In this document: positions 1 to 64,000 of the stretch, one piece after another
Layout: every line of letters starts with the position of its first letter
Position numbering within the stretch: the stretch's first letter is position 1
Assembly (NCBI GenBank): GCA_023920165.1
Contig: CP089277.1
Location: 186,001-250,000, forward strand
Direction: 5' to 3'
DNA length: 64,000 nt
Source of the DNA: Curvularia clavata
Taxonomy: Eukaryota
Program-made: the position numbers and the translations under genes
Notes under the pieces: generated by a model
Seen by the model: the letters and a program-made list of their open reading frames with translations, nothing else
Told to the model about the DNA's origin: nothing
Databases searched by the model: none

Positions 1-866
1 GATATCAAACTTACGAGCGGTAAGGGGAGAAGATCGTCTGCCAATTCTGACTTTTGTTAGTTATTATCAGGTAACAGCAAGAGAGATACTCACCCTCCAG
101 CGCCGCCGTTGCCACCGTCACCCTTACGGGAGTTTCCGCCGTTACCGCCGTTAGCAACGTCACCACCGCTGCCTTTGCCTTCGAATCCAATTCCAGTTCC
201 ACCAGTGACAACAGTAGTGTCACGGGCTCCAATGCCTCCCTTTCCACCATCACCACCATTGCCTTTGCGGGAGTTGCCGCCATCGCCACCATTGGCAACG
301 TCACCGCCGCTGCCCTTGCCTTCAAATCCGATTCCGGTTCCACCAGTGACGACAGTGGTATCTCGGGCTCCAATGCCTCCTTTTCCACCGTCGCCACCAT
401 TGCCATTGCGGGAGTTGCCACCGTTACCGCCATCGGCGACGTTGCCACCACTGCCCTTGCCTTCAAAGCCGATTCCAGTGCCGCCGGTAACAACTGTAGT
501 GTCACGGGCTCCAATACCTCCTTTTCCACCATCACCACCATTGCCTTTGCGGGAGTTGCCGCCGTCGCCGCCATTAGCAACATCACCGCCGCTGCCCTTG
601 CCTTCGAATCCGATTCCAGTTCCGCCGGTAACAACTGTAGTATCACGGGCTCCAATGCCTCCTTTGCCACCATCACCGCCATTGCCACTGCGGGAGTTGC
701 CACCGTTACCGCCATCGGCAACGTCACCACCACTGCCCTTGCCTTCGAAGCCGATTCCAGTTCCGCCAGTGACGACTGTAGTATCGCGGCCGGCAATGTC
801 GACACTAACAGGAGCCGCTACAGCCAGTGCTGCGGTGCCAATGGCAAAGATGATGGAATACTTCAT
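1..866 (-). CDS. Secreted glycine-rich tandem-repeat protein (5 x 47 aa), 3' end runs off the window
   Basis: Signal-peptide-like MKYSIIFAIGTAALAVAAP, then 5 repeats. Intron 93..47 (GTGAGT...CTAAC...CAG) removes the apparent TGA stop and continues the frame as GIGRRSSPLTA. Confidence 0.85.
94..788 (-). repeat. 141-bp coding tandem repeat, about 5 copies
   Basis: Unit encodes RDTTVVTGGTGIGFEGKGSGGDVA(N/D)GG(D/N)GGNSRxGNGGDGGKGGIGA, with mainly synonymous differences between copies. Confidence 0.95.
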
Positions 867-2605
867 TTTGATAAGTGTAAAAGTGATGTCGGAGTAGAGA
901 CTGAGTGAAGAAAGAACGTTGGATATAGTAGAGATTTGAAAATGTGGAAGAAAAGACCGAGATCAACTCGTTGAGATGATGGAGAAGTGGAAGTGGCTTG
1001 TGATGATAGTTTGTTGAAGCAGAGCCAGCGATGAATTTATATTATTTCATGAAAGTATATTGGCCTGGTGAGATAGAGCTGGCCTGACGAGATAGAGTCT
1101 AGCCAAGATGTCCGGACAGGAAACTAGTGTCGTTCGTCCGAGTTGCGCCGCATTGATGGAGGACAAGTCAAACAATCATGGCATAACAAAGTTGAAGATT
1201 TGGACCGAGACTACAATGTGACATGGATGACATGAACCCACCGATGCGAAGGGAGAAGCAAGGATACCATGACTATATGCGTAGAGATACAAAGTATCCA
1301 GGTAAACCATGGGCTTAGAAAACTCGGAACACTAACAACACTGTTAACTCTCATGAGTTTGTATGATGTATGAGGTACATATCGAATCTTAGAACACGAT
1401 TGTAATCATATCGCCATATTGCGAAGTTGTGTTTAGATTTTGGAGTGACATTCTTGTGTGTTGATTGGCTTACGGCCCAAACGTTTCACTTGTGGAACAC
1501 GATGATGGTGTTTTGCATTGAGCATCCATTGGAAGCAACTAAGCCAGTTTGGGTAAGCCAGGGTTTTGGGGCTCACTTGTGACAGAAGAAGGGGTAGGCC
1601 CAAACAACATGGACAGAACTCCTCGCCGAACATCCGAGTGCGCATGGAAAGTAATCATCTGGTCAAATCCTACTGCTAACAACTGAATCCACCGCAGCAG
1701 GCTGCGCAGTAGCGTCCACTAAGTACTGCATCAGGTGCAATTTACTTTAAAAACAAACTAGAGTAGCATGTCAAGGTGGGTGTGCGTCTGTCGATCTAAA
1801 ATACCAAAGTTCTCGCTTGTTTCTTCTGCAATAGTAACTGCGTTCAAAAAGCTTAACTCCCACTCAAACAGGCGAACTGCAGTTATCCGGCATGTGCCAT
1901 GCGCATACAGACGTGGTGTTCCTTTCACAGATGCAACACGGTAGGAGCGCAGGTACATCGGGCCGTCTTTTGAGGAGCAATTCTAGAGCTGAGAAGCTGA
2001 GTGATGCGTCTGAAGACCTCGCATCTCGGAACCCAACAGTAAAGCCAGGTACTATTGCCCGGTGGAACTCTTCCCCAACCAGTAGAAAAGTCGCGCGATT
2101 CATCAACTTGCAAGGTTCTGGCTGTTGCCTCTTGTCACAGGAACCCCTGCGCTCAAGCACTATAACATCTGCGACACTTTTTTTGATCTTAAAGCATTGC
2201 GTCAAGCTTCTTAGCGTGCTTAGCATCTGTGTGGCCTTGAGCTTGTTTTGACGTCCCTAAAAGCCTCACTTTAAAGGGTCTAGTTGTAAATGTGGCTGAG
2301 ACGAAGCTGGGCCACACTGATCTACACGGACTCGAGCCTTGTCAAAGTATAGCAATATTCTAAGTCCCTGTCTTGGCGACCATCGCTACTGTAGCCTGCA
2401 CAGTAACTCTTTGCTGAACTTCCTTCTTTTTCTTGAAAATCCATAAGACCTTATTAGAGACCTCGTGTACAGAGCATTCGTGTATGAAAGCTTATACATC
2501 TTAGTATGAGCATATACTATCCAACGTGAATCGCACTACCTACTAAATCTGGCGAATCGTAAAAGGTCGTCTCTCCTGCCCTAGCTGCTTCACTTCACCC
2601 TGTTT

Positions 2606-2680
2606 GCTTTGCACATGGCACTTTTGACATGCTTTACATATGGCACTTTTGACGTGTTTTACATATGATACTCTTGACGT
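2606..2680. repeat. 25-bp imperfect tandem repeat x3 in divergent intergenic region
   Basis: gctttgcacatggcacttttgacat / gctttacatatggcacttttgacgt / gttttacatatgatactcttgacgt. Confidence 0.85.
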
Positions 2681-3154
2681 GTTGATTATATTGATATAAC
2701 GACTGGCATTAATCTTCATATGTAAAAAGAGTACAGCTTCTTAACCACATTGTGCCGGCGGATTTAGATATATCGGCCCTACAGCGGATGATTGCTAGGT
2801 CATTCGGTCCTGTCGCGGACAATTGGCAACTAGCGGCCTCTCTGATAGGGAAGTCGTAAGCCAACTTGATACTACTAGTGTTAGGTACAATTCATGTCCT
2901 ATTGACAGTAAGTTGACAAAAGCCCCTCAAGAGCTCTTAAAACTGGGCCTCACTACGTCCTGTCTCTAGACGTACCAAGAGAGAATCATTCCACCAACTT
3001 TACTGTATAGCTATCACTAGTCTGGAACTAGATCAATTTCGAATACCTCTGTTTTTTCTACCTATCTTCTCAGCCAGCTCCACCCCTCCTCTTTTTGTCC
3101 TCTTGTCATCAAACCTTTCCCACCCTTCGGCTCTTCACCATATCTATACACAAC

Positions 3155-3853
3155 ATGATGAAATCCGTCATTTTTATTTCCCTTGTTACATCTCTTGCTC
3201 TTGGAGCACCCACCCCCGAACCACTCGAAGTCGGTCTCGGCATTCCAGCCGTCGTTGTCGACGGACACCCGATCAAGATCCCTGAACAGAAACGTGGTCT
3301 TGCTGATGACGGTGGCTTGAAATCTAGGTTCTCGGTTGGTGATCATACAATCGAGGCTGGAGGCGGCGCGATCTCTGTGGGTGGTCATGCCGTTGGAGGT
3401 GCCGTGGGAAATGTAAATTCACTCATGTTTTCTTTACGTTTCTGGTGCACTTACTCAACATATTAGGACCCTGGATCTTCGATTAGTATCCATATTAGAA
3501 GCTCGGATTCTGACCCTGCTGTGACCCCAGAACTACTCGACGCTAGAATCAAGAAGCGTGGTGTAAGGTTCATATCTGGGGCACCAGCCATCGGTATTGG
3601 AACTTCAGCTGTGGGCGGAAGCGTACTCATCTCTGGGGATTCAGATGCTAAACCTGTTCCTGGCAAGCATGGTGGGGGTGTTGCCAATGTAAGAAAACTT
3701 CCTTTCGGGGCAGGCGGTGAACGCTAGCAAAACGCATTGCATACGATGCAGCTAACGACCAAGCAGGGCGGAAACGGTGGTAATGCGCTAGTGCCCGGTA
3801 GTCGTGCTGGTGATGGTGGTAATGGTGGCATTGTAATTGAATCTTCCAAATAA
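3155..3853 (+). CDS. Small secreted Gly-rich protein with KR sites (3 exons)
   Basis: Exons 3155-3412, 3467-3688, 3767-3853 joined by GT-AG introns. Signal peptide MMKSVIFISLVTSLALGAP; EQKR and IKKR sites; C-terminus GGGVANGGNGGNALVPGSRAGDGGNGGI. Confidence 0.8.
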
Positions 3854-4060
3854 ATCCCGCTCCATAGGTTGTGAGACCAGTTTTAGAAAAAGAAAAGAAA
3901 AGAGTGCAGCTCGATACGTTACCTAGAAGTAAGCACGCAGCACTCAACTCTCCATCTCACGACACTCGAAGATAATCTTGTATCGAACCTTTTCTGTTCT
4001 ATTGTCTATCGTCTATATTCATTTGCCTCGTCTAAACTCGCGACCAAAACTGCGAAAATC

Positions 4061-5416
4061 TTAGGCCTTGGCCTCGGACCAGACCAAACCGCCAGCGTGG
4101 ACACCAGTTCCCGGCTCGACGGTCTTGCAAGTAGTGAAACTTTGCCACAAGTCGCCAAAGAAGTTGGTCTTTTGCTGGATGTAGCGTTCACCCAGAAGAG
4201 GGGCAATAGCCCAAGTTGCTTCTTCAGCGTGGTAGAAAGGAATGCGACTGCGGCTCGTCAGTGATTTTGAACAAGGGAATTCGGCATCTCCGAAACACGG
4301 CTACATGTCGGACATCTCGGCGTTGGAGCAAACTTACGGGAACATGTGGTGGACAACGTGGTACTCGATGATACCGTGGAAGATGTGGCGGCCAATGAAG
4401 CCAAAATCACGGTCAACAGTGGAGGCAGCGCCCTTGATGAAAGTCCAGTTGTCGGCCTCGTAGTGAGGGGCCTCGGGGTGAGTGTGATGAAGGTAGGTGA
4501 TTGCGACTATAAATGGTTAGTTTCGTGTGTTAGTAGCTAGAGAAGCAAAATGCTTACCGATCCAGTGGTTCATCCAGAGATAAGGCAGGCCGTAAGCCAA
4601 AAGAACCGTCGAAGTTCCAACGCTCATGGACCAGACGTACAAGGCGGCAAAGGTGAGAACAAGTCCAAGGTTGCTCAAGGCAACGAAAGGTGCCTCGGAT
4701 GGCGTGAAGACGTGAGAAGTAGGATCCAAATGGGTCTGCTTATAGCGGGGCGAAGTCCACCGAGTGCCCTTGATCAGACTCTGCTTGCCAGCACCAGCGT
4801 TCATGAAGATGTAGGCTGGCCAGCCCAGAACCTGGTGGAAGATGAGGGCAGCGACGGTGACGATGGGCGTATCAGCAGCAGAATGGTCCATGATCTTTTC
4901 CAAGATGGTTGGTTCGGTCTTCCTGGCGTCGACATCGGACTTGCGGTGGGGAACGAAAACGGTGTCCTTGTCCATGTGGTTGTGGTATCGGTGGTGACGT
5001 GCGTGGCTAAATTTCCAGCTGAAGAAAGGAACCAGCAACATGCTGTGCAGGAACCATCCAGTAACGGCATTGACGGTGAGGTTTTCGGAGAAGGAATCGT
5101 GGCCGCAGTCATGGGCGAGAATCCAGAGACCAGTGAAGAAACATCCCTGCACAAAGCTGTACAGTCCCCAAAGGGGAACGGTAACGAACCATGGTGCGTC
5201 TAGTTGGGACAGCCAGACAGCGGAGTAAAAGAGAGTGCTCACGATGATCAGATCACGAACAACGTAAGAGAAGGAGCGGAGCATTGAGCGCTCGAAGCAT
5301 TTGGCAGGAATGGCATCCTTCAGGGTCTTGACGTCCGGGATCGGCCTGACGTCGGCGACAGCCGTGAGCCTGGTCTTGACAGGAGTTTCCTGGAGGCGAG
5401 ACGTGGTCGTAATCAT
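4061..5416 (-). CDS. Membrane fatty acid desaturase, FAD2/omega-6/omega-3 family
   Basis: Three His boxes HDCGH, HARHH, HVVHH; TLKDAIP N-terminal motif; two GT-AG introns; stop TAA at 4061-4063. Confidence 0.93.
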
Positions 5417-8400
5417 GGCTGGCAAGGAAAGGAATGGAAGGGAGAGTTCATTCAGCCACGGTGCGGGACACTGGTCAGGCTTTTGTACCGAACCGTGGCC
5501 AAGTCGAGCACGAAAAATTCTGCCCCTTGATACAATGTACTAGGCTAAGCTCAACGGGCCCGACATACGTTTCAACGTCGCGAGGGTAGCGATGCACATC
5601 AGACACCGCCTTCGTGTCTATAGCGGTAACAGTGGGTCTGTAACCGAGATTTCAACGTCGGCGCACAGTCAGTAGCTGCCCAGGGGTGAAGACGTTGCGG
5701 TGAGCCAGGCTTGGGGCGCGGCAAGATTGCCGAACAATGTCCCGAGAAGATGAGGATGCCATTGTCCATTTTTCCTGCTTTGTCGAGCTGGACATGTTGT
5801 TGTCTTGGAGAAGTGAAATATGGCATCATGGCCATGTCGCCCTCGCCCTCGCCCACGCGTGAAAAAAGGGTTCAGGGTCCAAGAGAAGAGCCGCAGGGTT
5901 AACCAGATTGGGACGAGACAACACGAAGCCCCGTGGGCCTTGAAGATCTCTTACGGGGGCGTGTGGATTCCGAAGAGGCCTGGGCGCCGCTTGTGGGCCG
6001 CTTGTAGGTTTTGCCGCCGGACGCCTGCTCTCCGCCCAAGCGTGCTGCGACTAGAGTGGAAGAAGAGGCGCAGGCACTGTGCGAAAGAAGCAAGATGGAG
6101 ACGATGGGAGCGTTGAAGCTATCGTGGTGTCGACCTGGTTGTCGGTTACGGGACCGTTGTGGCTGCATGTGTTGGAGAGTTTGTGCCGGTGGAAGTTGAG
6201 CCAGGCTTGGCGCTCTAGGGCATTTTCTTTAGGGGTCTGGCGCTGTGCCTCGCCTAGCTTTGAGCCGCTGTTTCGGGAAAAGATGCGAGCACTTGACAAC
6301 ACCACGACTAGCACGGCACACGACGAATCACAACCACTCACGACGCCTGTCGGCAAGTCATGGCAGATCCTGTGGCTGGGGTGTGACACGGCCGACGGCT
6401 GCTTGCGTTTGGCATGGCAGCAAGCCACGCGATATTGCCTCGGGCACTGAGATAACAACACCCTTGCTTCCTAAATTCCCCGACGACTTCTGGATTGCCT
6501 GCGCATCCGCCATGTGTTTGGCTGCACCGTTGTACATGCATACACTATCTATGTGGCCAGTGGCGTCCGCTGTCGCTATCACTGCGCCTGCATGCAGCGA
6601 ACAAGCACTCAAAACCATCACCGCCTTCTCGAAGCAACCCCTGGCCCACTGGGCACCACATGGTTCGAGCTTTTTGCACTATCCCTACCCAAAATTCACA
6701 TCAATGCACTGCCATTAGCCATTGTCATGGTAGCCGGGTACGCCCATAGACATATAGAAGAGGGTGCAACCCTAGTGCTTACAGGCTTAGCTACCTGGCG
6801 AAGTGTAAGACCTCTGCAGAAATGCTTGTTTACTTACTTACCATCAGCGCTTACACAGGACTTAAGCGAGGTCAGCATACTACTACATCGACTTCTATCA
6901 GCCAATTATCGTTACGAAGTCTGTACTAATCCCATATCCCCTTTGTAAACTCAAAGGTATTCGGACAGAATACGGTCGTTGAAAAAACCTCACATACACA
7001 CAAAGACTTATCGCGTAGTCATCGATTTGCTCTCACATATCAACGCGCTGCCCTCTCCATCCAGCGAACCAACATTGTTTGATACTTGATGTGCATGGAA
7101 GCCATCACGTACTACTTTATAGCAAGTTCGACGACATTATGTATACCAAGGAGTACGGCCAACGACATCTTCCAAGGGGAGTTCATGTTCACGAACCTGC
7201 TGGGGCTATTGGGTTCGCAGACCTACCTCATTCGCTCACATTGCGCATCTGGAAGTGTATCCGGTCGGGCACTGGCTTTGCTTTTTTATGGATTACCATA
7301 CAGCACCTTTTCGAAACACAACTTGGAAAACGGATAACCACGGCTCGCAAGCTCAGCCAATTACATCCCCAATGTCTGAGACCGCTGATCAATTCGTTTA
7401 ATCGGAGAGAGTGAGCATGTTTTCGGGCAAAGACAACCTATTGCCATCATCATGGCCGATCAACAGCGCATTTGCACATGAGCGGGTAAATTAAAATGGT
7501 TACTAGATGATGTTCTAAATCGGCGGCGCCATGGCAATTAGGACCGAGGAGCGTTTTATTATAGGTAAATGCAGGCTTTGATTAGAATATCCTGAGTCAC
7601 ATCGCAGCAAGCGGATTTCGATCAGGGTGCTGAGTATATCCGACCGCAATCCCGGTTTGAGACATCCTCGGTAAACCGGGAAAATTGCTTGAACTATGCA
7701 GGTCAGAAGGGCGTCTGCTTCGAGATCAGGTAAATGGTGCAATTACACGGCGACTAGCCAGCGCAGAGTATTCTGTTACCTAGCCAGCCCCAAAATACTT
7801 GTTTCAGTTGCTTCGAGGTTCAATTTCTTGCCTCAAACATTTCAAATTTGCTCAATTCTCCCCAGGTCACAGTGAGCGTAGCACCACTTCTGGGATATTT
7901 TTCACGCACTCTGAAGCCGTTGGCGGAACTGCTATCACTTTGCATAGCGACGATTCTGCCATTTTTGCAGGCGTTCTTGCGGAAATTGGAAAATCGAAAT
8001 CGACCAGCGCAATGAACATTGTGCGGGGTAATGTGGAGTCTAGCTCTTCCCCGGATTAATTCGAGTTATCACAGATGCGTCACGTGTCAGGTCGACATGC
8101 GAAGTTCGATGTTGTTCGCGCCCCTACTATCTCACAAGTTTCACGAATCGCCGCATCACGAATCGCCACATCACTAACGCAACCAGTTATCAAAGCGTTA
8201 TTCATGGCTCACATGCCCAACCGTACCTTTTGAATTCTCTCTGCATCTAACAAACTCATTTGTTCTGGCAGCCTTGGCTTCGAACTGAAATAGCCGTCAT
8301 TCCTTCGCCAAGGGATAACATGGCAGCTGAAAAGGACCTCATTGGTGGAAGTTTCCATGTTTACGACCAATGCTTCCGCCACACCATTCACCTTCATATT

Positions 8401-8472
8401 GTAGGCGTAATCGAATTGAGAATATATGAACAAAGGCAGAGGTGCTGGAAAAAATAGCCATGAGTTATTGCA

Positions 8473-10245
8473 ATGAAACTTTTCAACAATTACATAGCAG
8501 CCGCAGGATTTGCTGGCCTTGCCACTGCAGCAGTTCCTACTGTTCATTCAGATGCCGGCATATACGAGGGACGCTACTTGCCTGAGTTTGACCAGGACCT
8601 TTACCTAGGCATCAAGTATGCGCCTAAGCCCATACGCTTCGCTCCGGCCAAACTCATGCCCAATGCGCCGCAGTCAGTATTCAATGCTACGCAATATGGC
8701 CTTGACTGCAAAGGATATGGGTCGGATACGAACGCACTGGTATCTCAAAATTGGACTCGGCTGGGTGAGGACTGTTTGCATCTCAACATCATCAAACCGA
8801 GGACAAAAGAGACCAAACTTCCAATCCTCCTGTGGATTTATGGCGGCGGTTGGACGCAGGGCGCCACAAGCGACCCACGGTAGGTTGCTCACGCGAAGTT
8901 GACGGATCCAAATGCTGATTCAACTCAGTTACAATATGAGTTATATAGTGCAGCAGTCAGTTCTCAACAAGAAACCCATCATTGGCATTTCGATCAACTA
9001 TCGCATGGCAGCATTTGGCTTCCTGTACAGCAAAGAGATCAAAGCGGCCGGTGCCGAAAATGTCGGGCTTCGTGACCAGCGCCTGGCAATGCAGTGGGTC
9101 AACAAGCACATCTCGTCATTCGGGGGCGACCCTTCCAAAGTAACCATCTGGGGTGAGTCGGCAGGTGCGTACTCAGTTGGCGACCACATTGCAGCCTACA
9201 ACGGTGACAGTGGTGGGCTTTTCCGTGCCGCCATCCTCGAAAGTGGTAGCGCTGTTGGTCCGCCGCTGAATGGAACGGATTGGTACCAAGAGATGTACGA
9301 CAACCTGACAGAGACGGTCGGTTGTGCAGACGCAAAAGACTCACTTCAGTGCCTTCGCGATGTACCATTTGAAACCATTGCACCGTATGGCTATCGCGGT
9401 CTAGAATGGTTTCACGTAATCGATGGCAGCTTTATTCCTAGATATGGGCAGCAATCGTTGAAACAAGGAAAGTTTGCCAAGATTCCGATAATCCTTGGTA
9501 CCAATACCGACGAAGGTTTTGGCGTCAACGGTGTGAACAGCGACGCGGACGCTATTCGCGAGCTCACGCATTCCAAGCGCTGGAATGTCAACGAAAGCGT
9601 TGCCGAGACATTATTGAAGCTTTACCCAAACGACCCGGCGCTTGGCGAGCCATATGGATGGGGTAACCGCACTTGGCCAGAGTATGGGTTGCAATATAAG
9701 CGCTATCAGAGTATCGCGACGGATTTGACCATGTACGCTCCAAGAAGGCTGTTGGCTCAGAGCATGAGCGAGCATGTCGACTACGTATATTCGTATCGCT
9801 GGGACGCACCCAAGTTCAACAACACACCCAACTCTATTGGAGTGAATCACTTTTCCGAGGCATGTGTTCTTTTCATTCGTGGGCATAAGAGCTTTGCATG
9901 ACTGACAATCTGCATGAACAGATACCTTTTGTGTTTGGCAACCCGGAGCAGCAATTAACACCGCTGGGAAATAGCACCGAAAACCTTGCCCTCTCGAAGC
10001 TCGTCATGCGCATGTGGACGGCTTTTGTGTACGATCTCAACCCTAATGGTCATGGAGGTATGAATTCCTCATCTGTAAAATAGCGCAGAAGCTTGCTGAC
10101 AGAGGTTGCAGTTCCCAACACGCCCAAATGGCCCAGCTATGCAGATGAGGCCAACAATTTTGTGTTTCGCAAGGACCGCTGCTACATTGAAGGGGACAGT
10201 GACCGGGAACAGGGCGTTGCGTATATAAATAGCCTGGTACGGTAA
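8473..10245 (+). CDS. Secreted type-B carboxylesterase/lipase
   Basis: Signal peptide; EDCL, WIYGGG oxyanion motif, GESAG catalytic Ser, GTNTDEG, HFSEIPFVFG. Three introns, one of them GC-AG (9860-9921). Confidence 0.93.
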
Positions 10246-10792
10246 TGGTTTCTGGGGATTTAAAAACACACTGTGTGTTCTATATTGTTTTATCGAACAT
10301 GAGATCAGAATTTGTTATGATATAGATAATCCTGTAGCAATGGTAGAGTAAGGAGATGATGACAGCACGTGATCGTCAGTCTTTACAATCAAACTTCAAG
10401 TAGAGCCTGGCGTGTGAAGACCTAGGTTTGTGCAGACAAACTGGGCGGGTATTGCGTACTTGTACGCTCTTGGTCTGAATAACTGACCTATATCGCTACC
10501 CCAATTATTTTGCTCAAACCCACCGCAGTCTGGAAATCCACGCAGCCATGTGGGGGGCTGGTCGGGAACGTGCATCGATCGCCAAGAAGCAGACGTCGGC
10601 TTATCGATAGTGCTTACCTTGGACGTAATGCGCATCGACGTCCACGTTGCATTTAGCACGGTTGGTTGCGTTTCAAACACGTGCGCTTGACATGCTAACT
10701 GACTGACGTGCTTGCTGCGCTTCACAGACACTCAACCAACGGTTTCGCTGTCCCACTCGCCTTACATCCTACATACCCACCTGGCTTCCACC

Positions 10793-11750
10793 ATGTCCAC
10801 ACGCGGGCAGTTCAACACCAAGAACCCCACTATCAAGCGCATACGTACGTTGGTATCATGCTCTGGACATTCGCCCGCATAGCTAACATTCAGTAGTAAA
10901 AGAAGCGTCCGAGCTGTCCTTATCTCCCTCTCCAGACTACCATGCCGAGCCGCTGGAAACCAACCTCTTCGAGTGGCACTTTACAATCTGCGGCCCGCCA
11001 GAGCCATCGCCGTACGCCGGCGGCATATATCACGGTCGCATAATCCTCCCCTCTTCGTACCCGTTGCGCCCACCGTCATTCCGTTTCCTGACTCCCACCG
11101 GCCGCTTCGAAGTGAATCGCGAGATCTGCCTTAGTATATCAGGGCACCACGAGGAGACATGGCAGCCCGCGTGGGGCGTCCGCACAGCGCTCGTCGCGAT
11201 AAGGAGTTTCATGGACACAGATGCAAAAGGCCAGCTTGGCGGCATTGAGTGTAGCAAGGACGCCCGGGAGCGCATGGCCAGGGAAAGTGGCGCGTGGAAA
11301 TGCGCTGGGTGCGGCAAGAGTAACGCGGAGATTATGCAAGAGAGAGCCGAACTGGTCAAGGAGATTGAGGAGAAGGAGGGGAAGAGGAAAGAAGAAGAGG
11401 TGCCAGAGGAGCTGAGGCTTGCATACCGAGATGAGTTGAGTAAGGGAGACGAAGAAAGTAAAGTGGATAAAGGCAAGGGACGCGCGGTGGACACCCCCGG
11501 AGAGACATCAACAGCTGTGAGAGACACGCCTGCTTCATCATCAAGCACCGGTACCAGTACGGCGGCGGCTCCGAGTACCAGTTCCGTTCAGCGTACGCAA
11601 AGCGTGCCCGTACCAAGACCGACAAGGACCGTTCCAGCACCACCACTCCAACAAGTCGCGCAAAGCAGTTCCGATCTTGCTTGGCTCGACACTTGTATTT
11701 ATGGTGTCTTGGCTGCGCTCTTATTCATGGTAGTCAAGAAGTTTGTCTGA
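10793..11750 (+). CDS. Tail-anchored ubiquitin-conjugating enzyme (UBE2J1/Ubc6-type)
   Basis: NPTIKRIL|KEA, NLFEWHFT, YHGRI, GRFEVNREICLSIS (catalytic Cys), WQPAWGVRTAL, C-terminal TM helix; one intron. Confidence 0.92.
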
Positions 11751-13962
11751 GCGATTTCACGTCCACAGTATCATCATTTTGGGTAGCGATGGAGTTCTGG
11801 TTGGGTCATCTATCTTTCTCATTCCTTTCGTCACAAATGTCTTGTTTGTAGGGTTTTTCTACCCAGACCATAGAAACAGGGTACATTCAATATGTGCGGC
11901 TCTACTTGTCGCTCCTATTATCGAACGATATATGCCAACTATGTGTAGCTAAAGTAAAGAAACTGACATTTCAAGTTGATGACAGCTGTCTAGTATCAAG
12001 TCTGCTTCTTCAAAGGGAATATTATACAGATTCTCAAGGCTGGGCGTACTGGTGCAGCTCAGCTGTGTGGGAATAGCGCCTTGTCGCAGCCCTGTATGTT
12101 CGAGGCAGCTGCTCCTCACGATGACCGCCGACTCTCTTTCTACTTCTATTCTGAATCCTCTTTCAAATTTCTATTGACCATGAAACATATATTGAATGCC
12201 TATAGCTCACCCCAACACGTTTCATCCCGTATTGCAGATGCGGCTAGGAGATATGTTATTGCGTGTCGCACACGCCAGTATTCTCACACAGAAAGAGGGC
12301 AATGATCCTTTTCAACTACCTCCAATTATCTCGCAAATCAAACGCCACATCGCACACAACCCCTTCATTCTTGCATTTTCTACAGCATTGCTTAATGCAG
12401 CGAATAATCCGTAAGCAGCAGATGAGTTATACGGCTGGCCCCATGCCTGACCGACACCAAAACGCCGCCTTCTCGCTATTTTATCACTGCCAAAGCATCA
12501 ACATACACTACCTATCCTGTCTCAACGCTTTTTACTTGAATTTCTGCAACAACAGTCTGCCTTGCCAAGGATGGAAGACTTCCAAGGTTTCGTGTGAGCT
12601 TTTCTTTTACAACTTGCTAACGAAAAGGGCGGGTCATAAGTTTTGGCTTCTTAACTTACTCCGCTACATTCTATTTTTTGTTTGAACGGCCTACTCAGGA
12701 AATGCCAGATCTCTTGGAAGCGTTGTTCTTTATGTCTGAGCTACCCAACACAGCAACGCATCATCATCATCACCACCATGATGTTTATGGCATACCCTCT
12801 GCTGGTCGGCTGACACTAGAAGCTCCGACTTTGTGCAATGACTCTCCGATGTATATCACAGGGCATCAGAATTCCGTTCGCCCTGAAATCCACAATGTAA
12901 GGGCGCGACCGCTTGATAGCGCCGCGGTATAGTCGCACCGGTAGGTCACTTGATGAGAGATCCACGGATAAACTACTTGACCCCCTGCTATACATCTATG
13001 AAGTGGAAAGAGTGTTGAGAAGACGTCCTATGGAAACTCATTATTACTTGTCTGTATAAGTATAGATCGCCGGGGGCCCGAGATGGGCATGAGTCAATCT
13101 TACACTTTCTTCACGCATTGCTCGTTGCTATCGGACTTCTTACACACAAGATGTTCGGATAGGGTTTCAGTCTTGTAGCTGTGGCTCGTGACAGTGTGAG
13201 ACCATCTGAGAATTACTCATTTCCATTTCTCTCTTTGGATTTGAGTTTGGTCTAACGTCAAACAGCGTTTCCTAAAAGTGATATAAAGAGCAGTCGTTAA
13301 GAAGAACGGAAAGGTGAATACTTATCCGCTAGGCATATACCTCTACTGCGAACAAAAAAGCTCCTTGTTTACTTTGCTTCCAAGTACCACACGCCTGAAA
13401 ACCTCAAGTCGACGCTGGAGATTGCATACGCAATTCTGGGACTCCGAGGCATCACACGCTAGAAACCCCAGGCGTATTGATGACAGCGGGGTGGTTCTGA
13501 TATCGCAGACGCCTAAGCTCCCGTATCGACCCTGTCATTCGCCGTCCAATCATCATACAGCAGCTCGCTGTAACCAGGAATTCTCAAGAGAAGTTCCTAC
13601 ATTACTCTCAACAAACAGGAAAACTTAGATCTCGAATCCATCTGTGTCGACTTTGTTGGATCGAGCCTCATCGAAGAAAGATCTCGAACCTGTTGGGATG
13701 CTCGAATCTTCATCCCCGTCACCCTCAAGATAATTATCTGGGTTAGCTCTGACAAATATAGACTAGCGAGTGGGGATAGGGCATCCACCGTGGGTTGGGG
13801 CAGCCCTACCCCACCCCTGCCCCGACCCATGTGCCAGTCTTAGTGGTAGAGGAGGATCTGATGAGTGGTATAAATGTAAAGCTTTGGATAACAAACGCAT
13901 CATTTAATGATTAAAATTAACATTATCCATTACACATTCGACTGTACGCACCACCAGTCTCA

Positions 13963-15282
13963 CTAAATACCCACACAGAAATACGTGTTCGCCCACATCG
14001 TCCTGCAGTCGCTTCCAACTCCTGGGTTCCACTTGACAAAATCAGCTAGACTGGTCTTGTTGTAGCTAGTAAGCTGGCTGCAAACCACGCCCTCGGCCGC
14101 ATAATGGAACTTCTTGCAATTCGAAATCATTCCAGGTTGCGTGGGCTGTGGCGTCTGAATGCCGTTTCCCGCGCTGGTGGTAGGCGTTGGCGATGATCCT
14201 CCAATCACGTCAACGCAAACATTGACATCGGCCCACATGCCGGAGCAATCGTCCTTCACGGTAGGGTTCCACTTGACAAAGTCTTGGAGAGTGATCTTCT
14301 GATAGCTAATCACCTGACTGCACACTACACCCTGGTTGATGAAATGGAACTTGTTGCAGTTTGCGACCTATTGACGAAGTCAGTGAATGTGTCGGATATA
14401 GTTCGTACATGGAATTCTCACCATGCCTGGCTGCGTCGGCTGAGGCGTTTGGATCCCGTTTCCTGGACTGGTAGTAGTGCTGGGCTTGGTAGTCGTTGTG
14501 GCGCCAATGACGCGGACGCATACATTCACCAGCTTCTGTAGACCTGTGCAATCGGTGTTGACCGATGGATTCCATCGGTAGAGATCCTCCATTGAGATTT
14601 TCTGGTAGCTGAGGACTTGGCTACAGACAGTGTTTGGGCCAATATAGTGGAACTTGTTGCAGTTTGAAACCTGGCAGATTCGTAGGTACGAAGTTAGTTC
14701 ATGCTCACTTGCATTGTTTTGTACTTGTATCTCTTACCATGCCGGGCTGAGTGGGCTGAGGCGTTTCGACTCCATTTCCAGCGCTGGTGGTCGTGGTCGT
14801 TGATGGCGGCGTTGACTGGCTTGCAGAGCTTGTGGCTATGGGCTTTGGCGAGGTCGTGAACGTCGAGGGCGTAAGCACAGCTGACGGTAGTACAGATGAA
14901 GCAGAGCTCGAAGTCGGAGCTGGAGCGAGGGCTGTCACCTCATCGGCGGTCTCAATGCAGTACGACTCTCCGACAACTAGGTTGTCGCAGGCTGCGTTTA
15001 CAGAAGGGTTCTATATGTCTTGTCAGTGCGGTCATAAGTACGTAGAGGCTGCGGATTTCTTACCCATCGACAAAACTCTTCAAGGTTGATGAAGTTAGCC
15101 TCAAGCATATCCGCACAGGATCCAACAGACTCGTAGTCCAGCCACCAACTGTAGTATTTGGTAGTGTCATCCGCATATGGCAACGCTGGAGACGGTCCAT
15201 CGCGAGGCAAGATGCGGGCTGCTGATACAGCTACATGGAAGAAGCCGCCGATCAAGAGAAGACTAGCAGTTGAGGATAACGT
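13963..15282 (-). CDS. Secreted multi-LysM effector-type protein (4 LysM); start codon reads ACG, possibly pseudogenising
   Basis: Four WNP-containing Cys-flanked LysM modules separated by T/S linkers and TPQPTQPGM motifs; three GT-AG introns keep the frame. Signal peptide begins at gccACG (15282) and no in-frame ATG is present upstream. Confidence 0.8.
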
Positions 15283-15926
15283 GGCTGTGAATGTAGGAGT
15301 GGGTAGAAGAGAATGAATGAATGCCTGTAGACTGGTCTTCAGTATACACTCATTTCCTTATATGCATCTGAGGAATGTCTTGCTAGAGGCATTCCTCGGA
15401 TGGATTCGCGCCATCAAGATCGAGGTCAATTCCGACACAATCAAACTCGTATGTACGAAGCTGGCTCGAGATATCCAATATTGCTTCTATCACAAGCAAT
15501 AGTTTCTGAAGTAGCGAAAGGTCAAGCGAGCTCCAAAGGGTGGTGCCCTTAGAATAGCAACCACATAGGTGCTCCATGGCCCCGTTGACAGATCTGGACC
15601 TGGGCGAGCGATCCGTGTACTGTGTAGAGCAAGAAATCAGATCACTTTGTGGAGTAATTACAAACGCTAGTATAGGGCCCCTGTGCCGTCCAGACATGCG
15701 GCAGAGATCCGTTGCGGTGGTTACCGGCGGCGGCGCGGCGGCGTTGCGACTCCATCGGGGATGGTCTGTTAGCATCATAGCTACATTGTATGGCACGTGT
15801 CAGTCTATTTACCCCAAGCCCTTGGCAAACTGGTCATAACCTTGCGCTAAACTGCGTGATAAAGCGAGATATCGTTAGTGGTGCAATATCAATACTGCAG
15901 GATTGAGGCACAGTCAGGTAGCCCTG

Positions 15927-16179
15927 CACCCGGTGGAAGAAATTACTGACTCACAAATGCCTTGCAATTCACACTAACAATATTACTCTTATCTGATTTT
16001 TACTTCTTGAAAGTTGTTAAACAACTTTCAGGGACTATAAAATGATGTGTATTCTTTTTAGTAAATTGATAGTATTATAGTAGATTTCTAGACCTCTAAA
16101 GTAAAGAAGTTTAAAGGATTTAGGTTGTTTTGGTAAGGTGTGGCCCATGCTGAGTCCTAGTAATTTCTTCCACCGGGTG
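15927..16179. mobile_element. Non-autonomous TIR element (MITE), 253 bp, 5-bp TSD CCCTG
   Basis: Perfect 21-bp TIRs CACCCGGTGGAAGAAATTACT (15927-15947 / 16159-16179). CCCTG flanks both sides (15922-15926, 16180-16184). AT-rich non-coding interior. Confidence 0.88.
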
Positions 16180-16955
16180 CCCTGTAAAAGTCCCTGGGAA
16201 AGCTTTGACCCCGGTGCCTTGCATTTGTCAGGGGTTACTAGCCGAGACTACGTACTACCAGCCGCCATCTACACCGGAAATTCGCATAGATTATAGGGAG
16301 AGCTGAATACAGGCGTTTCTTTTCAAACTGGATACCTACATAGCTGGAATAAGAGTGCTTTCGAGTAGTAACCCTGTCTATTTCGCTCGTAGCTGGCAAA
16401 AGGCGGTAGCTACCCGGTTGAGGGATGATGCTGTAAACTTCGGGATATAACTATGTATCAACACGGAATGAGTGGTGCAATAACAGACATTCAGACTACG
16501 CTCAGTGCGTTTGACTCTCATTTTAGGCTGCAAGATTTTTTCCTCGACGGCACGGACTCAGGTGTTCTCGGCATTCATCGTCCAAGCTTTGTGTATCGAT
16601 GCCAAGCAAGCCCACTTCCCTGACGCCGAGCAATACGAGTTTCTCTTGCGGGACTTGCTTAGCGATAAGAGACAATTTAGGTAGCACAGTTTAGAGTGTT
16701 CAGGACGAAGAATGAAGGAGTTTGAAACGCGAGTGCTATTATACCGCGGTGAAACATCTTGACTACAGTTTACGCTTGTGCTAAGACGGCAGTGAAAATC
16801 CTCCGCAGGGAGGCGGAAACTAATTTTTTACGGAATTGAAGCATTCTCTTGGGCACCTAGCAAGGAGATAGGCGAGGATTCACACAAGGAATCAACGAAG
16901 ATCATATTACAAGTATATCACATCGACCGAGAACACCTGCTGACACAGCGTGAGC

Positions 16956-17843
16956 CTAAAAGACCATTCCAAAGAGAGCTCTGTTCTTCATGGCGCCGTT
17001 GCTCGCCACAGCGGCCTGGATACTGGCGCTTTTAGTAGCAGTGGTTGTGACACTGGCGCTCTTAGTGGTAGTGGTTGTGACACTGACGCTCTTAGTGGTA
17101 GTGGTTGTGCCACTCGCGCTACTAGCGATAATGGCGACTGGCGTATCGTTCTCCAACGCCTCGAAAACGTTGATAACGCCCTTGCCTCCACACATCTCGG
17201 CCTCGTCGCCAGCGCAAGGAGCGTTGCAGTCGGTCTGATCTTTTGTCCACTCGCCGCCTACGTAGCTGCTGCACCAACACTGATTGCCTTCCTGTACACC
17301 CGCAAATTGGAAGGCGCGGCGGTAGCAGCTGTCCTTGCACTTGGGAATGGTCAGGAATGTGTCTCCGTTTGCATTCATGTTCAGCTCGAGGACCGGGCGG
17401 GTCGGATTCTGAGCATAGCATCCCAAAGCGTCCCAGGCGGTAGGGGAAGGCGCGAGAGAAGAAGCTTCGCTCGTTGTGGCGGTCTTCAGCACGGAAGAGG
17501 TTGTTGTGGGTTTGCCGCTGTCCAATTTGCTTTGCGTCATGACGCAGTAGGATTGCCAATGCCAGCCGCTGCAATCAAGGCCGACCGAAGGGTTCCATTC
17601 GTTGAACTCTTCTGGCGTGCCTGTGTATTAAAGTACAAGATCAGTATGGATGAGTTGTTGGCTGGGCAAATAGAGCTTACTGCCGACGATCTTGCGTATG
17701 TATTCGCAAGTGTCGCCTTGGCCGTTGTTGTACCAATCGACACAGTCCTTAACTGTGTCGGGGTCCCATTGGAGGAGCGGACGGCTTGTGGAGACGGCTC
17801 GCTGAGCGAACGCTGCAAAGAGCAATGCCAGAGAAGTCCTCAT
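16956..17843 (-). CDS. Secreted LysM-like + WSC domain protein
   Basis: Signal peptide; DTCEY..|STPEEFNEWNPSVGLDC..SYC LysM-like module across one intron; WSC motif LGCY..C..C..FAGVQEGNQCWC..CNAPCAGD..CGG; 30-bp Thr-rich repeats. Confidence 0.85.
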
Positions 17844-18524
17844 AATGCAAGCTTGCTGGTGGGCACAGTTGACGAAAGACGTCTTTGAGGGATGGAAATA
17901 TATGAGGGGGAAGTGTAGTATGGTACCCTTTGTGGAGTCAGGAGGAAGGTACAAACTCTGACTCTCTCCCATAAAGAAATGCGTTTACTTGTGCCGACTT
18001 GATTAGGCTGTTGGTGCTGAATTCTAGAGCGCGCAGGACAGCCAAGCCTTGGAAGGGGACATGGAGCATCCTTCGACCACGCCATTTCCTATGTAGGGGC
18101 CTTCTTAGTCCGGATTTGTCGACCGACTCGGAGGGTGTCGCTGTTTCGAGCTGGTTTTTATCTCGGTAAACGTGCGCTTGTGACATGGTATGGCCCCATG
18201 GTGTAGCCGCCCCAGCCTCGGTCCATTTAGATTGCGGGTCGCAGGGTCTCCAAGACGCTGGCCCGTGCGCACTTGCACTCGGTACCTGCATCAGTCTTGG
18301 CGCAGCAGACAGGTCGCCTAAAGTCGAGCCTGATTCTGTTCAGCAACATTTCGCCGCACCGTGCTTGATCTGAATATTTCCATAGTCCAAGGCTAGTCGC
18401 TACGTAGCATTCCCAATTCTCTTCTTCACCTGTTTCTTACAGCATATCGACCCCTTTGCTGCCAGCGCCTCTTCCAACTAGCGCTACTAGCGCTAGCATA
18501 CCTACTCGGCTGCTATCCTACACC

Positions 18525-19190
18525 ATGACCACTTTTCATCCATTTCCACGGCTTCCTTTGGAGCTCTGAGAGCAAATCTGGAAGGACACTGTCGAACCGC
18601 GCACCGTCGATGTCCGGCGTCTCCGAACGAGGGGTCTAACCGGTACTCAAAGATGGGGTCAAACCTTAACCCTCTCGTCTACGCCAGTACCAGCCATACT
18701 GCAGTCCTGCCGGGAAGCCCGAAACCTTGGGCTTTACAAGCGAATCTTCATGCCCACTGATGAGACGGGAGACGGGCCTCTCGACACCAAGCAGCGCTAT
18801 GTCTGGCTGGATCTAGACATTGATATGGTGGATATTGGCGCTTCTGAATTCCGCTGGTACAAATCCATCGCATTAGCAATTAAGCGTCTCAAGTTTGAAC
18901 GAGAGAATAGTGATGAGTTCTTCTGGAATACTGAATCAAGTGAACTCGTGATGTTTGTTAATGTGGAAGAGATTCATATTGTCTGCGCAGATGGTTTCTG
19001 GATGTGGGGTGGGGGTGTATATGACCATCCCTGGCCCTGCACTGAAGAAAAACTGCTGTTCATTGACCCATCCGATGGTCGAGTTGCACGTGGCTTGGAA
19101 TTGGAAGCCATATATGAACAGATGCTGAAGGCCGCTCGGCTAGCAGCTAATGGCGGAGAATTTTCCACTGATGACGAGTTTAGCAGCTGA
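18525..19190 (+). pseudogene. 2EXR-domain protein with premature stop
   Basis: MTTFHPFPRLPLEL*EQIW...PVPAILQSCREAR matches the fungal 2EXR pattern. TGA at 18567-18569 sits where Arg (CGA) is expected; the frame is otherwise open to 19190. Confidence 0.78.
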
Positions 19191-19535
19191 ATCAATGCTA
19201 CCAATGAAAAACTGTTGATTACTCCAAAACTATCTGACAACACTGTAACCCAACCCTGAGTCCTGAGGGTCTTCACCGAACTCTAACAACGGCTCCCCCT
19301 CCCTTCAACTATCAACCGCAGGCACGCGGTTGAGTTTGAATTTGCTTAAAAGAATTGATCACCTGATTGTGATCTCTAGCGTTTGCATCACTTTTGGGGC
19401 CGCTGCCATACCACCCTTGCAAGAAGTTTGTGATTTTATTGCCCGCATCCATGTCACCTGCCTCGCGAGCTGCTTGTTCGTTCTTGGCTGACGTACCTAG
19501 TCACCGTGATACTGTTACTGACATGAGCTGATTAG

Positions 19536-21098
19536 CTATGTGGATCCGATGGCCGCGGCGCAGGTTATAGTTTGGGAATCGTTGCCACAAGTGCGAATAA
19601 TCTCGCCTTTACTCAGGAAGCTGTGAGGACCTAGGCGAGTGGAGCTTTCGTATCAGCCACTGCGGGAGAGGAGTGGATGAATGTCGACCTTCGAGTCCCT
19701 GGCCCTATAGCTGGCGCCTTGAATAGTACTAATACCACAACTGCAGCGAACAATACTACACCTGCTCGCATGGAATCCAGATTACGTCTTAATATCAGGG
19801 CTGATTGCAGGACAACCACAGTCCAGTCCGGCGATGGTTGTTACACAGTCGCAAGTCGGTCCGGAATTAGCCAGGTCGATCTCCAAAAGGTCAACCGCCA
19901 GAATCTCTGCAATACGCTTATAAAAGATGAAAAGGTCTGCTGTAGCACGGGAACTCTGCCAAGCACTTTGCCTGCTGGTAATTCGGATGGCACCTGTAAA
20001 ACCATAGAAGTTTGTTAGCGGCGATAGCTGCGGTTCCCTTGCTTCAAAGTGCGGCATCAGCTCAGCAGACTTTATGAAGGTAAACACCAAAACTGACCTC
20101 TGCTCAAAATTAATTGAAGGTCAAAAAGTCTGCTGCTCGAATCGTAAATACCCAAATATAAAACCAAAGAAGGATGCAAACGGCAATTGCGCCGTGTATA
20201 TGACGAAGAAAGACGACTATTGCTCTAAGATCACAGTCTCCCGTGACATAACGGTGGCCGAGCTTGAGACTTTTAACAAGAAAACATGGGGTTGGAACGG
20301 GTGCGACCGTCTCTTCCCAGACTTCAAAATGTATGTCAGTGAGGGCAGCCCTCCCATGCCTGCCAACGTTCCGGTACTTATACATCCCTCCATTCCATTA
20401 TCATAACGAGATGAGAGCACCATGACTGACAAACCCGCTTTTCTAGAACGCCATGTGTGGAACAATGGTAAGAACTCTTTCCCATTTCCTGAAGTTAGAG
20501 CACAAAGATTAACGAAACAAGATGAATGGCACAACCCAACCGCCCTCTGGAACAGACTTGGCTACCCTCAATCCTTGCCCACTGAGCGATTGCTATAACA
20601 TTTGGGGCCAGTGTGGCATGACCGATGATTTTTGGGTCATCTCCAAGTCCGAGTCGGGTGCTCCCGGAACTTCTGCTCCTGGCAAAAACGGCTGTAAGTA
20701 CCCCCCATCTTTGGCGGAGCATCTATGCCTCCGAAGTTCGCGACGTCGTTGCGTGGATATTCTCTACAGATGTTCTTCTGCTCGTCGCTATATCACGTTT
20801 CAATAGCTAATTGGGGCATAGGCATCAGCAACTATGGCAGAGACATCATCAAGGGTTCAGCTCCAGCAAGCAAGATAAAGCTGGCATGTTATGAGAGCTG
20901 GAATTTCAACCCCGTGAGCCTTCTTATGTGAACGTCAAATTCAGCACACACTGACTGAAGTGATTTACAGCTTGTTTGACAATGCACGTCGACCAAATCG
21001 ATACGTCCACCTATACCCATATACATTTCGCGTTTGCGAATGTCACCCGAGGTGACTACCGGGTTGAGATCACTGATCCCAAGGTTCTGGAACAATTC
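19536..21098 (+). pseudogene. Remnant of subgroup-C (killer-toxin alpha/beta-like) GH18 chitinase: 3 LysM + CBM18 + truncated GH18
   Basis: LysM modules (VQSGDGC, VSGDSCGSLASKC, TWGWNGC), CBM18 (NPCPL..C.NIWGQCG), GH18 start (YTHIHFAFANVT). Stop at 19632-19634, frameshift near 20010-20018, no 5' end, and it ends before the DxDxE motif. Confidence 0.88.
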
Positions 21099-21586
21099 GT
21101 ACGTGCTGTGAATGGATGAAATGTGAGATTTGGATCCAAGACTATACTTGCTCGGCCGCTACATTTAACAAGGACCGAAGAGACCCATGAATCAATCACA
21201 GCATACAGGAAAAAAAAATGTGTTGTTATAAGAGCACATCGAGACCACGCACATTACATTCCTACAGCAATCCCAGACCAACCCAATACCACATCCATAG
21301 AGTCTAAAGAAACAAGGGCACAGTGAAAACACCCAGGAATGCATCTACCACCAACCCCATGTGTACAATGCCTAACAACGATACAAAACCAGAAAGAAGA
21401 TATGAAGATAGAGGTAAAGAAAAAGAAAGGGAAACCAGGGTATCCTAAAATCGCGTCCAATCCCATCAATCATGTATGCTAGAAGTGTAGAGAAAAGCAG
21501 CGAACAAACAACCAAAAAAATCTATCCTCCCTGTAATAGAAAAAAACAGAGGAAATGGGAAAAAGGGAAAGGAGATAGACAAGTGA

Positions 21587-22852
21587 TTACTGTAGCCTAA
21601 AAACCACGAGACAAGCCAAACAGCCCACCGCCAGCACAGTGCCCGAGACCTCTGGTCTCTTGAGCCAGGATCTCAGCTGCAGTGTGGATTTTGTTAGACC
21701 GGTGCTGCTACTATACTGGGCCCTGCGCATGACATTGGGATCGATGAGGCCTGATTTCTCCAGGGATGCAGTGTCGACTTGGTGTTGGGCATTAGCAGGA
21801 GCAGGTGCCGAAGTCATGTTTGCATTTGAGCCAATCATATGATCTAGCTCATCGACAAGGTCGGCGCAAAGGGCGAAAATGGATTTGGCCTCTTCGATGA
21901 TGTCGACGCGTTCGTCGGGGGTGAAGAGGTCTTCGGCAGCAGAAAGGCGAAGTTTGAATTCTGCTTTGATATCTTCTCCGTCGTGAGAGCCGGGGAAATG
22001 CCAAAAGGAGAGGCCGCGGTCTTGTAGGAGCAGCGCTTCGTTTGCTTGGTTTTCATCGTTGGTGCCGGGCCAGAAGCCTGGTGGGGCTCTGAGCAAACCT
22101 CCTCTTATCCACCTTCCACCAGAAAAGATAGCCATGTAGAAACACCATGCGTAGCTGACCAAGGTCCATGGCTTCTCGTTTACGCTCTTGCGAATGTGAG
22201 TGCAAAATTGCGCTACTTTGTCTCCTGGGTACTTGGCGAGAAGGACTTCGAGATCGGTGGGATGCAGACCCAGCAGGTGTTCCAGGTCCCGCTTTAAACG
22301 GCCAGAGCGAATCAGACCTCTGGGGCGTAGGGATTGCAGGAAGGAAGCGAGTTGTGGAGACGGGGGTGTTGGCGCACCGAGCGTTGATGTGAAGAGCGAG
22401 GGCGAGTCGTAGGGATTTACGAGGAGATAAGATAGCAGTGGGGAAAAGGGCGAAGAAGCACCCTCGGGATCCATGGCCTGCTGAGTAGGCGGGGATTGTA
22501 GGTTGGAGGGGGCATAGTCGCGCAGCAAGTCGGCCCACAACGACTCAAAAGTCAGGAAGATGTGGGCAAAATGCAGCAGGCCTGTCGCGTAGAATGTGGG
22601 GTCGGCGGTATGAGGTGGCAGAGCAAGCGGGAGACGAGAAGTAATGAGGCGATTCAGATTTGTGTGGAGGGTGCTATACAGGGCCAAAAATCAGCGAGCT
22701 GGCTGGCAAACACCCAGAATCGAAAAACTGGGTGGGAGAGGGTAATAGTACCGTGTTGCGGCATTGATTTCACCCGACAGCGAGAGCGGCAACCTGGGAG
22801 CGTCATGTGGCCGCCCATCTTCGCGCAAGTTGTATTCCTGCTTCTCTAACAT
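21587..22852 (-). CDS. Heme oxygenase-like protein (Hmx1-like), C-terminal TM anchor
   Basis: EINAATR|TLH proximal His region across one intron; YMAIFSGGR distal helix motif; GLSFWHF; IIEEAKSIF; hydrophobic C-terminus. Confidence 0.85.
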
Positions 22853-23170
22853 GTTTGGTCGCGGGAAAGGGTAAAAAAAAATCTCGGGACAGCGAATATT
22901 GCGGCTCAAAGGTAGGCAAGGCTTGGAGGAAATGGGAGTTGAATACTCTAGGAAGGTGGATGTTTCTAGGCCCGGCGGTCGAAAGGGCCGGAAGCAGGAC
23001 GAAGGCGGGTCCTTAAAGCCAATAAAGTAGGGCGGCACGCGCTCAAGGCACGAGGCGAGGGCAGCAGGAAAGACCAAAAGCACGTGGAGCTACTGTGCTG
23101 GTACTGCTGCTCGCACGCGCGCCGCATTCTGTGGATACGAGCGATGCAGACTGACTGCGGGATCGGGTTG

Positions 23171-23200
23171 GGGCGAGGGCGAGGGCGAGGGCGAGGGCGA
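23171..23200. repeat. (GGGCGA)5 microsatellite
   Basis: Five perfect hexamer copies upstream of the heme oxygenase-like ATG. Confidence 0.9.
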
Positions 23201-23800
23201 GGTTCGAGGCTCGTAGTGGCGTTGGTATGATGCAATCGACGCGGCCAGGCGCATGGCCGTTGAGCAGGGATTATCGACTAGGGCGAGGCCTTGATCTGAG
23301 GCGTTGGGGGAGTCTGCAGCAAGCGAACATGTCGTATATTGGCTGGGTGTGAGGGGATGCAGAGTGCGGAGAGAAAAGCAATGGGGATTTTCAGGGTCTG
23401 GAGGATAGGTTGTGTGCAAGGTGAAGATGGTGGGGAGGGTTGCATTTGCATGCGGCGTAGGACCGATTGCCCTCGCGATCCACGGGAATGGCCGCCGCAG
23501 GCCCCATCGCCCCGGCCCCTGCGCCTGAGGCTGATTGAATACCAAGCATCCAATCCTCGTCCGCCGCCATGTCACTCTAGGGGTAGATGCTTTACACAGA
23601 TTGGGGAATCAATGACATTGGTTGACATGCCTAGCGTATCCTACCATCCCCACACTAAAGCCGCTACCATCGACTGCTTACATACACGGTGCCAGAGTCT
23701 CTTTAAACGACTGGCTGTGCCTAACCAGGTAAAGCTATATGCAGTTGTCCAGCATCCGTAACGTAAGCTACTCAGAAAAGTCATTGAATAGTTCCTAGGC

Positions 23801-24496
23801 TCAAGTCCAGTCGAAGTTGACATTACGACGTTCCTTGACTTCGCCGGGCGTTGGATCGCCGCAGACTGGTGCCCAGACTTGAGCCTCAAACTGGCCCTTT
23901 GCAACGTTGTTGCCAAAGAACGAGTAGTCTGCATGTGTTAGCAAATGTTCATGTGCCTCTCAGGCTACTCACAGCAGTAGAAGCGGCCGGGGAAGTTGAC
24001 AGTGCCGTCACATTCACCGACAGCACAGCCAATGCGGGTGCTGTTGCGCCACACCATCTGGGTGAAGTGGCCCCAGGCTGCCTCAAAGTGGGGGTTGTCA
24101 TAGGGGTACTTTGTCTCCTCCTCGTGCCAGCCGTGCGAAGCAGTACGTGCAAACTCAATCCAGTCACTGTATTTGCCAGGCGCTGGGCTCACCGAAGAGA
24201 GGTTGCTGCCCGCGCGTTTCTGCTCTCGTTAGTCATTGGTCTGCTCTTCCTTGGGCACGACCACTTGCATGTTCTGCGTTCTTGGGGCACTCCTCAATGT
24301 CCTGGCGAGCAGCATCGGCAAGCTCAGTGTCCCAGACAAGGTCTTGAGCGCAGTGAAGCCTACGCCAGTACCAGTGGGCGCGCATGACGGCACTGATGAA
24401 GTTGGGGTCGTTCTGGTCAGGAACGCCGCTATCGTGAGCTGGAGCTGCGACTACCATGGCCACAATGAGGGCAACCAGTGCAATGAGCAGCTTCAT
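23801..24496 (-). CDS. Secreted CAP/SCP/PR-1-like protein
   Basis: Signal peptide; AHWYWRRLH..LVWD..LA; GHFTQMVWRNSTRIGCA signature; two introns, the first GC-AG (24268-24220). Confidence 0.9.
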
Positions 24497-25836
24497 AGTT
24501 GGTTGTATTTGTCGCAGGGAGTCGTCAGATAGAGATATGTTAAGTCAGTAGGGGCAGACTGCGGCCTCGTTGTAGGCTGGATGCAAAGGAGCGACTAGGA
24601 GCGTGGGGAAGAATGTATCAAGGGTTAGACAGTGGGTAAAAGGAGCGACGAGGTTGGTAGTATAAGAGTGTCAAGGGCAGGGTTTTGTTTACAGCGGGCG
24701 CCTGCCTTGGTCAAAGTCATCCCACAAACAGATGGCCAGGCACGTGAGCCAATTGGACAGGAGTAAGGGCACCAGATCAGGCTAGCGGGAAATGAGGATG
24801 ATGAAGGTCAAGGACAGGCACAGGCAAGAGCCCGTTTGCAGACGCCATTCAACGCCTCACGGCAACACAAACCCGCCCTCTCGTGAGCCGACCAATTTCC
24901 CGTCTGTGGCGGTTTCCCTATCGCAGCCTGACTTGGGCGTATCACCAAACCCCAACCACGACCCGGATGCGTGTGCATCGCCCACGTCCCGCTGCCGCCC
25001 TCTATCCACCTCGTGGAACCACTGGTGCTAGCTGTGAGGTCCTGAGCAGTTAGCATAACCCGCCCCACATACAGATACAGTATCGATGACACACAAGATA
25101 TCAAGTGGCGTTCGACTTGGTTGGACACAGTGGGGTTTGAACAAGCTTTGCCTGGTGCAGAACACCCTTCCCCTTTCACCTCTCTTTCAATGTTACAGAG
25201 CTAAATCAAAGGAAATACGATGCAAAGTAACCAGCTCGTGACATCGGTGCTCTACATTCATGACAACAACTCGACCGTGACCAACGCCATTGCCCGTCAA
25301 TACCTCGACATGAATCATACTCTCAGCAATCGAGCAACGTAACACTTGCAGTCCGTGGCTTGCAATCTGACAGATGGTACTGCATCGGCATACCTCCTAT
25401 CTTCTGTCAGGAGACGAATCTTGTCTCAACTCTCCCTTGGCTCTGTCCACATGCCCCAAGCATTCTATGCATCTACCCGGTTTCAATTGCATGGCCTGTA
25501 TTGTATTCCCTCTGCTTCATCTACCCAGCACCGGCCCGCTTGCCGAGTTGTCTTGGCCTGGTCTAGTGTCAGAATCCCACTATGTTCGTGGAACCTGAAG
25601 ATAGGAGGTCAAAAACACTGACATACAGCCAGATGCACGCGCGAAGCATCACGACTCGTACAGAATCGCATACATTATGCCACCCCAGGACTACCACCAT
25701 CGACCAGGTCAGGTACCACTGCGCAAATAACGGGGGATACATTTACCGCATAGTGCAAACATACCTACGCACGGGCAGCTGCATCCAGGGCCCGCACACA
25801 CAATAGAGGCCACACAATCTGGCCGCTTCCAGGCCC

Positions 25837-27108
25837 TCAGCCCTCCTTGAGTCGCTTCGCAGGACGGCCCATGATGGAGTCGTCGGGGAGCCCACTTCTC
25901 TTAGTGCCCGGTAGGCTAGATGTGCGCATGTCGTTGTCTTCTTGGCTGACCCTCCGCACGGGATACTTGACCTTGGAATCTTCGAAACAGCTTTCTGCCG
26001 GCTTGCCGTGAACGCTAAAGTATGGATGTAACAGCGCCTTCTCGGCCGTCAGTCGCTTCTGGGGGTCGTACTCTAGAAGTTGCTTGAGGAGAGAGAGCCC
26101 CTCTGGCCCAGGGGTATCAGGCCCGGAGCCAATCGGGTACTGGTTGTTGTTGAGTGTCTGATGGTACCACCGTTCCAGCCCATCACCGCTCTGGGGGCGC
26201 GGGAAGCGTGCGGCGTTGCCCGACAGCAGAGATGAGAGTTGAGAATACTCAGGCATGGCTGTCAGAAGCGGCCACCGATCCTTGGTCGGCATGCCCATGA
26301 TCTCGACAATCTTCTGCATCTGGTTACGCTGGAAGGGGACCGTCTTCTTGCTGTCCATCTTGGCCTCCTCTCCCTTAAAGATGGGTCGCAGAGACAGCAG
26401 TTCTGCAAAAATGCATCCGACTGCCCACAGATCGACTGCAGGAGTGTAGTGACGACTACCAAGCAGCAGCTCGGGGGCGCGATACCAGATGGTCACGACG
26501 ACCTTGTCACCAGAGAACAAAGACTGCAGTGGCTTGTAGAACAAGCGGGCTAGGCCCAGGTCGCCAATCTTGATCTTGCCGGCACTGGTAACCATGATGT
26601 TAGCAGGCTTGAGGTCTCGGTGCATGACCCAGTTCCTGTGCAGGTAGACGAGGCCTTGCAGCAGCTGGTACAGAATCGACTTGATGGTCCGAGCCGGAAT
26701 GGCTTGGCGCTGGGGTTGGTTGTGATGGTGAATAATCTGCAGCAGATCGTGCTCGGCATATTCAAAGACAATGTAGATGCACTTGTCTTCGAGGATGATC
26801 TCTACTGTGTGGACCACGTTGGGATGGGCCAGCTCGGTGCAGAGGGCCATCTCGCGAATGGCCGACTGGGAAATGCCCGAGTATTGCAGCTCGCCCTCCT
26901 TGTCCGGCTTGAATCTGGGCGGACGTGTCAACTAGCGTGGGACATGGCAGCGCCCGGCCGTGCTCACTTACTTCTTGATGGCAAACTCGCCGGTGCGACC
27001 ATTGCGGCCCTCGGCCTTGTAGACACGCCCATAGGTGCCGCTGCTGATGAAGCCGACGATTTTGTAGCGCTCCGTCACCCGCTTCTTATTGGCGTAGCCG
27101 GTGAACAT
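25837..27108 (-). CDS. SSN3: Mediator kinase CDK8/Ssn3
   Basis: [24 protein letters not shown] (CDK8 helix), [31 protein letters not shown]; one intron. The start could extend further upstream. Confidence 0.95.
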
Positions 27109-27658
27109 GGCCTTTGCAAGGAGGCTGGGTGCTTGATCATGTGATGTGGATGGATACAGATGCTAAGTAATAAGTCGCAGGCAGTATAGTTTGCGGCCGT
27201 GGTGTTTGAGCAAGGAGGAATGTGGGCCCGATCCGATGGGGGTTATGGGGCGATGATGAGTTGGGAATGTGATGGGGAAGGTGCAAGGGATACGGCGCGC
27301 CGACGACGGGGAAGGCAGGCACACACCACCATGGATGGCACCTGCCTGTGCATTCCCCGCAGAGCCTCAGCCGCTCACCTCCACCACGACCCCCACGCAT
27401 CATGAATGAAGGGAATACCGTAGAGAGCAGCCAGTCATTATTTTCTTACGAGCCGCGTATGGCTCGGGACAGCGCGCCCAAAAAAGAGACGAGCATCGTC
27501 TTCTGCGGCGTCTCGTCATCATGACCGCGTAACCATGTGACCGTGTGTAAGACGTGCAGCGGCTGCTGGGCTAACACAACACGTCCCCCGCGTCTCATGC
27601 ACAGCTCCAACCCTCACCACCATCCGACCCAAAGGCCCTCTCGCCAGCACAGTCGGCC

Positions 27659-29234
27659 ATGGATCCCCGTTCGTGGTTCAGCAGCCTGACTGGCTACTTT
27701 GTCTACATCCTCTCTGTCGCGACCCTCGGCCCCCTGCTCTTCGGCTTCCATCTGGTCCGCCCCCCATATACCATCCTATCATGCACTGTAGCTAACACAT
27801 CCCCAGTCTGAGCTCAACGCGCCCGAAGATGTCATCCGTTGCAAGAAAAAGTCCATCACGGCTGCTGTTGCAGGCCCAAGCCTCCCGCAGTGCATCGAGA
27901 TGACCCCAACCGAATGGGGCGTCGTCGGATCCCTCTATACCCTCGGAGGTCTCATAGGTGCCCTTTCGGCCGGTCCTCTCGCCGCCAGGTTCGGTCGCCT
28001 CAGGGCCATGCAGATATCCACCATCTTCTTCGCCGTCGGCCCCGTCTTCGAGGCCCTGAGTCCCAACATCGCCGTCATGGCCTTTGGAAGGCTGCTCTCA
28101 GGTGTCGGCGCAGGCGCATCCGTCGTCATTGTGCCCCTCTACATCTCCGAGATTGCTCCTCCGGCCGAGAAGGGCTTCTTTGGCGCCTTCACGCAGATTG
28201 GGTGTAATGTCGGCATTCTCATCACGCAGCTGCTAGGATATTTCCTGAGTCACGACTCGTATTGGAGGCTCATTCTGGCCATTGGAGGCGTCATTGGCGC
28301 TGTTCAAGGCGTCGGGCTGCTATTGTCTGTCGAGAGCCCCAAGTACATCGCCGAGCAGGGCAACGTGTCACTTGCAAAGAAGACGCTGCGCAGAATCCGA
28401 GGCGAACATGCAGACATTGATGGCGAGATGAGCGACTGGGGCACGTCAGGCTCAACACATGTCAATGGTATGTCACTCTACGTGAAGAACGGCTAAGTTT
28501 GGTAAACTAACATGTTTGCAGAGGAGGAGCAGACACTCTTAACCCAGCCTGGTACCCCTGCCGATGCCACCACTAGGCAACCGGGCAAAGAACCGACTTT
28601 GAGCATCATGCAGGTCTTCCGCCATGCTGACTACCAAAAGGCTGCCATTGCCGTCGTCATGGTCATGCTGGCCCAGCAGTTCAGTGGTATTAACAGCATC
28701 GTCATGTATGGAGTATCGCTGCTAGCCGGTCTGCTCGAGTCCAACTCGGCTTTGCTGAACCTTGCCGTCTCAGCGTTGAACATTATTGTCACAGCTAGCT
28801 GCGCACCGCTCGCCGACAAGTTGGGCCGCAAGGTCTGTCTGCTTAGCTCTCTTGCGATCATGGGCACGAGCTCGCTTCTGCTCGCTATTGGCATCATCAA
28901 GTCTATTCCCGTGCTCTCGGCCGTCGCAGTCTTGCTCTTCGTATCAGGCTTCGCAGTTGGTCTCGGCCCTGTACCCTTCATACTGGCTAGTGAGCTTGTT
29001 GGACCGGACGCTGTCGATGCAACACAAAGTATTGCCCTTGGAGCCAACTGGATCGCCACTTTCATTGTCGCCCAGTTCTTCCCTCTTGCAAGCGCAAAGC
29101 TGCACGGCAAGGTTTACTTCATCTTTGCCGCGCTGTCGGCCTTCTTCTTTGCCTTTGTGTCCTGGTACGTCCCGGAAACCAAGGGCAAGAAGAATGCCGA
29201 CGAGGTCTGGGGCAGAGAGCGCAGAGTGGATTAA
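27659..29234 (+). CDS. MFS sugar-porter family transporter (Vps73/YBR241C-like)
   Basis: LGPLLFGFHL|SELN, FGRL, PLYISEIAP, ESPKY, QQFSGIN, DKLGRK, VPETKG; two introns. Confidence 0.9.
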
Positions 29235-29795
29235 TTGCGGCGTCACGGCATGGTACATGAAATGGTTGTAGCAGTGGGCATTTTTTTTCTTCGGCGCAAT
29301 GGTCAAGGTGACGGGCTGGATGGATAGATGAATACAATGACTGTTGTGTACAAGTCGAGAAGCCGAGGCGACGTCCGATTGGGCTGGTGTGATGTGGGCA
29401 GCGTCATTGCAGGAACCACAATGCTCCGAAAACCCACTTTCCCTTCCCCATGTCCGTCAGGCTCGGAACGTTGCAAAGTCGGACGTGGGACCGCAATTCA
29501 GACGTCAGTGTTGGGTGGGGCGTGCATCACGGAAGAGCAGGGCGGGATTCCTAATTGCTGACGGAGCCATGTGCCACTTGAATTTGCGTAGCCGCGGTTA
29601 GAATGTCGGAGGCGCGGTTCCAAAATAACGACTCCCGAACTCGAGCGGCTTCGGATATGTCATTCAGTCACTCCACCCCACTCCAACTCTGCCTCTAAAC
29701 CTCTTCCCAAATCCCCTTGGCCATGAATACACGCTCCTCGTGATACCCATCCTGTTGTCTTACTCTTGATCTTTTATTGGTAAAATCGCTCCGCC

Positions 29796-31033
29796 ATGAC
29801 TGCGCTTCCGCCACATTTCTCTCCGCAGATTGCGAGCGCCGAACACGATGACTTCGACTTCCAGACGTCGGCGCCCCACGACCAGACACTCGACCATGTC
29901 GCACATGAGGACCGACATGGTCCACCTCCTCCTTCGATAATCTCTCCAGCCTTCACACCTCCGGCAACCCCAGGAGTATCGACCCCTTCGCATCCCCGAC
30001 CACCCCGCTCTATACCAGTCGATACTTCGCTCCGCACCGATACCCCCGGCCCGGACCTATTGTCGCAGCTTCCCCACGTAGAATGCGAGGTGCGCGCGCG
30101 CATACCCACGACTACCGGGCACGAGATGTGGCTGCATGTGTATAGAAACAATGTGGATACCAAGGAGCATCTGGCCATCGTCTTTGGCAGCCAAATACGC
30201 TCTCGCTCTCTGGACGCGGAACGGCCGGGAGAGACGGAACTGGATCGCATGACAAGAGGCGCATACGTGGGGCGTTTGTACCCAGGGAGAACCAGCTCGC
30301 GGGTCGAGCAGCTGAAACGGGCAGAAGGTGTTCCAGTCAAGCCGATGCCGGAAAGCAAGTCGGCGCATGCTGACAAGAGCAATGGGCACTTATCTCCGGC
30401 GTCCGCAGCATCGTCAGAAAATGGCGACGCTCAGCCAGCGTCCTCTTCCCAATTGCCGCTTGTGCGCATACATTCCGAATGTTACACAGGTGAGACTGTG
30501 TGGTCTGCGCGCTGCGATTGCGGTGAGCAACTTGACGAAGCCGCGCGTCTCATGGCCGATCCTGCTCTGTCTCCTTCTGGCGGCGCCATCATCTATCTCC
30601 GGCAGGAAGGTCGTGGTATTGGTCTCGGCGAGAAGCTCAAAGCATACAATCTACAGGATCTCGGCAACGACACATACGAAGCCAACATCCTATTACGGCA
30701 TCCCGCAGATGCTCGCAGTTACGGTCTGGCCACAGCCATGCTAATGGATCTGGGCTTGGGCGGAGACAGGGGAATAAGGCTTCTGACCAACAATCCCGAC
30801 AAAGTACGGGCTGTCGAGGGACCGAATAGAGAAGTTGTGGTCAGAGAGCGTGTTGCTATGATTCCGCTGGCGTGGAAGACGGGCGGCATGAAGGGTATTA
30901 AGAGCGAGGAGGTGGAGAAGTATCTCAGTACAAAGGTGAGTCCGACTCTGTTGCGAATACGTACGCATCAAGTGGCCAGTACTAACATTACAACCAGATT
31001 GAGAAATTCAAGCATATGTTAGATCATAAATGA
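29796..31033 (+). CDS. RIB1: GTP cyclohydrolase II (riboflavin biosynthesis)
   Basis: [46 protein letters not shown]; last exon 30998-31033. Confidence 0.95.
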
Positions 31034-32185
31034 TAGAATATATTCATCTTACGACTAGACGCTCGATCCCCGCATCGTCTTTTTTATGTGAAGTTTTGGG
31101 TTGCAATGTTTACGCTGAAATGCATTGGAAGATATATTCAACATACTCGTATGGCAGGATCATTGCAACTTACACCACACTGTTAGCCGTACTAGGAAGG
31201 CTTTTCAACATTATCACCATGTGGCCAAATAAATGGGACTTGGAAACATACTGTACTTGACGTGGATATTTCTACTTATCCTTGGTATCTTCTCGGATTC
31301 TTGACCTCTCTGATTCCACTTGAAGACGTCAAGAACAGTTTCTTGTATATTTTGTCCAGAAATAACCATCTTTTATTCAAGTTCTGCCTCTTCAAGGAGC
31401 TAGTTTACGGTGATCTTGGTCATTTTAGTGGGATTCGGTCTCCTGAGTTCTGTCGATCTTGACTACAGGGTAACCGCAGATTCTAGGAAGCTGCATGTGG
31501 TGTGTTTATACACTTGTATGTGTAGAGCCCAGAGCGACTTAGTGTCTATTTTAAGGGAGTGGAAAGCGCAGATGCAACGACACAAGACCTCATTCTTCTC
31601 ATCCCACCCACGATTGGAAACATCACACAGCGACTCTATTTTCCCGAGGATAGTTATTGTTCTGCAGCTGCCTTGCGCGCTCAAGGCGTGTGTTTTCAAG
31701 GCAAAATGCTTCGACCAAGGCATACTTATATTTGGCCGCAGCCGAGTGCAGCCCCACGCTCAGCCCCGCGATGATTACGGGCGCGGCTTGCACTCCGCCA
31801 CTGCAAGCAACTTGGCCTTGCTAGCAGACTAAAACAGGTTGAAAGCTTGAGAGCAAGTATTTGTGGCTCAGCTATCGCGTTTTGTGGACACCGTCCTGTA
31901 GCTTCTTCCATTGCCCTGTTGGAGTTGTGCCCTTGTACCCAACTGCTTCTCCACCATCACTATTCAGCTCAAGTCTCACGAGTTTCAGCCTCGTTACCTT
32001 TTCACCACCTCTACGACGCCTTTCCACAGCCCCCAAGGAGGATCGCAAGAGCAACATAACTAAAGTGGCTGCCTTTCCGACCACGAGGAAAGAAAATTTC
32101 CATAACAAGCCTCACATTTCTCCCTGCCGACGTTTGGAACCCCGAAGCATAATCTGGGATTCTGAATCTCGCGAGGCGAGCTGCT

Positions 32186-33046
32186 ATGGACGAGCCATCT
32201 CCCGACAACTCAGAGATTAGCGGCTTCTATGGACCAGGCGCATGGGCTGCCTGGGTTATACTGCTGGTTTCATCCTGGATACCAATCTTCTTGAACGACT
32301 ATGAGAGCAACACACACTTCATTGCCTCTGCGCTATACACGAATTGGGCGGCAATCGATCTTCTTCGCCACTTGCGCCCGCTTGGACCCGGTGAGTACCT
32401 TGAGCGGGGCGATCCTCTGGAGCCAGTCATTGACGCTCCTGGTGCTGTCCTCTTCATTGGTACTACACACAGTTTACTGCAAGGCACTGTCTGCTTTTTC
32501 AAACTCAGCAGTGTAGATGCCGGAGACAGACGGAAACTTCGAAAACGTCTCGTCATTATTCATATTGGATTGCTGCTCCCATTATCAGCATCCTTCTATG
32601 GTTACTTTACAGCCTTTCATGTGGTTGCTTACGGCTTCATGGTTTTGTGTGTTTTTGAATCCATCGTACTGCTCCTTTATGCAGCCGTACAACCTAGGCT
32701 TCCTTTCTTCGTGCGTAGGTTTCCTCCTCAGAAGTACCGAACTGCGATTCCACTGGCGTGTCTGGTTGTTCTTTCAGTTGCTTTCATGTTTCGGGTCGTG
32801 AACTTACTGCTTTTTGGAACACTGATCTATCATAACGGACCGTCGATGCAATCTTTGCTAATAGATCGTTGTCATTACATTCCTTGCGCGCCGCAGAAGA
32901 TAAACGAATGGGATCAGAATTTCTCGTTGCTAGTTGCATTGGCTCTCCTTTTCTATGAATTCAAAACTGGCATTCTCATTCTTTTAGGAAAATTTTGGGA
33001 GGCTCTGCGTAATTGGTGTACAAGCAAGTTTCAGAGTTCTTTTTGA
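32186..33046 (+). CDS. Hypothetical multi-pass membrane protein
   Basis: 286-aa intronless ORF with several hydrophobic segments and an N-terminal NSEISGFYGPGAWAAW motif. Confidence 0.7.
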   Translation: MDEPSPDNSEISGFYGPGAWAAWVILLVSSWIPIFLNDYESNTHFIASALYTNWAAIDLLRHLRPLGPGEYLERGDPLEPVIDAPGAVLFIGTTHSLLQGTVCFFKLSSVDAGDRRKLRKRLVIIHIGLLLPLSASFYGYFTAFHVVAYGFMVLCVFESIVLLLYAAVQPRLPFFVRRFPPQKYRTAIPLACLVVLSVAFMFRVVNLLLFGTLIYHNGPSMQSLLIDRCHYIPCAPQKINEWDQNFSLLVALALLFYEFKTGILILLGKFWEALRNWCTSKFQSSF

Positions 33047-33521
33047 ATATCTGCATCTTGACTTGAATGGGATGACTATTAAGTCCAGTTGTAAGGCAAG
33101 AACAGTGTTGCATCTGTAGAATTTCTTTATGACATGAGAGCTCAATTCCTCTGTAGAAGTCTGTTTTAATCAAGAGCAAAAATATTCCAACTCATATGTA
33201 TGACCGGGTCCATTCGTGCAAACTGGGATCGAATATTACGGCAAATCTTCGCAAAGCGCAAAGACGGAACGCTTCACTGGTTGCGACACAATAACCACTG
33301 TCTGAGCATAGGCTCAAGGGCCCAAGAATGGAATTAGAAATATCGCCTTGAGCACAACTCTCACAACGTCACTACACAAATAGAATTGGTACTCTAGTCT
33401 CAGGTACTGCGTTTGACCTTGACATTACTCTAGACCAAGTCAAAATCAGAAATTACTAGCAATTTCCATTAAAACAACAGCACTGCAACACTTCACCAAA
33501 AAAAAAACACATGTAAAACCC

Positions 33522-34273
33522 TCACGTACACTCCTTCTCCACCTGCCCCAATACCTTCTCATACTCCTCCACACTCTTCGCCCCAATCAGCGTAAAATCC
33601 CTCTTCCTCCCCTCAAACACAACATACGGCACACTATCGACCCCATTCCCCGCCTGCTCCCTAATCGCATCTTTTACGTCCCTGAGCCCCTCCTGCTCAT
33701 CCGCCACCAACTTACTTGCCTCTTCCTCACTCAATCCCCCCTCTACACACGCCTTCTCCAGCACCTCTTGACTAGCCGGGTGCGCTCTATGTTGGAAATA
33801 CTGCTCATAGAGATACCTCAGCGCCGCAAGCGCCGCATCAGGCCCCTTGTTTGCTTGCAGCCAGTACAGCACGCGGTGCGCATGCAGGGTATTTGCTACC
33901 ATGCCGCCTGCGAAATCGAACTTGATGCTTTCTTGATTGCCCAAGTCGCCCATGTACCGCATGTACATGTCCATGCGCTCGTCGCTGCCGTTGTATTTTT
34001 TCTCTTTGTACCATTGGTATTTGTCTGTGCCTTCAGAAGGGAAGTCCGGGTACAGTTGGTAAGGGGCGAGCTTGAGGGTGAATGTGGCGGGGGAGTTTGG
34101 GTTAGCGGAGCGGTAGGCAGAGAGGGCGCGGGTGAGACGGGTGAAGCCGAGGTATGTCCTGTGTTTTTTTATTTGTGGGTTAGGGGAGGGATTGGGAAAG
34201 ACGAAGGGTGGGAAAGAATGTACCAGGGGCATATTGTGTCGAGGGTAAATGTTATCGTGGATTCGTATGGCAT
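33522..34273 (-). CDS. DsbA-like (FrnE-type) thioredoxin-fold protein
   Basis: MPYESTITFTLDTICPW|TYLG across one intron; PYQLYP, NTLHAHR, GVDSVP, GAKS. Confidence 0.88.
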
Positions 34274-34763
34274 GTTTGAGGTGATGTTTCTAGAAACAAA
34301 ATGACAAGTTGTGTTTGGACAAAAAACAAGAGACCAAAATGAATTGTAGCTCCTAGTATGCAGGGCAGGATGAATACGCAATGATTCGGGATTACCGTAC
34401 CCTGGACATGTATTCCCGGGCTTACGGATACGTACTGCGGGTCGTGAGGATCCCAGACATGCGGGGTTCCGCGCAGTTACCCCCGCTTCTCTTAAGAACG
34501 ACCTGGACTGTGGCGCAGCGACCGGGGATATGTATAGCAAGCAATTGTTGGACACGGTATATGGATGTGGCTGGGAATCTTTTCCAAAGTACAACTCATC
34601 TCTACTTTGGACAAAAAAATGTTATTGAGAAATGCACTGTACAAAAGACCGCTCAAATCTAACACAGGTATTGAATGAGAAACCTAAACCATAATGAAGC
34701 CATTATGCTTCAACAGGTGTGACCTCGCAATCGCATAGCAGGAGGAGGTGGACTGAGCCCCGA

Positions 34764-36349
34764 CTAATGGTTCAGCTTGACGTAATTTCCTATGACAAAG
34801 TCAGATTCAACTGCTCATCATATTTTGTAACATAGTATGCACTCACCTGGAAATTGTCCTTGCTTCCCCCGCACCTTGCCAATCCACCATTCGTTTTCAT
34901 TTTGTGTACGGGACACAATCTCGATGACGTCACCAGTCAAGAAACTCAGGTCGCCTTCTGCTTGGGCTTCGTAGTCGTACAAGGCTGTGACGGTCTCAGC
35001 TGCGGGGGCTCCGCTGAGACGCGAAGGCTTCGGTTTTGGAGGTGGAGGTGCGGCACCCTTGGCCTTGGCCGCAGAGCCCCACGACCCTGTTGATAATGTC
35101 GGTGACTTGACATCGCCGACGGCCGCTGAAGGCCCAGGTGAGTATGGTGGCGGCGGTGCTTCCGTCTCTTCGGATATCGAACTTCGACCGGCTTTGGCTT
35201 CGGCTGCTTTCAATGCATATTTGGACTGGCCAGGCCTTGCCCCCATCACACGAGCACCGCCAGTAGTCTTGAACTTGACAATGGATATCTTTTCTGCTTC
35301 CTCTTGAATATCGCCACGCTTCTTCAGGTAGGCTGCCTCGATGTCCAGAGTGAGGTCAAAGTATCCGATATCCAGCCGTTGCATGCGCTCGTGTAATGTG
35401 TAGAACACATTCAACTGCATGTAGTAAAAGGATTGGAACAGAGGCTTGATGAATTCTCTTTCTAGTGCGAAGAGCTTAGGCAGCTCATCCTTGAGCAGGT
35501 CGTTGAAGTAGTTGTAGTCCTGTGTAGCCTGCTCGACATCGGCTTCGGCGCGGTACATGGCCTTTTCATCTTTTAGTGTCTTGTCCTTCTTCTCTTCGAG
35601 CTTCTTGTATGTGGCGCGGTGCCTGTCGTAATCGAGTTGCTTGTGATCGCGCTTAGCGGCAATCTTGCGGACGGCTTTGATGATGATCAGGAGCTCATCT
35701 GCCGGACGAATGACGCGGGTCTCAATCATTTCAAGCTCGGGCTTGAGGGTTTCTTGCAACTCCTGGACCACAGACTGATACTGTTCGCAAGCTTCTATAC
35801 CGGCTGCGTTGCCTTCGTCATGAAACGAGTCGGGATCGGACATTCGACCGGAAATGGGTTTGTAGATTTCGGCGATTGCCTTGGAGAACTCGATCTGATG
35901 TGTGAGCATGCCTGAAAAGGGTGGTTAGGCGACTGGTGGGCGGGATCATGTAGAGTAAACGCACCATTAATGGCATCGAAGTACCTGTGACATGTGAGCA
36001 AAGCGGTGTCAGAGGAGGCATTGGTACGGGCGCATACTTCTTGGACTCTTCATGGAGCTTCTTTGTCTCCTTCTCCAGCTCCTGAAAGCGTCGTTCGGCA
36101 TCGATGTAGATTGGGTCCTTGGTGATCTCACCCTGGAAAGGCCTCCTGTTAGTGGTGCCCCGCTATGGTGAAGAGGAGGGGTAGAGGGAATTAGAGCATG
36201 CCCAGCGGCCCGAGAGGACGTACAAGGTTGAACTTCTGCTTGAAGGTTTGTGGCGCCTGTGCGATTGGGTTAGCAAGAGATAATGCCCAAGAAGCGCAAG
36301 GAGGCTATCGTACCCGAGTGACGCTCTTGGTAAGACCCTTCCAACTCAT
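34764..36349 (-). CDS. RVS167: BAR-SH3 amphiphysin
   Basis: [16 protein letters not shown] helix, [14 protein letters not shown]3 [26 protein letters not shown]; multiple introns. Confidence 0.93.
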
Positions 36350-36854
36350 GATGGAGGTATTATGCTCAGAGGGCGCAAGACGGATGTGCAGGAAAGGTGA
36401 AGTCTAGACACACGATATGGAGATGGAATGTACGTTGGAGTGAGCCGGCAGGTAGGACCAAGGATCGCGGGCGCCTGCGTGGCTGCTAAAGTCCCAATGA
36501 CGTTTTGTGGCTATGCAGCGAGCGCGCAGCCTTGCTCTGCTCGGAACGCCCGGAACGCCGAGGAATATCCAGCCCAGGTGACCTTGCGTTTGCTTGTCGG
36601 GTATCCACTTTTGGGCTGGCAATTGATGGATGTGTGTCAAGGCAGCGAACGCATCGAAGCCCCTGAAGTCCCAATTTTCTTTTCCCCGTCCACGCAAAGG
36701 CCGAACGGCTGCAGGTCGTGGACGAGTTCTGGTGCGAGTCGGGATGCGCACGGATCTGTTAGCGCCTCGGTCCGCCTCGGCTGCTTAGTCATGAGAAAAT
36801 GCCCAAGCTAAGAGGCGACCTGCCTTTCCATCTCTTCTCCATTGCACCTCCATT

Positions 36855-38628
36855 ATGCCCAACATTGCACCTACCATCGCGAGGCAGGCCTTGCGCATTG
36901 CTTCTCGTCGCTACCCATCGTCGGCCTTCGTACGCGCCCCGGGAGCGGCCGCTCGTCGCCACTATGTCAGCGAGAGCAAAGCTTCGCAGGCGACGGTCAA
37001 TGTCGACACTGCGATCAAGCAGGAGCAGAGGGCCTTTCTAGAGAAGACGGGTGAACGGCCAAGTGATGCGACAATGCCAACAACAGGCATGGGCGCGGAT
37101 GCCATGATGAGCCCTAGTGCTGGTAAGCTTGCAATATTCGCCTCTCGACCCCGCCCCACCTCATGAGACTGACTGGAGCAGGTATACTCAAGCAAGCTAC
37201 GGTCATGGACCAAGGCTCGCGGCCCATCTACTTGGACATGCAAGCTACTACGCCCATGGACCCGAGAGTTGTAGACAAGATGATGCCCTTCATGACCGGC
37301 ATGTACGGCAACCCCCATTCGCGAACCCACGCCTATGGGTGGGAAACGGACAAAGCCGTAGAGGAAGCCCGCGCACACATTGCCAACTTGATTGGTGCCG
37401 ACCCCAAAGAAATCATCTTCACTAGCGGTGCGACTGAAAGTAACAATATGAGTATCAAAGGTGTAGCACGATTCTTTGGAAAGGGAGGCAAGAAGAAGCA
37501 CATCATCACAGCGCAGACCGAGCACAAGTGTGTGCTCGACAGCTGTAGACATTTGCAAGACGAGGGTTTCTCGGTGACTTACCTGCCAGTAGGAAGCAAT
37601 GGTCTCATCGACATGGCCCAGCTCGAAGCCGCCATGCGTCCAGACACTGCCATTGTCAGCATCATGACGGTCAACAACGAGATTGGCGTGGTACAACCAG
37701 TCGAAGAGATTGGACGGCTGTGCCGATCGAAGAAGGTGTTTTTCCACACCGACGCGGCTCAAGCCGTTGGTAAAATTCCCATCGATGTCAACAAGATGAA
37801 TGTCGACTTGATGTCAATATCTGGGCACAAGATCTACGGACCAAAGGGCATTGGAGCATGCTATGTTCGACGACGGCCCAGGGTCAGACTCGAACCCATC
37901 ATCAGTGGTGGTGGCCAGGAGCGCGGTCTGCGAAGTGGCACACTAGCACCTCCCCTTGCTATTGGCATGGGTGAAGCCGCGCGGATTTGCAAAGAGGAGA
38001 TGGAGGTATGTATTTCTTTTTCTTCTATTACACTTTTGAACCACGATGATTATTTGCTTTAATACATGCATGGCTTTCAGAGTGTTAGGCGGCTTCGGCC
38101 GTCGACGCGCCATGTTGACAAATGTGCAGGGGTTATGAGAATTTATTGTTAGCAATTTGGTTGTAACAGTTAATGGGCTCGAACAACGCGCTGACGATAA
38201 TCCAGTATGATACCAAGCGCATCACAGCGCTATCAAATCGTCTCCTCGATGGCTTGCTATCACTTGAGCACACCACACTGAACGGCGACCGCGAGCGACA
38301 TTATCCCGGCTGCGTAAACGTTTCGTTCGCGTATGTTGAAGGAGAATCACTGCTCATGGCGCTGAAGGACATTGCTCTTTCTTCTGGCAGCGCTTGCACT
38401 TCAGCGTCGCTCGAACCCAGCTACGTTCTACGAGCTCTCGGCAGCAGTGATGAGAGCGCGCACAGCAGTATCCGCTTTGGTATTGGCCGCTTCACAACAG
38501 ACTCTGAGATTGATTATGTCTTGAACGCGGTCAAGGAGAGAGTGACGTTCCTGCGAGAGCTTAGTCCATTGTGGGAGCTGGTGCAGGAGGGTGTCGATCT
38601 GAACACAATCGAATGGAGTCAGCACTAA
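36855..38628 (+). CDS. NFS1: Mitochondrial cysteine desulfurase
   Basis: Arg-rich presequence; [38 protein letters not shown] (PLP Lys), SSGSACTS (catalytic Cys), EWSQH end; two introns. Confidence 0.97.
38038..38143 (+). ncRNA. Intronic box C/D snoRNA, double guide (18S rRNA and U6 snRNA)
   Basis: C box ACGATGA 38043-49; guide ACATGCATGGCTT 38064-76; D' CAGA 38078-81; cUUCGg hairpin; C' ATGTTGA 38112-18; guide TGTGCAGGGGTT 38123-34; D ATGA 38135-38. Lies in the ~200-nt NFS1 intron 2. Confidence 0.82.
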
Positions 38629-39007
38629 GTCACACACAATCATTTTGATACCCTGGAAGGGATTTGTATAGTATGGAGGCGTATGTTCTTTCAGCACTGG
38701 TTATGCCTACGCTCGCTGAAGCGGTCACGAGACACATGACTACTTTAATGTACTATATGCGATAGCTCTACAAATGAAATGTATCGAGCCTACCTGACCA
38801 TGACCCAAGACGTGCATTAGTGCGTAACGTAATCTCACAAGTGCTACTGCCACCATGAAATGTGATGCAACCATTCAAAACTCGTATCAAGCATAGAGAT
38901 TGCCGAAGGATTGGCTAGTCAGGGACCCGGTGGCTCGTTGCCAAGGTGTTGAGGGGCAGTGTTTCGATGATGTCGTAGAGCTTCCCCAGGTCCCCACCAA
39001 CCTCCCA

Positions 39008-40977
39008 ATGGCCAGCGACAAAGTATTGAATTGGCTATACAGCGTCCTTGTCAATGCAAGTCAAGTCGGTCGCGTCAAACCAGCGAGTGCTAACAGATGG
39101 TCAGGAATACTTGGACGTGAACCGCACATATCACGACGCGGCTGAGACGCTGGCCAACTATCCGTCGCTCACGGTCCGAACCGAGCCCTACAGTCTGTTG
39201 ACCCCCCAGCATGGCCAGTATAATAGCTGACGAGAGCAGCTTACGAGAATGGAGCCTCGGCGCTCTTACTGCTTCTCACAGGCACGTTGCCTGTCACCTT
39301 TCGCGGCGCGACGTACGGCTTTCCGGTAGCAATATGGGTGCCTCATGCCTACCCAAGAGAACCGCCCATCGTATACGTCACGCCTTCGCAGGACATGGTA
39401 TTGCGCCCTGGACAGCATGTTAGTACAGATGGCAAAGTGTATCATCCGTATCTGGCGCAATGGGCGCAGTATTGGGATGTGAGTATTGCATGCGCTTCAC
39501 AAATCCACATAGCGGCTGACCTTTGCGTAGAAATCTACCTTGTTCGACTTCTTAGCAGTCTTGCGCGGCGTCTTTGCAAAAGAGCCACCAGTACGATCGC
39601 GACAACAGCAGCCGCAGCAGAACGCGCCCGCGCAACAGACTCCACCACCAGTACCTCCACCTCCGGCCGAATGGCGACGTACCGCGCACGCGACACCCAT
39701 CTCCTCACCTGCTCCAGCTTTGTCGAATCAAGCCCCACCGCCTCCCCCCAAACCGCCTAAACCTCATGAACAGCAGTCAGCTACGCCCCAGACACCACAC
39801 GATAGATATTCGAAACCTCCACCTCTACCGCCGCATCCACCACAACATGCTCAGTCTCACCAGCAGCAACAACCTCAGAGGAACAGATACGATGGGCCGT
39901 CAAACTGGCAGCAGCAGCAGCAGCCACCATTACCGCCACCACCACCGCGGGAACAGCAACCTATGCCGTCAGCTGAATCGTTCCGCTTTGGCATGAATCC
40001 AGTTACAGCAGGGCCACGACCGCAACATCCACAGGTACAAGCGTACAACCACCCTCAGCAATCGTTCGGAATGGACAGTCCAGTAAGCCCAATGACGCCC
40101 AACGGCCAAATGACAGCATCCCACTTTCCAGGCTCGGGGCCTTCTCAACCATCTCCGCTCCAGCAGACAAATCAGCAACAAGGACCTCCAGCACCTCGGC
40201 AGCAGCATTCTGGACAACCGGCAGCGCCACAGCATTACCAGCAGTATCCTCCAGGCTATGCTCCGTTTCCGAACCAGCAATACCCGCAGCAACAACCACA
40301 GCAGGCCCCGCCAGCTCCAAAGCCCCCGGTTGACCTACTTGATGACTCGCTGGAGGTTACATTACCATCACAGTCAGGTAACCAGGTTCCCCTGCCGGTG
40401 CCACCAGTCCCACCAAATCCTGAAAAAGATGCGCTTCTTCGAGCTCTTAGCCAGACTCTGGTCTCACAGATTAACCAAACAGTGTCCTCCAACATGGCTG
40501 CCATAGCACCACTTCGTGCACAGCAAGCGGCCCTTCAAAATGCACATGCCCGGTTGCAGGCTGAGTTGGGCGAACTGCAACAACTTGAAGCAGCCCTTGC
40601 TTCTAACGAACAAGTATTAAAAGGAGCAATGGTCGAGGCAGATCGAGTCATGGAAGATGCGCGCAGAAGGAAGGCCCCAGACGTGGACGATGTGTTGGTG
40701 GCGCCGACTGTGGTCGGAGGGCAGCTATATACTCTGGCTGCTGAAGAGAAAGGCATTGCAGACGCGCTGTTTGTTCTGGGACGGGCCCTTGACAGGGGCC
40801 GGATTACCCCAGATGTGTTCGTCAAGGTACGTACCATCTCCCTGAGACTCGTTGATTCGAACAGCTACTTACAGCCTACAGCAAACTCGCAGTCTTGCTC
40901 GTGAGCAGTTTTTGAAAAAGGCACTCATCAAAAAGATCGCCAGAGGCATGGCACTAGACGAATACCAACTACAATAA
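39008..40977 (+). CDS. VPS23: ESCRT-I subunit Vps23/Stp22/TSG101
   Basis: UEV domain (LPVTFRG..FPVAIWVPHAYPREPP..VYHPYL), P/Q-rich linker, coiled coil, SB box (QLY.L.AEE.GI.D..FVK|QTRSLAREQF). First intron is GC-AG. Confidence 0.92.
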
Positions 40978-41590
40978 ACTTGGCTCAGGGTAGTTCCGAG
41001 GACTTGAGGGGTTTCCTGGCCTGCTGCAGCTCATCCGATACCAATGCGAAACTCGGCAGCGACAGTTTTCAGTTACGCCTGCGTATCGCACAATCGTGTC
41101 TTGAATGAATCGTGCCAATCAAGCCCTGAGTTGTATGAATGGGGCTATGTGTTTGCAGTACGTGATTATCGTATTGCTCAGTCATCGTCGTTGCGCAAGT
41201 CACTCGACGTGTCAATTTAGGACTCAATAACCAAGACCAAGAATTTTTAATCTGGATCGAGTAATTCAATCGTGTGGCAAGGGCAAAGCCGAATCAAGCT
41301 TATGATAGCGCCATGCTAAGAGCGATCCTGCATCGAATTTACCCGGGCTAACAATGACGCGGGCCACTTTGCTCTAAATTAAGCCTTGCCCAGTACGATT
41401 CAGGATCAGGCAACCAACCACGCCGTGATGGCAGAAGAAGTCTTGACTCTCTGCTGCCTGGCCTCCTCTTGCTTCTTCATGCTTCGCTTTTGACCGTCGC
41501 CATCGCGCATATTTTTGCGCTTCCGCTCGCTCGCGCCTACATCCACAACGACACTCGTTTTTTTATATACTTAATCACATTCTAATAATC

Positions 41591-42865
41591 ATGTCCGCTT
41601 CACAGCCCCAGGTCGCACCCCAAGCGTCTGGAGCGCCCACAGAGCCCTCGAATGCCCAAGCCGCTGCATCACAGACTCCCGCAATGCCGTCCGAATCATC
41701 TTCAGGACCGACCGCTACCAATGCGAACGCTGACCGAAGCGTGAATCCCACCCCAAATCAAGATGCGACGATCGCGGCGGGTACTCCCACCCCCGGTCAG
41801 AATACGACTCCTGCTCCAGCGACCCAGGCGACTACCCCCACCGACGAGCCCCTCTCTTACAACGACAAGCTCAATGCTAACGACCGTTACTGGAAGTTCA
41901 AGTTTGGCTTCTATGCCGTCCTCATCATAACGGGTCTGGTGGGCATCGGCTGTTTTGCATGGCTCATGAGCACACGCGGTGCGCTTTATGAAGGCTATGG
42001 CATGGATTCCTTCATCGGTCTATGGCCCGCCCTGATCACCTGGTCTTTTTCAATTGTCTGGTGCATCTGTTGTGTTGTCATCTTTCTCACGCGGAAACGT
42101 GCTGTTCATCCTGGTACACGCGTAGCCGTGGAGCTGCTCCTGTGGCTGGCTTTCCTTGTTACATCGCTGTTTGCACTTTTCGCCCTGCAGAGCCTGATGG
42201 ACTATGGCTTGTATGGTGGCCCTGACGGTTGGACATATAACTACTCCAACAATGGTGGGGACTATGTCCTTGCATCCAACAACACCTGGGTTTGGGAAAC
42301 AGACAACAGCTATATTTCAAGCCCTCGCGATTGCACCGGCAGTCATGCACCATTCTACAACATGGACTTTAAAGACTGCGCTGAACAGGACGCCTTCGTC
42401 AACAGGGCCTGGGCCGAGAAGCCGCACCGCACAAGCGTTAACCTGACGGGAGTTGTATGCCAGTTTTTCGGTTTAGCTATCCACTTTGCCTTGTTCGTCT
42501 GGGCCTGTGTGGATACAAATCGGTACAATCGCAGCAAGATCAGCAATGATGCCGAGAAACTTGCTGCCGGAATCGTGGAGAAGATGATCCAAAACGGCGC
42601 TATTGTACCCCCGCCAGGACAGGCTCACTTGCAGCCGGGTATGGGCCAAAGAGTGTACTATCAGGTGCCTCCACAGGGGTATTCGATGCAGCCCGTGTAC
42701 ATGCAGCAAGGTCCAGGACAACCACAGCAATTCATGCACCCGCAACAGATGGGCCAGCAGCAGTATATGATGCCAATGCAGTATCCCATGGCGCAGCAAG
42801 GACCAAATGGCCCGGCTGTCGGTACTGCCGGGCCAAGCAATGAGAAGGCGGCACGGTATGCCTGA
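41591..42865 (+). CDS. Hypothetical 4-TM membrane protein (MARVEL-like topology) with disordered termini
   Basis: 424-aa ORF; four hydrophobic helices, VHPG..V.VELLLWL, LFVWACVDT; Q/M/P-rich tail. Confidence 0.8.
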   Translation: MSASQPQVAPQASGAPTEPSNAQAAASQTPAMPSESSSGPTATNANADRSVNPTPNQDATIAAGTPTPGQNTTPAPATQATTPTDEPLSYNDKLNANDRYWKFKFGFYAVLIITGLVGIGCFAWLMSTRGALYEGYGMDSFIGLWPALITWSFSIVWCICCVVIFLTRKRAVHPGTRVAVELLLWLAFLVTSLFALFALQSLMDYGLYGGPDGWTYNYSNNGGDYVLASNNTWVWETDNSYISSPRDCTGSHAPFYNMDFKDCAEQDAFVNRAWAEKPHRTSVNLTGVVCQFFGLAIHFALFVWACVDTNRYNRSKISNDAEKLAAGIVEKMIQNGAIVPPPGQAHLQPGMGQRVYYQVPPQGYSMQPVYMQQGPGQPQQFMHPQQMGQQQYMMPMQYPMAQQGPNGPAVGTAGPSNEKAARYA

Positions 42866-43132
42866 GCAGGAGAGAAGGAACTTGTATCACATGTGAATGA
42901 GTCAAGGACACGCACGATGAGCATTTGCGCAGACGAGATACCCCTTTGACATGCAGTTGACTAGTTTTATTCTTTTCTTCTTCTTTGCGAGCTTAGCTCT
43001 GAGTTTTTTTTTTCTGAAAGACGATATTATTTGATTTGAGGAGAAGGAACTTTGAGATTGGTTTGATTTTCAGCTTATACGAGAGACATTGAGAAGGAAT
43101 AAGAATATATGATAGTCCTTCTCCACAACTAT

Positions 43133-45598
43133 CTACAAAGTAGCAGCCTCAACGTTAAATATCCGCAATGAAGTATCGTCACTCGCTACAGCAATCTGCT
43201 GCTGCTGTCCACTGCCCTGTCTACCAGGTCGCCAGACAATCTGATTGATCGTCTTCGCAGGCAGTAGATGCGGCTGCACCATCGACACATGTACTTGGTC
43301 CAGAGCCTCCGATCCCACGCTTCCAACACCCACTTCACCACTCTCCGTTCCAAACGCAAATACCACTTTACCTTCTGCATCTGGGTTCGTAGCATTGCAC
43401 GCCACAGCCGTAACAGGGGCGTTTGCCGAAACAGTAGCTTTAAGCTGTACATCCGACTCCGTAACTTGCCAGATCTTGATACTCTTATCTCTTCCTGCCG
43501 TTAGGAAAGTAGGCTGGTTGACGAGAGGCGCCCATGCCGCGTCGAGAATCATACGTGAATGACCCTTTGGATTCGAGTGTTTCTGCGTATACAGCGCTGC
43601 TGAGTCGCTGCTGCGTTCCCACAGGACCCATTGCCGGTCACGGCCTACACTCAGCAGGTACTTGTCGTCTGGGGAGAACTGCAGCGAAGTGACGGTGAGG
43701 GAGTGGGCTTTGAGCGGGGGCTTGACTTCGAGCCATTCTTTGGTGTCGTAGAGACGGATTACCGCGTGGTCGATAGAACTAGCGCGGCAGGCAGTGGCGA
43801 CGAGGCTGGCGTCGTGGCTTACGGCCAGAGCGGAGATTTCGTAGCCGTGGCCGTAGAGTTTCTCTGTCTCGGGCCAGAGTAGGTGGCGCGCGAGGTGGTC
43901 CTCGAAGGGTGGGTGGTTGAAGTCTAGTGTGGATTTGCGGACTACCGAGGCCGGGTCTATGGCTTCACGCTCGTCTTCGTCGCCGTTTTCCACGGGCTCT
44001 TCGTCGCCGACGGCTTGGATGGCTTTGTTGGAGAGACCGAGAACGGGGATGTTGGCTGCGTCTGGTAGCGCGGCTGAGGTGGACGGCTGTATGTCGCACA
44101 GTTTGTGAAGCATCTCCGCGACGCCTTTTGGTTCGTCGAAAACACGAAGCAGCTTCTCGTCTGCACCGGAGATGAATTGCGTATTGGAGACTGTATCGAT
44201 ACAGTTGAGATCGTATCCGTGGATTTGCGGTCTCGAGAATTCGTGCCATGAGGGCGCCACGCCATCGCGTTTCCATTGAGAGTACAGCCGCGTTGTCTGA
44301 TCGGTTCCCGTTGTAAGAAGATACGATCCGTCTCTTGACCATGACACGCCCTTGACTTCACGTACATGGCCAGTGACGGCGACCTGCTGCTTCCACATGT
44401 CTTCCGCAGCGGAGAATGTCCACTTTCTCCAGCTGCCGGTACGACCTAGAGACACGACTGTATTGCCATCTGGCGACCACAGTCCAATCCAGAAACCTCC
44501 TGCGCTACCAGTGGCACTGGTAGAACCCTTTTGGGCACTGATTTCTCCTAGTCGAGTGATGCATACCCATACACCGGAAGAAGGATCAGACTCCCAGATC
44601 GACAGCGAATTGTCTTCAGAAGTAGATAGCAGTTGTAGCTTTCCGTCGCGGTGACGCCATGATGCTTGGTAGATCCAATCTTCGTGGCCTAAGAGCAGAG
44701 CCTCGAATGTGATCGAGTATTTGGATTCAGTTGAGCTGATCCAATGCGCTTTGTTTGACAGTGATTTTCCCATGCCACCCAAAGCAGGGTCATTAAGCGC
44801 TGTGCTCGCAGCGGGGAGCTCATTTCCTCTGTGAAGTCGCCAGAGACGGATGTATTTGTCTTGACTTGCTGAAGCCAGCAAAAGATCACTGTCAGGCTCC
44901 GATGTCTCTTTGGTGAATTCAAGCGCACGGATCCATCCTTCGTGTCCAGTCAGCGTAGCTGAGAGCTGGAATTGACTGTCGTGGGAAACAAAGATCTGGA
45001 TGGTGCTGCGGGTTCCAGCGACTGCCAACACTATTGACTTTGAGTCCAGTGTTGCAAGGGCTAGATTGAGAGGGAAGTACTTGGGTGAAAGCGTGATAGT
45101 TTGAACAAGTTCGGCGTCGATTGAAGCAAAATCCGAATCATGGATCAGCTTCCATATCTTGACGGTGCCGTCGGAAGATCCGGTAACAAACGTTTCCGAC
45201 CCAGACAGCGTCGCTATCCGTGTGACGGGCTGCTGATGTTCAGATATGGTTTTTACACACTCGAAGCGTTCGCCTCTCTTGGCTCGCCATATGCGAACAG
45301 AGTTGTCAGCTGATCCACTAAGCAAGACTGATATATCCGGCGATGAAGTCGGGAAGAACTTGACCGCATTCACAGCCTTGGCATGTCCACTCAATATTGC
45401 ATGTACACCGCGAAGTCCCTCATGCTGCCTTGGTGAGTGAAAAGTACGTCATTGGCGTGCTGGACTCACTTGAGGATCCCACAGTGCAATATTATTGTCG
45501 GCGCCAAAAGCCAACAGCTGCAACCCGGCATCATCCCAATCGGCGGCCGCAGGGTTACGATTGCCGCCTATGGCTATGAACTCAGGAGATACATTCAT
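43133..45598 (-). CDS. ELP2: Elongator complex subunit 2 (WD40)
   Basis: GGNRNPAAADW N-terminus, GHEGWI, SASQDKYIRLW, RPQIHGYD, SGADEKLLRVF, LWPETEKLYGHGYE; one intron. Confidence 0.95.
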
Positions 45599-45785
45599 TG
45601 TTCGTAGTGGTGGTGCATGCGCGGGTACTGCATCTAGTCATCGCCCGTAAGGATTTCTTTGGCGCTAGTCTCGCTTAGCCGCCGTCGATCCATCATGACT
45701 GGCAAGCGCAACCGGCGTGCCCGGTCTCTACAACAAAACTGCGTAGCCATCTTCCAATCTGCTTTGGCGAGAATTCACACTAGAC

Positions 45786-46210
45786 ATGTCGAATGATGAA
45801 ACAATTCCAGTAAAGATCGAGTTCAGGTATATCTCAACAGTATCTGGGCATAGCACAATTCACTGACTCCACTACAGCGGGGGACTCGAGATTCTCTTTG
45901 CCAACCAAAAGAAGTATGATCTCTCTCTACCGGCTAAGGATGAGTCGGGGAGCCCAGCAAACATAGCGTTTCTTGTAAGATACCTTTGTGACAATGTCAT
46001 GAAGGATCCGCGTAAGGAGTTATTCGTGTTGGACGACACCGTGTATGTTCAACTATCACAGCCGCTTCCGCACTGCTGACATGGTGAACCAGACGACCTG
46101 GCATCTTAGTCCTCATCAACGAGGCAGACTGGGAGCTAGAAGGGGAGGATAAATACGAGGTACAAAAGGGCGACCACATCATGTTTGTCTCCACGCTTCA
46201 TGGAGGATGA
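45786..46210 (+). CDS. URM1: Ubiquitin-related modifier 1 (missing from ORF track)
   Basis: Three exons give [10 protein letters not shown]...[18 protein letters not shown]...FVSTLHGG*, with the diagnostic C-terminal GG. Confidence 0.95.
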
Positions 46211-46993
46211 AGGATATGCATAGGAAGAGCAGCACCACTTACCATATTTGCCCTGTGGGAGAATCTCTCTATTTTGGTTCAAAAGCTCGTCTGTTCGAGA
46301 AATCAGTCAAGAATAAGGCTTCTGCAGCATCCAGCTTACGTAAGATGTAAGATGTAGTTAAAAATTAATCAGGTGCTCAGATGTTGAAGTGTCAGGGGAT
46401 ATCCACTGATGTAGCAACACATGACCAAATTGTTAGTATCTATCAGTACTTTCTGCCAATGTAGATAGGTATCTTCTTCACTCGATCAACTACTAGCGGC
46501 TACCTCGACTGTATGATCACGGGTCGCCCATCGATCTTTTGCGCTCGAACTCGTGTTGTGCCACAATATTTATTGCTTACAAGTCACTGCAGTGATAATA
46601 CATGTCGTCCTGGTATCACAAGATGAAGAACTACTTTTCATTCACTTCCAAAGAGACTTATGTAACATCAACCACTATATAAGTTAATGAACATCAGGAT
46701 TAATCATGTATCGATGCAGCGACAGAGGACACTTCTGCAATCGGGACGAAAAGAAGGAGTTCGTACTCATCTGACTTCAAGGATACAGATGAAGACGACG
46801 CAACCGGGAGTGAGACTGAAGCAAAGAGCGAGCAAGAGTCAGCCGCTACCAACCATCAAGAATAAGCTAAGATCTTCAACAATCCCAATGGGGTAGGTAG
46901 AAGGCACTTGATCCACAGAAGCCTGCTATCAGGGTTGTATTGCTCCACCTCATCTGAACCTTAAAAGGAAATTTCTAAAGCTCAGTGAAAAAT

Positions 46994-47450
46994 CTATTTG
47001 CATATTCCAAAGTTCTTCTGGCTATGGAAAGGTTAGTGCAAGTGACAGCAATCAAACAGAGGGAGCACATACCAGCCGGTCTTGCAATGGCCGTCTGTTG
47101 TGCCGCAGAAACCACTGCTTGAGCAGCATTGCCCGTCGAACGGGCCATTGGCACATGTAAAACCGCCCTTTGAAGCGCCACAGTCGCCGTTTAGCGTTGG
47201 AACATTGACTGTTAAACACGCGCTGGAGAAGGACTTTTGACTATCGCCACATTAGCATGAACCATATAGCACGTTAGGATAAACAAAGTGCGTACCAGCC
47301 TTGGGCGCAGTAATTGACCGTACTGCCGCAGTAGCCATCTTTGTTATAGCAGTTCCCGAAAGTACTGCCCTGGCACGTCATGCATTTACTTCCACCACAA
47401 GTGCTGCTAGTAGAAACGTCTGTTGTTAGTGGTGTACTCGAAGTCTCTGT
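46994..47450 (-). pseudogene. 5'-truncated fragment with two chitin-binding type-1 (CBM18/hevein) domains
   Basis: CGG..TCQGSTFGNC(frameshift)GYCGSTVNYCAQGC|QKSF and CGASKGGFTCANGPFDGQCCSSSGFCGTTDGHCKTGC|QKNFGICK*. Two introns; abuts an AT-rich break at ~47460-47530. Confidence 0.8.
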
Positions 47451-47712
47451 TGGACAGAGATATACTTTCTAGTTTTATTTTGAGTGGGTAGAAATATTTA
47501 TTAAACTATCATTTACATTAAGTAAACTATTGCATGCACTGGCCACCTACAGCAGCGCACTGTGTCAAGAGCCATGCCAAGTCAGCTAGTATACTACGTA
47601 CGTAAGCGATGGCAGCGGCAGTCGTTGATATACAACCGTGCCGCACACTATTCCTCCTACATTCTTTTTCGCTCAACAAAACCCCATTTTCTCATCTTCG
47701 AATCTCTCCACC

Positions 47713-48354
47713 ATGACATCGAGGCCTAAGCGATCCATGTTGGAAGTTCGTAACGATCTCCTCTATCGACTGCGCTGGAACGTCTTCGGCCCTTTGGACG
47801 AAATCGAAATCCGGACGGGACCTTGGGATCAGACGACAGACGTACCTCTTTTTGGCCATCCTCTTGCCAAAGAGTCTATTGCCGTTCCACCTGTGAGTCG
47901 CATTGACAAGCTGTGCATTGCCGAGTGCCTCGACAGAGTGGACTACCGCATGGAAGAGGCCTATCAATACAAGCCACCCCCTCCTTTGACTATCCACAAT
48001 GAAGACGGCAGTGCTATCTCAATTGGGCAGTTCGTCACTGAAGCACACGCCTACTTGAATCTCCATGCAGAAGCACTTAAGGATGCCAAGGGCAGGCTGT
48101 ATGGGATACCCGGCGAAACTGACCCAATAACCGGCATTTGCACTATTGTCGACCATTACCTACCCCCTAGCACTCGCCTCTTCTTCAAGAGAGTTGATGC
48201 GGTACAAATTGGTGAAATCAACCAATTCTCGGTCAGTGTCTTCGCCGAGGGAGAGATGTTCATTACAGCCGAGGATTTTTGGGACAGGCAACTAGTGGGC
48301 GTTCGATTCTGTGAGCAGCCGTTGGAGGATGTATCCGTAGCCAAGTATCGATAG
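47713..48354 (+). CDS. Hypothetical protein
   Basis: Intronless ~213-aa ORF from accATG, with globular composition and no motif I recognise. Confidence 0.65.
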   Translation: MTSRPKRSMLEVRNDLLYRLRWNVFGPLDEIEIRTGPWDQTTDVPLFGHPLAKESIAVPPVSRIDKLCIAECLDRVDYRMEEAYQYKPPPPLTIHNEDGSAISIGQFVTEAHAYLNLHAEALKDAKGRLYGIPGETDPITGICTIVDHYLPPSTRLFFKRVDAVQIGEINQFSVSVFAEGEMFITAEDFWDRQLVGVRFCEQPLEDVSVAKYR

Positions 48355-48932
48355 TCTCACCGAAAAAGAGCAAGGGATTGATTAACCTCTTCTCAGCTCA
48401 TTGTGATGGCGTGGCGTCTCGACAGTACCGCGACACTGGCACATCAGTGGGTCTATAGATACAAACGCCTCAGGGAACCCTGGGATAGACTACCCAACAC
48501 ACATCCAACGGCACAGCGTACCCGTGGTGTATTGAGTGCGCTACGAAGAAGTTCTGTAGGAATGCATTACTTGCTTGTATAAATCTAGATAGCTGCGAGC
48601 CCCAGAAGGGCACGAATTCATCTCATACTTTCCTCACCTATCCGCAAGCTTTCTGTCAAGGTCCTGGGTCAAGAAGACGTTATTTATATTCAAGTCTCCA
48701 TGCACAGCATTTTTAGCATGAACAAAATAGAGTACCACAAAACGAAGAGGAATGAAGGTGGTTTGGTGGCCTGTTCAAAGTTACACCGCCGAGTCGGGCG
48801 CCAGGACTTAGCTCGTGATGATCATGTGCCCCACCTTTAGATGCGTGCACACATTCCACCTACCGTAAACGAGCCAGCGCCAGTTGGATGAACTTGCGTC
48901 TCAAGTTACTGCTGGCCTCCAACTTATAATCA

Positions 48933-50906
48933 ATGAAACCTCCTAGGTATTGTCCGTTCCTTCGCTTGACCGCGTCCACCTTTGTCTTTAGAACAGGAGG
49001 TTTCGTGTATCGCATCATCTCAAGCAGGATACCATACCTTGTTTCGAACCTTTGCACGCTGCACGCCGCTCGGAACGGAACTTCAAGACTTTTGCGTCGT
49101 GACGACGTACCCATCTATGCACGTGCTCGCCCAGACGTGTACCCACAGTTTGTTGGTCGTGCGACATTCTTCTCTTCAAGACAGATGATGGAATCACTTG
49201 GAGACAGTGAGCAATTTGCGCAGCCTACTTTCTTCCATCACATGGCCTTGATACTTACAAGAATGCAGGCCCTGATCCCTATCGCTATACGAGTGGCCGA
49301 TGGCTCCGTGACGATGCGCTAGAGCAGGAATCGCGCCTTATACATTTCGACTTTGATGCTCTATGCCGCAGAGTTTTAGCATTATGTCCTGGCGCCAGCT
49401 CTATCACTTCGTACGAAAAGAAGGAAGGTGGCTTTAACAGAGTGTTTATATTTCACACTGATAATGCCAAACGTATCGTTGCAGGACTGTCTTTTGCATT
49501 TGCAGGGCTCGCGAGAATGACGACCAGTTCCGAAGTTGCAACGATCCAGTACTGTAAGTTCTACACCAAGATGATCTAGAAGAAGTGACTCTGCCACTAA
49601 CCGCGTCATGACTTTCAGTACAAGCTGAAACTAATGTCCCTATCCCAAAGATTTTGGATTGGAGCGACGATGCTTCAAATGCCATCGGTAGCGAATACAT
49701 CATTATGGAACATGCATCAGGGATACCATTGCACGAAAGATGGCCAACCATGGACGTGAGCGATCAAATCAGGTGCATAGAAACAATCTGCCAAAAGCTC
49801 AAAGAGATCGTTGACCTCAACTTTCCAGCGTACGGCAGTTTGTACTTTGCTGAAACACCACACATTCCTACTACTTCGAAGCTATTGTTGAATAGGAAGT
49901 TCTGTATCGGTCCTCACTGTGGGGCTATGTATTGGAACTGTAACACTAGACAGCCCAGATACTATCACGACATCAAACCAAGTCAAGGTCCATGTAAGCC
50001 ACTTCATTTTTCTTGAGACTGAACAAACGTTGAGCAAATTCTGCAGGGCTGAACATCAATGATTACTCTGACGGTCTCATCGACACTGGAATCTCCAGAA
50101 TCCCACCAGCTGAATCTATATCAAAACGCCCGCGTTATCAAGGATCTATCGATACACACAAGAAGCTGCTCAATTACGGTCGTGCAATGATAAAGGAAAT
50201 GGCCAAAAGCCCTCAGATTCAGAATATAGCTAGCCCTATGATGTTCCACCCTGATTTGCACAAAAGAAACATATTTGTGTCAGACGAGGATCCCACCGTT
50301 GTATCGGCCATCATAGACTGGCAGTCAACTAGCATTGAGCCAGCATTCTGGTATGCGGATTCGACGCCAGACTTTGCGCAACCTATACTTGATCCTTCAG
50401 GCGAGGATAGAATTGAACCCAAAAGCGAGGCTTGTGCGAAAGCATATGATTATTGTGTTCAATTCCTCGCCCCAAAGCTGTTCGCAGCGAGATCAACAGA
50501 TGAAGATTATCTTCGACCATTTCGCTACTGCTATCGCACTTGGGAGGATGGCGCTGTTGCCTTCCGCGAATAGCTAATTCAGACGTCGCGACGGTGGAAA
50601 GAGCTTGGGTTTGCGGTACCGTCTCCATTTCCTCTACCGCGCCCCGACGAAATCGCGGCTCACCAGAAAGAATTCAAGCTTTTTGAAGCGGCGCAACAGC
50701 TAAGACATAGCCTGTCAAGTTTGCTGAATACCGCATCTGACGGCTGGGTACCTCCGGAAGATTGGGAAGTAACTGATTCCGCGCATCGGGAGGTTTTTGA
50801 GGGAATACTGCAGGAAATACTTCGTAATGAGCAGCCCGATGACGATGAGCCCATCAAAGACGAAAATGATCTCAGAGAGATCTGGCCGTTCGACCTAAAA
50901 GAATGA
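48933..50906 (+). pseudogene. APH/choline-kinase-like phosphotransferase (Aim9-like) with in-frame stop
   Basis: YRYTSGRWL, EGGFNRVF, SEVATIQY, IGSEYIIME, HPDLHKRNIFV, IIDWQ; three introns. TAG at 50571-50573 in FRE*LIQ; the frame continues to WPFDLKE*. Confidence 0.8.
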
Positions 50907-51868
50907 ACATGTATTGAGAAACTGAACGTTGTTCTCCAGGTCAACTCGCAGGCGAAAAGTCCGGCGTTGAGGGACTGGGCGAGGAAGAGGTCGACTCATG
51001 ACAAGTCAGCTACCGTGATCTTCGATACAGGGCCAAGGATCAAATCGCGGAGCTCGATAGAGTACAGGCATATCTTGAGTCACAAGCAACGAACAAGCTT
51101 GGTCGTATGAAGCATCAGGTTCGTACATGCAGTAAGCCTCTGACAAGACTAGACTCACTATTTTTCAGAATAGAGAAGGTAGCAGTATTGTGGCATCCTT
51201 ACATACGTCGAGGCATTGCCGGGCTGCAAGTGGAAGGTAGATGTCAACAAGTGCAAGGAGATTTTCAGAGACATTATTGACCATTGCGATACCAATGGCG
51301 AGAATCGAAACCAGGGTGGAAGATGGGAGAATAATTGTCTAAAGTGGAGACTTGATCCAAACGCCGATCTTTGAGAATTCGTTGTGCATAGAACTATAAC
51401 AAGAAGTAGCCGCAGTCTCGGACGATATTTGTAGATTGAAAGTTTTTACAGTTTTATGGGCTGAGAATTAACTATGAACATGGCGGATAGTCATGGGTGT
51501 CATCACCGTGCTCGTGGTAGTCGCCTCAATGTTGAGGAATATACTTAGGGTAGTACTTTTGTTGCACTCTATCTGGGGTGGGCAGGGACTGTGGCGAGTA
51601 AGGTGAGACAATGACAAGTTTAGTGCGTTAATGCAGAAACAATGTGGCCGGAAGAGTGCTTGGATGATGCCAGAAGCTTGTCGTGGCATGCAAAAATAGG
51701 CTGCCCCTTTCTGTGTCGTAATTCCGCCGTCTCACTCCGGGAGTGAGCCAATGCCAAGCCTTTGCCACGTGCCAACGCGCAGCCGTGTTATCACCCAACG
51801 CGTGTAACGGTTCCTTGTTTTCGTCGCCATCAGCACACAACCACGACTCTTCGCCCACCAAACGTACA

Positions 51869-53584
51869 ATGTCGTCTGACGATGAAGATCTCAAGCTTGC
51901 CATGGCAATGTCACTCCAGGACACTAGCGAGCCTATCGACCTCACTTCCAGTACGGATGACGACGAAGACGAGGATCTTAAGCGTGCCATTGCCCTGTCC
52001 TTACAAGAAGGTAGCAATAATGACGAAGCACAGCCACCCAATAAAAGCACTGTGGCTCAGACTTCTCGTGAAACAGCCTCAAGCTCCATGGGCATGGATC
52101 GGAAGGCAATGGAACAAGAGCGCCTAGCAAGATTAGGCAAACGTAAGCGCGAGCCATCTCCGGAAAGACCTTCCAAGCAGGCCTCAGGAGCGGCTAAGGC
52201 TTCTGGATCATCTCCAGACCCAGCGCTGCAATACCCCACGGGAGTCATCAAGCGGACATTTGCTACAAAATACCCGAGGTCAGACGACATCACTATCGAT
52301 GAAGTTTTGGAAGCGCCAAAAGTTCGTGTAGCAGTCATTAGCTCGTTCATGTGGGAAGCGGAATGGCTGTTCAAGAAACTGAATCCCGCCAAAGTGAAAC
52401 AGATATGGATCATGAATGCAAAAGGCAAAGACGTTCAGCAGAGGTGGCAGAGGGAAATGGAAGACATGGGCGTTCCGAACCTCGAAATCCATTTTCCGCC
52501 TATGGACGGAATGATTCAAAGTATGCACAGCAAGTTCATGCTGCTCTCCGGCCGCGACAAGCTACGTATCGTCATTCCAACTGCCAATATGACGCAGATC
52601 GACTGGGGAGAGGTAGCGAATGACTGGCAACCTGGTGTTATGGAGAATTCCGTCTTCTTAATTGATCTCCCACGCAGACACGATGGATTGGCGGGCAAGA
52701 AGGAAAGCTTGACACGCTTCGGTCAAGAGCTGATGTATTTCTTGGAGATGCAGAAGGTTCCACAGAAGGTGGTGGAAGGCGTCTTGAAATTTGACTTCTC
52801 ACGAACTAGTAACTTGGCTTTCGTCCATTCCATGTAAGATGGCCGGCATGATAATCCCCAGATTCAACTAACCTATTAAAGTGGCGGCTCACATAAGTCC
52901 GAGTCTGTGCCCCCTACAGGACTTCCAGGCCTTGCAAAAGCTATTCAAGATTTACATCTCGACAACGTAGAGCGGGTAGAGCTCGATTATGCCGCTTCCT
53001 CGCTTGGTGCTATCAATGACCATCTGTTGTCGCGCATGTACCTTGCAGCATGTGGCAAGCCTTTTACACCAGACACATCCACGGTACCCAACGTTCGTGA
53101 TTGCATCCGCATATACTTTCCTACGAACGATACTGTGGAGAAAAGTCATGGAGGCCCTGACTGTGGTGGAATCATCTCCCTGACACAGCAATACTACAAC
53201 GCGGCCACGTTTCCGAGAGAGTGCCTCCGTAACTATGAGTCGTTGCGACGAGGGATGCTATCGCACAACAAACTCATCTTCGTACGCGGGCGAAAGAAGG
53301 ACGGAAAGCTATTTGCATGGGTTTACGTGGGGTCGGCCAACATATCGGAGTCGGCATGGGGAGGGCAGAAAGTGCTTAAGAACGGCAGCATGGGTGCTTT
53401 GAACATCAGGAACTGGGAGTGTGGTGTTGTGGTACCTGTGCCAGACGACCGACTCACGGGTTTGGGGCTCAACAGTAATGAGGTAGCGCCGATGAGGGTA
53501 TTTGAAGGCACAGTCGAGGTACCTTTCCGATATCCAGGAGAGAAATATGAAGGCAAACAACCGTGGTTCTTTCGACCAGGGTGA
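51869..53584 (+). CDS. Tyrosyl-DNA phosphodiesterase (TDP1 family) with N-terminal UIMs
   Basis: Two HxK motifs (MHSKFML..PTANM; SHNK..YVGSANISESAWG), RNWECGV; one intron at ~52834-52881. Confidence 0.9.
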
Positions 53585-53993
53585 AGGGCGCAGTGGTTGC
53601 CCTTCTAACAAAGAGTCGTGCTGCACAAGCCAGCCCAATGAATGGAAACATCAACGTCTATGATATCACCAGTCACCAGACTTATGGCAGCAGCAAGGTC
53701 TGGCCGGGAAGAGGGTACGATGTGGCTGTGACGTTGTGGTGTGTGCCCTGCATACATAGACTTGACTCGACGGGGATCGCTGGATGGCTGTGGGAGTTGC
53801 CGGACCAATTTCGGGTAAGGCAGTGCGGGCGTGCTCGGGGGTTGGCTGACTGCACCGCGCACACACGCCCAGTACGCAGACGCAACCATGAGCAAGGATG
53901 ACTGGGAACGTCTTCACTAACTTGCTATGTTAACTCGACGCCGTCGCTGCTGCTTGGTCTCGCACACTGCTTGTGTTTTCCTCCTATGTCCTC

Positions 53994-55929
53994 ATGTCGG
54001 ACGCATCTAACGCTCTAAAGCGACCCCATGTCTCGACAGACGCGACCGCTGCCTATACCATTGAAATGTTGAAAAAGCAACAACCTCTCACAGCACCCAT
54101 CCACGGCCTGTTCACTTCGCCAGCAAGATCGCATCCCAATGCTGCCCACGCCAAAGAGCTCCCTTTGCACCTCATCCAGCTGATCCTCACACACGTACGT
54201 CATTGGAATCGCGTGGGAGCCCGCCAGCTGACCATGAATGAAGCTTGACCATGTTGGCGACCTTGCACGCATTACACGCACATCGCGTCTCTTCTACTAC
54301 ATGGCGCTGCCGCGCCTGTACGAGCACGTCACGCTCCGCGCCTACTCAGAGATACGCTTCGTAGACGGCAAGCCCGAGGGATACGGCAGCGGGAGTCCCT
54401 TTGCCATGGGACTCAATACGCTCGTGTCGCGCAACTTCAGCGATTATATACGCAAGTTCTCCGTAGTGGGCGATTGGCGAGAACACGATGTCGACGACTT
54501 TAAGCAAGGCCGCGTGCCGGACAATTCCATGATACTCCAGGTTGCCATGCGCGCCGCACTCGACCGCATGAAGAATCTCGAAAGTTTTGCGTACGTTGTA
54601 GCCTGTCAAATGCCTCCCAAAATCATTGCTGATATTTCCAGGTGGGAGCTCAACATGCCACCACTACAAACAGTTTACCAGGGCCTCGGGGCCAGAACCA
54701 CGCTGGCCTCGCTAACGATTCGATGCCAGACACGACGCATACCACGTCCAACCTCCATCTTACCTCCATTACCCAATCTGCAGACACTAGTCGTATACGA
54801 CATTGACCCTCTTTGCTATCCCGACGACATTTCGCTGCTTCTCCTCGGCTCCAAGAAGCTTGAAAATCTCAAGCTGCACTGGAGCCCTCGTATGCGGGCC
54901 GAGGGCGAAGAGTCGATCAATCTGCATTCCATCTTCGGCCGCTGCATAGCTGCGAAACACTCGATACCACTTAAACGCTTCGCTATATACAACTTATACA
55001 CTCGCAACACAATGGACGGCGTCCATAATGCTCTCAGCCAGGACGCCAAGGCCGAAATGACAGCAATCAACTCGGGAAACCTTTCTGATCCCACGACAGT
55101 CTTTATTGACAGCTCGTGGAAGGTACAAGACACCGAACTTGCTACGCTCAATCTGAAGATGATTCGCACCGACAATGCGGAAAAGGAACAAGCAGTTGCA
55201 TTAGGAAAATACAAAGGCTTGGAACGCCTGTACATCATTGGAAGCAGGCGAGGTGGTCCCTCATACTCAAAACCGAACAGTTCTGCTACAACTCCCGCAA
55301 CGCCATGCAACATGACGCCCAGTATGAGTAACGGTACTGGGAGTGCTAACGGCACCCCGAACACCATTTCTGAAAGCCGTTGCCGGAGTATTGCAAGCGA
55401 ATATCTCGCTGCTATTCAGACTAACCACCGCACAATCCGTCATCTGCTCCTTTCAGATCGTTGGGTCTTGTCTGACGATGCCCTGTTCAGACTCTGCCAG
55501 TCGTGTCCGAATCTAGAGCAGCTTGGCTTCGCTAGCTCGGTTCCGCCACTCGAGTCGTTGCGCCAAGTTTTCGCTCTCGTGCCCAAACTTTGGGCTGTAC
55601 GTTTTTTGGTCAACCCAAGCCATGATGGTACCGACAGATCTGAACTCACAGATCCAGACATAAACGGCTTTGCACTTGCCACAGAGTTTTGGCATCCGGA
55701 GTACAAAAATTTGAAATATGTTGGATATGGTGAAGACCTGGTTTTCAAGCTCGGCGGAGTATACTTTCCACCAAAGGGCAAAATGCCGGGTGCCGGAGTT
55801 GAAAGTAATAGTTTGAGCGCTAGAATGTCTGGCCCGAAACGGACTTTTAAAATAGTAAGCAGAGAGAGCGTCAAGGATATCGAGATCTGGGGCTTGGATA
55901 CCGGCGAGTTTGATCCCGCATTTCCCTGA
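53994..55929 (+). CDS. F-box-like/LRR-type protein
   Basis: ELPLHLIQLILTH|LDHVGDLARITRTSRLFYYMALPRLY F-box-like segment, LPNL/LERL/CPNLEQL repeats; two introns. Confidence 0.8.
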
Positions 55930-57768
55930 AGGCTACTCTTTGCGAATACTTCAAAGCCCCCTTGGAGCGTTCCTTCAAACGAGCCGGCGTGCACTCTGAT
56001 GGATACAAGGCAATCCATGGACACGCCGGTACCCTGCACATGACGAACAACGCCTGTCTTGGAATTGCCTCGTCCGTAGTGGCACGAAGTGGAGTAGAGG
56101 TTAAGGGACTCCGGACCTGCGCCATACACATTTCAAAAGACGCGATACTCAAATTCTCACTCAAGTGCGACATGACGTCATTTCAGAGCATCATCCGCAA
56201 ACGAGTATCAAAATTAGACTTTCCACGCAGTATAGAGCACGACTATGGGTTGCTATCCTACGCACCCGCGTCATAGGATTGGCGTGGCTTCTCCCCGACC
56301 TACCTGGAAGCTTACCGCCCCATCTTTTCATGTCCCTAGCGATGCACATCGTTCCATTCCTGCTCGCCTATTTTCTTCAGCCTTGATATGCCATGCCTGT
56401 CTTCTTTGTGGACTGGCCTGCTGCAATTTTCTGGCCATGCCGAACACATTCTAATACACTGTTCAAGAACACCTTGCAACTAAAGAATCTGGTGGAGATC
56501 GCTGCGAAAAGTCAACTTTTTATATTAGAAGATTATCAACAATTCAAGCGAAGAGCATACTTTGTTGCTTCTAAGTTGACTTACAGCAAAATGCCTCACA
56601 TTGAAAGATCTCGGGAGATCGTAATTTTTTCAATTCATCTACAGCATCATCACAGACAAAGTGTACTCTAATGCAGAAACACTTGTCAATTGTGTCCGAA
56701 GACATGGAATTGAAGGGGACATCTGATATGTGTTTAATGACTATTGGGAGGAGTAAGCAACATTAAGTGGTTGCGAGTTCTGCAGCTTGGGAGACGATAG
56801 AACCAAATGCTTGAGTGTAGGACTGATTGTTTTGGGAGCAAAGTTCAGATCTGACACACTGTGGGTCCTGCTGAGAATATGTAAGATGACGAAGAGGAGG
56901 ATGCAGGTGTGGTGGAGCCACGGTCCGCAACGAGCCGTGCCACTCGCTAATCTCGATTGTGCGGGTTTTTGGGAGGATGTCGTGATTTGAGCATGATAGC
57001 TGGGATAATGCTGACATAGTGGGGATCAAACGGTGTACGAAGGGTAGATCCTCGGAGAATGGAACTAGCCAAATTGGCTACACAAGAGATAAGCATCGTT
57101 CCGGATAGCAATTGGCAAGCCGTGCGTGTTTAAGTTAGACTTATTGCCCTCTATTTTAAATCCAAGCTGACAAACATAGCCTGGCAGTCACTCTGTTCCA
57201 TCGACACTGCATGGACCGAGTTGTTTAGCCTAGCTGTGATAACCTCGTTCACTTAAGCATACTATAAATTCCTTCTTTACACAAGTGTTCCTCATACTAC
57301 TTGGAAAAGCCATTAATGCTCTTACAGGATGGCTCTGTACTCTTAGTCTTAGAGCTTTCATATTTGAACGGAAAAGGGATTCTTCCCCCAGGAACACTTC
57401 AGGTCATGGATGGTATGATTTCTCAAGCTAAACCACCGATAATACCAGCCCCATCTTACAAAGTAGCTCCTAATTCAACTGAAAACCCTCGTTATTGAAC
57501 TCCAGTGGGATATATAAGCACAAGTGAAATTGACTCCTGTTAGAGATCAGTTTTGAGTCTTTGCTCTGTTTTCAGCACGCACAAGTGCACGAAAGCTTCA
57601 ATCATAAGGAAAGCCGCGTGGCTAAATGTTTTATCCAACTGATCTAAATTCAAGTTCCTATACTTCAGGTCCCCAGCTTATTTCCAGTTGATATACTTTC
57701 CACGGAAACAATGCACCCAAGTTGATTCGAGCACACATCCATCTCGGAACCTCGCATGCAATGGTTTC

Positions 57769-59433
57769 CTACATCAACTCATCCAGTCCCTCGTCATGTA
57801 CTTTGAGGCTCTTTTCCTTGTCCAAAAACACCTGCTGCTCAACCCTACTCTTCTCCACGTCGACAAAAAAGTACAAAAACGCACAACTCGCCAGACTCAG
57901 CGCGAACAAAAAGTAGAAAGGACTACTATTGTTCCCCGTGTCATCGATAATAGCAGAACTAACTAGTGGTCCAATAAAAGCACTCGTTTTCCCAACAATC
58001 GAGAACAAGCTGAAGAACAAGAACTCTTTGCCGCGAGGAGTAACTTCAGAAATCATCGTCTGCGAGTAGCTGTACCATGGACACACCAAGAGTCCGTAGA
58101 AGACCTGGTACACCCAGACTTCCCACTTGTTATGAAAGCCGAATCGTTGTGTCCAGATGCCGATCATGCCCCAGCCGTCAAGCAGGACGATGCAGACAGC
58201 GACGACCATAAACATGGTCTTGGTCGAGAGCCCGTACGACTTTTGTATGCGCCAGAATGCGCCGATGCCGATGGCCTGGGCGGCAATACCGACAATCAAT
58301 AAGTAGGTGAGTTGAAGACTGTTATAGGCGACAATCTCATTCTGCAAGGTACCAATTACGGTTACGGTAGTGTTGAGGCTGTCACCCAGAAGAAAGTAGC
58401 CTGCAAGGTACGCCAGACTCTGCCGCAATTGCCAAATCTGCTGGGCGGCGTAAACAAGCTGCTTGAGACCTGCTACGATAATGTTGCTGCGGCCTGGGTC
58501 TTGACCTGGACGTCGCTTCTCGAGAATAAACCATGGGATGGCGCATAGTATCCAGACACCTGTGGCAAAAGCAATCAAAACGGAAAGACCCCAGTTATTG
58601 TTTGCTTGGCTGTCGTTGACGCGAAGCCCAAACATGATGCCCACAATGACAGCGAGGATAAGAATCTCGAAAACGGATTGGGTGTAAAACGCCACATTGG
58701 ATAGTTCGTTTCGCTTCATCATGTCGGCGAATTCGTACTCTGCGCGGGTGATTTTTCCTTCAGCAAATTCCTCGGCCTTTTCACGGAGGTCCTTTGTGTT
58801 TCGTGCTAGGCCGGGGAAAGCAGCGGTCCAGAAAGTGATGGTGGTCTGGTAGGCAATGAGTCCGACAATGTAGAGCCCGACGCCGATGTGCCATTTGTCT
58901 TCGGTATGGACGCCCAGCCAGCCAAATCCGATACCAAATGCGATTATGGAAAGAACAATGAGGATGTTCGGTCGCCATGTGCCAAAGTCTGCAAAAGAAC
59001 CCAGGATCAGGAATATGACTACTTGGATAGCGAAGCTGATGCCATTGCACAGGAGCACAATGGAGTTGATGGTGCGGTTCCGGCCCATGAAATAGAGAAT
59101 CTCAGAATCACCAGCAGCTAGATACATGAGGTTTTGAAATGCCGTGGGTCCGAAGTTGAAGAGAGTCAATCCGTTGTCTCCGACATAGTAGCTATGGATT
59201 GGTTACTAAAACGGATGCAAACAGCCGACATGTCATGCTGCAACGGCAGCTGCTAAGCAGGCGTTCACCTACGAGTAATACGCCCAAATTTCCCATTTTG
59301 AAGTCTCGTAGCGCTCTTCAAACTGATCTGGCGCAACTGGTATATCGGTCTCGAGAGGAACACCGACGGCGCCTTTTGTCGGGTCTTCAGCTGGCGCACT
59401 CAAAGGCGCAAGTCCAGGCTCATTGGACGCCAT
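57769..59433 (-). CDS. ATG22: Atg22-family vacuolar amino-acid effluxer (MFS)
   Basis: KWEIWAYYS|YYVGDNGL, GSFADFG, AAFPGLAR, YFLLGDSLNT, EFLFFSLFSIVGKTSAFIGP; about 12 TM helices. Confidence 0.85.
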
Positions 59434-59870
59434 TGGAAAATTCAAAAGATGAAGGGAACGGCTTGAAAATCAACAAACGCCTCCAAGCTCAATGTTGCGC
59501 GACTTGCGTCTTTTCTATGCCGCTCCGGCAGTCGCTAAGCAAATACCCTAGTAATTCGTCATGTCCATGTTCGGAGATAAGCTGGCTACTTGATAGGAGA
59601 GAATTCATGGGGGGCAAAATGGACTTGGGTCCGAGGCCTGGAAAACTGCGGCAAGTCGGAAACAGACAGGCCTACCATGTAGGCTCCGCGCGATGTCAAG
59701 CTGTATGATTGGGGAGACGCGTAGTTAAGATGTGCAAGCGGTAGCCAAGTGGAGCTTGGTTGATAAAAGATGTGGGGTGTGGGAAGCTTGGAAACTTGAA
59801 AACCCTGACGACTTCACAGGCTAGGCCCGGTGTGGGCTGGCGTATTTGCCGCCGCCGGACGGTCCCTGCA

Positions 59871-61874
59871 TTATGCGCAGTTGTCGTCCTCGATAAGTTT
59901 CCGCAGGTCGTCGTCGAACAAATCTTTGAATAAGTCGTCGTCTTGGAGTTCAGTGTTACTAGAGTTGGCAAGGACGCTAGACTCGAAATCGAACAGGGCA
60001 TCATCGTCTTGTGTGTTTGATGGGAGTGTCGTATCTGCCTCGGTGACTTGAGTATTTGACAGAAGAGTCGTATCCACGTCGTTTGCTTGGGACATATCCA
60101 CGGCCAGCAACGCATCGATGTCGATATGCGAGACAGCCTCCAGGTCTTGTGGATTTACCACATTGCTTTGAGGAGTCGACACTGCATCGTTCAAGTTGGC
60201 GCCCTGTGGAAACGGAGAGGTCTGTGGCTTTGGCGCATTGTTCTGAGGCAGCGACACTACATTGTTCAAGCCTGCAGCCTGTGTGTACGGAGTCTGCTGT
60301 GACCTCATCGAGCTCGTCGATTGCGTAGGGGCAAAATTCTGTTGCATGGGCGAGACGGTAAACTGCGAACGATACTGAGGCTGCTGTTGCATCTGACGGA
60401 CGGGTGCATTTGGACCAGCTGGGACATTCGAGGGTGGGAACTGGATGTGACCGCCGTTTGGTGCCATCATCAGGGATGCGGGAACGGAATTCAAAGCTTG
60501 GATGTTGCCTGTAGGCTGAAATCCACTCGTGTTGAAAGCAGCGCTGCTGAAATGTATACGTTAGTCATGTTTGAAAAGGCTTCATAAGTACTAGGGGACA
60601 TACCCATTGGCATCGAGCTTTCTTTTCTTGTTGGAGATAAAGGTGTGCTGAGGCTGGTTTCCTTGCGGCTGCAATTGAAACTGGAACTGTTGATTTGACA
60701 GCGAATGAGGCTGGAGCTGCTGGTGAAAAGGTGGTCGCTGCTGTGGATGTTGCTGGTGTAGCATCTGCTGATTTGACTGTTGCTGTGGCTGCTGCTGATT
60801 TAGCTGTGGCTGCTGCTGCGAATGCTGCTTTGACTGCTGGCAAATGGCGAATGCGGCTTTCTGACACATATTGCGAACGGCCGTCAAGTATTGCTGCTTT
60901 GCCCCCTCCAACTCCAGTTTCGCTTGCTGCTTTACTGCTTCTACCTGCTGTTGAGCTGCCTGAAGGTACTGCTGGGCCTTTTGGAGCTGCTCTTGGGCAG
61001 ATTGCGCCTGCTGCTGCGCTTCTTGCATCTGATGTTGCACTGCTTGCGTCTGCTGTTGGGCCTGCTGGAGATGTGTCTCCATCATATTCACTCGCTTCTG
61101 CATATTTTCAAACTTGAGTTTCCAACCTGACTCTGACCTTTTCAGTTCCGCGATGCTCTTTGTAAGAATGGCCTCTTTAGCCTCAGCCTTTTTCTCCTGT
61201 TCCTCAACATGGGCTTGTGATTTGGCTAGCTCGTCTTCCAAGGATGCTTTGGCTTTCTCCGCAGTCTCGAGTGAGGATTGGCGGTTGACAATGACCTTGT
61301 TCAAATCCTTGATAATAGTGTCTGACTGTATCTTGAGTTGACCTTTTTCTTCCTGGGACGATAGGAAGCCGGCCTGCATATCGTCGAGCTGAGCTTCAAG
61401 GCTCTGGACTTTCTCACTGTTCTTCGCCTCTTGGTCTTTGAGAGCACACTGAAGTGCGAGGTTGTCAGCCTTGAGGCCATCAAAGCAGCTCTTAGCTTTG
61501 CCCAAATAACTGCGACGTTCTTCGATCTGCTTGTGAACCTCTGCTTTTAGGTGACGAACTGCGTTGTTGGCATGAATCTTTTCCGTGTACCGGTCCTGTG
61601 CGCGTTGCTTCGCTGCAGCTGTTTCGGCCTTAGCTTCTAGGGCACGTTTGTGTGCATCAGCAACCGATTTGTTGAGGCATATTTTCTCTTCTTCAAGCTC
61701 AGCGATCTGGCGCTTGAGGGCCGCTATTTGTTCAGAACTTGGGGTGGGCTGCGACGAAGACTTGACTGCCTCAGTGGATGTTGGGTTCAGTGAAGAGCCC
61801 ATGGCGGTGTCCTTTGTGGAGTCTACTGATGCCTCAGAGCATGGGCTGCCATACGGATTCGCGATTTCTGGCAT
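59871..61874 (-). CDS. Hypothetical coiled-coil, Gln-rich protein with NLS-like KKRK and acidic tail
   Basis: Two ORFs are joined in frame by intron 60603-60547 (GTATGT...CTAAC...CAG). Confidence 0.75.
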
Positions 61875-62922
61875 TGCGGATAGAGAAGACGCTGCGTCAA
61901 CGCGAATTCGAGTAACGTTATGGCGCAGATTCGAGCGAAGACAGGCTCAGTATGCGGTTGAGCTCGAGGGCGGCGTTGTTACGTACTTGACAGTTGAGAG
62001 ATATAGCCAAGAAAGTAGAAAAGTTTGCTCACGGAGCGAGTGAGTCGAGGTGAGAGTGAGTCGGTGACTTGCTATAGCCAAGGCCAAAACCGGGCTATGG
62101 TTGCGAGCAAACGGACGCAGGCTGCCAATGATAGGCGACAGTGCCGTGAATACGAGGCCGGCCAATCAAAAGCGAGATGACAATAGCAAGACTGGACTGA
62201 AACAAGTTTTGTAGAACAGCACTACATTCTGAAAAAGGTGTTCATTCACTGTGAGTGAGCGACAAAGCGTGGCCCAGCCACGGTTGGCTAGAGCTGGCTA
62301 TGTGCTTGCGGGCGCAACTGGGAGATTAAGTCTTCACTCCTCACCATCACTACAAGTTAGAATAGGTGCGCTGGTCTACTGCATTCCATCTTGCTACTAG
62401 GTGCGGTGCATATGTTCTTTAGAATTCAGGTACAGTATAGGGTCTGACACAACCAAACTAGAAAATCGAAGGCAAACTACCAACAATGAGGAACTGTGAT
62501 ACATAACGCTATTCTTAAAAAGTAGGGACGTAAGTACTACGAACACAGTAAACAATGAATAACTGTGACAGCTACAGCTGCTTTCACAATCGTTCGCCAT
62601 TTTTCGATTTCACCAGTTGTGGGAGAGGCGCATTAGTCTTTCTCCCTCCACAACATGACCTCGAATTCGAAATGTCATCACGAAATCTGCGAAGTGAACG
62701 AAAGTATACACGAATATCAGACAGAAAAAGTTTCTTTTTTTTCTCAAAAGTTCATATTGACGATTACTAATAATCCTTCAATGTTCGTACACAAGGTCGG
62801 AACATTATTATCTACAGCAGGACATTTTCTGGCTCATACAAATCAACAAAAGTGTCATCTACATGCACACAACTTTCACCAAAACAGATGAAAACAACAA
62901 CAAAACTCGGAGAGCGACGCGA

Positions 62923-64000
62923 TTACAATGGAGGCGCATTGGGGTCCTCCATGCACTGGTCAACGCGCATAAGCTGCTTTCCAGTCTTCTTGGCAATCTG
63001 GATGAACTCCCTCAAGTAGCTGACAGTGCTGGGGTAGAGGTAGTGCAGCACAACCAAGTTACCACCCTTATTGACGTCCCTCTGGAAGGCAACCTTTTGC
63101 TGCTCGGGGGTGTCGGTCTCGGCCCACAGCCAGTCCTCGACGTCGACGCTCCAGTTCACAATGTAGGCATCGTTTCCGACGGCCTTTGTGAGACGCGAGC
63201 GCATACGGGCACCCTCGTTGCCAAAGGGAGGACGGAAGTACTTGGTTTGGTAACCGTTGAACTGCGACTTCATGGCCTTGACGTCCTCGTTGTACTCCCA
63301 GTCGATGGAATCGTAGTCGGGAAGGCCCTCCATCTTGGGGTGGGTGAAGGAGTGCAGAGCAAGCTGGTGACCGGCAGCCTGCATCTCCTTGTAGACGTTG
63401 GTCAGGTTGGTGGAGGCGTCAAGAAGGGGAGCGCCAACAGTGAAGAAAGTAACCTTGATGTTCTCCTCGCGGATGATCTTTAGAACTTCCTGGGCGAGGT
63501 CAGGCTGACCATCGTCAATGGCAAAGGCAAAGGAGTTGGGGCGCTTGCAGGCAAAGACAAGGTTGCCGGTCTGGTCCTTCTGGGGGATCTTGACATCTGA
63601 TGGGACAGAGGATACAATTTCAATGACGGAGAGAGTGACGGACTGGGTCGTGTGGAAACCCTTGAGCGCAAAACCCACGACTCGGCTGAGGTTGATGTTG
63701 AAATGGCTAATGGGAATGTAGATGTGGCCGTTCTTGGCGTAGCGCTTGGCCTCGGCAGAGTCCCAGGTCTCGGGGTAAGGGGCGATGGCAGTGTCGCACT
63801 TGCTGTTGTGTTGTTGGAAGGCGATGGTAAAATCAGTGGTACCCGAGTAGGCAATGTGAAGGTAAGATCCCTTGTACTTTGTGAAGTCAGAGCATCCGCC
63901 GGACACCTGGGTATAGAAGGAGTAGTCGGCGTCGGTGGAGGTGATGGTAAGCTGGTTGTTGGCATACTTGAGAGTCATTCCCTCGTCACCGCCGTGCCAG
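62923..64000 (-). CDS. CE4 polysaccharide (chitin) deacetylase, 5' partial
   Basis: AIDDG, HSFTH, FRPPFG, DVEDW, LVVLH NodB motifs preceded by a beta-rich domain; runs off the window end. Confidence 0.9.
   Translation of the reverse strand, partial: WHGGDEGMTLKYANNQLTITSTDADYSFYTQVSGGCSDFTKYKGSYLHIAYSGTTDFTIAFQQHNSKCDTAIAPYPETWDSAEAKRYAKNGHIYIPISHFNINLSRVVGFALKGFHTTQSVTLSVIEIVSSVPSDVKIPQKDQTGNLVFACKRPNSFAFAIDDGQPDLAQEVLKIIREENIKVTFFTVGAPLLDASTNLTNVYKEMQAAGHQLALHSFTHPKMEGLPDYDSIDWEYNEDVKAMKSQFNGYQTKYFRPPFGNEGARMRSRLTKAVGNDAYIVNWSVDVEDWLWAETDTPEQQKVAFQRDVNKGGNLVVLHYLYPSTVSYLREFIQIAKKTGKQLMRVDQCMEDPNAPPL

Follow-up and report, generated by a model that had tools for sequence, protein, structure and literature searches.

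A box C/D snoRNA of the Neurospora CD4 family in NFS1 intron 2 of Curvularia clavata, with a probable lineage-specific guide for U6

The catalytic RNA of the spliceosome, U6, bears a conserved cluster of ribose methylations in its stem-loop. Few guides for fungal U6 are known. In human U6, C60, C62 and C63 are methylated, and many sites are common to S. pombe and plants. S. pombe U6 contains Nm at C55–C57, for which a directed search found no guide, and the suggestion was made that the missing guide might depart from canonical motifs (Porat 2023, PMC10484740). Fungal snoRNAs with one target in rRNA and another in an snRNA are established, namely CD11 (18S and U6), CD29 (U2 and 5.8S) and CD24 (18S and U5) (Liu 2009, PMC2780460). 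The same paper reports Nc CD4 (EU780928), an intronic snoRNA of 81 nt that was cloned, was positive on northern blots and is listed without a yeast homologue. Its predicted target is 18S-Cm49, matched 13/0 by the D′ guide (Liu 2009, Table 1), and its host is given just as ‘Intron, chr V’. Here, we describe a conserved, off-consensus box C/D RNA encoded in C. clavata that carries the same 18S guide together with a candidate guide aimed at the C55–C57 cluster of U6.

The window analysed is a stretch of 64 000 nucleotides of C. clavata DNA, within which the RNA lies in intron 2 of NFS1, a gene for a cysteine desulfurase of the IscS subfamily. The exons flanking this intron match Pfam Aminotran_5 and NCBIfam IscS, and a GT..AG joint omitting exactly the 200 bases of the intron is present in all four RNA runs. 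Intron 2 had been described as some three to four times longer than usual, which is true for this gene since intron 1 is 59 nt in length (37123–37181). Contigs that retain intron 2 are found in runs X4 and X6 and in neither X16 nor X18, and contig depth is uninformative on an RNA of ∼100 nt. A preliminary description had read a double-guide box C/D snoRNA on the plus strand of the intron, in the order C, guide 1, D′, UUCG hairpin, C′, guide 2 and D. This layout is found as claimed (Table 1), with internal D′ and C′ boxes that are joined by a covarying hairpin, and the double-guide assignment is supported by the layout, by conservation and by the hairpin covariation. No convincing terminal stem is visible by eye beyond the C and D boxes. 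The 3′ splice site lies 67 nt downstream of the D box and the branch A 56 nt downstream of it; approximately this D-box-to-3′-splice-site range was reportedly described by Hirose and Steitz in 2001 as optimal for intronic box C/D processing. The CTGA at 38191–38194 was considered as a D box and ruled out, being the branch site, which reads CTAAC in relatives.

Table 1. Features of NFS1 intron 2 and of the RNA that it contains (positions are those of the window).
Feature	Position	Strand	Details
Intron 2 of NFS1 (IscS-subfamily cysteine desulfurase)	38006..38205	+	200 nt; from sequence and splice joints
Intron 2 signals			5′ splice site GTATGT 38006–38011; branch site GCTGAC 38190–38195 (A 38194); 3′ splice site CAG 38203–38205
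Predicted mature box C/D snoRNA	38038..38143	+	∼100–106 nt; ends inferred, a few nt beyond the C/D boxes
C box variant	38043..38049	+	ACGATGA (consensus RUGAUGA)
Guide 1 (D′ antisense element)	38064..38077	+	ACATGCATGGCTT 38064–38076 plus one T
D′ box	38078..38081	+	CAGA
Internal hairpin between D′ and C′	38082..38108	+	GUGU..GGCGGC-UUCG-GCCGUC..ACGC; core GGCGGC-UUCG-GCCGUC 38088–38103, lengthened by GUGU/ACGC (38082–38085/38105–38108)
C′ box	38112..38118	+	ATGTTGA
Guide 2 (D antisense element), predicted	38124..38134	+	GTGCAGGGGTT
D box variant	38135..38138	+	ATGA (consensus CUGA)
Minor-isoform micro-exon	38130..38147	+	18 nt, in-frame TGA; loose contig ends, run X4 only

Relatives were collected by a metagenome scan using a pattern of the C box plus guide 1, which returned 31 loci, and 19 distinct sequences were aligned. 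Since the C box and guide 1 were preselected by the scan pattern, their presence in these loci is not independent evidence. In 21 of the 31 loci the RNA is flanked by NFS1 exons, and the intron sits at the same codon of the gene. When the whole intron is aligned for the window and three NFS1-hosted relatives, 85 of 98 columns are invariant in the RNA; the two intron flanks have 9 of 37 and 21 of 68 invariant columns. The 19 distinct sequences share a GC(T) motif after the C box, a TGTTGA C′ box and the position of the hairpin. In the hairpin itself (RNAalifold, five sequences), pairs 50–73 (UA to CG) and 58–68 (GC to AU) are changed on both sides in locus L030, and five further pairs are altered on one side only. 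L030 is a copy of the U6 type within an intron of a V-ATPase gene. The link to a ‘sulfur-donor gene’ that had been drawn at the outset therefore stands insofar as the NFS1 host is conserved, but the association is not exclusive. Sequence differences in the RNA runs follow the same pattern, as all six intron 2 differences in runs X4 and X6 fall outside 38043–38138 (P ≃ 0.02 if uniformly placed); the two runs share the identical six differences and therefore constitute one comparison, not two.

Guide 1 forms the 13 base pairs that had been claimed for it, here with the N. crassa 18S stretch printed in Additional file 4 of Liu 2009, and the fifth base upstream of D′ (G38073) is opposite 18S C49. 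The 18S-C49 guide was thus correctly recognized but is not new, as it is the D′ guide of Nc CD4. By eye, the two RNAs have the same order of C box, ∼10–14 nt, ACAUGCAUGGCUUU, D′, hairpin, UGUUGA, ∼15 nt and D. The D′ guide (ACAUGCAUGGCUUU plus D′) is identical, the predicted target is 18S-Cm49 for both, UGUUGA serves as the C′ box in each and is separated from D′ by a hairpin, and both RNAs are intronic. Furthermore, the Neurospora-like metagenome copies occupy the same NFS1 intron as the window RNA. With respect to the Nc CD4 family (CD_4 in snoStrip), the D′ guide and its context are identical, the body is alignable and the intron position is orthologous. Nc CD4 differs in its canonical boxes (AUGAUGA, CUGA and CUGA) and its length of 81 nt; in the window RNA the C box is shifted, the D′ and D boxes read CAGA and AUGA, the UUCG hairpin is longer and the D-side guide is GUGCAGGGGUU. 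The D-side element of Nc CD4 (..ACAGCAACUUCU) has neither U6 complementarity nor an assigned target.

The window RNA is therefore a snoRNA of a known family, and both the family and its 18S half are already in print. Owing to the description of Nc CD4 by Liu 2009, the family is catalogued in the literature, although it has no Rfam entry. A search of the whole window against Rfam, which the preliminary description had proposed, matched no family at gathering scores, and with E up to 10 the plus strand of 37950–38260 gave chance-level matches only (best relevant E = 1.2). CD_4 is not discussed in the main text of Canzler 2018 (PMC5824354). Literature searches for NFS1 together with snoRNA returned nothing relevant, and those for RiboMeth-seq in filamentous fungi and for modifications in Neurospora ribosome cryo-EM returned nothing usable.

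For guide 2, G38130 occupies the fifth position upstream of D, and its predicted partner is the third C of the C-run in the U6 internal stem-loop (human C62, S. pombe and N. crassa C56). The pairing was drawn against the 11-nt U6 stem-loop motif quoted in the preliminary description, with which guide 2 would form 11 base pairs (nine Watson–Crick and two G–U). The U6 numbering used in papers (A41, A47, C55–57 and A64) fits this motif, short of proof. Literature motif searches returned no printed fungal U6 stem-loop sequence, only a ‘Human U6’ template with the motif, and so the U6 duplex rests on the quoted motif; a search of the supplement of Porat 2023 found no U6 probes, and the SnoBIRD paper has no U6 content.

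The sequence GCAGGGGTT followed by ATGA, which lies outside the search pattern, is present in seven of the 31 loci (five distinct sequences). Guide 2 is unchanged in five of six distinct sequences and GCAGGGGTT in all six, with the 3–5 letters on its 5′ side being variable (CAAAT, CACA, CAACA or CTAAAAA between C′ and the guide). Locus L026, which differs in its C box, D′ box and hairpin, keeps GCAGGGGTT and ATGA, but there only nine of the 11 guide 2 positions fit the U6 motif (seven Watson–Crick and two G–U), which is short for a guide. The family has two D-side forms, a U6 form with GCAGGGGUU/AUGA and a Neurospora-type ACAGCA form. The D element is a different one in 15 of the 21 NFS1-hosted loci, so that, should the U6 function be real, it would not be ancestral. 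The U6 guide put forward in the preliminary description accordingly gains from conservation that ends at the edges of the complementarity and from a site that is methylated in human and lies within the methylated cluster of S. pombe, and loses from having no counterpart in the Neurospora-type relatives. By our own rough estimate, not the output of a tool, a fixed 11-mer (nine Watson–Crick positions and two at which G–U is allowed) would fit in register by chance with a probability of ∼1e-6 per site, ∼1e-2 over ∼7 kb of rRNA and snRNA and ∼1e-4 over ∼100 known methylated sites. From these comparisons, the D-side guide is probably a new guide for U6 that is specific to this lineage.

The alternative that has to be weighed most carefully accepts the snoRNA and its 18S-Cm49 guide as real and regards the D element as an orphan, as a guide or accessory pairing element for another RNA (for example rRNA), or as part of the RNA's own fold or kink-turn. 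The short fit in L026 and the use of a quoted motif, not a real fungal U6, favour such a reading. RNAalifold pairs GCAG and GGUUAU of the guide 2 region with the stretch that follows the C box; this intramolecular pairing involves invariant columns only, and structure is therefore an alternative reason for the conservation of this part of guide 2. The helix shows no covariation, however, and a guide within a snoRNP is normally single-stranded. The Neurospora-type D element, too, has no assigned target and is variable at position 6 from the D box, which shows that a classical guide is not required on the D side of this family. Against this stand the coincidence of the conserved segment with the U6 complementarity, the register, in which position 5 falls on a C of the known methylated cluster, and the small chance of fitting a known site (∼1e-4 by the rough estimate above). 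On balance we consider a D element unrelated to U6 to be unlikely, although it deserves to be taken seriously.

The C and D boxes had been flagged as noncanonical. Each of ACGATGA and ATGA has one mismatch to the consensus and both GA dinucleotides are kept; formation of a kink-turn and protein binding are predicted for this pair. The A-initial D box entails loss of a G–C pair of kink-turn stem II, which counts against it. Judged by eye, the C box may be a register shift of an ancestral GATGATGA in which the second TGA became TTA. The string CGATGATTAT is unchanged in the window, L012, L013, L020 and L030, and GGATGATTA is found in L026 and L010. The variant pair NGATGATTA plus ATGA recurs in nine of the 31 loci, and every locus with a shifted C box has ATGA. 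The same pair (AGAUGAUUA/AUGA) is present in Nc CD55, which was cloned and is northern-positive (Liu 2009). The D′ box reads CAGA in the window, L012, L013, L020/27/28 and L030; the remaining relatives have CTGA. Nc CD21, CD27 and CD51 are also drawn with a CAGA D′ box (Liu 2009, Additional file 4). TGTTGA stands at the C′ position in Nc CD4 and in nearly all relatives. The boxes are thus off consensus as stated, but the worry that this raised is largely answered by the recurrence of the pair and by the expressed Nc CD55.

A decaying snoRNA pseudogene, in which the off-consensus boxes (ACGATGA, CAGA and ATGA) no longer permit snoRNP assembly and the intron is merely long, would account for the departure of all three boxes from consensus and for the lack of an Rfam match. 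It is very improbable, because relatives with diverged intron flanks retain the variant boxes without a single change, the hairpin has undergone compensatory changes, the intron differences in X4 and X6 avoid the RNA, Nc CD55 is expressed with the same pair, and S. pombe sno530, a proven U6 guide, likewise has an off-consensus C box (Porat 2023).

Contigs of run X4 also contain a micro-exon with joints from 38005 to 38130 and from 38147 to 38206, which uses a cryptic 3′ splice site after CAG 38127–38129, within guide 2, and a cryptic 5′ splice site, GT 38148. The depth at its first joint is 13.3, compared with 1523 at the main joint, and it is seen in one of the four runs. Neither the downstream GT nor the length of the micro-exon is kept in relatives. 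The idea that the conserved block is an element controlling NFS1 splicing (a poison micro-exon or nested intron using the CAG in guide 2) and not a trans-acting RNA draws on this 18-nt exon with its in-frame TGA, but the rarity and non-conservation of the micro-exon, the occurrence of the same RNA in a V-ATPase intron and, with another D element, as a cloned snoRNA in Neurospora fit an NFS1-specific element so poorly that we regard it as scarcely credible.

We therefore favour, with reasonable though far from complete confidence, the reading in which intron 2 encodes an orthologue of Nc CD4 that guides modification of 18S C49 from its D′ side and of U6 C62/C56 from its D side. By analogy with the known maturation of intronic snoRNAs, the intron would be spliced, debranched and trimmed by exonucleases to an RNA of ∼100 nt. 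Box C/D proteins would bind the variant C/D kink-turn (ACGAUGA/AUGA) and the C′/D′ pair, protecting the RNA, with the internal hairpin presumably holding the C′/D′ pair together. The D′ guide would form 13 base pairs with 18S rRNA 46–58 and direct fibrillarin to 2′-O-methylate C49, the modification predicted for Nc CD4. The GUGCAGGGGUU D guide of this lineage would have taken the place of the Neurospora-type element, and its proposed 11 base pairs (nine Watson–Crick and two G–U) with the 5′ strand of the U6 internal stem-loop would place the third C of the C-run (human C62/S. pombe C56) at the methylation position.

A wider proposal, which we advance tentatively and with a little less than even confidence, is that this RNA represents the type of guide so far missing in fungi for the methylated C residues clustered in the U6 internal stem-loop, a guide that would have been hidden from canonical searches by its variant boxes, specifically the variant kink-turn pair NGAUGAUUA plus AUGA. 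Judging from the sequences compared, the NGAUGAUUA/AUGA pair, shared by this family and the orphan Nc CD55, may point to a larger subclass of box C/D RNAs that has been overlooked. A bolder addition is that, since the U6 guide holds a usable 3′ splice site (UGCAG/G), the guide could be destroyed when the host intron is spliced; if true, spliceosome activity would be directly linked to the supply of an RNA that modifies U6. For the filamentous-fungus field, the locus offers a concrete, testable candidate and a variant box pattern for searches elsewhere. It also presents a snoRNA family in which one guide has been swapped between lineages while the host intron and the first guide were kept, and target turnover of this kind is described in the snoStrip survey.

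Several known systems resemble the window RNA in function. SNORD94 (U94) is a vertebrate RNA; to our knowledge, no 18S guide has been reported for it. Its likeness to the window RNA is functional and is not one of family membership, no sequence relation being expected and the Rfam models giving no match: it is the guide for U6 Cm62 (PMC6894857), and human C62 is the equivalent of the nucleotide at which guide 2 would be aimed. The Neurospora CD11/yeast snR53 family is likewise of box C/D type, with 18S-Am793 and U6-Am47 as predicted targets (Liu 2009), and the Pezizomycotina snoRNA Nc_CD_54 has a predicted target at N. crassa U6-55, within the C-run (Canzler 2018). These two differ from the window RNA in belonging to other families and in addressing other U6 positions. 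U6 C56 is not named in the main-text passages of Liu 2009 and Canzler 2018 that the analysis covered, and Supplemental Tables S14 and S16 of Canzler 2018 may list a D target for CD_4. S. pombe sno530 is another RNA, with another site and another architecture, and is experimentally proven where the window RNA is predicted; it nevertheless resembles the latter as a guide for the U6 stem-loop (Am64) that has a C box departing from the consensus and was missed by canonical searches (Porat 2023).

The host gene encodes an IscS-subfamily cysteine desulfurase of the fungal NFS1 type, with Pfam Aminotran_5 matches on both flanking exons and an NCBIfam IscS match on exon 2 (E = 6e-134). Its intron 2 is 200 nt long, compared with 59 nt for intron 1, and the exact 200-base joint was found in all four RNA runs that cover the region. 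The preliminary description had placed a double-guide box C/D snoRNA directed at 18S rRNA and U6 in this intron; the element layout and coordinates that it gave are correct, and the ordered elements are read on the forward strand within the intron. From the D box it is 67 nt to the 3' splice site and 56 nt to the branch A, distances in the range favourable to intronic box C/D processing. In RNA run X6, a single contig spans 38006-38193, from the first intron base up to the nucleotide preceding the branch-site A (38194), with a mean word depth of 22.5 versus 664.8 for the spliced mRNA contig; this is the extent that reads from an excised lariat would give.

Features of NFS1 intron 2 and of the snoRNA that it contains
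Feature	Position	Strand	Sequence or description	Source
NFS1 intron 2	38006-38205	+	200 nt; GTATGT ... GCTGAC ... CAG	
C box	38043-38049	+	ACGATGA	sequence
Spacer, C box to guide 1	between 38049 and 38064	+	14 nt	sequence
Guide 1 (D' antisense element)	38064-38077	+	ACATGCATGGCTT + T	sequence
D' box	38078-38081	+	CAGA	sequence
Hairpin	38082-38108	+	GUGU-UA-GGCGGC-UUCG-GCCGUC-G-ACGC	sequence; RNAalifold
C' box	38112-38118	+	ATGTTGA	sequence
C' box to guide 2	between 38118 and 38124	+	CAAAT	sequence
Guide 2 (D antisense element)	38124-38134	+	GTGCAGGGGTT	sequence
D box	38135-38138	+	ATGA	sequence
Micro-exon of minor splice form	38130-38147	+	18 nt, in-frame TGA	X4 contigs

By its sequence, the RNA is assigned to a known snoRNA family, that of Nc CD4, an intronic 81 nt box C/D snoRNA from chromosome V of Neurospora crassa that was cloned as cDNA and seen by northern blot (Liu et al., 2009, Table 1; PMC2780460). 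Nc CD4 consists of AUGAUGA, about 10 nt, ACAUGCAUGGCUUU, CUGA, a short hairpin, UGUUGA, 15 nt and CUGA (Additional file 1, PMC2780460). The RNA in the window has the same build and element order, the 13 pairing letters of guide 1 are identical, and in both a one-letter gap precedes D'. For Nc CD4, 18S-Cm49 is given as the target and the D' match as 13/0 (Table 1, PMC2780460), and its duplex with N. crassa 18S is drawn with C49 at the fifth position (Additional file 4, PMC2780460). The 18S half of the earlier proposal is therefore right and was already in print; methylation of 18S C49 by the D' guide is predicted both here and by Liu et al. (2009). Once intron 2 is spliced out, as the joints in the contigs of the RNA runs show, an RNA of ∼100 nt would be released and trimmed under the protection of box C/D proteins, as expected from the family and as shown for the Neurospora orthologue. 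No Rfam snoRNA model matched, with nothing relevant at E values of up to 10. The spacer from the C box to guide 1 holds a GC(T) motif (38056-38058) that is invariant in the six sequences with a U6-type second element and occurs in 19 of 19 distinct aligned sequences, even where spacers otherwise differ; one idea is extra 18S pairing of the kind described in the consulted part of van Nues (2011; PMC3116282).

Relatives were collected from metagenomes with the pattern GATGA, 8-22 letters, guide 1, TC-N-GA, which returned 31 loci; the pattern demands the C box and guide 1, and the independent evidence is everything 3' of D' together with the host gene. When the two NFS1 exon peptides of the window were searched against these loci, 21 of the 31 had NFS1 exons on both sides and the intron at the same residue, which makes this an old and stable host relation. 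At locus L030 (336-445, reverse strand), the host is not NFS1 but a V-ATPase A/B-family gene, one of whose introns carries a U6-type snoRNA with compensatory hairpin changes; an NFS1-hosted copy is known from L020 of the same sample series, and the L030 copy is either a paralogue or the product of a host switch. L030 is one of the ten remaining loci; two others, L015 and L023, have no recognised neighbour. The guide for 18S C49, together with C and D' boxes, is also seen in an intron of the ribosomal protein S4e (RPS4e) gene (L007 and L031, identical), in a CSN8/PSMD8/eIF3K-family gene (L022), downstream of a Bmt2-like ORF (L018) and as repeated or tandem copies on short contigs of unassigned origin (L004, L009 and L016). 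Liu et al. (2009, Table 1; PMC2780460) list a homologue of Nc CD4 in none of S. pombe, S. cerevisiae, Arabidopsis and human, and the 18S-C49 guide family may be wider than this entry suggests.

The second element is conserved in part of the loci. The block GCAGGGGTT stands directly before ATGA in seven of the 31 loci, which comprise five distinct sequences (L012, L013, L020 = L027 = L028, L026 and L030), and the full GTGCAGGGGTT is present in four of these five and in the window. The letters between C' and the block vary (CAAAT, CACA, CAACA or CTAAAAA), as do those 3' of the D box. With the 11-nt U6 stem-loop motif given in the preliminary description, whose numbering fits the literature, the block would form 11 pairs (two G-U, then nine Watson-Crick); counting five letters upstream from ATGA, as the D+5 rule requires, leads to G38130, which would face the third C of that motif's C-run. 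The printed N. crassa U6 stretch reads GAUUAGCAUGG, its fifth letter being A47 (Liu et al., 2009, Additional file 4; PMC2780460). S. pombe U6 carries Nm at A41, C55-C57 and A64 (consulted part of Porat et al., 2023; PMC10484740), and human U6 is methylated at A47, A53, G54, C60, C62, C63, A70 and C77. The fungal/human offset is six, so that the predicted site, C56 in fungal numbering, corresponds to human C62. Literature searches returned no methylation map for any filamentous fungus and no printed fungal U6 stem-loop with the motif, the sole instance being a template labelled 'Human U6'.

The RNA could instead be a real snoRNA whose second element is not a U6 guide. The pairing in L026 fits at nine positions only and part of the block can pair within the RNA, in RNAalifold via invariant columns only, both of which favour this possibility. 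Against it, and most importantly, L026 keeps the block and ATGA although it has another C box (GGATGA), another D' box (CTGA) and a different spacer and hairpin. L030 keeps them in a different host gene, and by our rough estimate a fixed 11-mer would match one of ∼100 known methylated sites by chance, in the correct register, with a probability of the order of 1e-4. We consider it distinctly the less likely reading and lean towards a real snoRNA with an 18S guide and a U6 guide. The dual-guide proposal stands as regards the box C/D snoRNA and its 18S guide; the U6 role is probable, from conservation and complementarity to the quoted motif, and the D guide would direct methylation of the U6 C56/C62 equivalent.

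A decayed snoRNA pseudogene is very unlikely because the RNA is more conserved than its flanks, its hairpin compensates and sequence differences avoid it. In a whole-intron alignment of the window, L012, L013 and L020, 85 of 98 RNA columns are invariant versus 9/37 and 21/68 in the flanks. RNAalifold found the D'-C' hairpin on five sequences; both partners differ in two of its pairs (UA to CG and GC to AU, each in L030) and one partner differs in five. The six intron differences from the window in X4 and X6 (38015, 38017, 38030, 38145, 38169 and 38170) all fall outside 38043-38138 (P ∼0.02 under uniformity, the two runs sharing all six and forming one comparison).

There is similarly little probability that the conserved block is a splicing element. 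Two X4 contigs, with joints 38005/38130 and 38147/38206, show removal of the intron as 38006-38129 and 38148-38205; the first 3' splice site is a CAG within guide 2, so this minor form destroys the snoRNA, and it leaves the micro-exon with its in-frame stop. However, it appears in one of the four runs, the first-joint piece has a depth of 13.3 versus 1523 for the main joint, and the downstream GT is not conserved in relatives. We take it for splicing noise or for an unproductive minor isoform, and not for the cause of conservation.

In the alignment, inspected by eye, the C box of canonical members is (G)ATGATGA. The region reads NGATGATTA in the window, L012, L013, L020/27/28, L030, L026 and L010/24, so that the usable C box (CGATGA or GGATGA) has moved three letters upstream. 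The D box is ATGA, not CTGA, in all nine loci with the shifted C box (9/31) and in none of the others aligned. The expressed orphan Nc CD55 has the same pair, AGAUGAUUA ... AUGA, and a CAGA D' box is drawn for Nc CD21, CD27 and CD51 (Liu et al., 2009; PMC2780460). The pair is probably a tolerated variant rather than decay, and could be a variant kink-turn class; the co-occurrence may reflect either structural coupling or shared descent.

Fifteen other NFS1-hosted loci have the D-side element ..ACAGCA-N-C.., as in Nc CD4, where it has no assigned target (Liu et al., 2009, Table 1; PMC2780460). The longer form ..ACAGCA-N-CTTCT+CTGA is conserved in L001, L002, L003, L005, L006, L011, L014, L015, L029 and others. 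Its sixth letter, counted from the D box, is nevertheless variable, which would be unusual in a methylation guide. To the eye, AGACAGCA looks like the guide of Nc CD21 for 18S-Am28, AGACAAGCA (PMC2780460), with one letter missing, so that the element might contribute an accessory duplex with 18S immediately upstream of the one at C49.

Dual rRNA/snRNA guides are already established in fungi and the 18S half is known, but the predicted U6 site is, in the literature as partly consulted, one without a known fungal guide. For fission yeast U6 C55, C56 and C57, the consulted part of Porat et al. (2023; PMC10484740) reports that no snoRNA was found, perhaps owing to departure from canonical motifs. 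The main text of Canzler (2018; PMC5824354), as far as consulted, makes no mention of CD_4, the snoStrip name of the Nc CD4 family, and predicts a different Pezizomycotina family, CD_54, for the adjacent U6-55; the vertebrate counterpart, U6 C62, is guided by SNORD94 (consulted part of PMC6894857).

Follow-up and report, generated by a model that had tools for sequence, protein, structure and literature searches.

Genes at the locus

NFS1, VPS23, a putative membrane-protein gene, ELP2 and URM1 were all present at 36855..46210 of the Curvularia clavata window, which is the whole 64-kb stretch of DNA analyzed here (Table 1). All five were found where the original prediction had put them, with NFS1, ELP2 and URM1 within 9.4 kb and VPS23 and one other gene in between. 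The gene models were compared with RNA contigs from four runs, whose joints matched the introns of NFS1, ELP2 and URM1 exactly.

Table 1. Positions of the genes and other features of the ELP2-URM1 region in the window.
Feature	Position	Strand	Description
NFS1, mitochondrial cysteine desulfurase	36855..38628	+	exons 36855-37122, 37182-38005, 38206-38628; 504 aa
Candidate intronic small RNA, ~95 nt	38046..38140	+	degenerate C/D-like boxes; within the 200-nt NFS1 intron 2 (38006-38205)
VPS23/TSG101-type ESCRT-I gene	~39008..40977	+	Pfam UEV and Vps23_core; unrelated to the pathway
424-aa putative membrane protein	41591..42865	+	ATG and stop codon from the model; convergent with ELP2
ELP2, Elongator WD40 subunit	43133..45598	-	exons 45598-45470, 45424-43133; 806 aa (model)
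ELP2-URM1 spacer, putative bidirectional promoter	45599..45785	.	187 bp between the start codons; genes head-to-head
10-mer CTCGCTTAGC	45670..45679	+	also occurs between ELP2 and URM1 in Pleosporales-like and Leotiomycetes-like loci
URM1, ubiquitin-related modifier/sulfur carrier	45786..46210	+	exons 45786-45826, 45878-46042, 46093-46210; 107 aa

The NFS1 protein matched the Pfam family Aminotran_5 (2e-79), which both large exons carried. Its closest relative in the PDB was human mitochondrial NFS1 (5usr, 1e-130), and the match to E. coli IscS was weaker (1e-109). The class-V aminotransferase fold and mitochondrial NFS1 as its nearest relatives place it with the group-I cysteine desulfurases of the Nfs1/IscS type. 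By eye, the N-terminus appeared Arg-rich. RNA contigs joined across both introns, and poly(A)-like loose ends were seen at 38792. Three introns of VPS23 were supported by RNA joints; its first intron and stop codon came from the model only. No Pfam family matched the 424-aa protein, and a single RNA contig spanned its gene together with the 3′ part of ELP2.

The ELP2 of the window was 100% identical to C. clavata yc1106_05339. In the PDB it matched yeast Elp2 (5m2n/4xfv, 2e-170) over residues 13-766, followed by mouse and human Elp2 (5e-110 and 4e-104), and the best WD40 protein other than Elp2 reached only 6e-31. The similarity to the solved two-propeller Elp2 is thus full-length and above that to other WD40 proteins. 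Its intron, 45425-45469, was seen spliced in three RNA runs. URM1 (yc1106_05340) has the locus tag consecutive to that of ELP2. It matched Pfam PF09138 in exon 2 (8e-10, profile positions 5-58) and exon 3 (2e-17, positions 59-96 of 96), and the beta-grasp domain extended across the whole protein. The model was free of internal stops, and both introns were spliced in RNA contigs. The protein ended in HGG with the stop codon directly after it (46208-46210), and the same HGG end was found in most of the related loci examined.

No tRNA genes were found in the 64-kb window. Similarly, a Pfam scan of 71 ORFs and exon pieces (56 of the ORFs of at least 130 aa and 15 pieces in or beside the five-gene interval) revealed no UBA4, NCS2/6, TRM9 or other ELP families.

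The ELP2-URM1 spacer

ELP2 and URM1 form a head-to-head pair: they are divergent, and their 5′ ends are less than 1 kb apart (187 bp from ATG to ATG). The RNA contig of ELP2 stopped at 45622 and continued into an adapter-like tail, and that of URM1 began at 45751. Such contig ends give a weak indication of the true transcript starts. The copy of CTCGCTTAGC between the two genes was the sole exact one in the 64-kb window. Its 9-mer core, CTCGCTTAG, was present with at most one mismatch in 16 of 44 spacers, whereas 50 shuffles gave 2.8 on average and never more than 6. It was restricted to two groups of loci and occurred in both orientations. Other k-mers enriched in the spacers were rejected, as they were coding sequence of URM1 exon 1 or its splice donor.

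Conservation of the ELP2-URM1 pair

With a diverse ELP2 profile, we retrieved 80 metagenome loci, which formed 63 groups at a nucleotide identity of at least 95%. Fifty-two groups had at least 1.1 kb upstream of ELP2 and were informative for the pair. URM1 was head-to-head with ELP2 in 41 of the 52, displaced in two and absent in nine; the pair was also found in two more loci with short flanks. In all 43 pair-bearing loci measured, the spacer was short, with 260-629 bp from the ELP2 ATG to URM1 exon 2 (279 bp in the window). The pair-bearing loci were labelled Dothideomycetes-, Eurotiales-, Lecanoromycetes-, Leotiomycetes- and Sordariomycetes-like, the labels being derived from best matches and a quick tree of metagenome contigs. 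Two Pezizomycetes-like groups were without the pair. ELP2 representatives chosen at 50% identity were useless for classing the loci because most ELP2 sequences of crown Pezizomycotina were nearest to the query; they were dropped, and named references were used instead.

Among the pair-bearing loci, the identity of ELP2 to that of the window drops to about 50%. Named relatives and the ELP2 tree placed these loci with Pleopsidium (83%), Thermoascus (86%), Stipitochalara/Mollisia and many orders of Dothideomycetes. URM1 shared 91% identity with its Penicillium freii counterpart in one locus (L067) and 75-77% with Fusarium URM1 in another (L032). Consecutive locus tags of ELP2 and URM1 were found in annotated genomes as well: C. 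clavata (05339/05340), Alternaria atra (5472/5473), A. panax (03647/03646), Neocucurbitaria (000520/000530) and Zasmidium cellare (28618/28617). The pair was lost or displaced several times, since the tree needs at least five state changes and 11 of the 52 informative groups had no adjacent pair. A permissive search for URM1 in the pair-lacking loci (E ≤ 10, word size 2) gave nothing credible. In S. cerevisiae, we take URM1 and ELP2 to be on different chromosomes. The literature on M. oryzae gives MGG_03978 as URM1 and the neighbouring MGG_03977 as COS1.

We compared the neighbours of ELP2 in the 26 groups whose sequence extended 9.9 kb or more to either side of it (full-flank groups). URM1 was near ELP2 in 21 of the 26 and adjacent in 20, and TDP1 was near it in four. 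NFS1, VPS23 and the 424-aa gene were each found in one, and the five other window neighbours in none. The ELP2-URM1 pair is therefore ancient, spanning at least five classes of filamentous ascomycetes, and the adjacency outlasts almost all other neighbours of ELP2. No report of the pair was found in the literature searched.

NFS1 lies outside the conserved unit

In the original prediction, NFS1, ELP2 and URM1 were three genes of one pathway in a possible cluster. The clustering holds for ELP2 and URM1, with their divergent arrangement, 187-bp spacer and distribution over at least five classes; it does not hold for NFS1. In 33 groups the downstream flank was 6.5 kb or longer; NFS1 was near ELP2 in only one of them, to which the shorter locus L036 can be added. 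Linkage to ELP2 was seen only in the Pleosporales-like loci L031 and L036, both for NFS1 and for the 424-aa gene, and in L036 the orientation of NFS1 relative to ELP2 was inverted. NFS1 was not near ELP2 in the full-flank Pleosporales-like loci L035 and L058, nor in any other class. The refutation set beforehand included a linkage of NFS1 that decays like that of random neighbours, and this was the pattern observed.

A three-gene cluster for the synthesis of mcm5s2U34, functional and under common regulation, would explain why all three genes lie within 9.4 kb and why L031 and L036 also have NFS1 near ELP2. It would also agree with the role of Nfs1 as the source of the sulfur reaching Urm1, as described in PMC5699542. 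However, the linkage of NFS1 to ELP2 in the full-flank groups (1/26) was no better than that of the unrelated VPS23 and 424-aa genes (1/26 each), and these two unrelated genes sit between NFS1 and ELP2. Within 1 kb upstream of the start of NFS1, there was no copy of the spacer motif even with one mismatch allowed, and NFS1 supplies all Fe-S and sulfur pathways. We therefore consider a cluster of this kind very improbable. A rough estimate that assumed ~20 pathway genes in a total of ~10,000 gave an expected ~7e-4 cases per genome of three within five consecutive genes and ~0.02-0.04 cases of an adjacent pathway pair. Counting NFS1 as a pathway gene is generous here because it is a general Fe-S/sulfur enzyme. 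NFS1, VPS23 and the 424-aa gene do not belong to that unit; they are ordinary neighbours that were gained in one part of the Pleosporales. A tempting over-interpretation, with NFS1 as a cluster member, is thereby removed.

The original prediction also mentioned an intronic snoRNA. The element in NFS1 intron 2 was nearly invariant in L031 and L036, and the flanking parts of the intron diverged. Box C/D snoRNAs have the consensus RUGAUGA for the C box, close to the 5′ end, and CUGA for the D box, close to the 3′ end. The invariant motifs of the element, AUGAUUA and AUGA, are each one letter off these boxes, and the deviating letters might form a pair. Its consensus hairpin had four pairs with changes on one side that were still paired and none with changes on both sides; the z-score of the fold was only -1.0. 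We found no Rfam match for a snoRNA in the window at the gathering threshold and none in 36000-47000 at E ≤ 1. The element is possibly structured.

Other neighbours of ELP2

A single-domain ABC ATPase gene, convergent with ELP2 and 100-800 bp from its 3′ end, was about as persistent as URM1 (18 of the 26 full-flank groups) and was kept in Pezizomycetes-like loci without URM1. It had no specific PDB relative; Caf16-like is our guess at its identity, and we know of no link between this gene and tRNA modification. Its persistence means that long-lived adjacency at this locus needs no shared function. The wider ancestral block consists of a kinase, fam12, porin, PFK2, URM1, ELP2, the ABC gene and MOD5. 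A block of unrelated genes, about 20 kb long, was conserved in the Eurotiales- and Lecanoromycetes-like loci, and thus part of the signal of the pair in these loci is plain synteny. Only URM1 of this block was near ELP2 in Sordariomycetes-like clade G and in Dothideomycetes-like loci, apart from MOD5 at +4.4 kb in a single Dothideomycetes-like locus (L020).

The MOD5-type tRNA isopentenyltransferase (Pfam IPPT and zf-met; yeast Mod5 3eph, 8e-76) followed ELP2 at a distance of 1.1-2 kb on its downstream side in the loci of clade E and in those labelled Eurotiales- and Lecanoromycetes-like, and was two genes from ELP2 in several classes. It was 3.1 kb from ELP2 in one Pezizomycetes-like locus and 4.4 kb in the Dothideomycetes-like one. 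As MOD5 was near ELP2 in 11 of the 26 full-flank groups, the selected unit might be a wider neighbourhood for tRNA anticodon-loop modification, from URM1 and ELP2 to MOD5, of which Curvularia keeps a remnant. We find this quite improbable. MOD5 travels with the unrelated block genes PFK2 and porin (11/26 each), and it was missing from clades F and G, from the Leotiomycetes-like loci and from almost every Dothideomycetes-like locus. In addition, the ABC gene separates it from ELP2, and it acts on A37, a different nucleotide in a different pathway.

A probable shared promoter

We consider it probable that the unit is the divergent URM1-ELP2 pair, whose short spacer would act as a bidirectional promoter co-expressing both branches of mcm5s2U34 synthesis. 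Judged from the gene arrangement, a shared promoter coupling the thiolation and mcm5 branches would be the likeliest explanation. URM1 and ELP2 would be transcribed outward from one very short spacer, so that the Urm1 branch (s2) and the Elongator branch (Elp2, cm5/mcm5) would be expressed together. The pair might then be preserved by selection against separation and by the small target that the spacer offers to rearrangement breakpoints. According to PMC5699542, the Urm1 and Elongator pathways cooperate in mcm5s2U34, and mcm5 is needed for s2 in some species.

The pair could also have been kept for neutral or mechanical reasons only, the shared pathway being a coincidence and co-regulation of no benefit. 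Head-to-head gene pairs are described as generally better conserved (PMC1487180, PMC3024869). The spacer is short in every pair-bearing locus, and with two core promoters in so short a spacer almost any breakpoint would disable a gene. Retention of the unrelated convergent ABC ATPase, even in Pezizomycetes-like loci, fits this reading as well. However, we roughly estimate a chance of ~0.003 for ELP2 to have, as its immediate divergent partner, any of the ~15 genes that act on the same nucleotide, and the same 9-mer in the spacers of two classes suggests a regulatory element rather than mere compactness. Neutral retention is thus, in our view, somewhat unlikely. A stronger form of the shared promoter is that it is a dedicated one, long kept in filamentous ascomycetes, which would set the Urm1:Elongator ratio through CTCGCTTAG as a cis-element in the two classes that have it, and that the pair would be the core of an older anticodon-loop modification neighbourhood with MOD5. 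This we regard as unlikely and put forward only tentatively.

In fungi, loss of either branch of mcm5s2U34 synthesis leads to overlapping phenotypes in stress and virulence. To our knowledge, little is known about the coordination of the two branches at the level of transcription. If the shared promoter of URM1 and ELP2 is real and deeply conserved, it would offer a simple mechanism testable in tractable fungi such as Aspergillus, Botrytis and Zymoseptoria, and the pair would be an interpretable addition to the few conserved gene pairs in the scrambled ("mesosyntenic") genomes of Pezizomycotina. If the promoter also sets the ratio, it would rank among the rare instances in eukaryotes of gene order under selection in a housekeeping RNA-modification pathway, and would give a handle on the transcriptional regulation of wobble-uridine modification.

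Comparison with known systems

Well-known head-to-head pairs include the fungal histone genes H2A-H2B and H3-H4 and GAL1-GAL10. Like eukaryotic pairs with bidirectional promoters, URM1-ELP2 is divergent, has a spacer far below 1 kb and functionally linked partners, and has been conserved for long; general surveys of such pairs are available (PMC1487180, PMC3303733). URM1 and ELP2 differ in being neither paralogues nor members of one complex. They represent two enzymatic branches that meet on one modified nucleotide, and the pair is known here from gene arrangement.

Fungal metabolic gene clusters are found in secondary metabolism, in nitrate assimilation (niaD-niiA-crnA) and as the DAL and GAL clusters. 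As in these, genes of one pathway are physically linked, and niaD-niiA is likewise divergent with a common control region. The difference is that URM1-ELP2 comprises only two stably linked genes, and that the pathway they serve is a housekeeping one of RNA modification. The scan of the window gave none of the other ~15 pathway genes, and NFS1 is not conserved with the pair. The locus also resembles prokaryotic and archaeal neighbourhoods of the Urm1/SAMP/MoaD type, in which the gene of a ubiquitin-like sulfur carrier adjoins tRNA-modification machinery. Those neighbourhoods, however, are operons or fusions with thiolation or KEOPS components, whereas URM1-ELP2 is a eukaryotic divergent pair with separate transcripts, in which the partner is the scaffold subunit of Elongator.

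Genes and transcripts

The original prediction had joined NFS1, ELP2 and URM1 in a co-regulated cluster for tRNA wobble-uridine (mcm5s2U34) modification, with VPS23 and a membrane-protein gene (membrane gene) lying between them. As genes, all five were real, as judged by Pfam, solved relatives and spliced RNA contigs (see the table below). The two-exon model of ELP2 gave 806 aa, equal to the annotated length. Because its translation was 100% identical to yc1106_05339, the source of the window, judged by sequence, is the Pleosporales fungus Curvularia clavata. Elsewhere in the window, 56 ORFs with a minimum length of 130 aa were scanned against Pfam, which brought up no further tRNA-modification gene. 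Small Cys-rich ORFs with Chitin_bind_1 and LysM, a type usual in secreted effector-like proteins of plant-associated fungi, lay beside URM1 (46900-47500, minus strand) and elsewhere in the window (20008-20403, plus strand).

Coordinates of the features (window positions unless a metagenome locus, L, is named)
Feature	Position	Strand	Description
NFS1	36855-38628	+	three exons; Pfam Aminotran_5; best solved relative human mitochondrial NFS1, 1e-130
NFS1 intron 2	38006-38205		
Intron element, core	38046-38140		
Intron element, relatives	L031:17247-17352; L036:9797-9905	-; +	
VPS23	about 39008-40977	+	UEV and Vps23_core domains
Membrane gene	41591-42865	+	424 aa; without Pfam family
ELP2	43133-45598	-	yeast Elp2 5m2n, 2e-170, nearly whole length
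URM1-ELP2 spacer	45599-45785		between both start codons
URM1	45786-46210	+	three exons, 107 aa, C-terminal HGG; Pfam Urm1 on exons 2 and 3
TDP1	51722-53581		tyrosyl-DNA phosphodiesterase
ORF54238	54238-55926		unnamed
ABC ATPase gene	L055:12859-14043; L043:13267-14367; L006:4827-5861	-	flank ORFs, Pfam, tblastn
MOD5-type gene	L076:13722-15317; L029:13515-15218	+	tRNA isopentenyltransferase; Pfam IPPT and zf-met

Contigs from four public runs had GT..AG joints at every intron of the five genes and poly(A)-like tails at 38792. The contigs therefore derive from RNA, and transcription and splicing of all five genes follow the models. One ELP2 contig ended at 45622 and continued into loose letters, the reverse complement of those ahead of the NFS1 contig at 36843; these letters look like a cDNA 5′ adapter. 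A URM1 contig started at 45751. If contig ends, which cannot prove transcript starts, are near the true starts, this is a hint that the ELP2 and URM1 transcripts begin at most about 130 bp apart. One further contig (41646-44259; run X15, record 17) was unbroken across the membrane gene and the 3′ part of convergent ELP2, which suggests that their 3′ ends overlap; a contig spanning two genes is not proof of a single transcript.

Conservation of the neighborhood

To reach loci beyond Pleosporales, metagenome contigs were scanned with a profile of 16 diverse ELP2 proteins, Agyrium rufum first. At least 574 stretches matched the pattern and at least 475 encoded an ELP2 relative. The best 80 of these, each taken with up to 10 kb on either side, fell into 63 groups (at least 95% nucleotide identity over ELP2); no Saccharomycotina, Taphrinomycotina or Basidiomycota loci were among these best 80 of at least 475. 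Neighbors were searched by tblastn with the window genes, with a second, permissive round for URM1, and the pair was scored in those 52 groups whose sequence extended 1.1 kb or more upstream of ELP2. Loci received their labels in three ways: from the best-matching named ELP2 proteins, from the best-matching named URM1 proteins, and from an ELP2 tree of 99 rows that was built by a quick maximum-likelihood run with Pneumocystis as the root. For the flank background, flank ORFs were compared all against all, followed by Pfam and then tblastn.

The predicted linkage of NFS1 did not hold up against this background. Only the Alternaria-like L031 and the Plenodomus-like L036 had NFS1, VPS23 and the membrane gene in the vicinity of ELP2, and in L036 NFS1 and the membrane gene were inverted relative to ELP2. 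Of the 33 groups in which 6.5 kb or more followed ELP2, one had NFS1; it was not found in the Pleosporales-like L035 and L058 despite their full flanks. In the 26 groups whose flanks reached 9.9 kb or more on each side, URM1 was present 21 times (adjacent in 20), as against one occurrence each of NFS1, VPS23, the membrane gene and RVS167. Judged by the refuting condition set with the original prediction, NFS1 is lost like a random neighbor.

URM1 and ELP2 are head-to-head in the window, their start codons 187 bp apart. URM1 was directly upstream of ELP2 on the opposite strand in 41 of the 52 informative groups, displaced in two (L029, at 1.7 kb; L045, at 6.3 kb on the same strand) and absent from nine, the permissive tblastn included. 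In nine more groups the flanks did not suffice for a judgement and showed nothing; the short-flank L003 and L016 had the pair nonetheless. Pair-bearing loci, with ELP2 down to about 50-60% identity to that of the window, came from many orders of Dothideomycetes and from Eurotiales (86% to Thermoascus for ELP2; 84-91% to Penicillium freii for URM1). A Lecanoromycete resembling Pleopsidium (ELP2 83%) also had the pair, as did an unplaced clade of eight Lecanoromycetes-like groups, Leotiomycetes (identity to Stipitochalara as high as 86% among pair-carrying loci) and a clade labelled Sordariomycetes-like, with URM1 closest to Fusarium. The pair was missing from both informative groups of Pezizomycetes-like loci (about 70% to Pyronema). 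On the ELP2 tree at least five changes are needed; one gain after the Pezizomycetes split with four losses, or five losses, both fit. Consecutive ELP2/URM1 locus tags were seen in C. clavata, Alternaria atra, A. panax, Neocucurbitaria sp. VM-36 and Zasmidium cellare, all Dothideomycetes, the other classes being known from metagenome contigs alone. In the openly accessible literature on synteny, gene clusters, bidirectional promoters and adjacency, we found no description of the pair.

ELP2 also has other long-lived neighbors, so persistence by itself is no proof of selection for co-regulation. A convergent gene for a single-domain soluble ABC ATPase, with no specific PDB relative, lay 100-800 bp past the ELP2 stop in 18 of the 26 full-flank groups. 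It occurred in Leotiomycetes-like, Lecanoromycetes-like, Eurotiales-like and Pezizomycetes-like loci and in tree clades E and F, and flank tblastn did not find it in Dothideomycetes-like or Sordariomycetes-like loci. By this distribution of sequences, it is the oldest neighbor of ELP2. Eurotiales-like and Lecanoromycetes-like loci retain a whole block (kinase, fam12, porin, PFK2, URM1<>ELP2><ABC, MOD5). In these loci and in clade E, a MOD5-type gene (yeast Mod5 3eph, 8e-76) lay 1.1-2 kb downstream of ELP2, placing three tRNA anticodon-loop modification genes within four genes. The gene occupied the equivalent position in L002, L009, L023, L065, L066, L068, L069, L074 and L078, and it was also present in L053 and L020; the window had no such gene. 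Of the block, only URM1 was found in Sordariomycetes-like loci and in Dothideomycetes-like loci, except L020 (MOD5 at +4.4 kb). URM1 also stood apart as the only neighbor to occur in all five crown classes.

Three side observations concern this neighborhood. Sarea resinae M1819_007394 (P0300, 1151 aa), annotated as ELP2, also has 6PF2K and His_Phos_1 domains; it looks as if the gene models of PFK2 and ELP2 had been merged, in agreement with the PFK2-URM1-ELP2 order of the metagenome loci. TDP1 and ORF54238 lay just beyond URM1 in many Dothideomycetes-like loci (L014, L027, L028, L031, L035, L036 and L058); the window has three or four additional genes inserted between URM1 and these two. In Pezizomycetes-like L053, which is without URM1, TDP1 was 3-5 kb upstream of ELP2.

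A candidate RNA in NFS1 intron 2

The intronic snoRNA of the original prediction had no match in Rfam. NFS1 intron 2, 200 nt and unusually long, is spliced in RNA contigs. A core of about 95 nt hardly varies across three Pleosporales lineages (the window, L031 and L036), whereas the remainder of the intron diverges. The consensus folds into a long hairpin with four one-sided changes that preserve pairing and no pair altered on both sides; folded as a single sequence, the element is unremarkable (z = -1.0). Close to its two ends, invariant AUGAUUA and AUGA are similar to C and D boxes with one deviation each, and the element ends about 65 nt ahead of the 3′ splice site. That the intron encodes a small RNA is plausible.

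The shared spacer

Between the ELP2 ATG and URM1 exon 2 lay 260-629 bp in the 43 loci with the pair; the window has 279 bp. Conservation of the pair purely through this short spacer, which the persistence of other neighbors would also fit, is the less likely reading. The 9-mer CTCGCTTAG, with at most one mismatch, occurred in 16 of 44 spacers, compared with 2.8 on average and no more than 6 in 50 shuffles. The Dothideomycetes-like set accounted for seven of the 16 (the window, five Pleosporales-like loci and the differently placed L037), the Leotiomycetes-like loci for eight (8/9) and the Lecanoromycetes-like clade for one; its orientation in Pleosporales-like loci was opposite to that in Leotiomycetes-like loci. 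The exact 10-mer copy occurred once in the 64-kb window, at 45670-45679 between both putative 5′ ends, and not upstream of NFS1. In Eurotiales-like and Pleopsidium-like loci (L066, L067 and L002), the spacers instead shared the palindromic TTATCGATAAGC, two back-to-back GATA-like half sites.

From this anatomy and the roles of the two pathways, we infer that the spacer may be a bidirectional promoter linking the Urm1 and Elongator branches. A conserved URM1-ELP2 pair coupled by a shared promoter, with NFS1 as a bystander, seems on the whole the probable reading. According to PMC5699542, Nfs1 mobilises sulfur, Urm1 is thiocarboxylated by Uba4 and the sulfur then passes to U34 via Ncs2/Ncs6, and Elongator, which has Elp2 as a WD40 subunit, builds the cm5 side chain; the pathways act in cooperation, s2 depending on mcm5 in some species.
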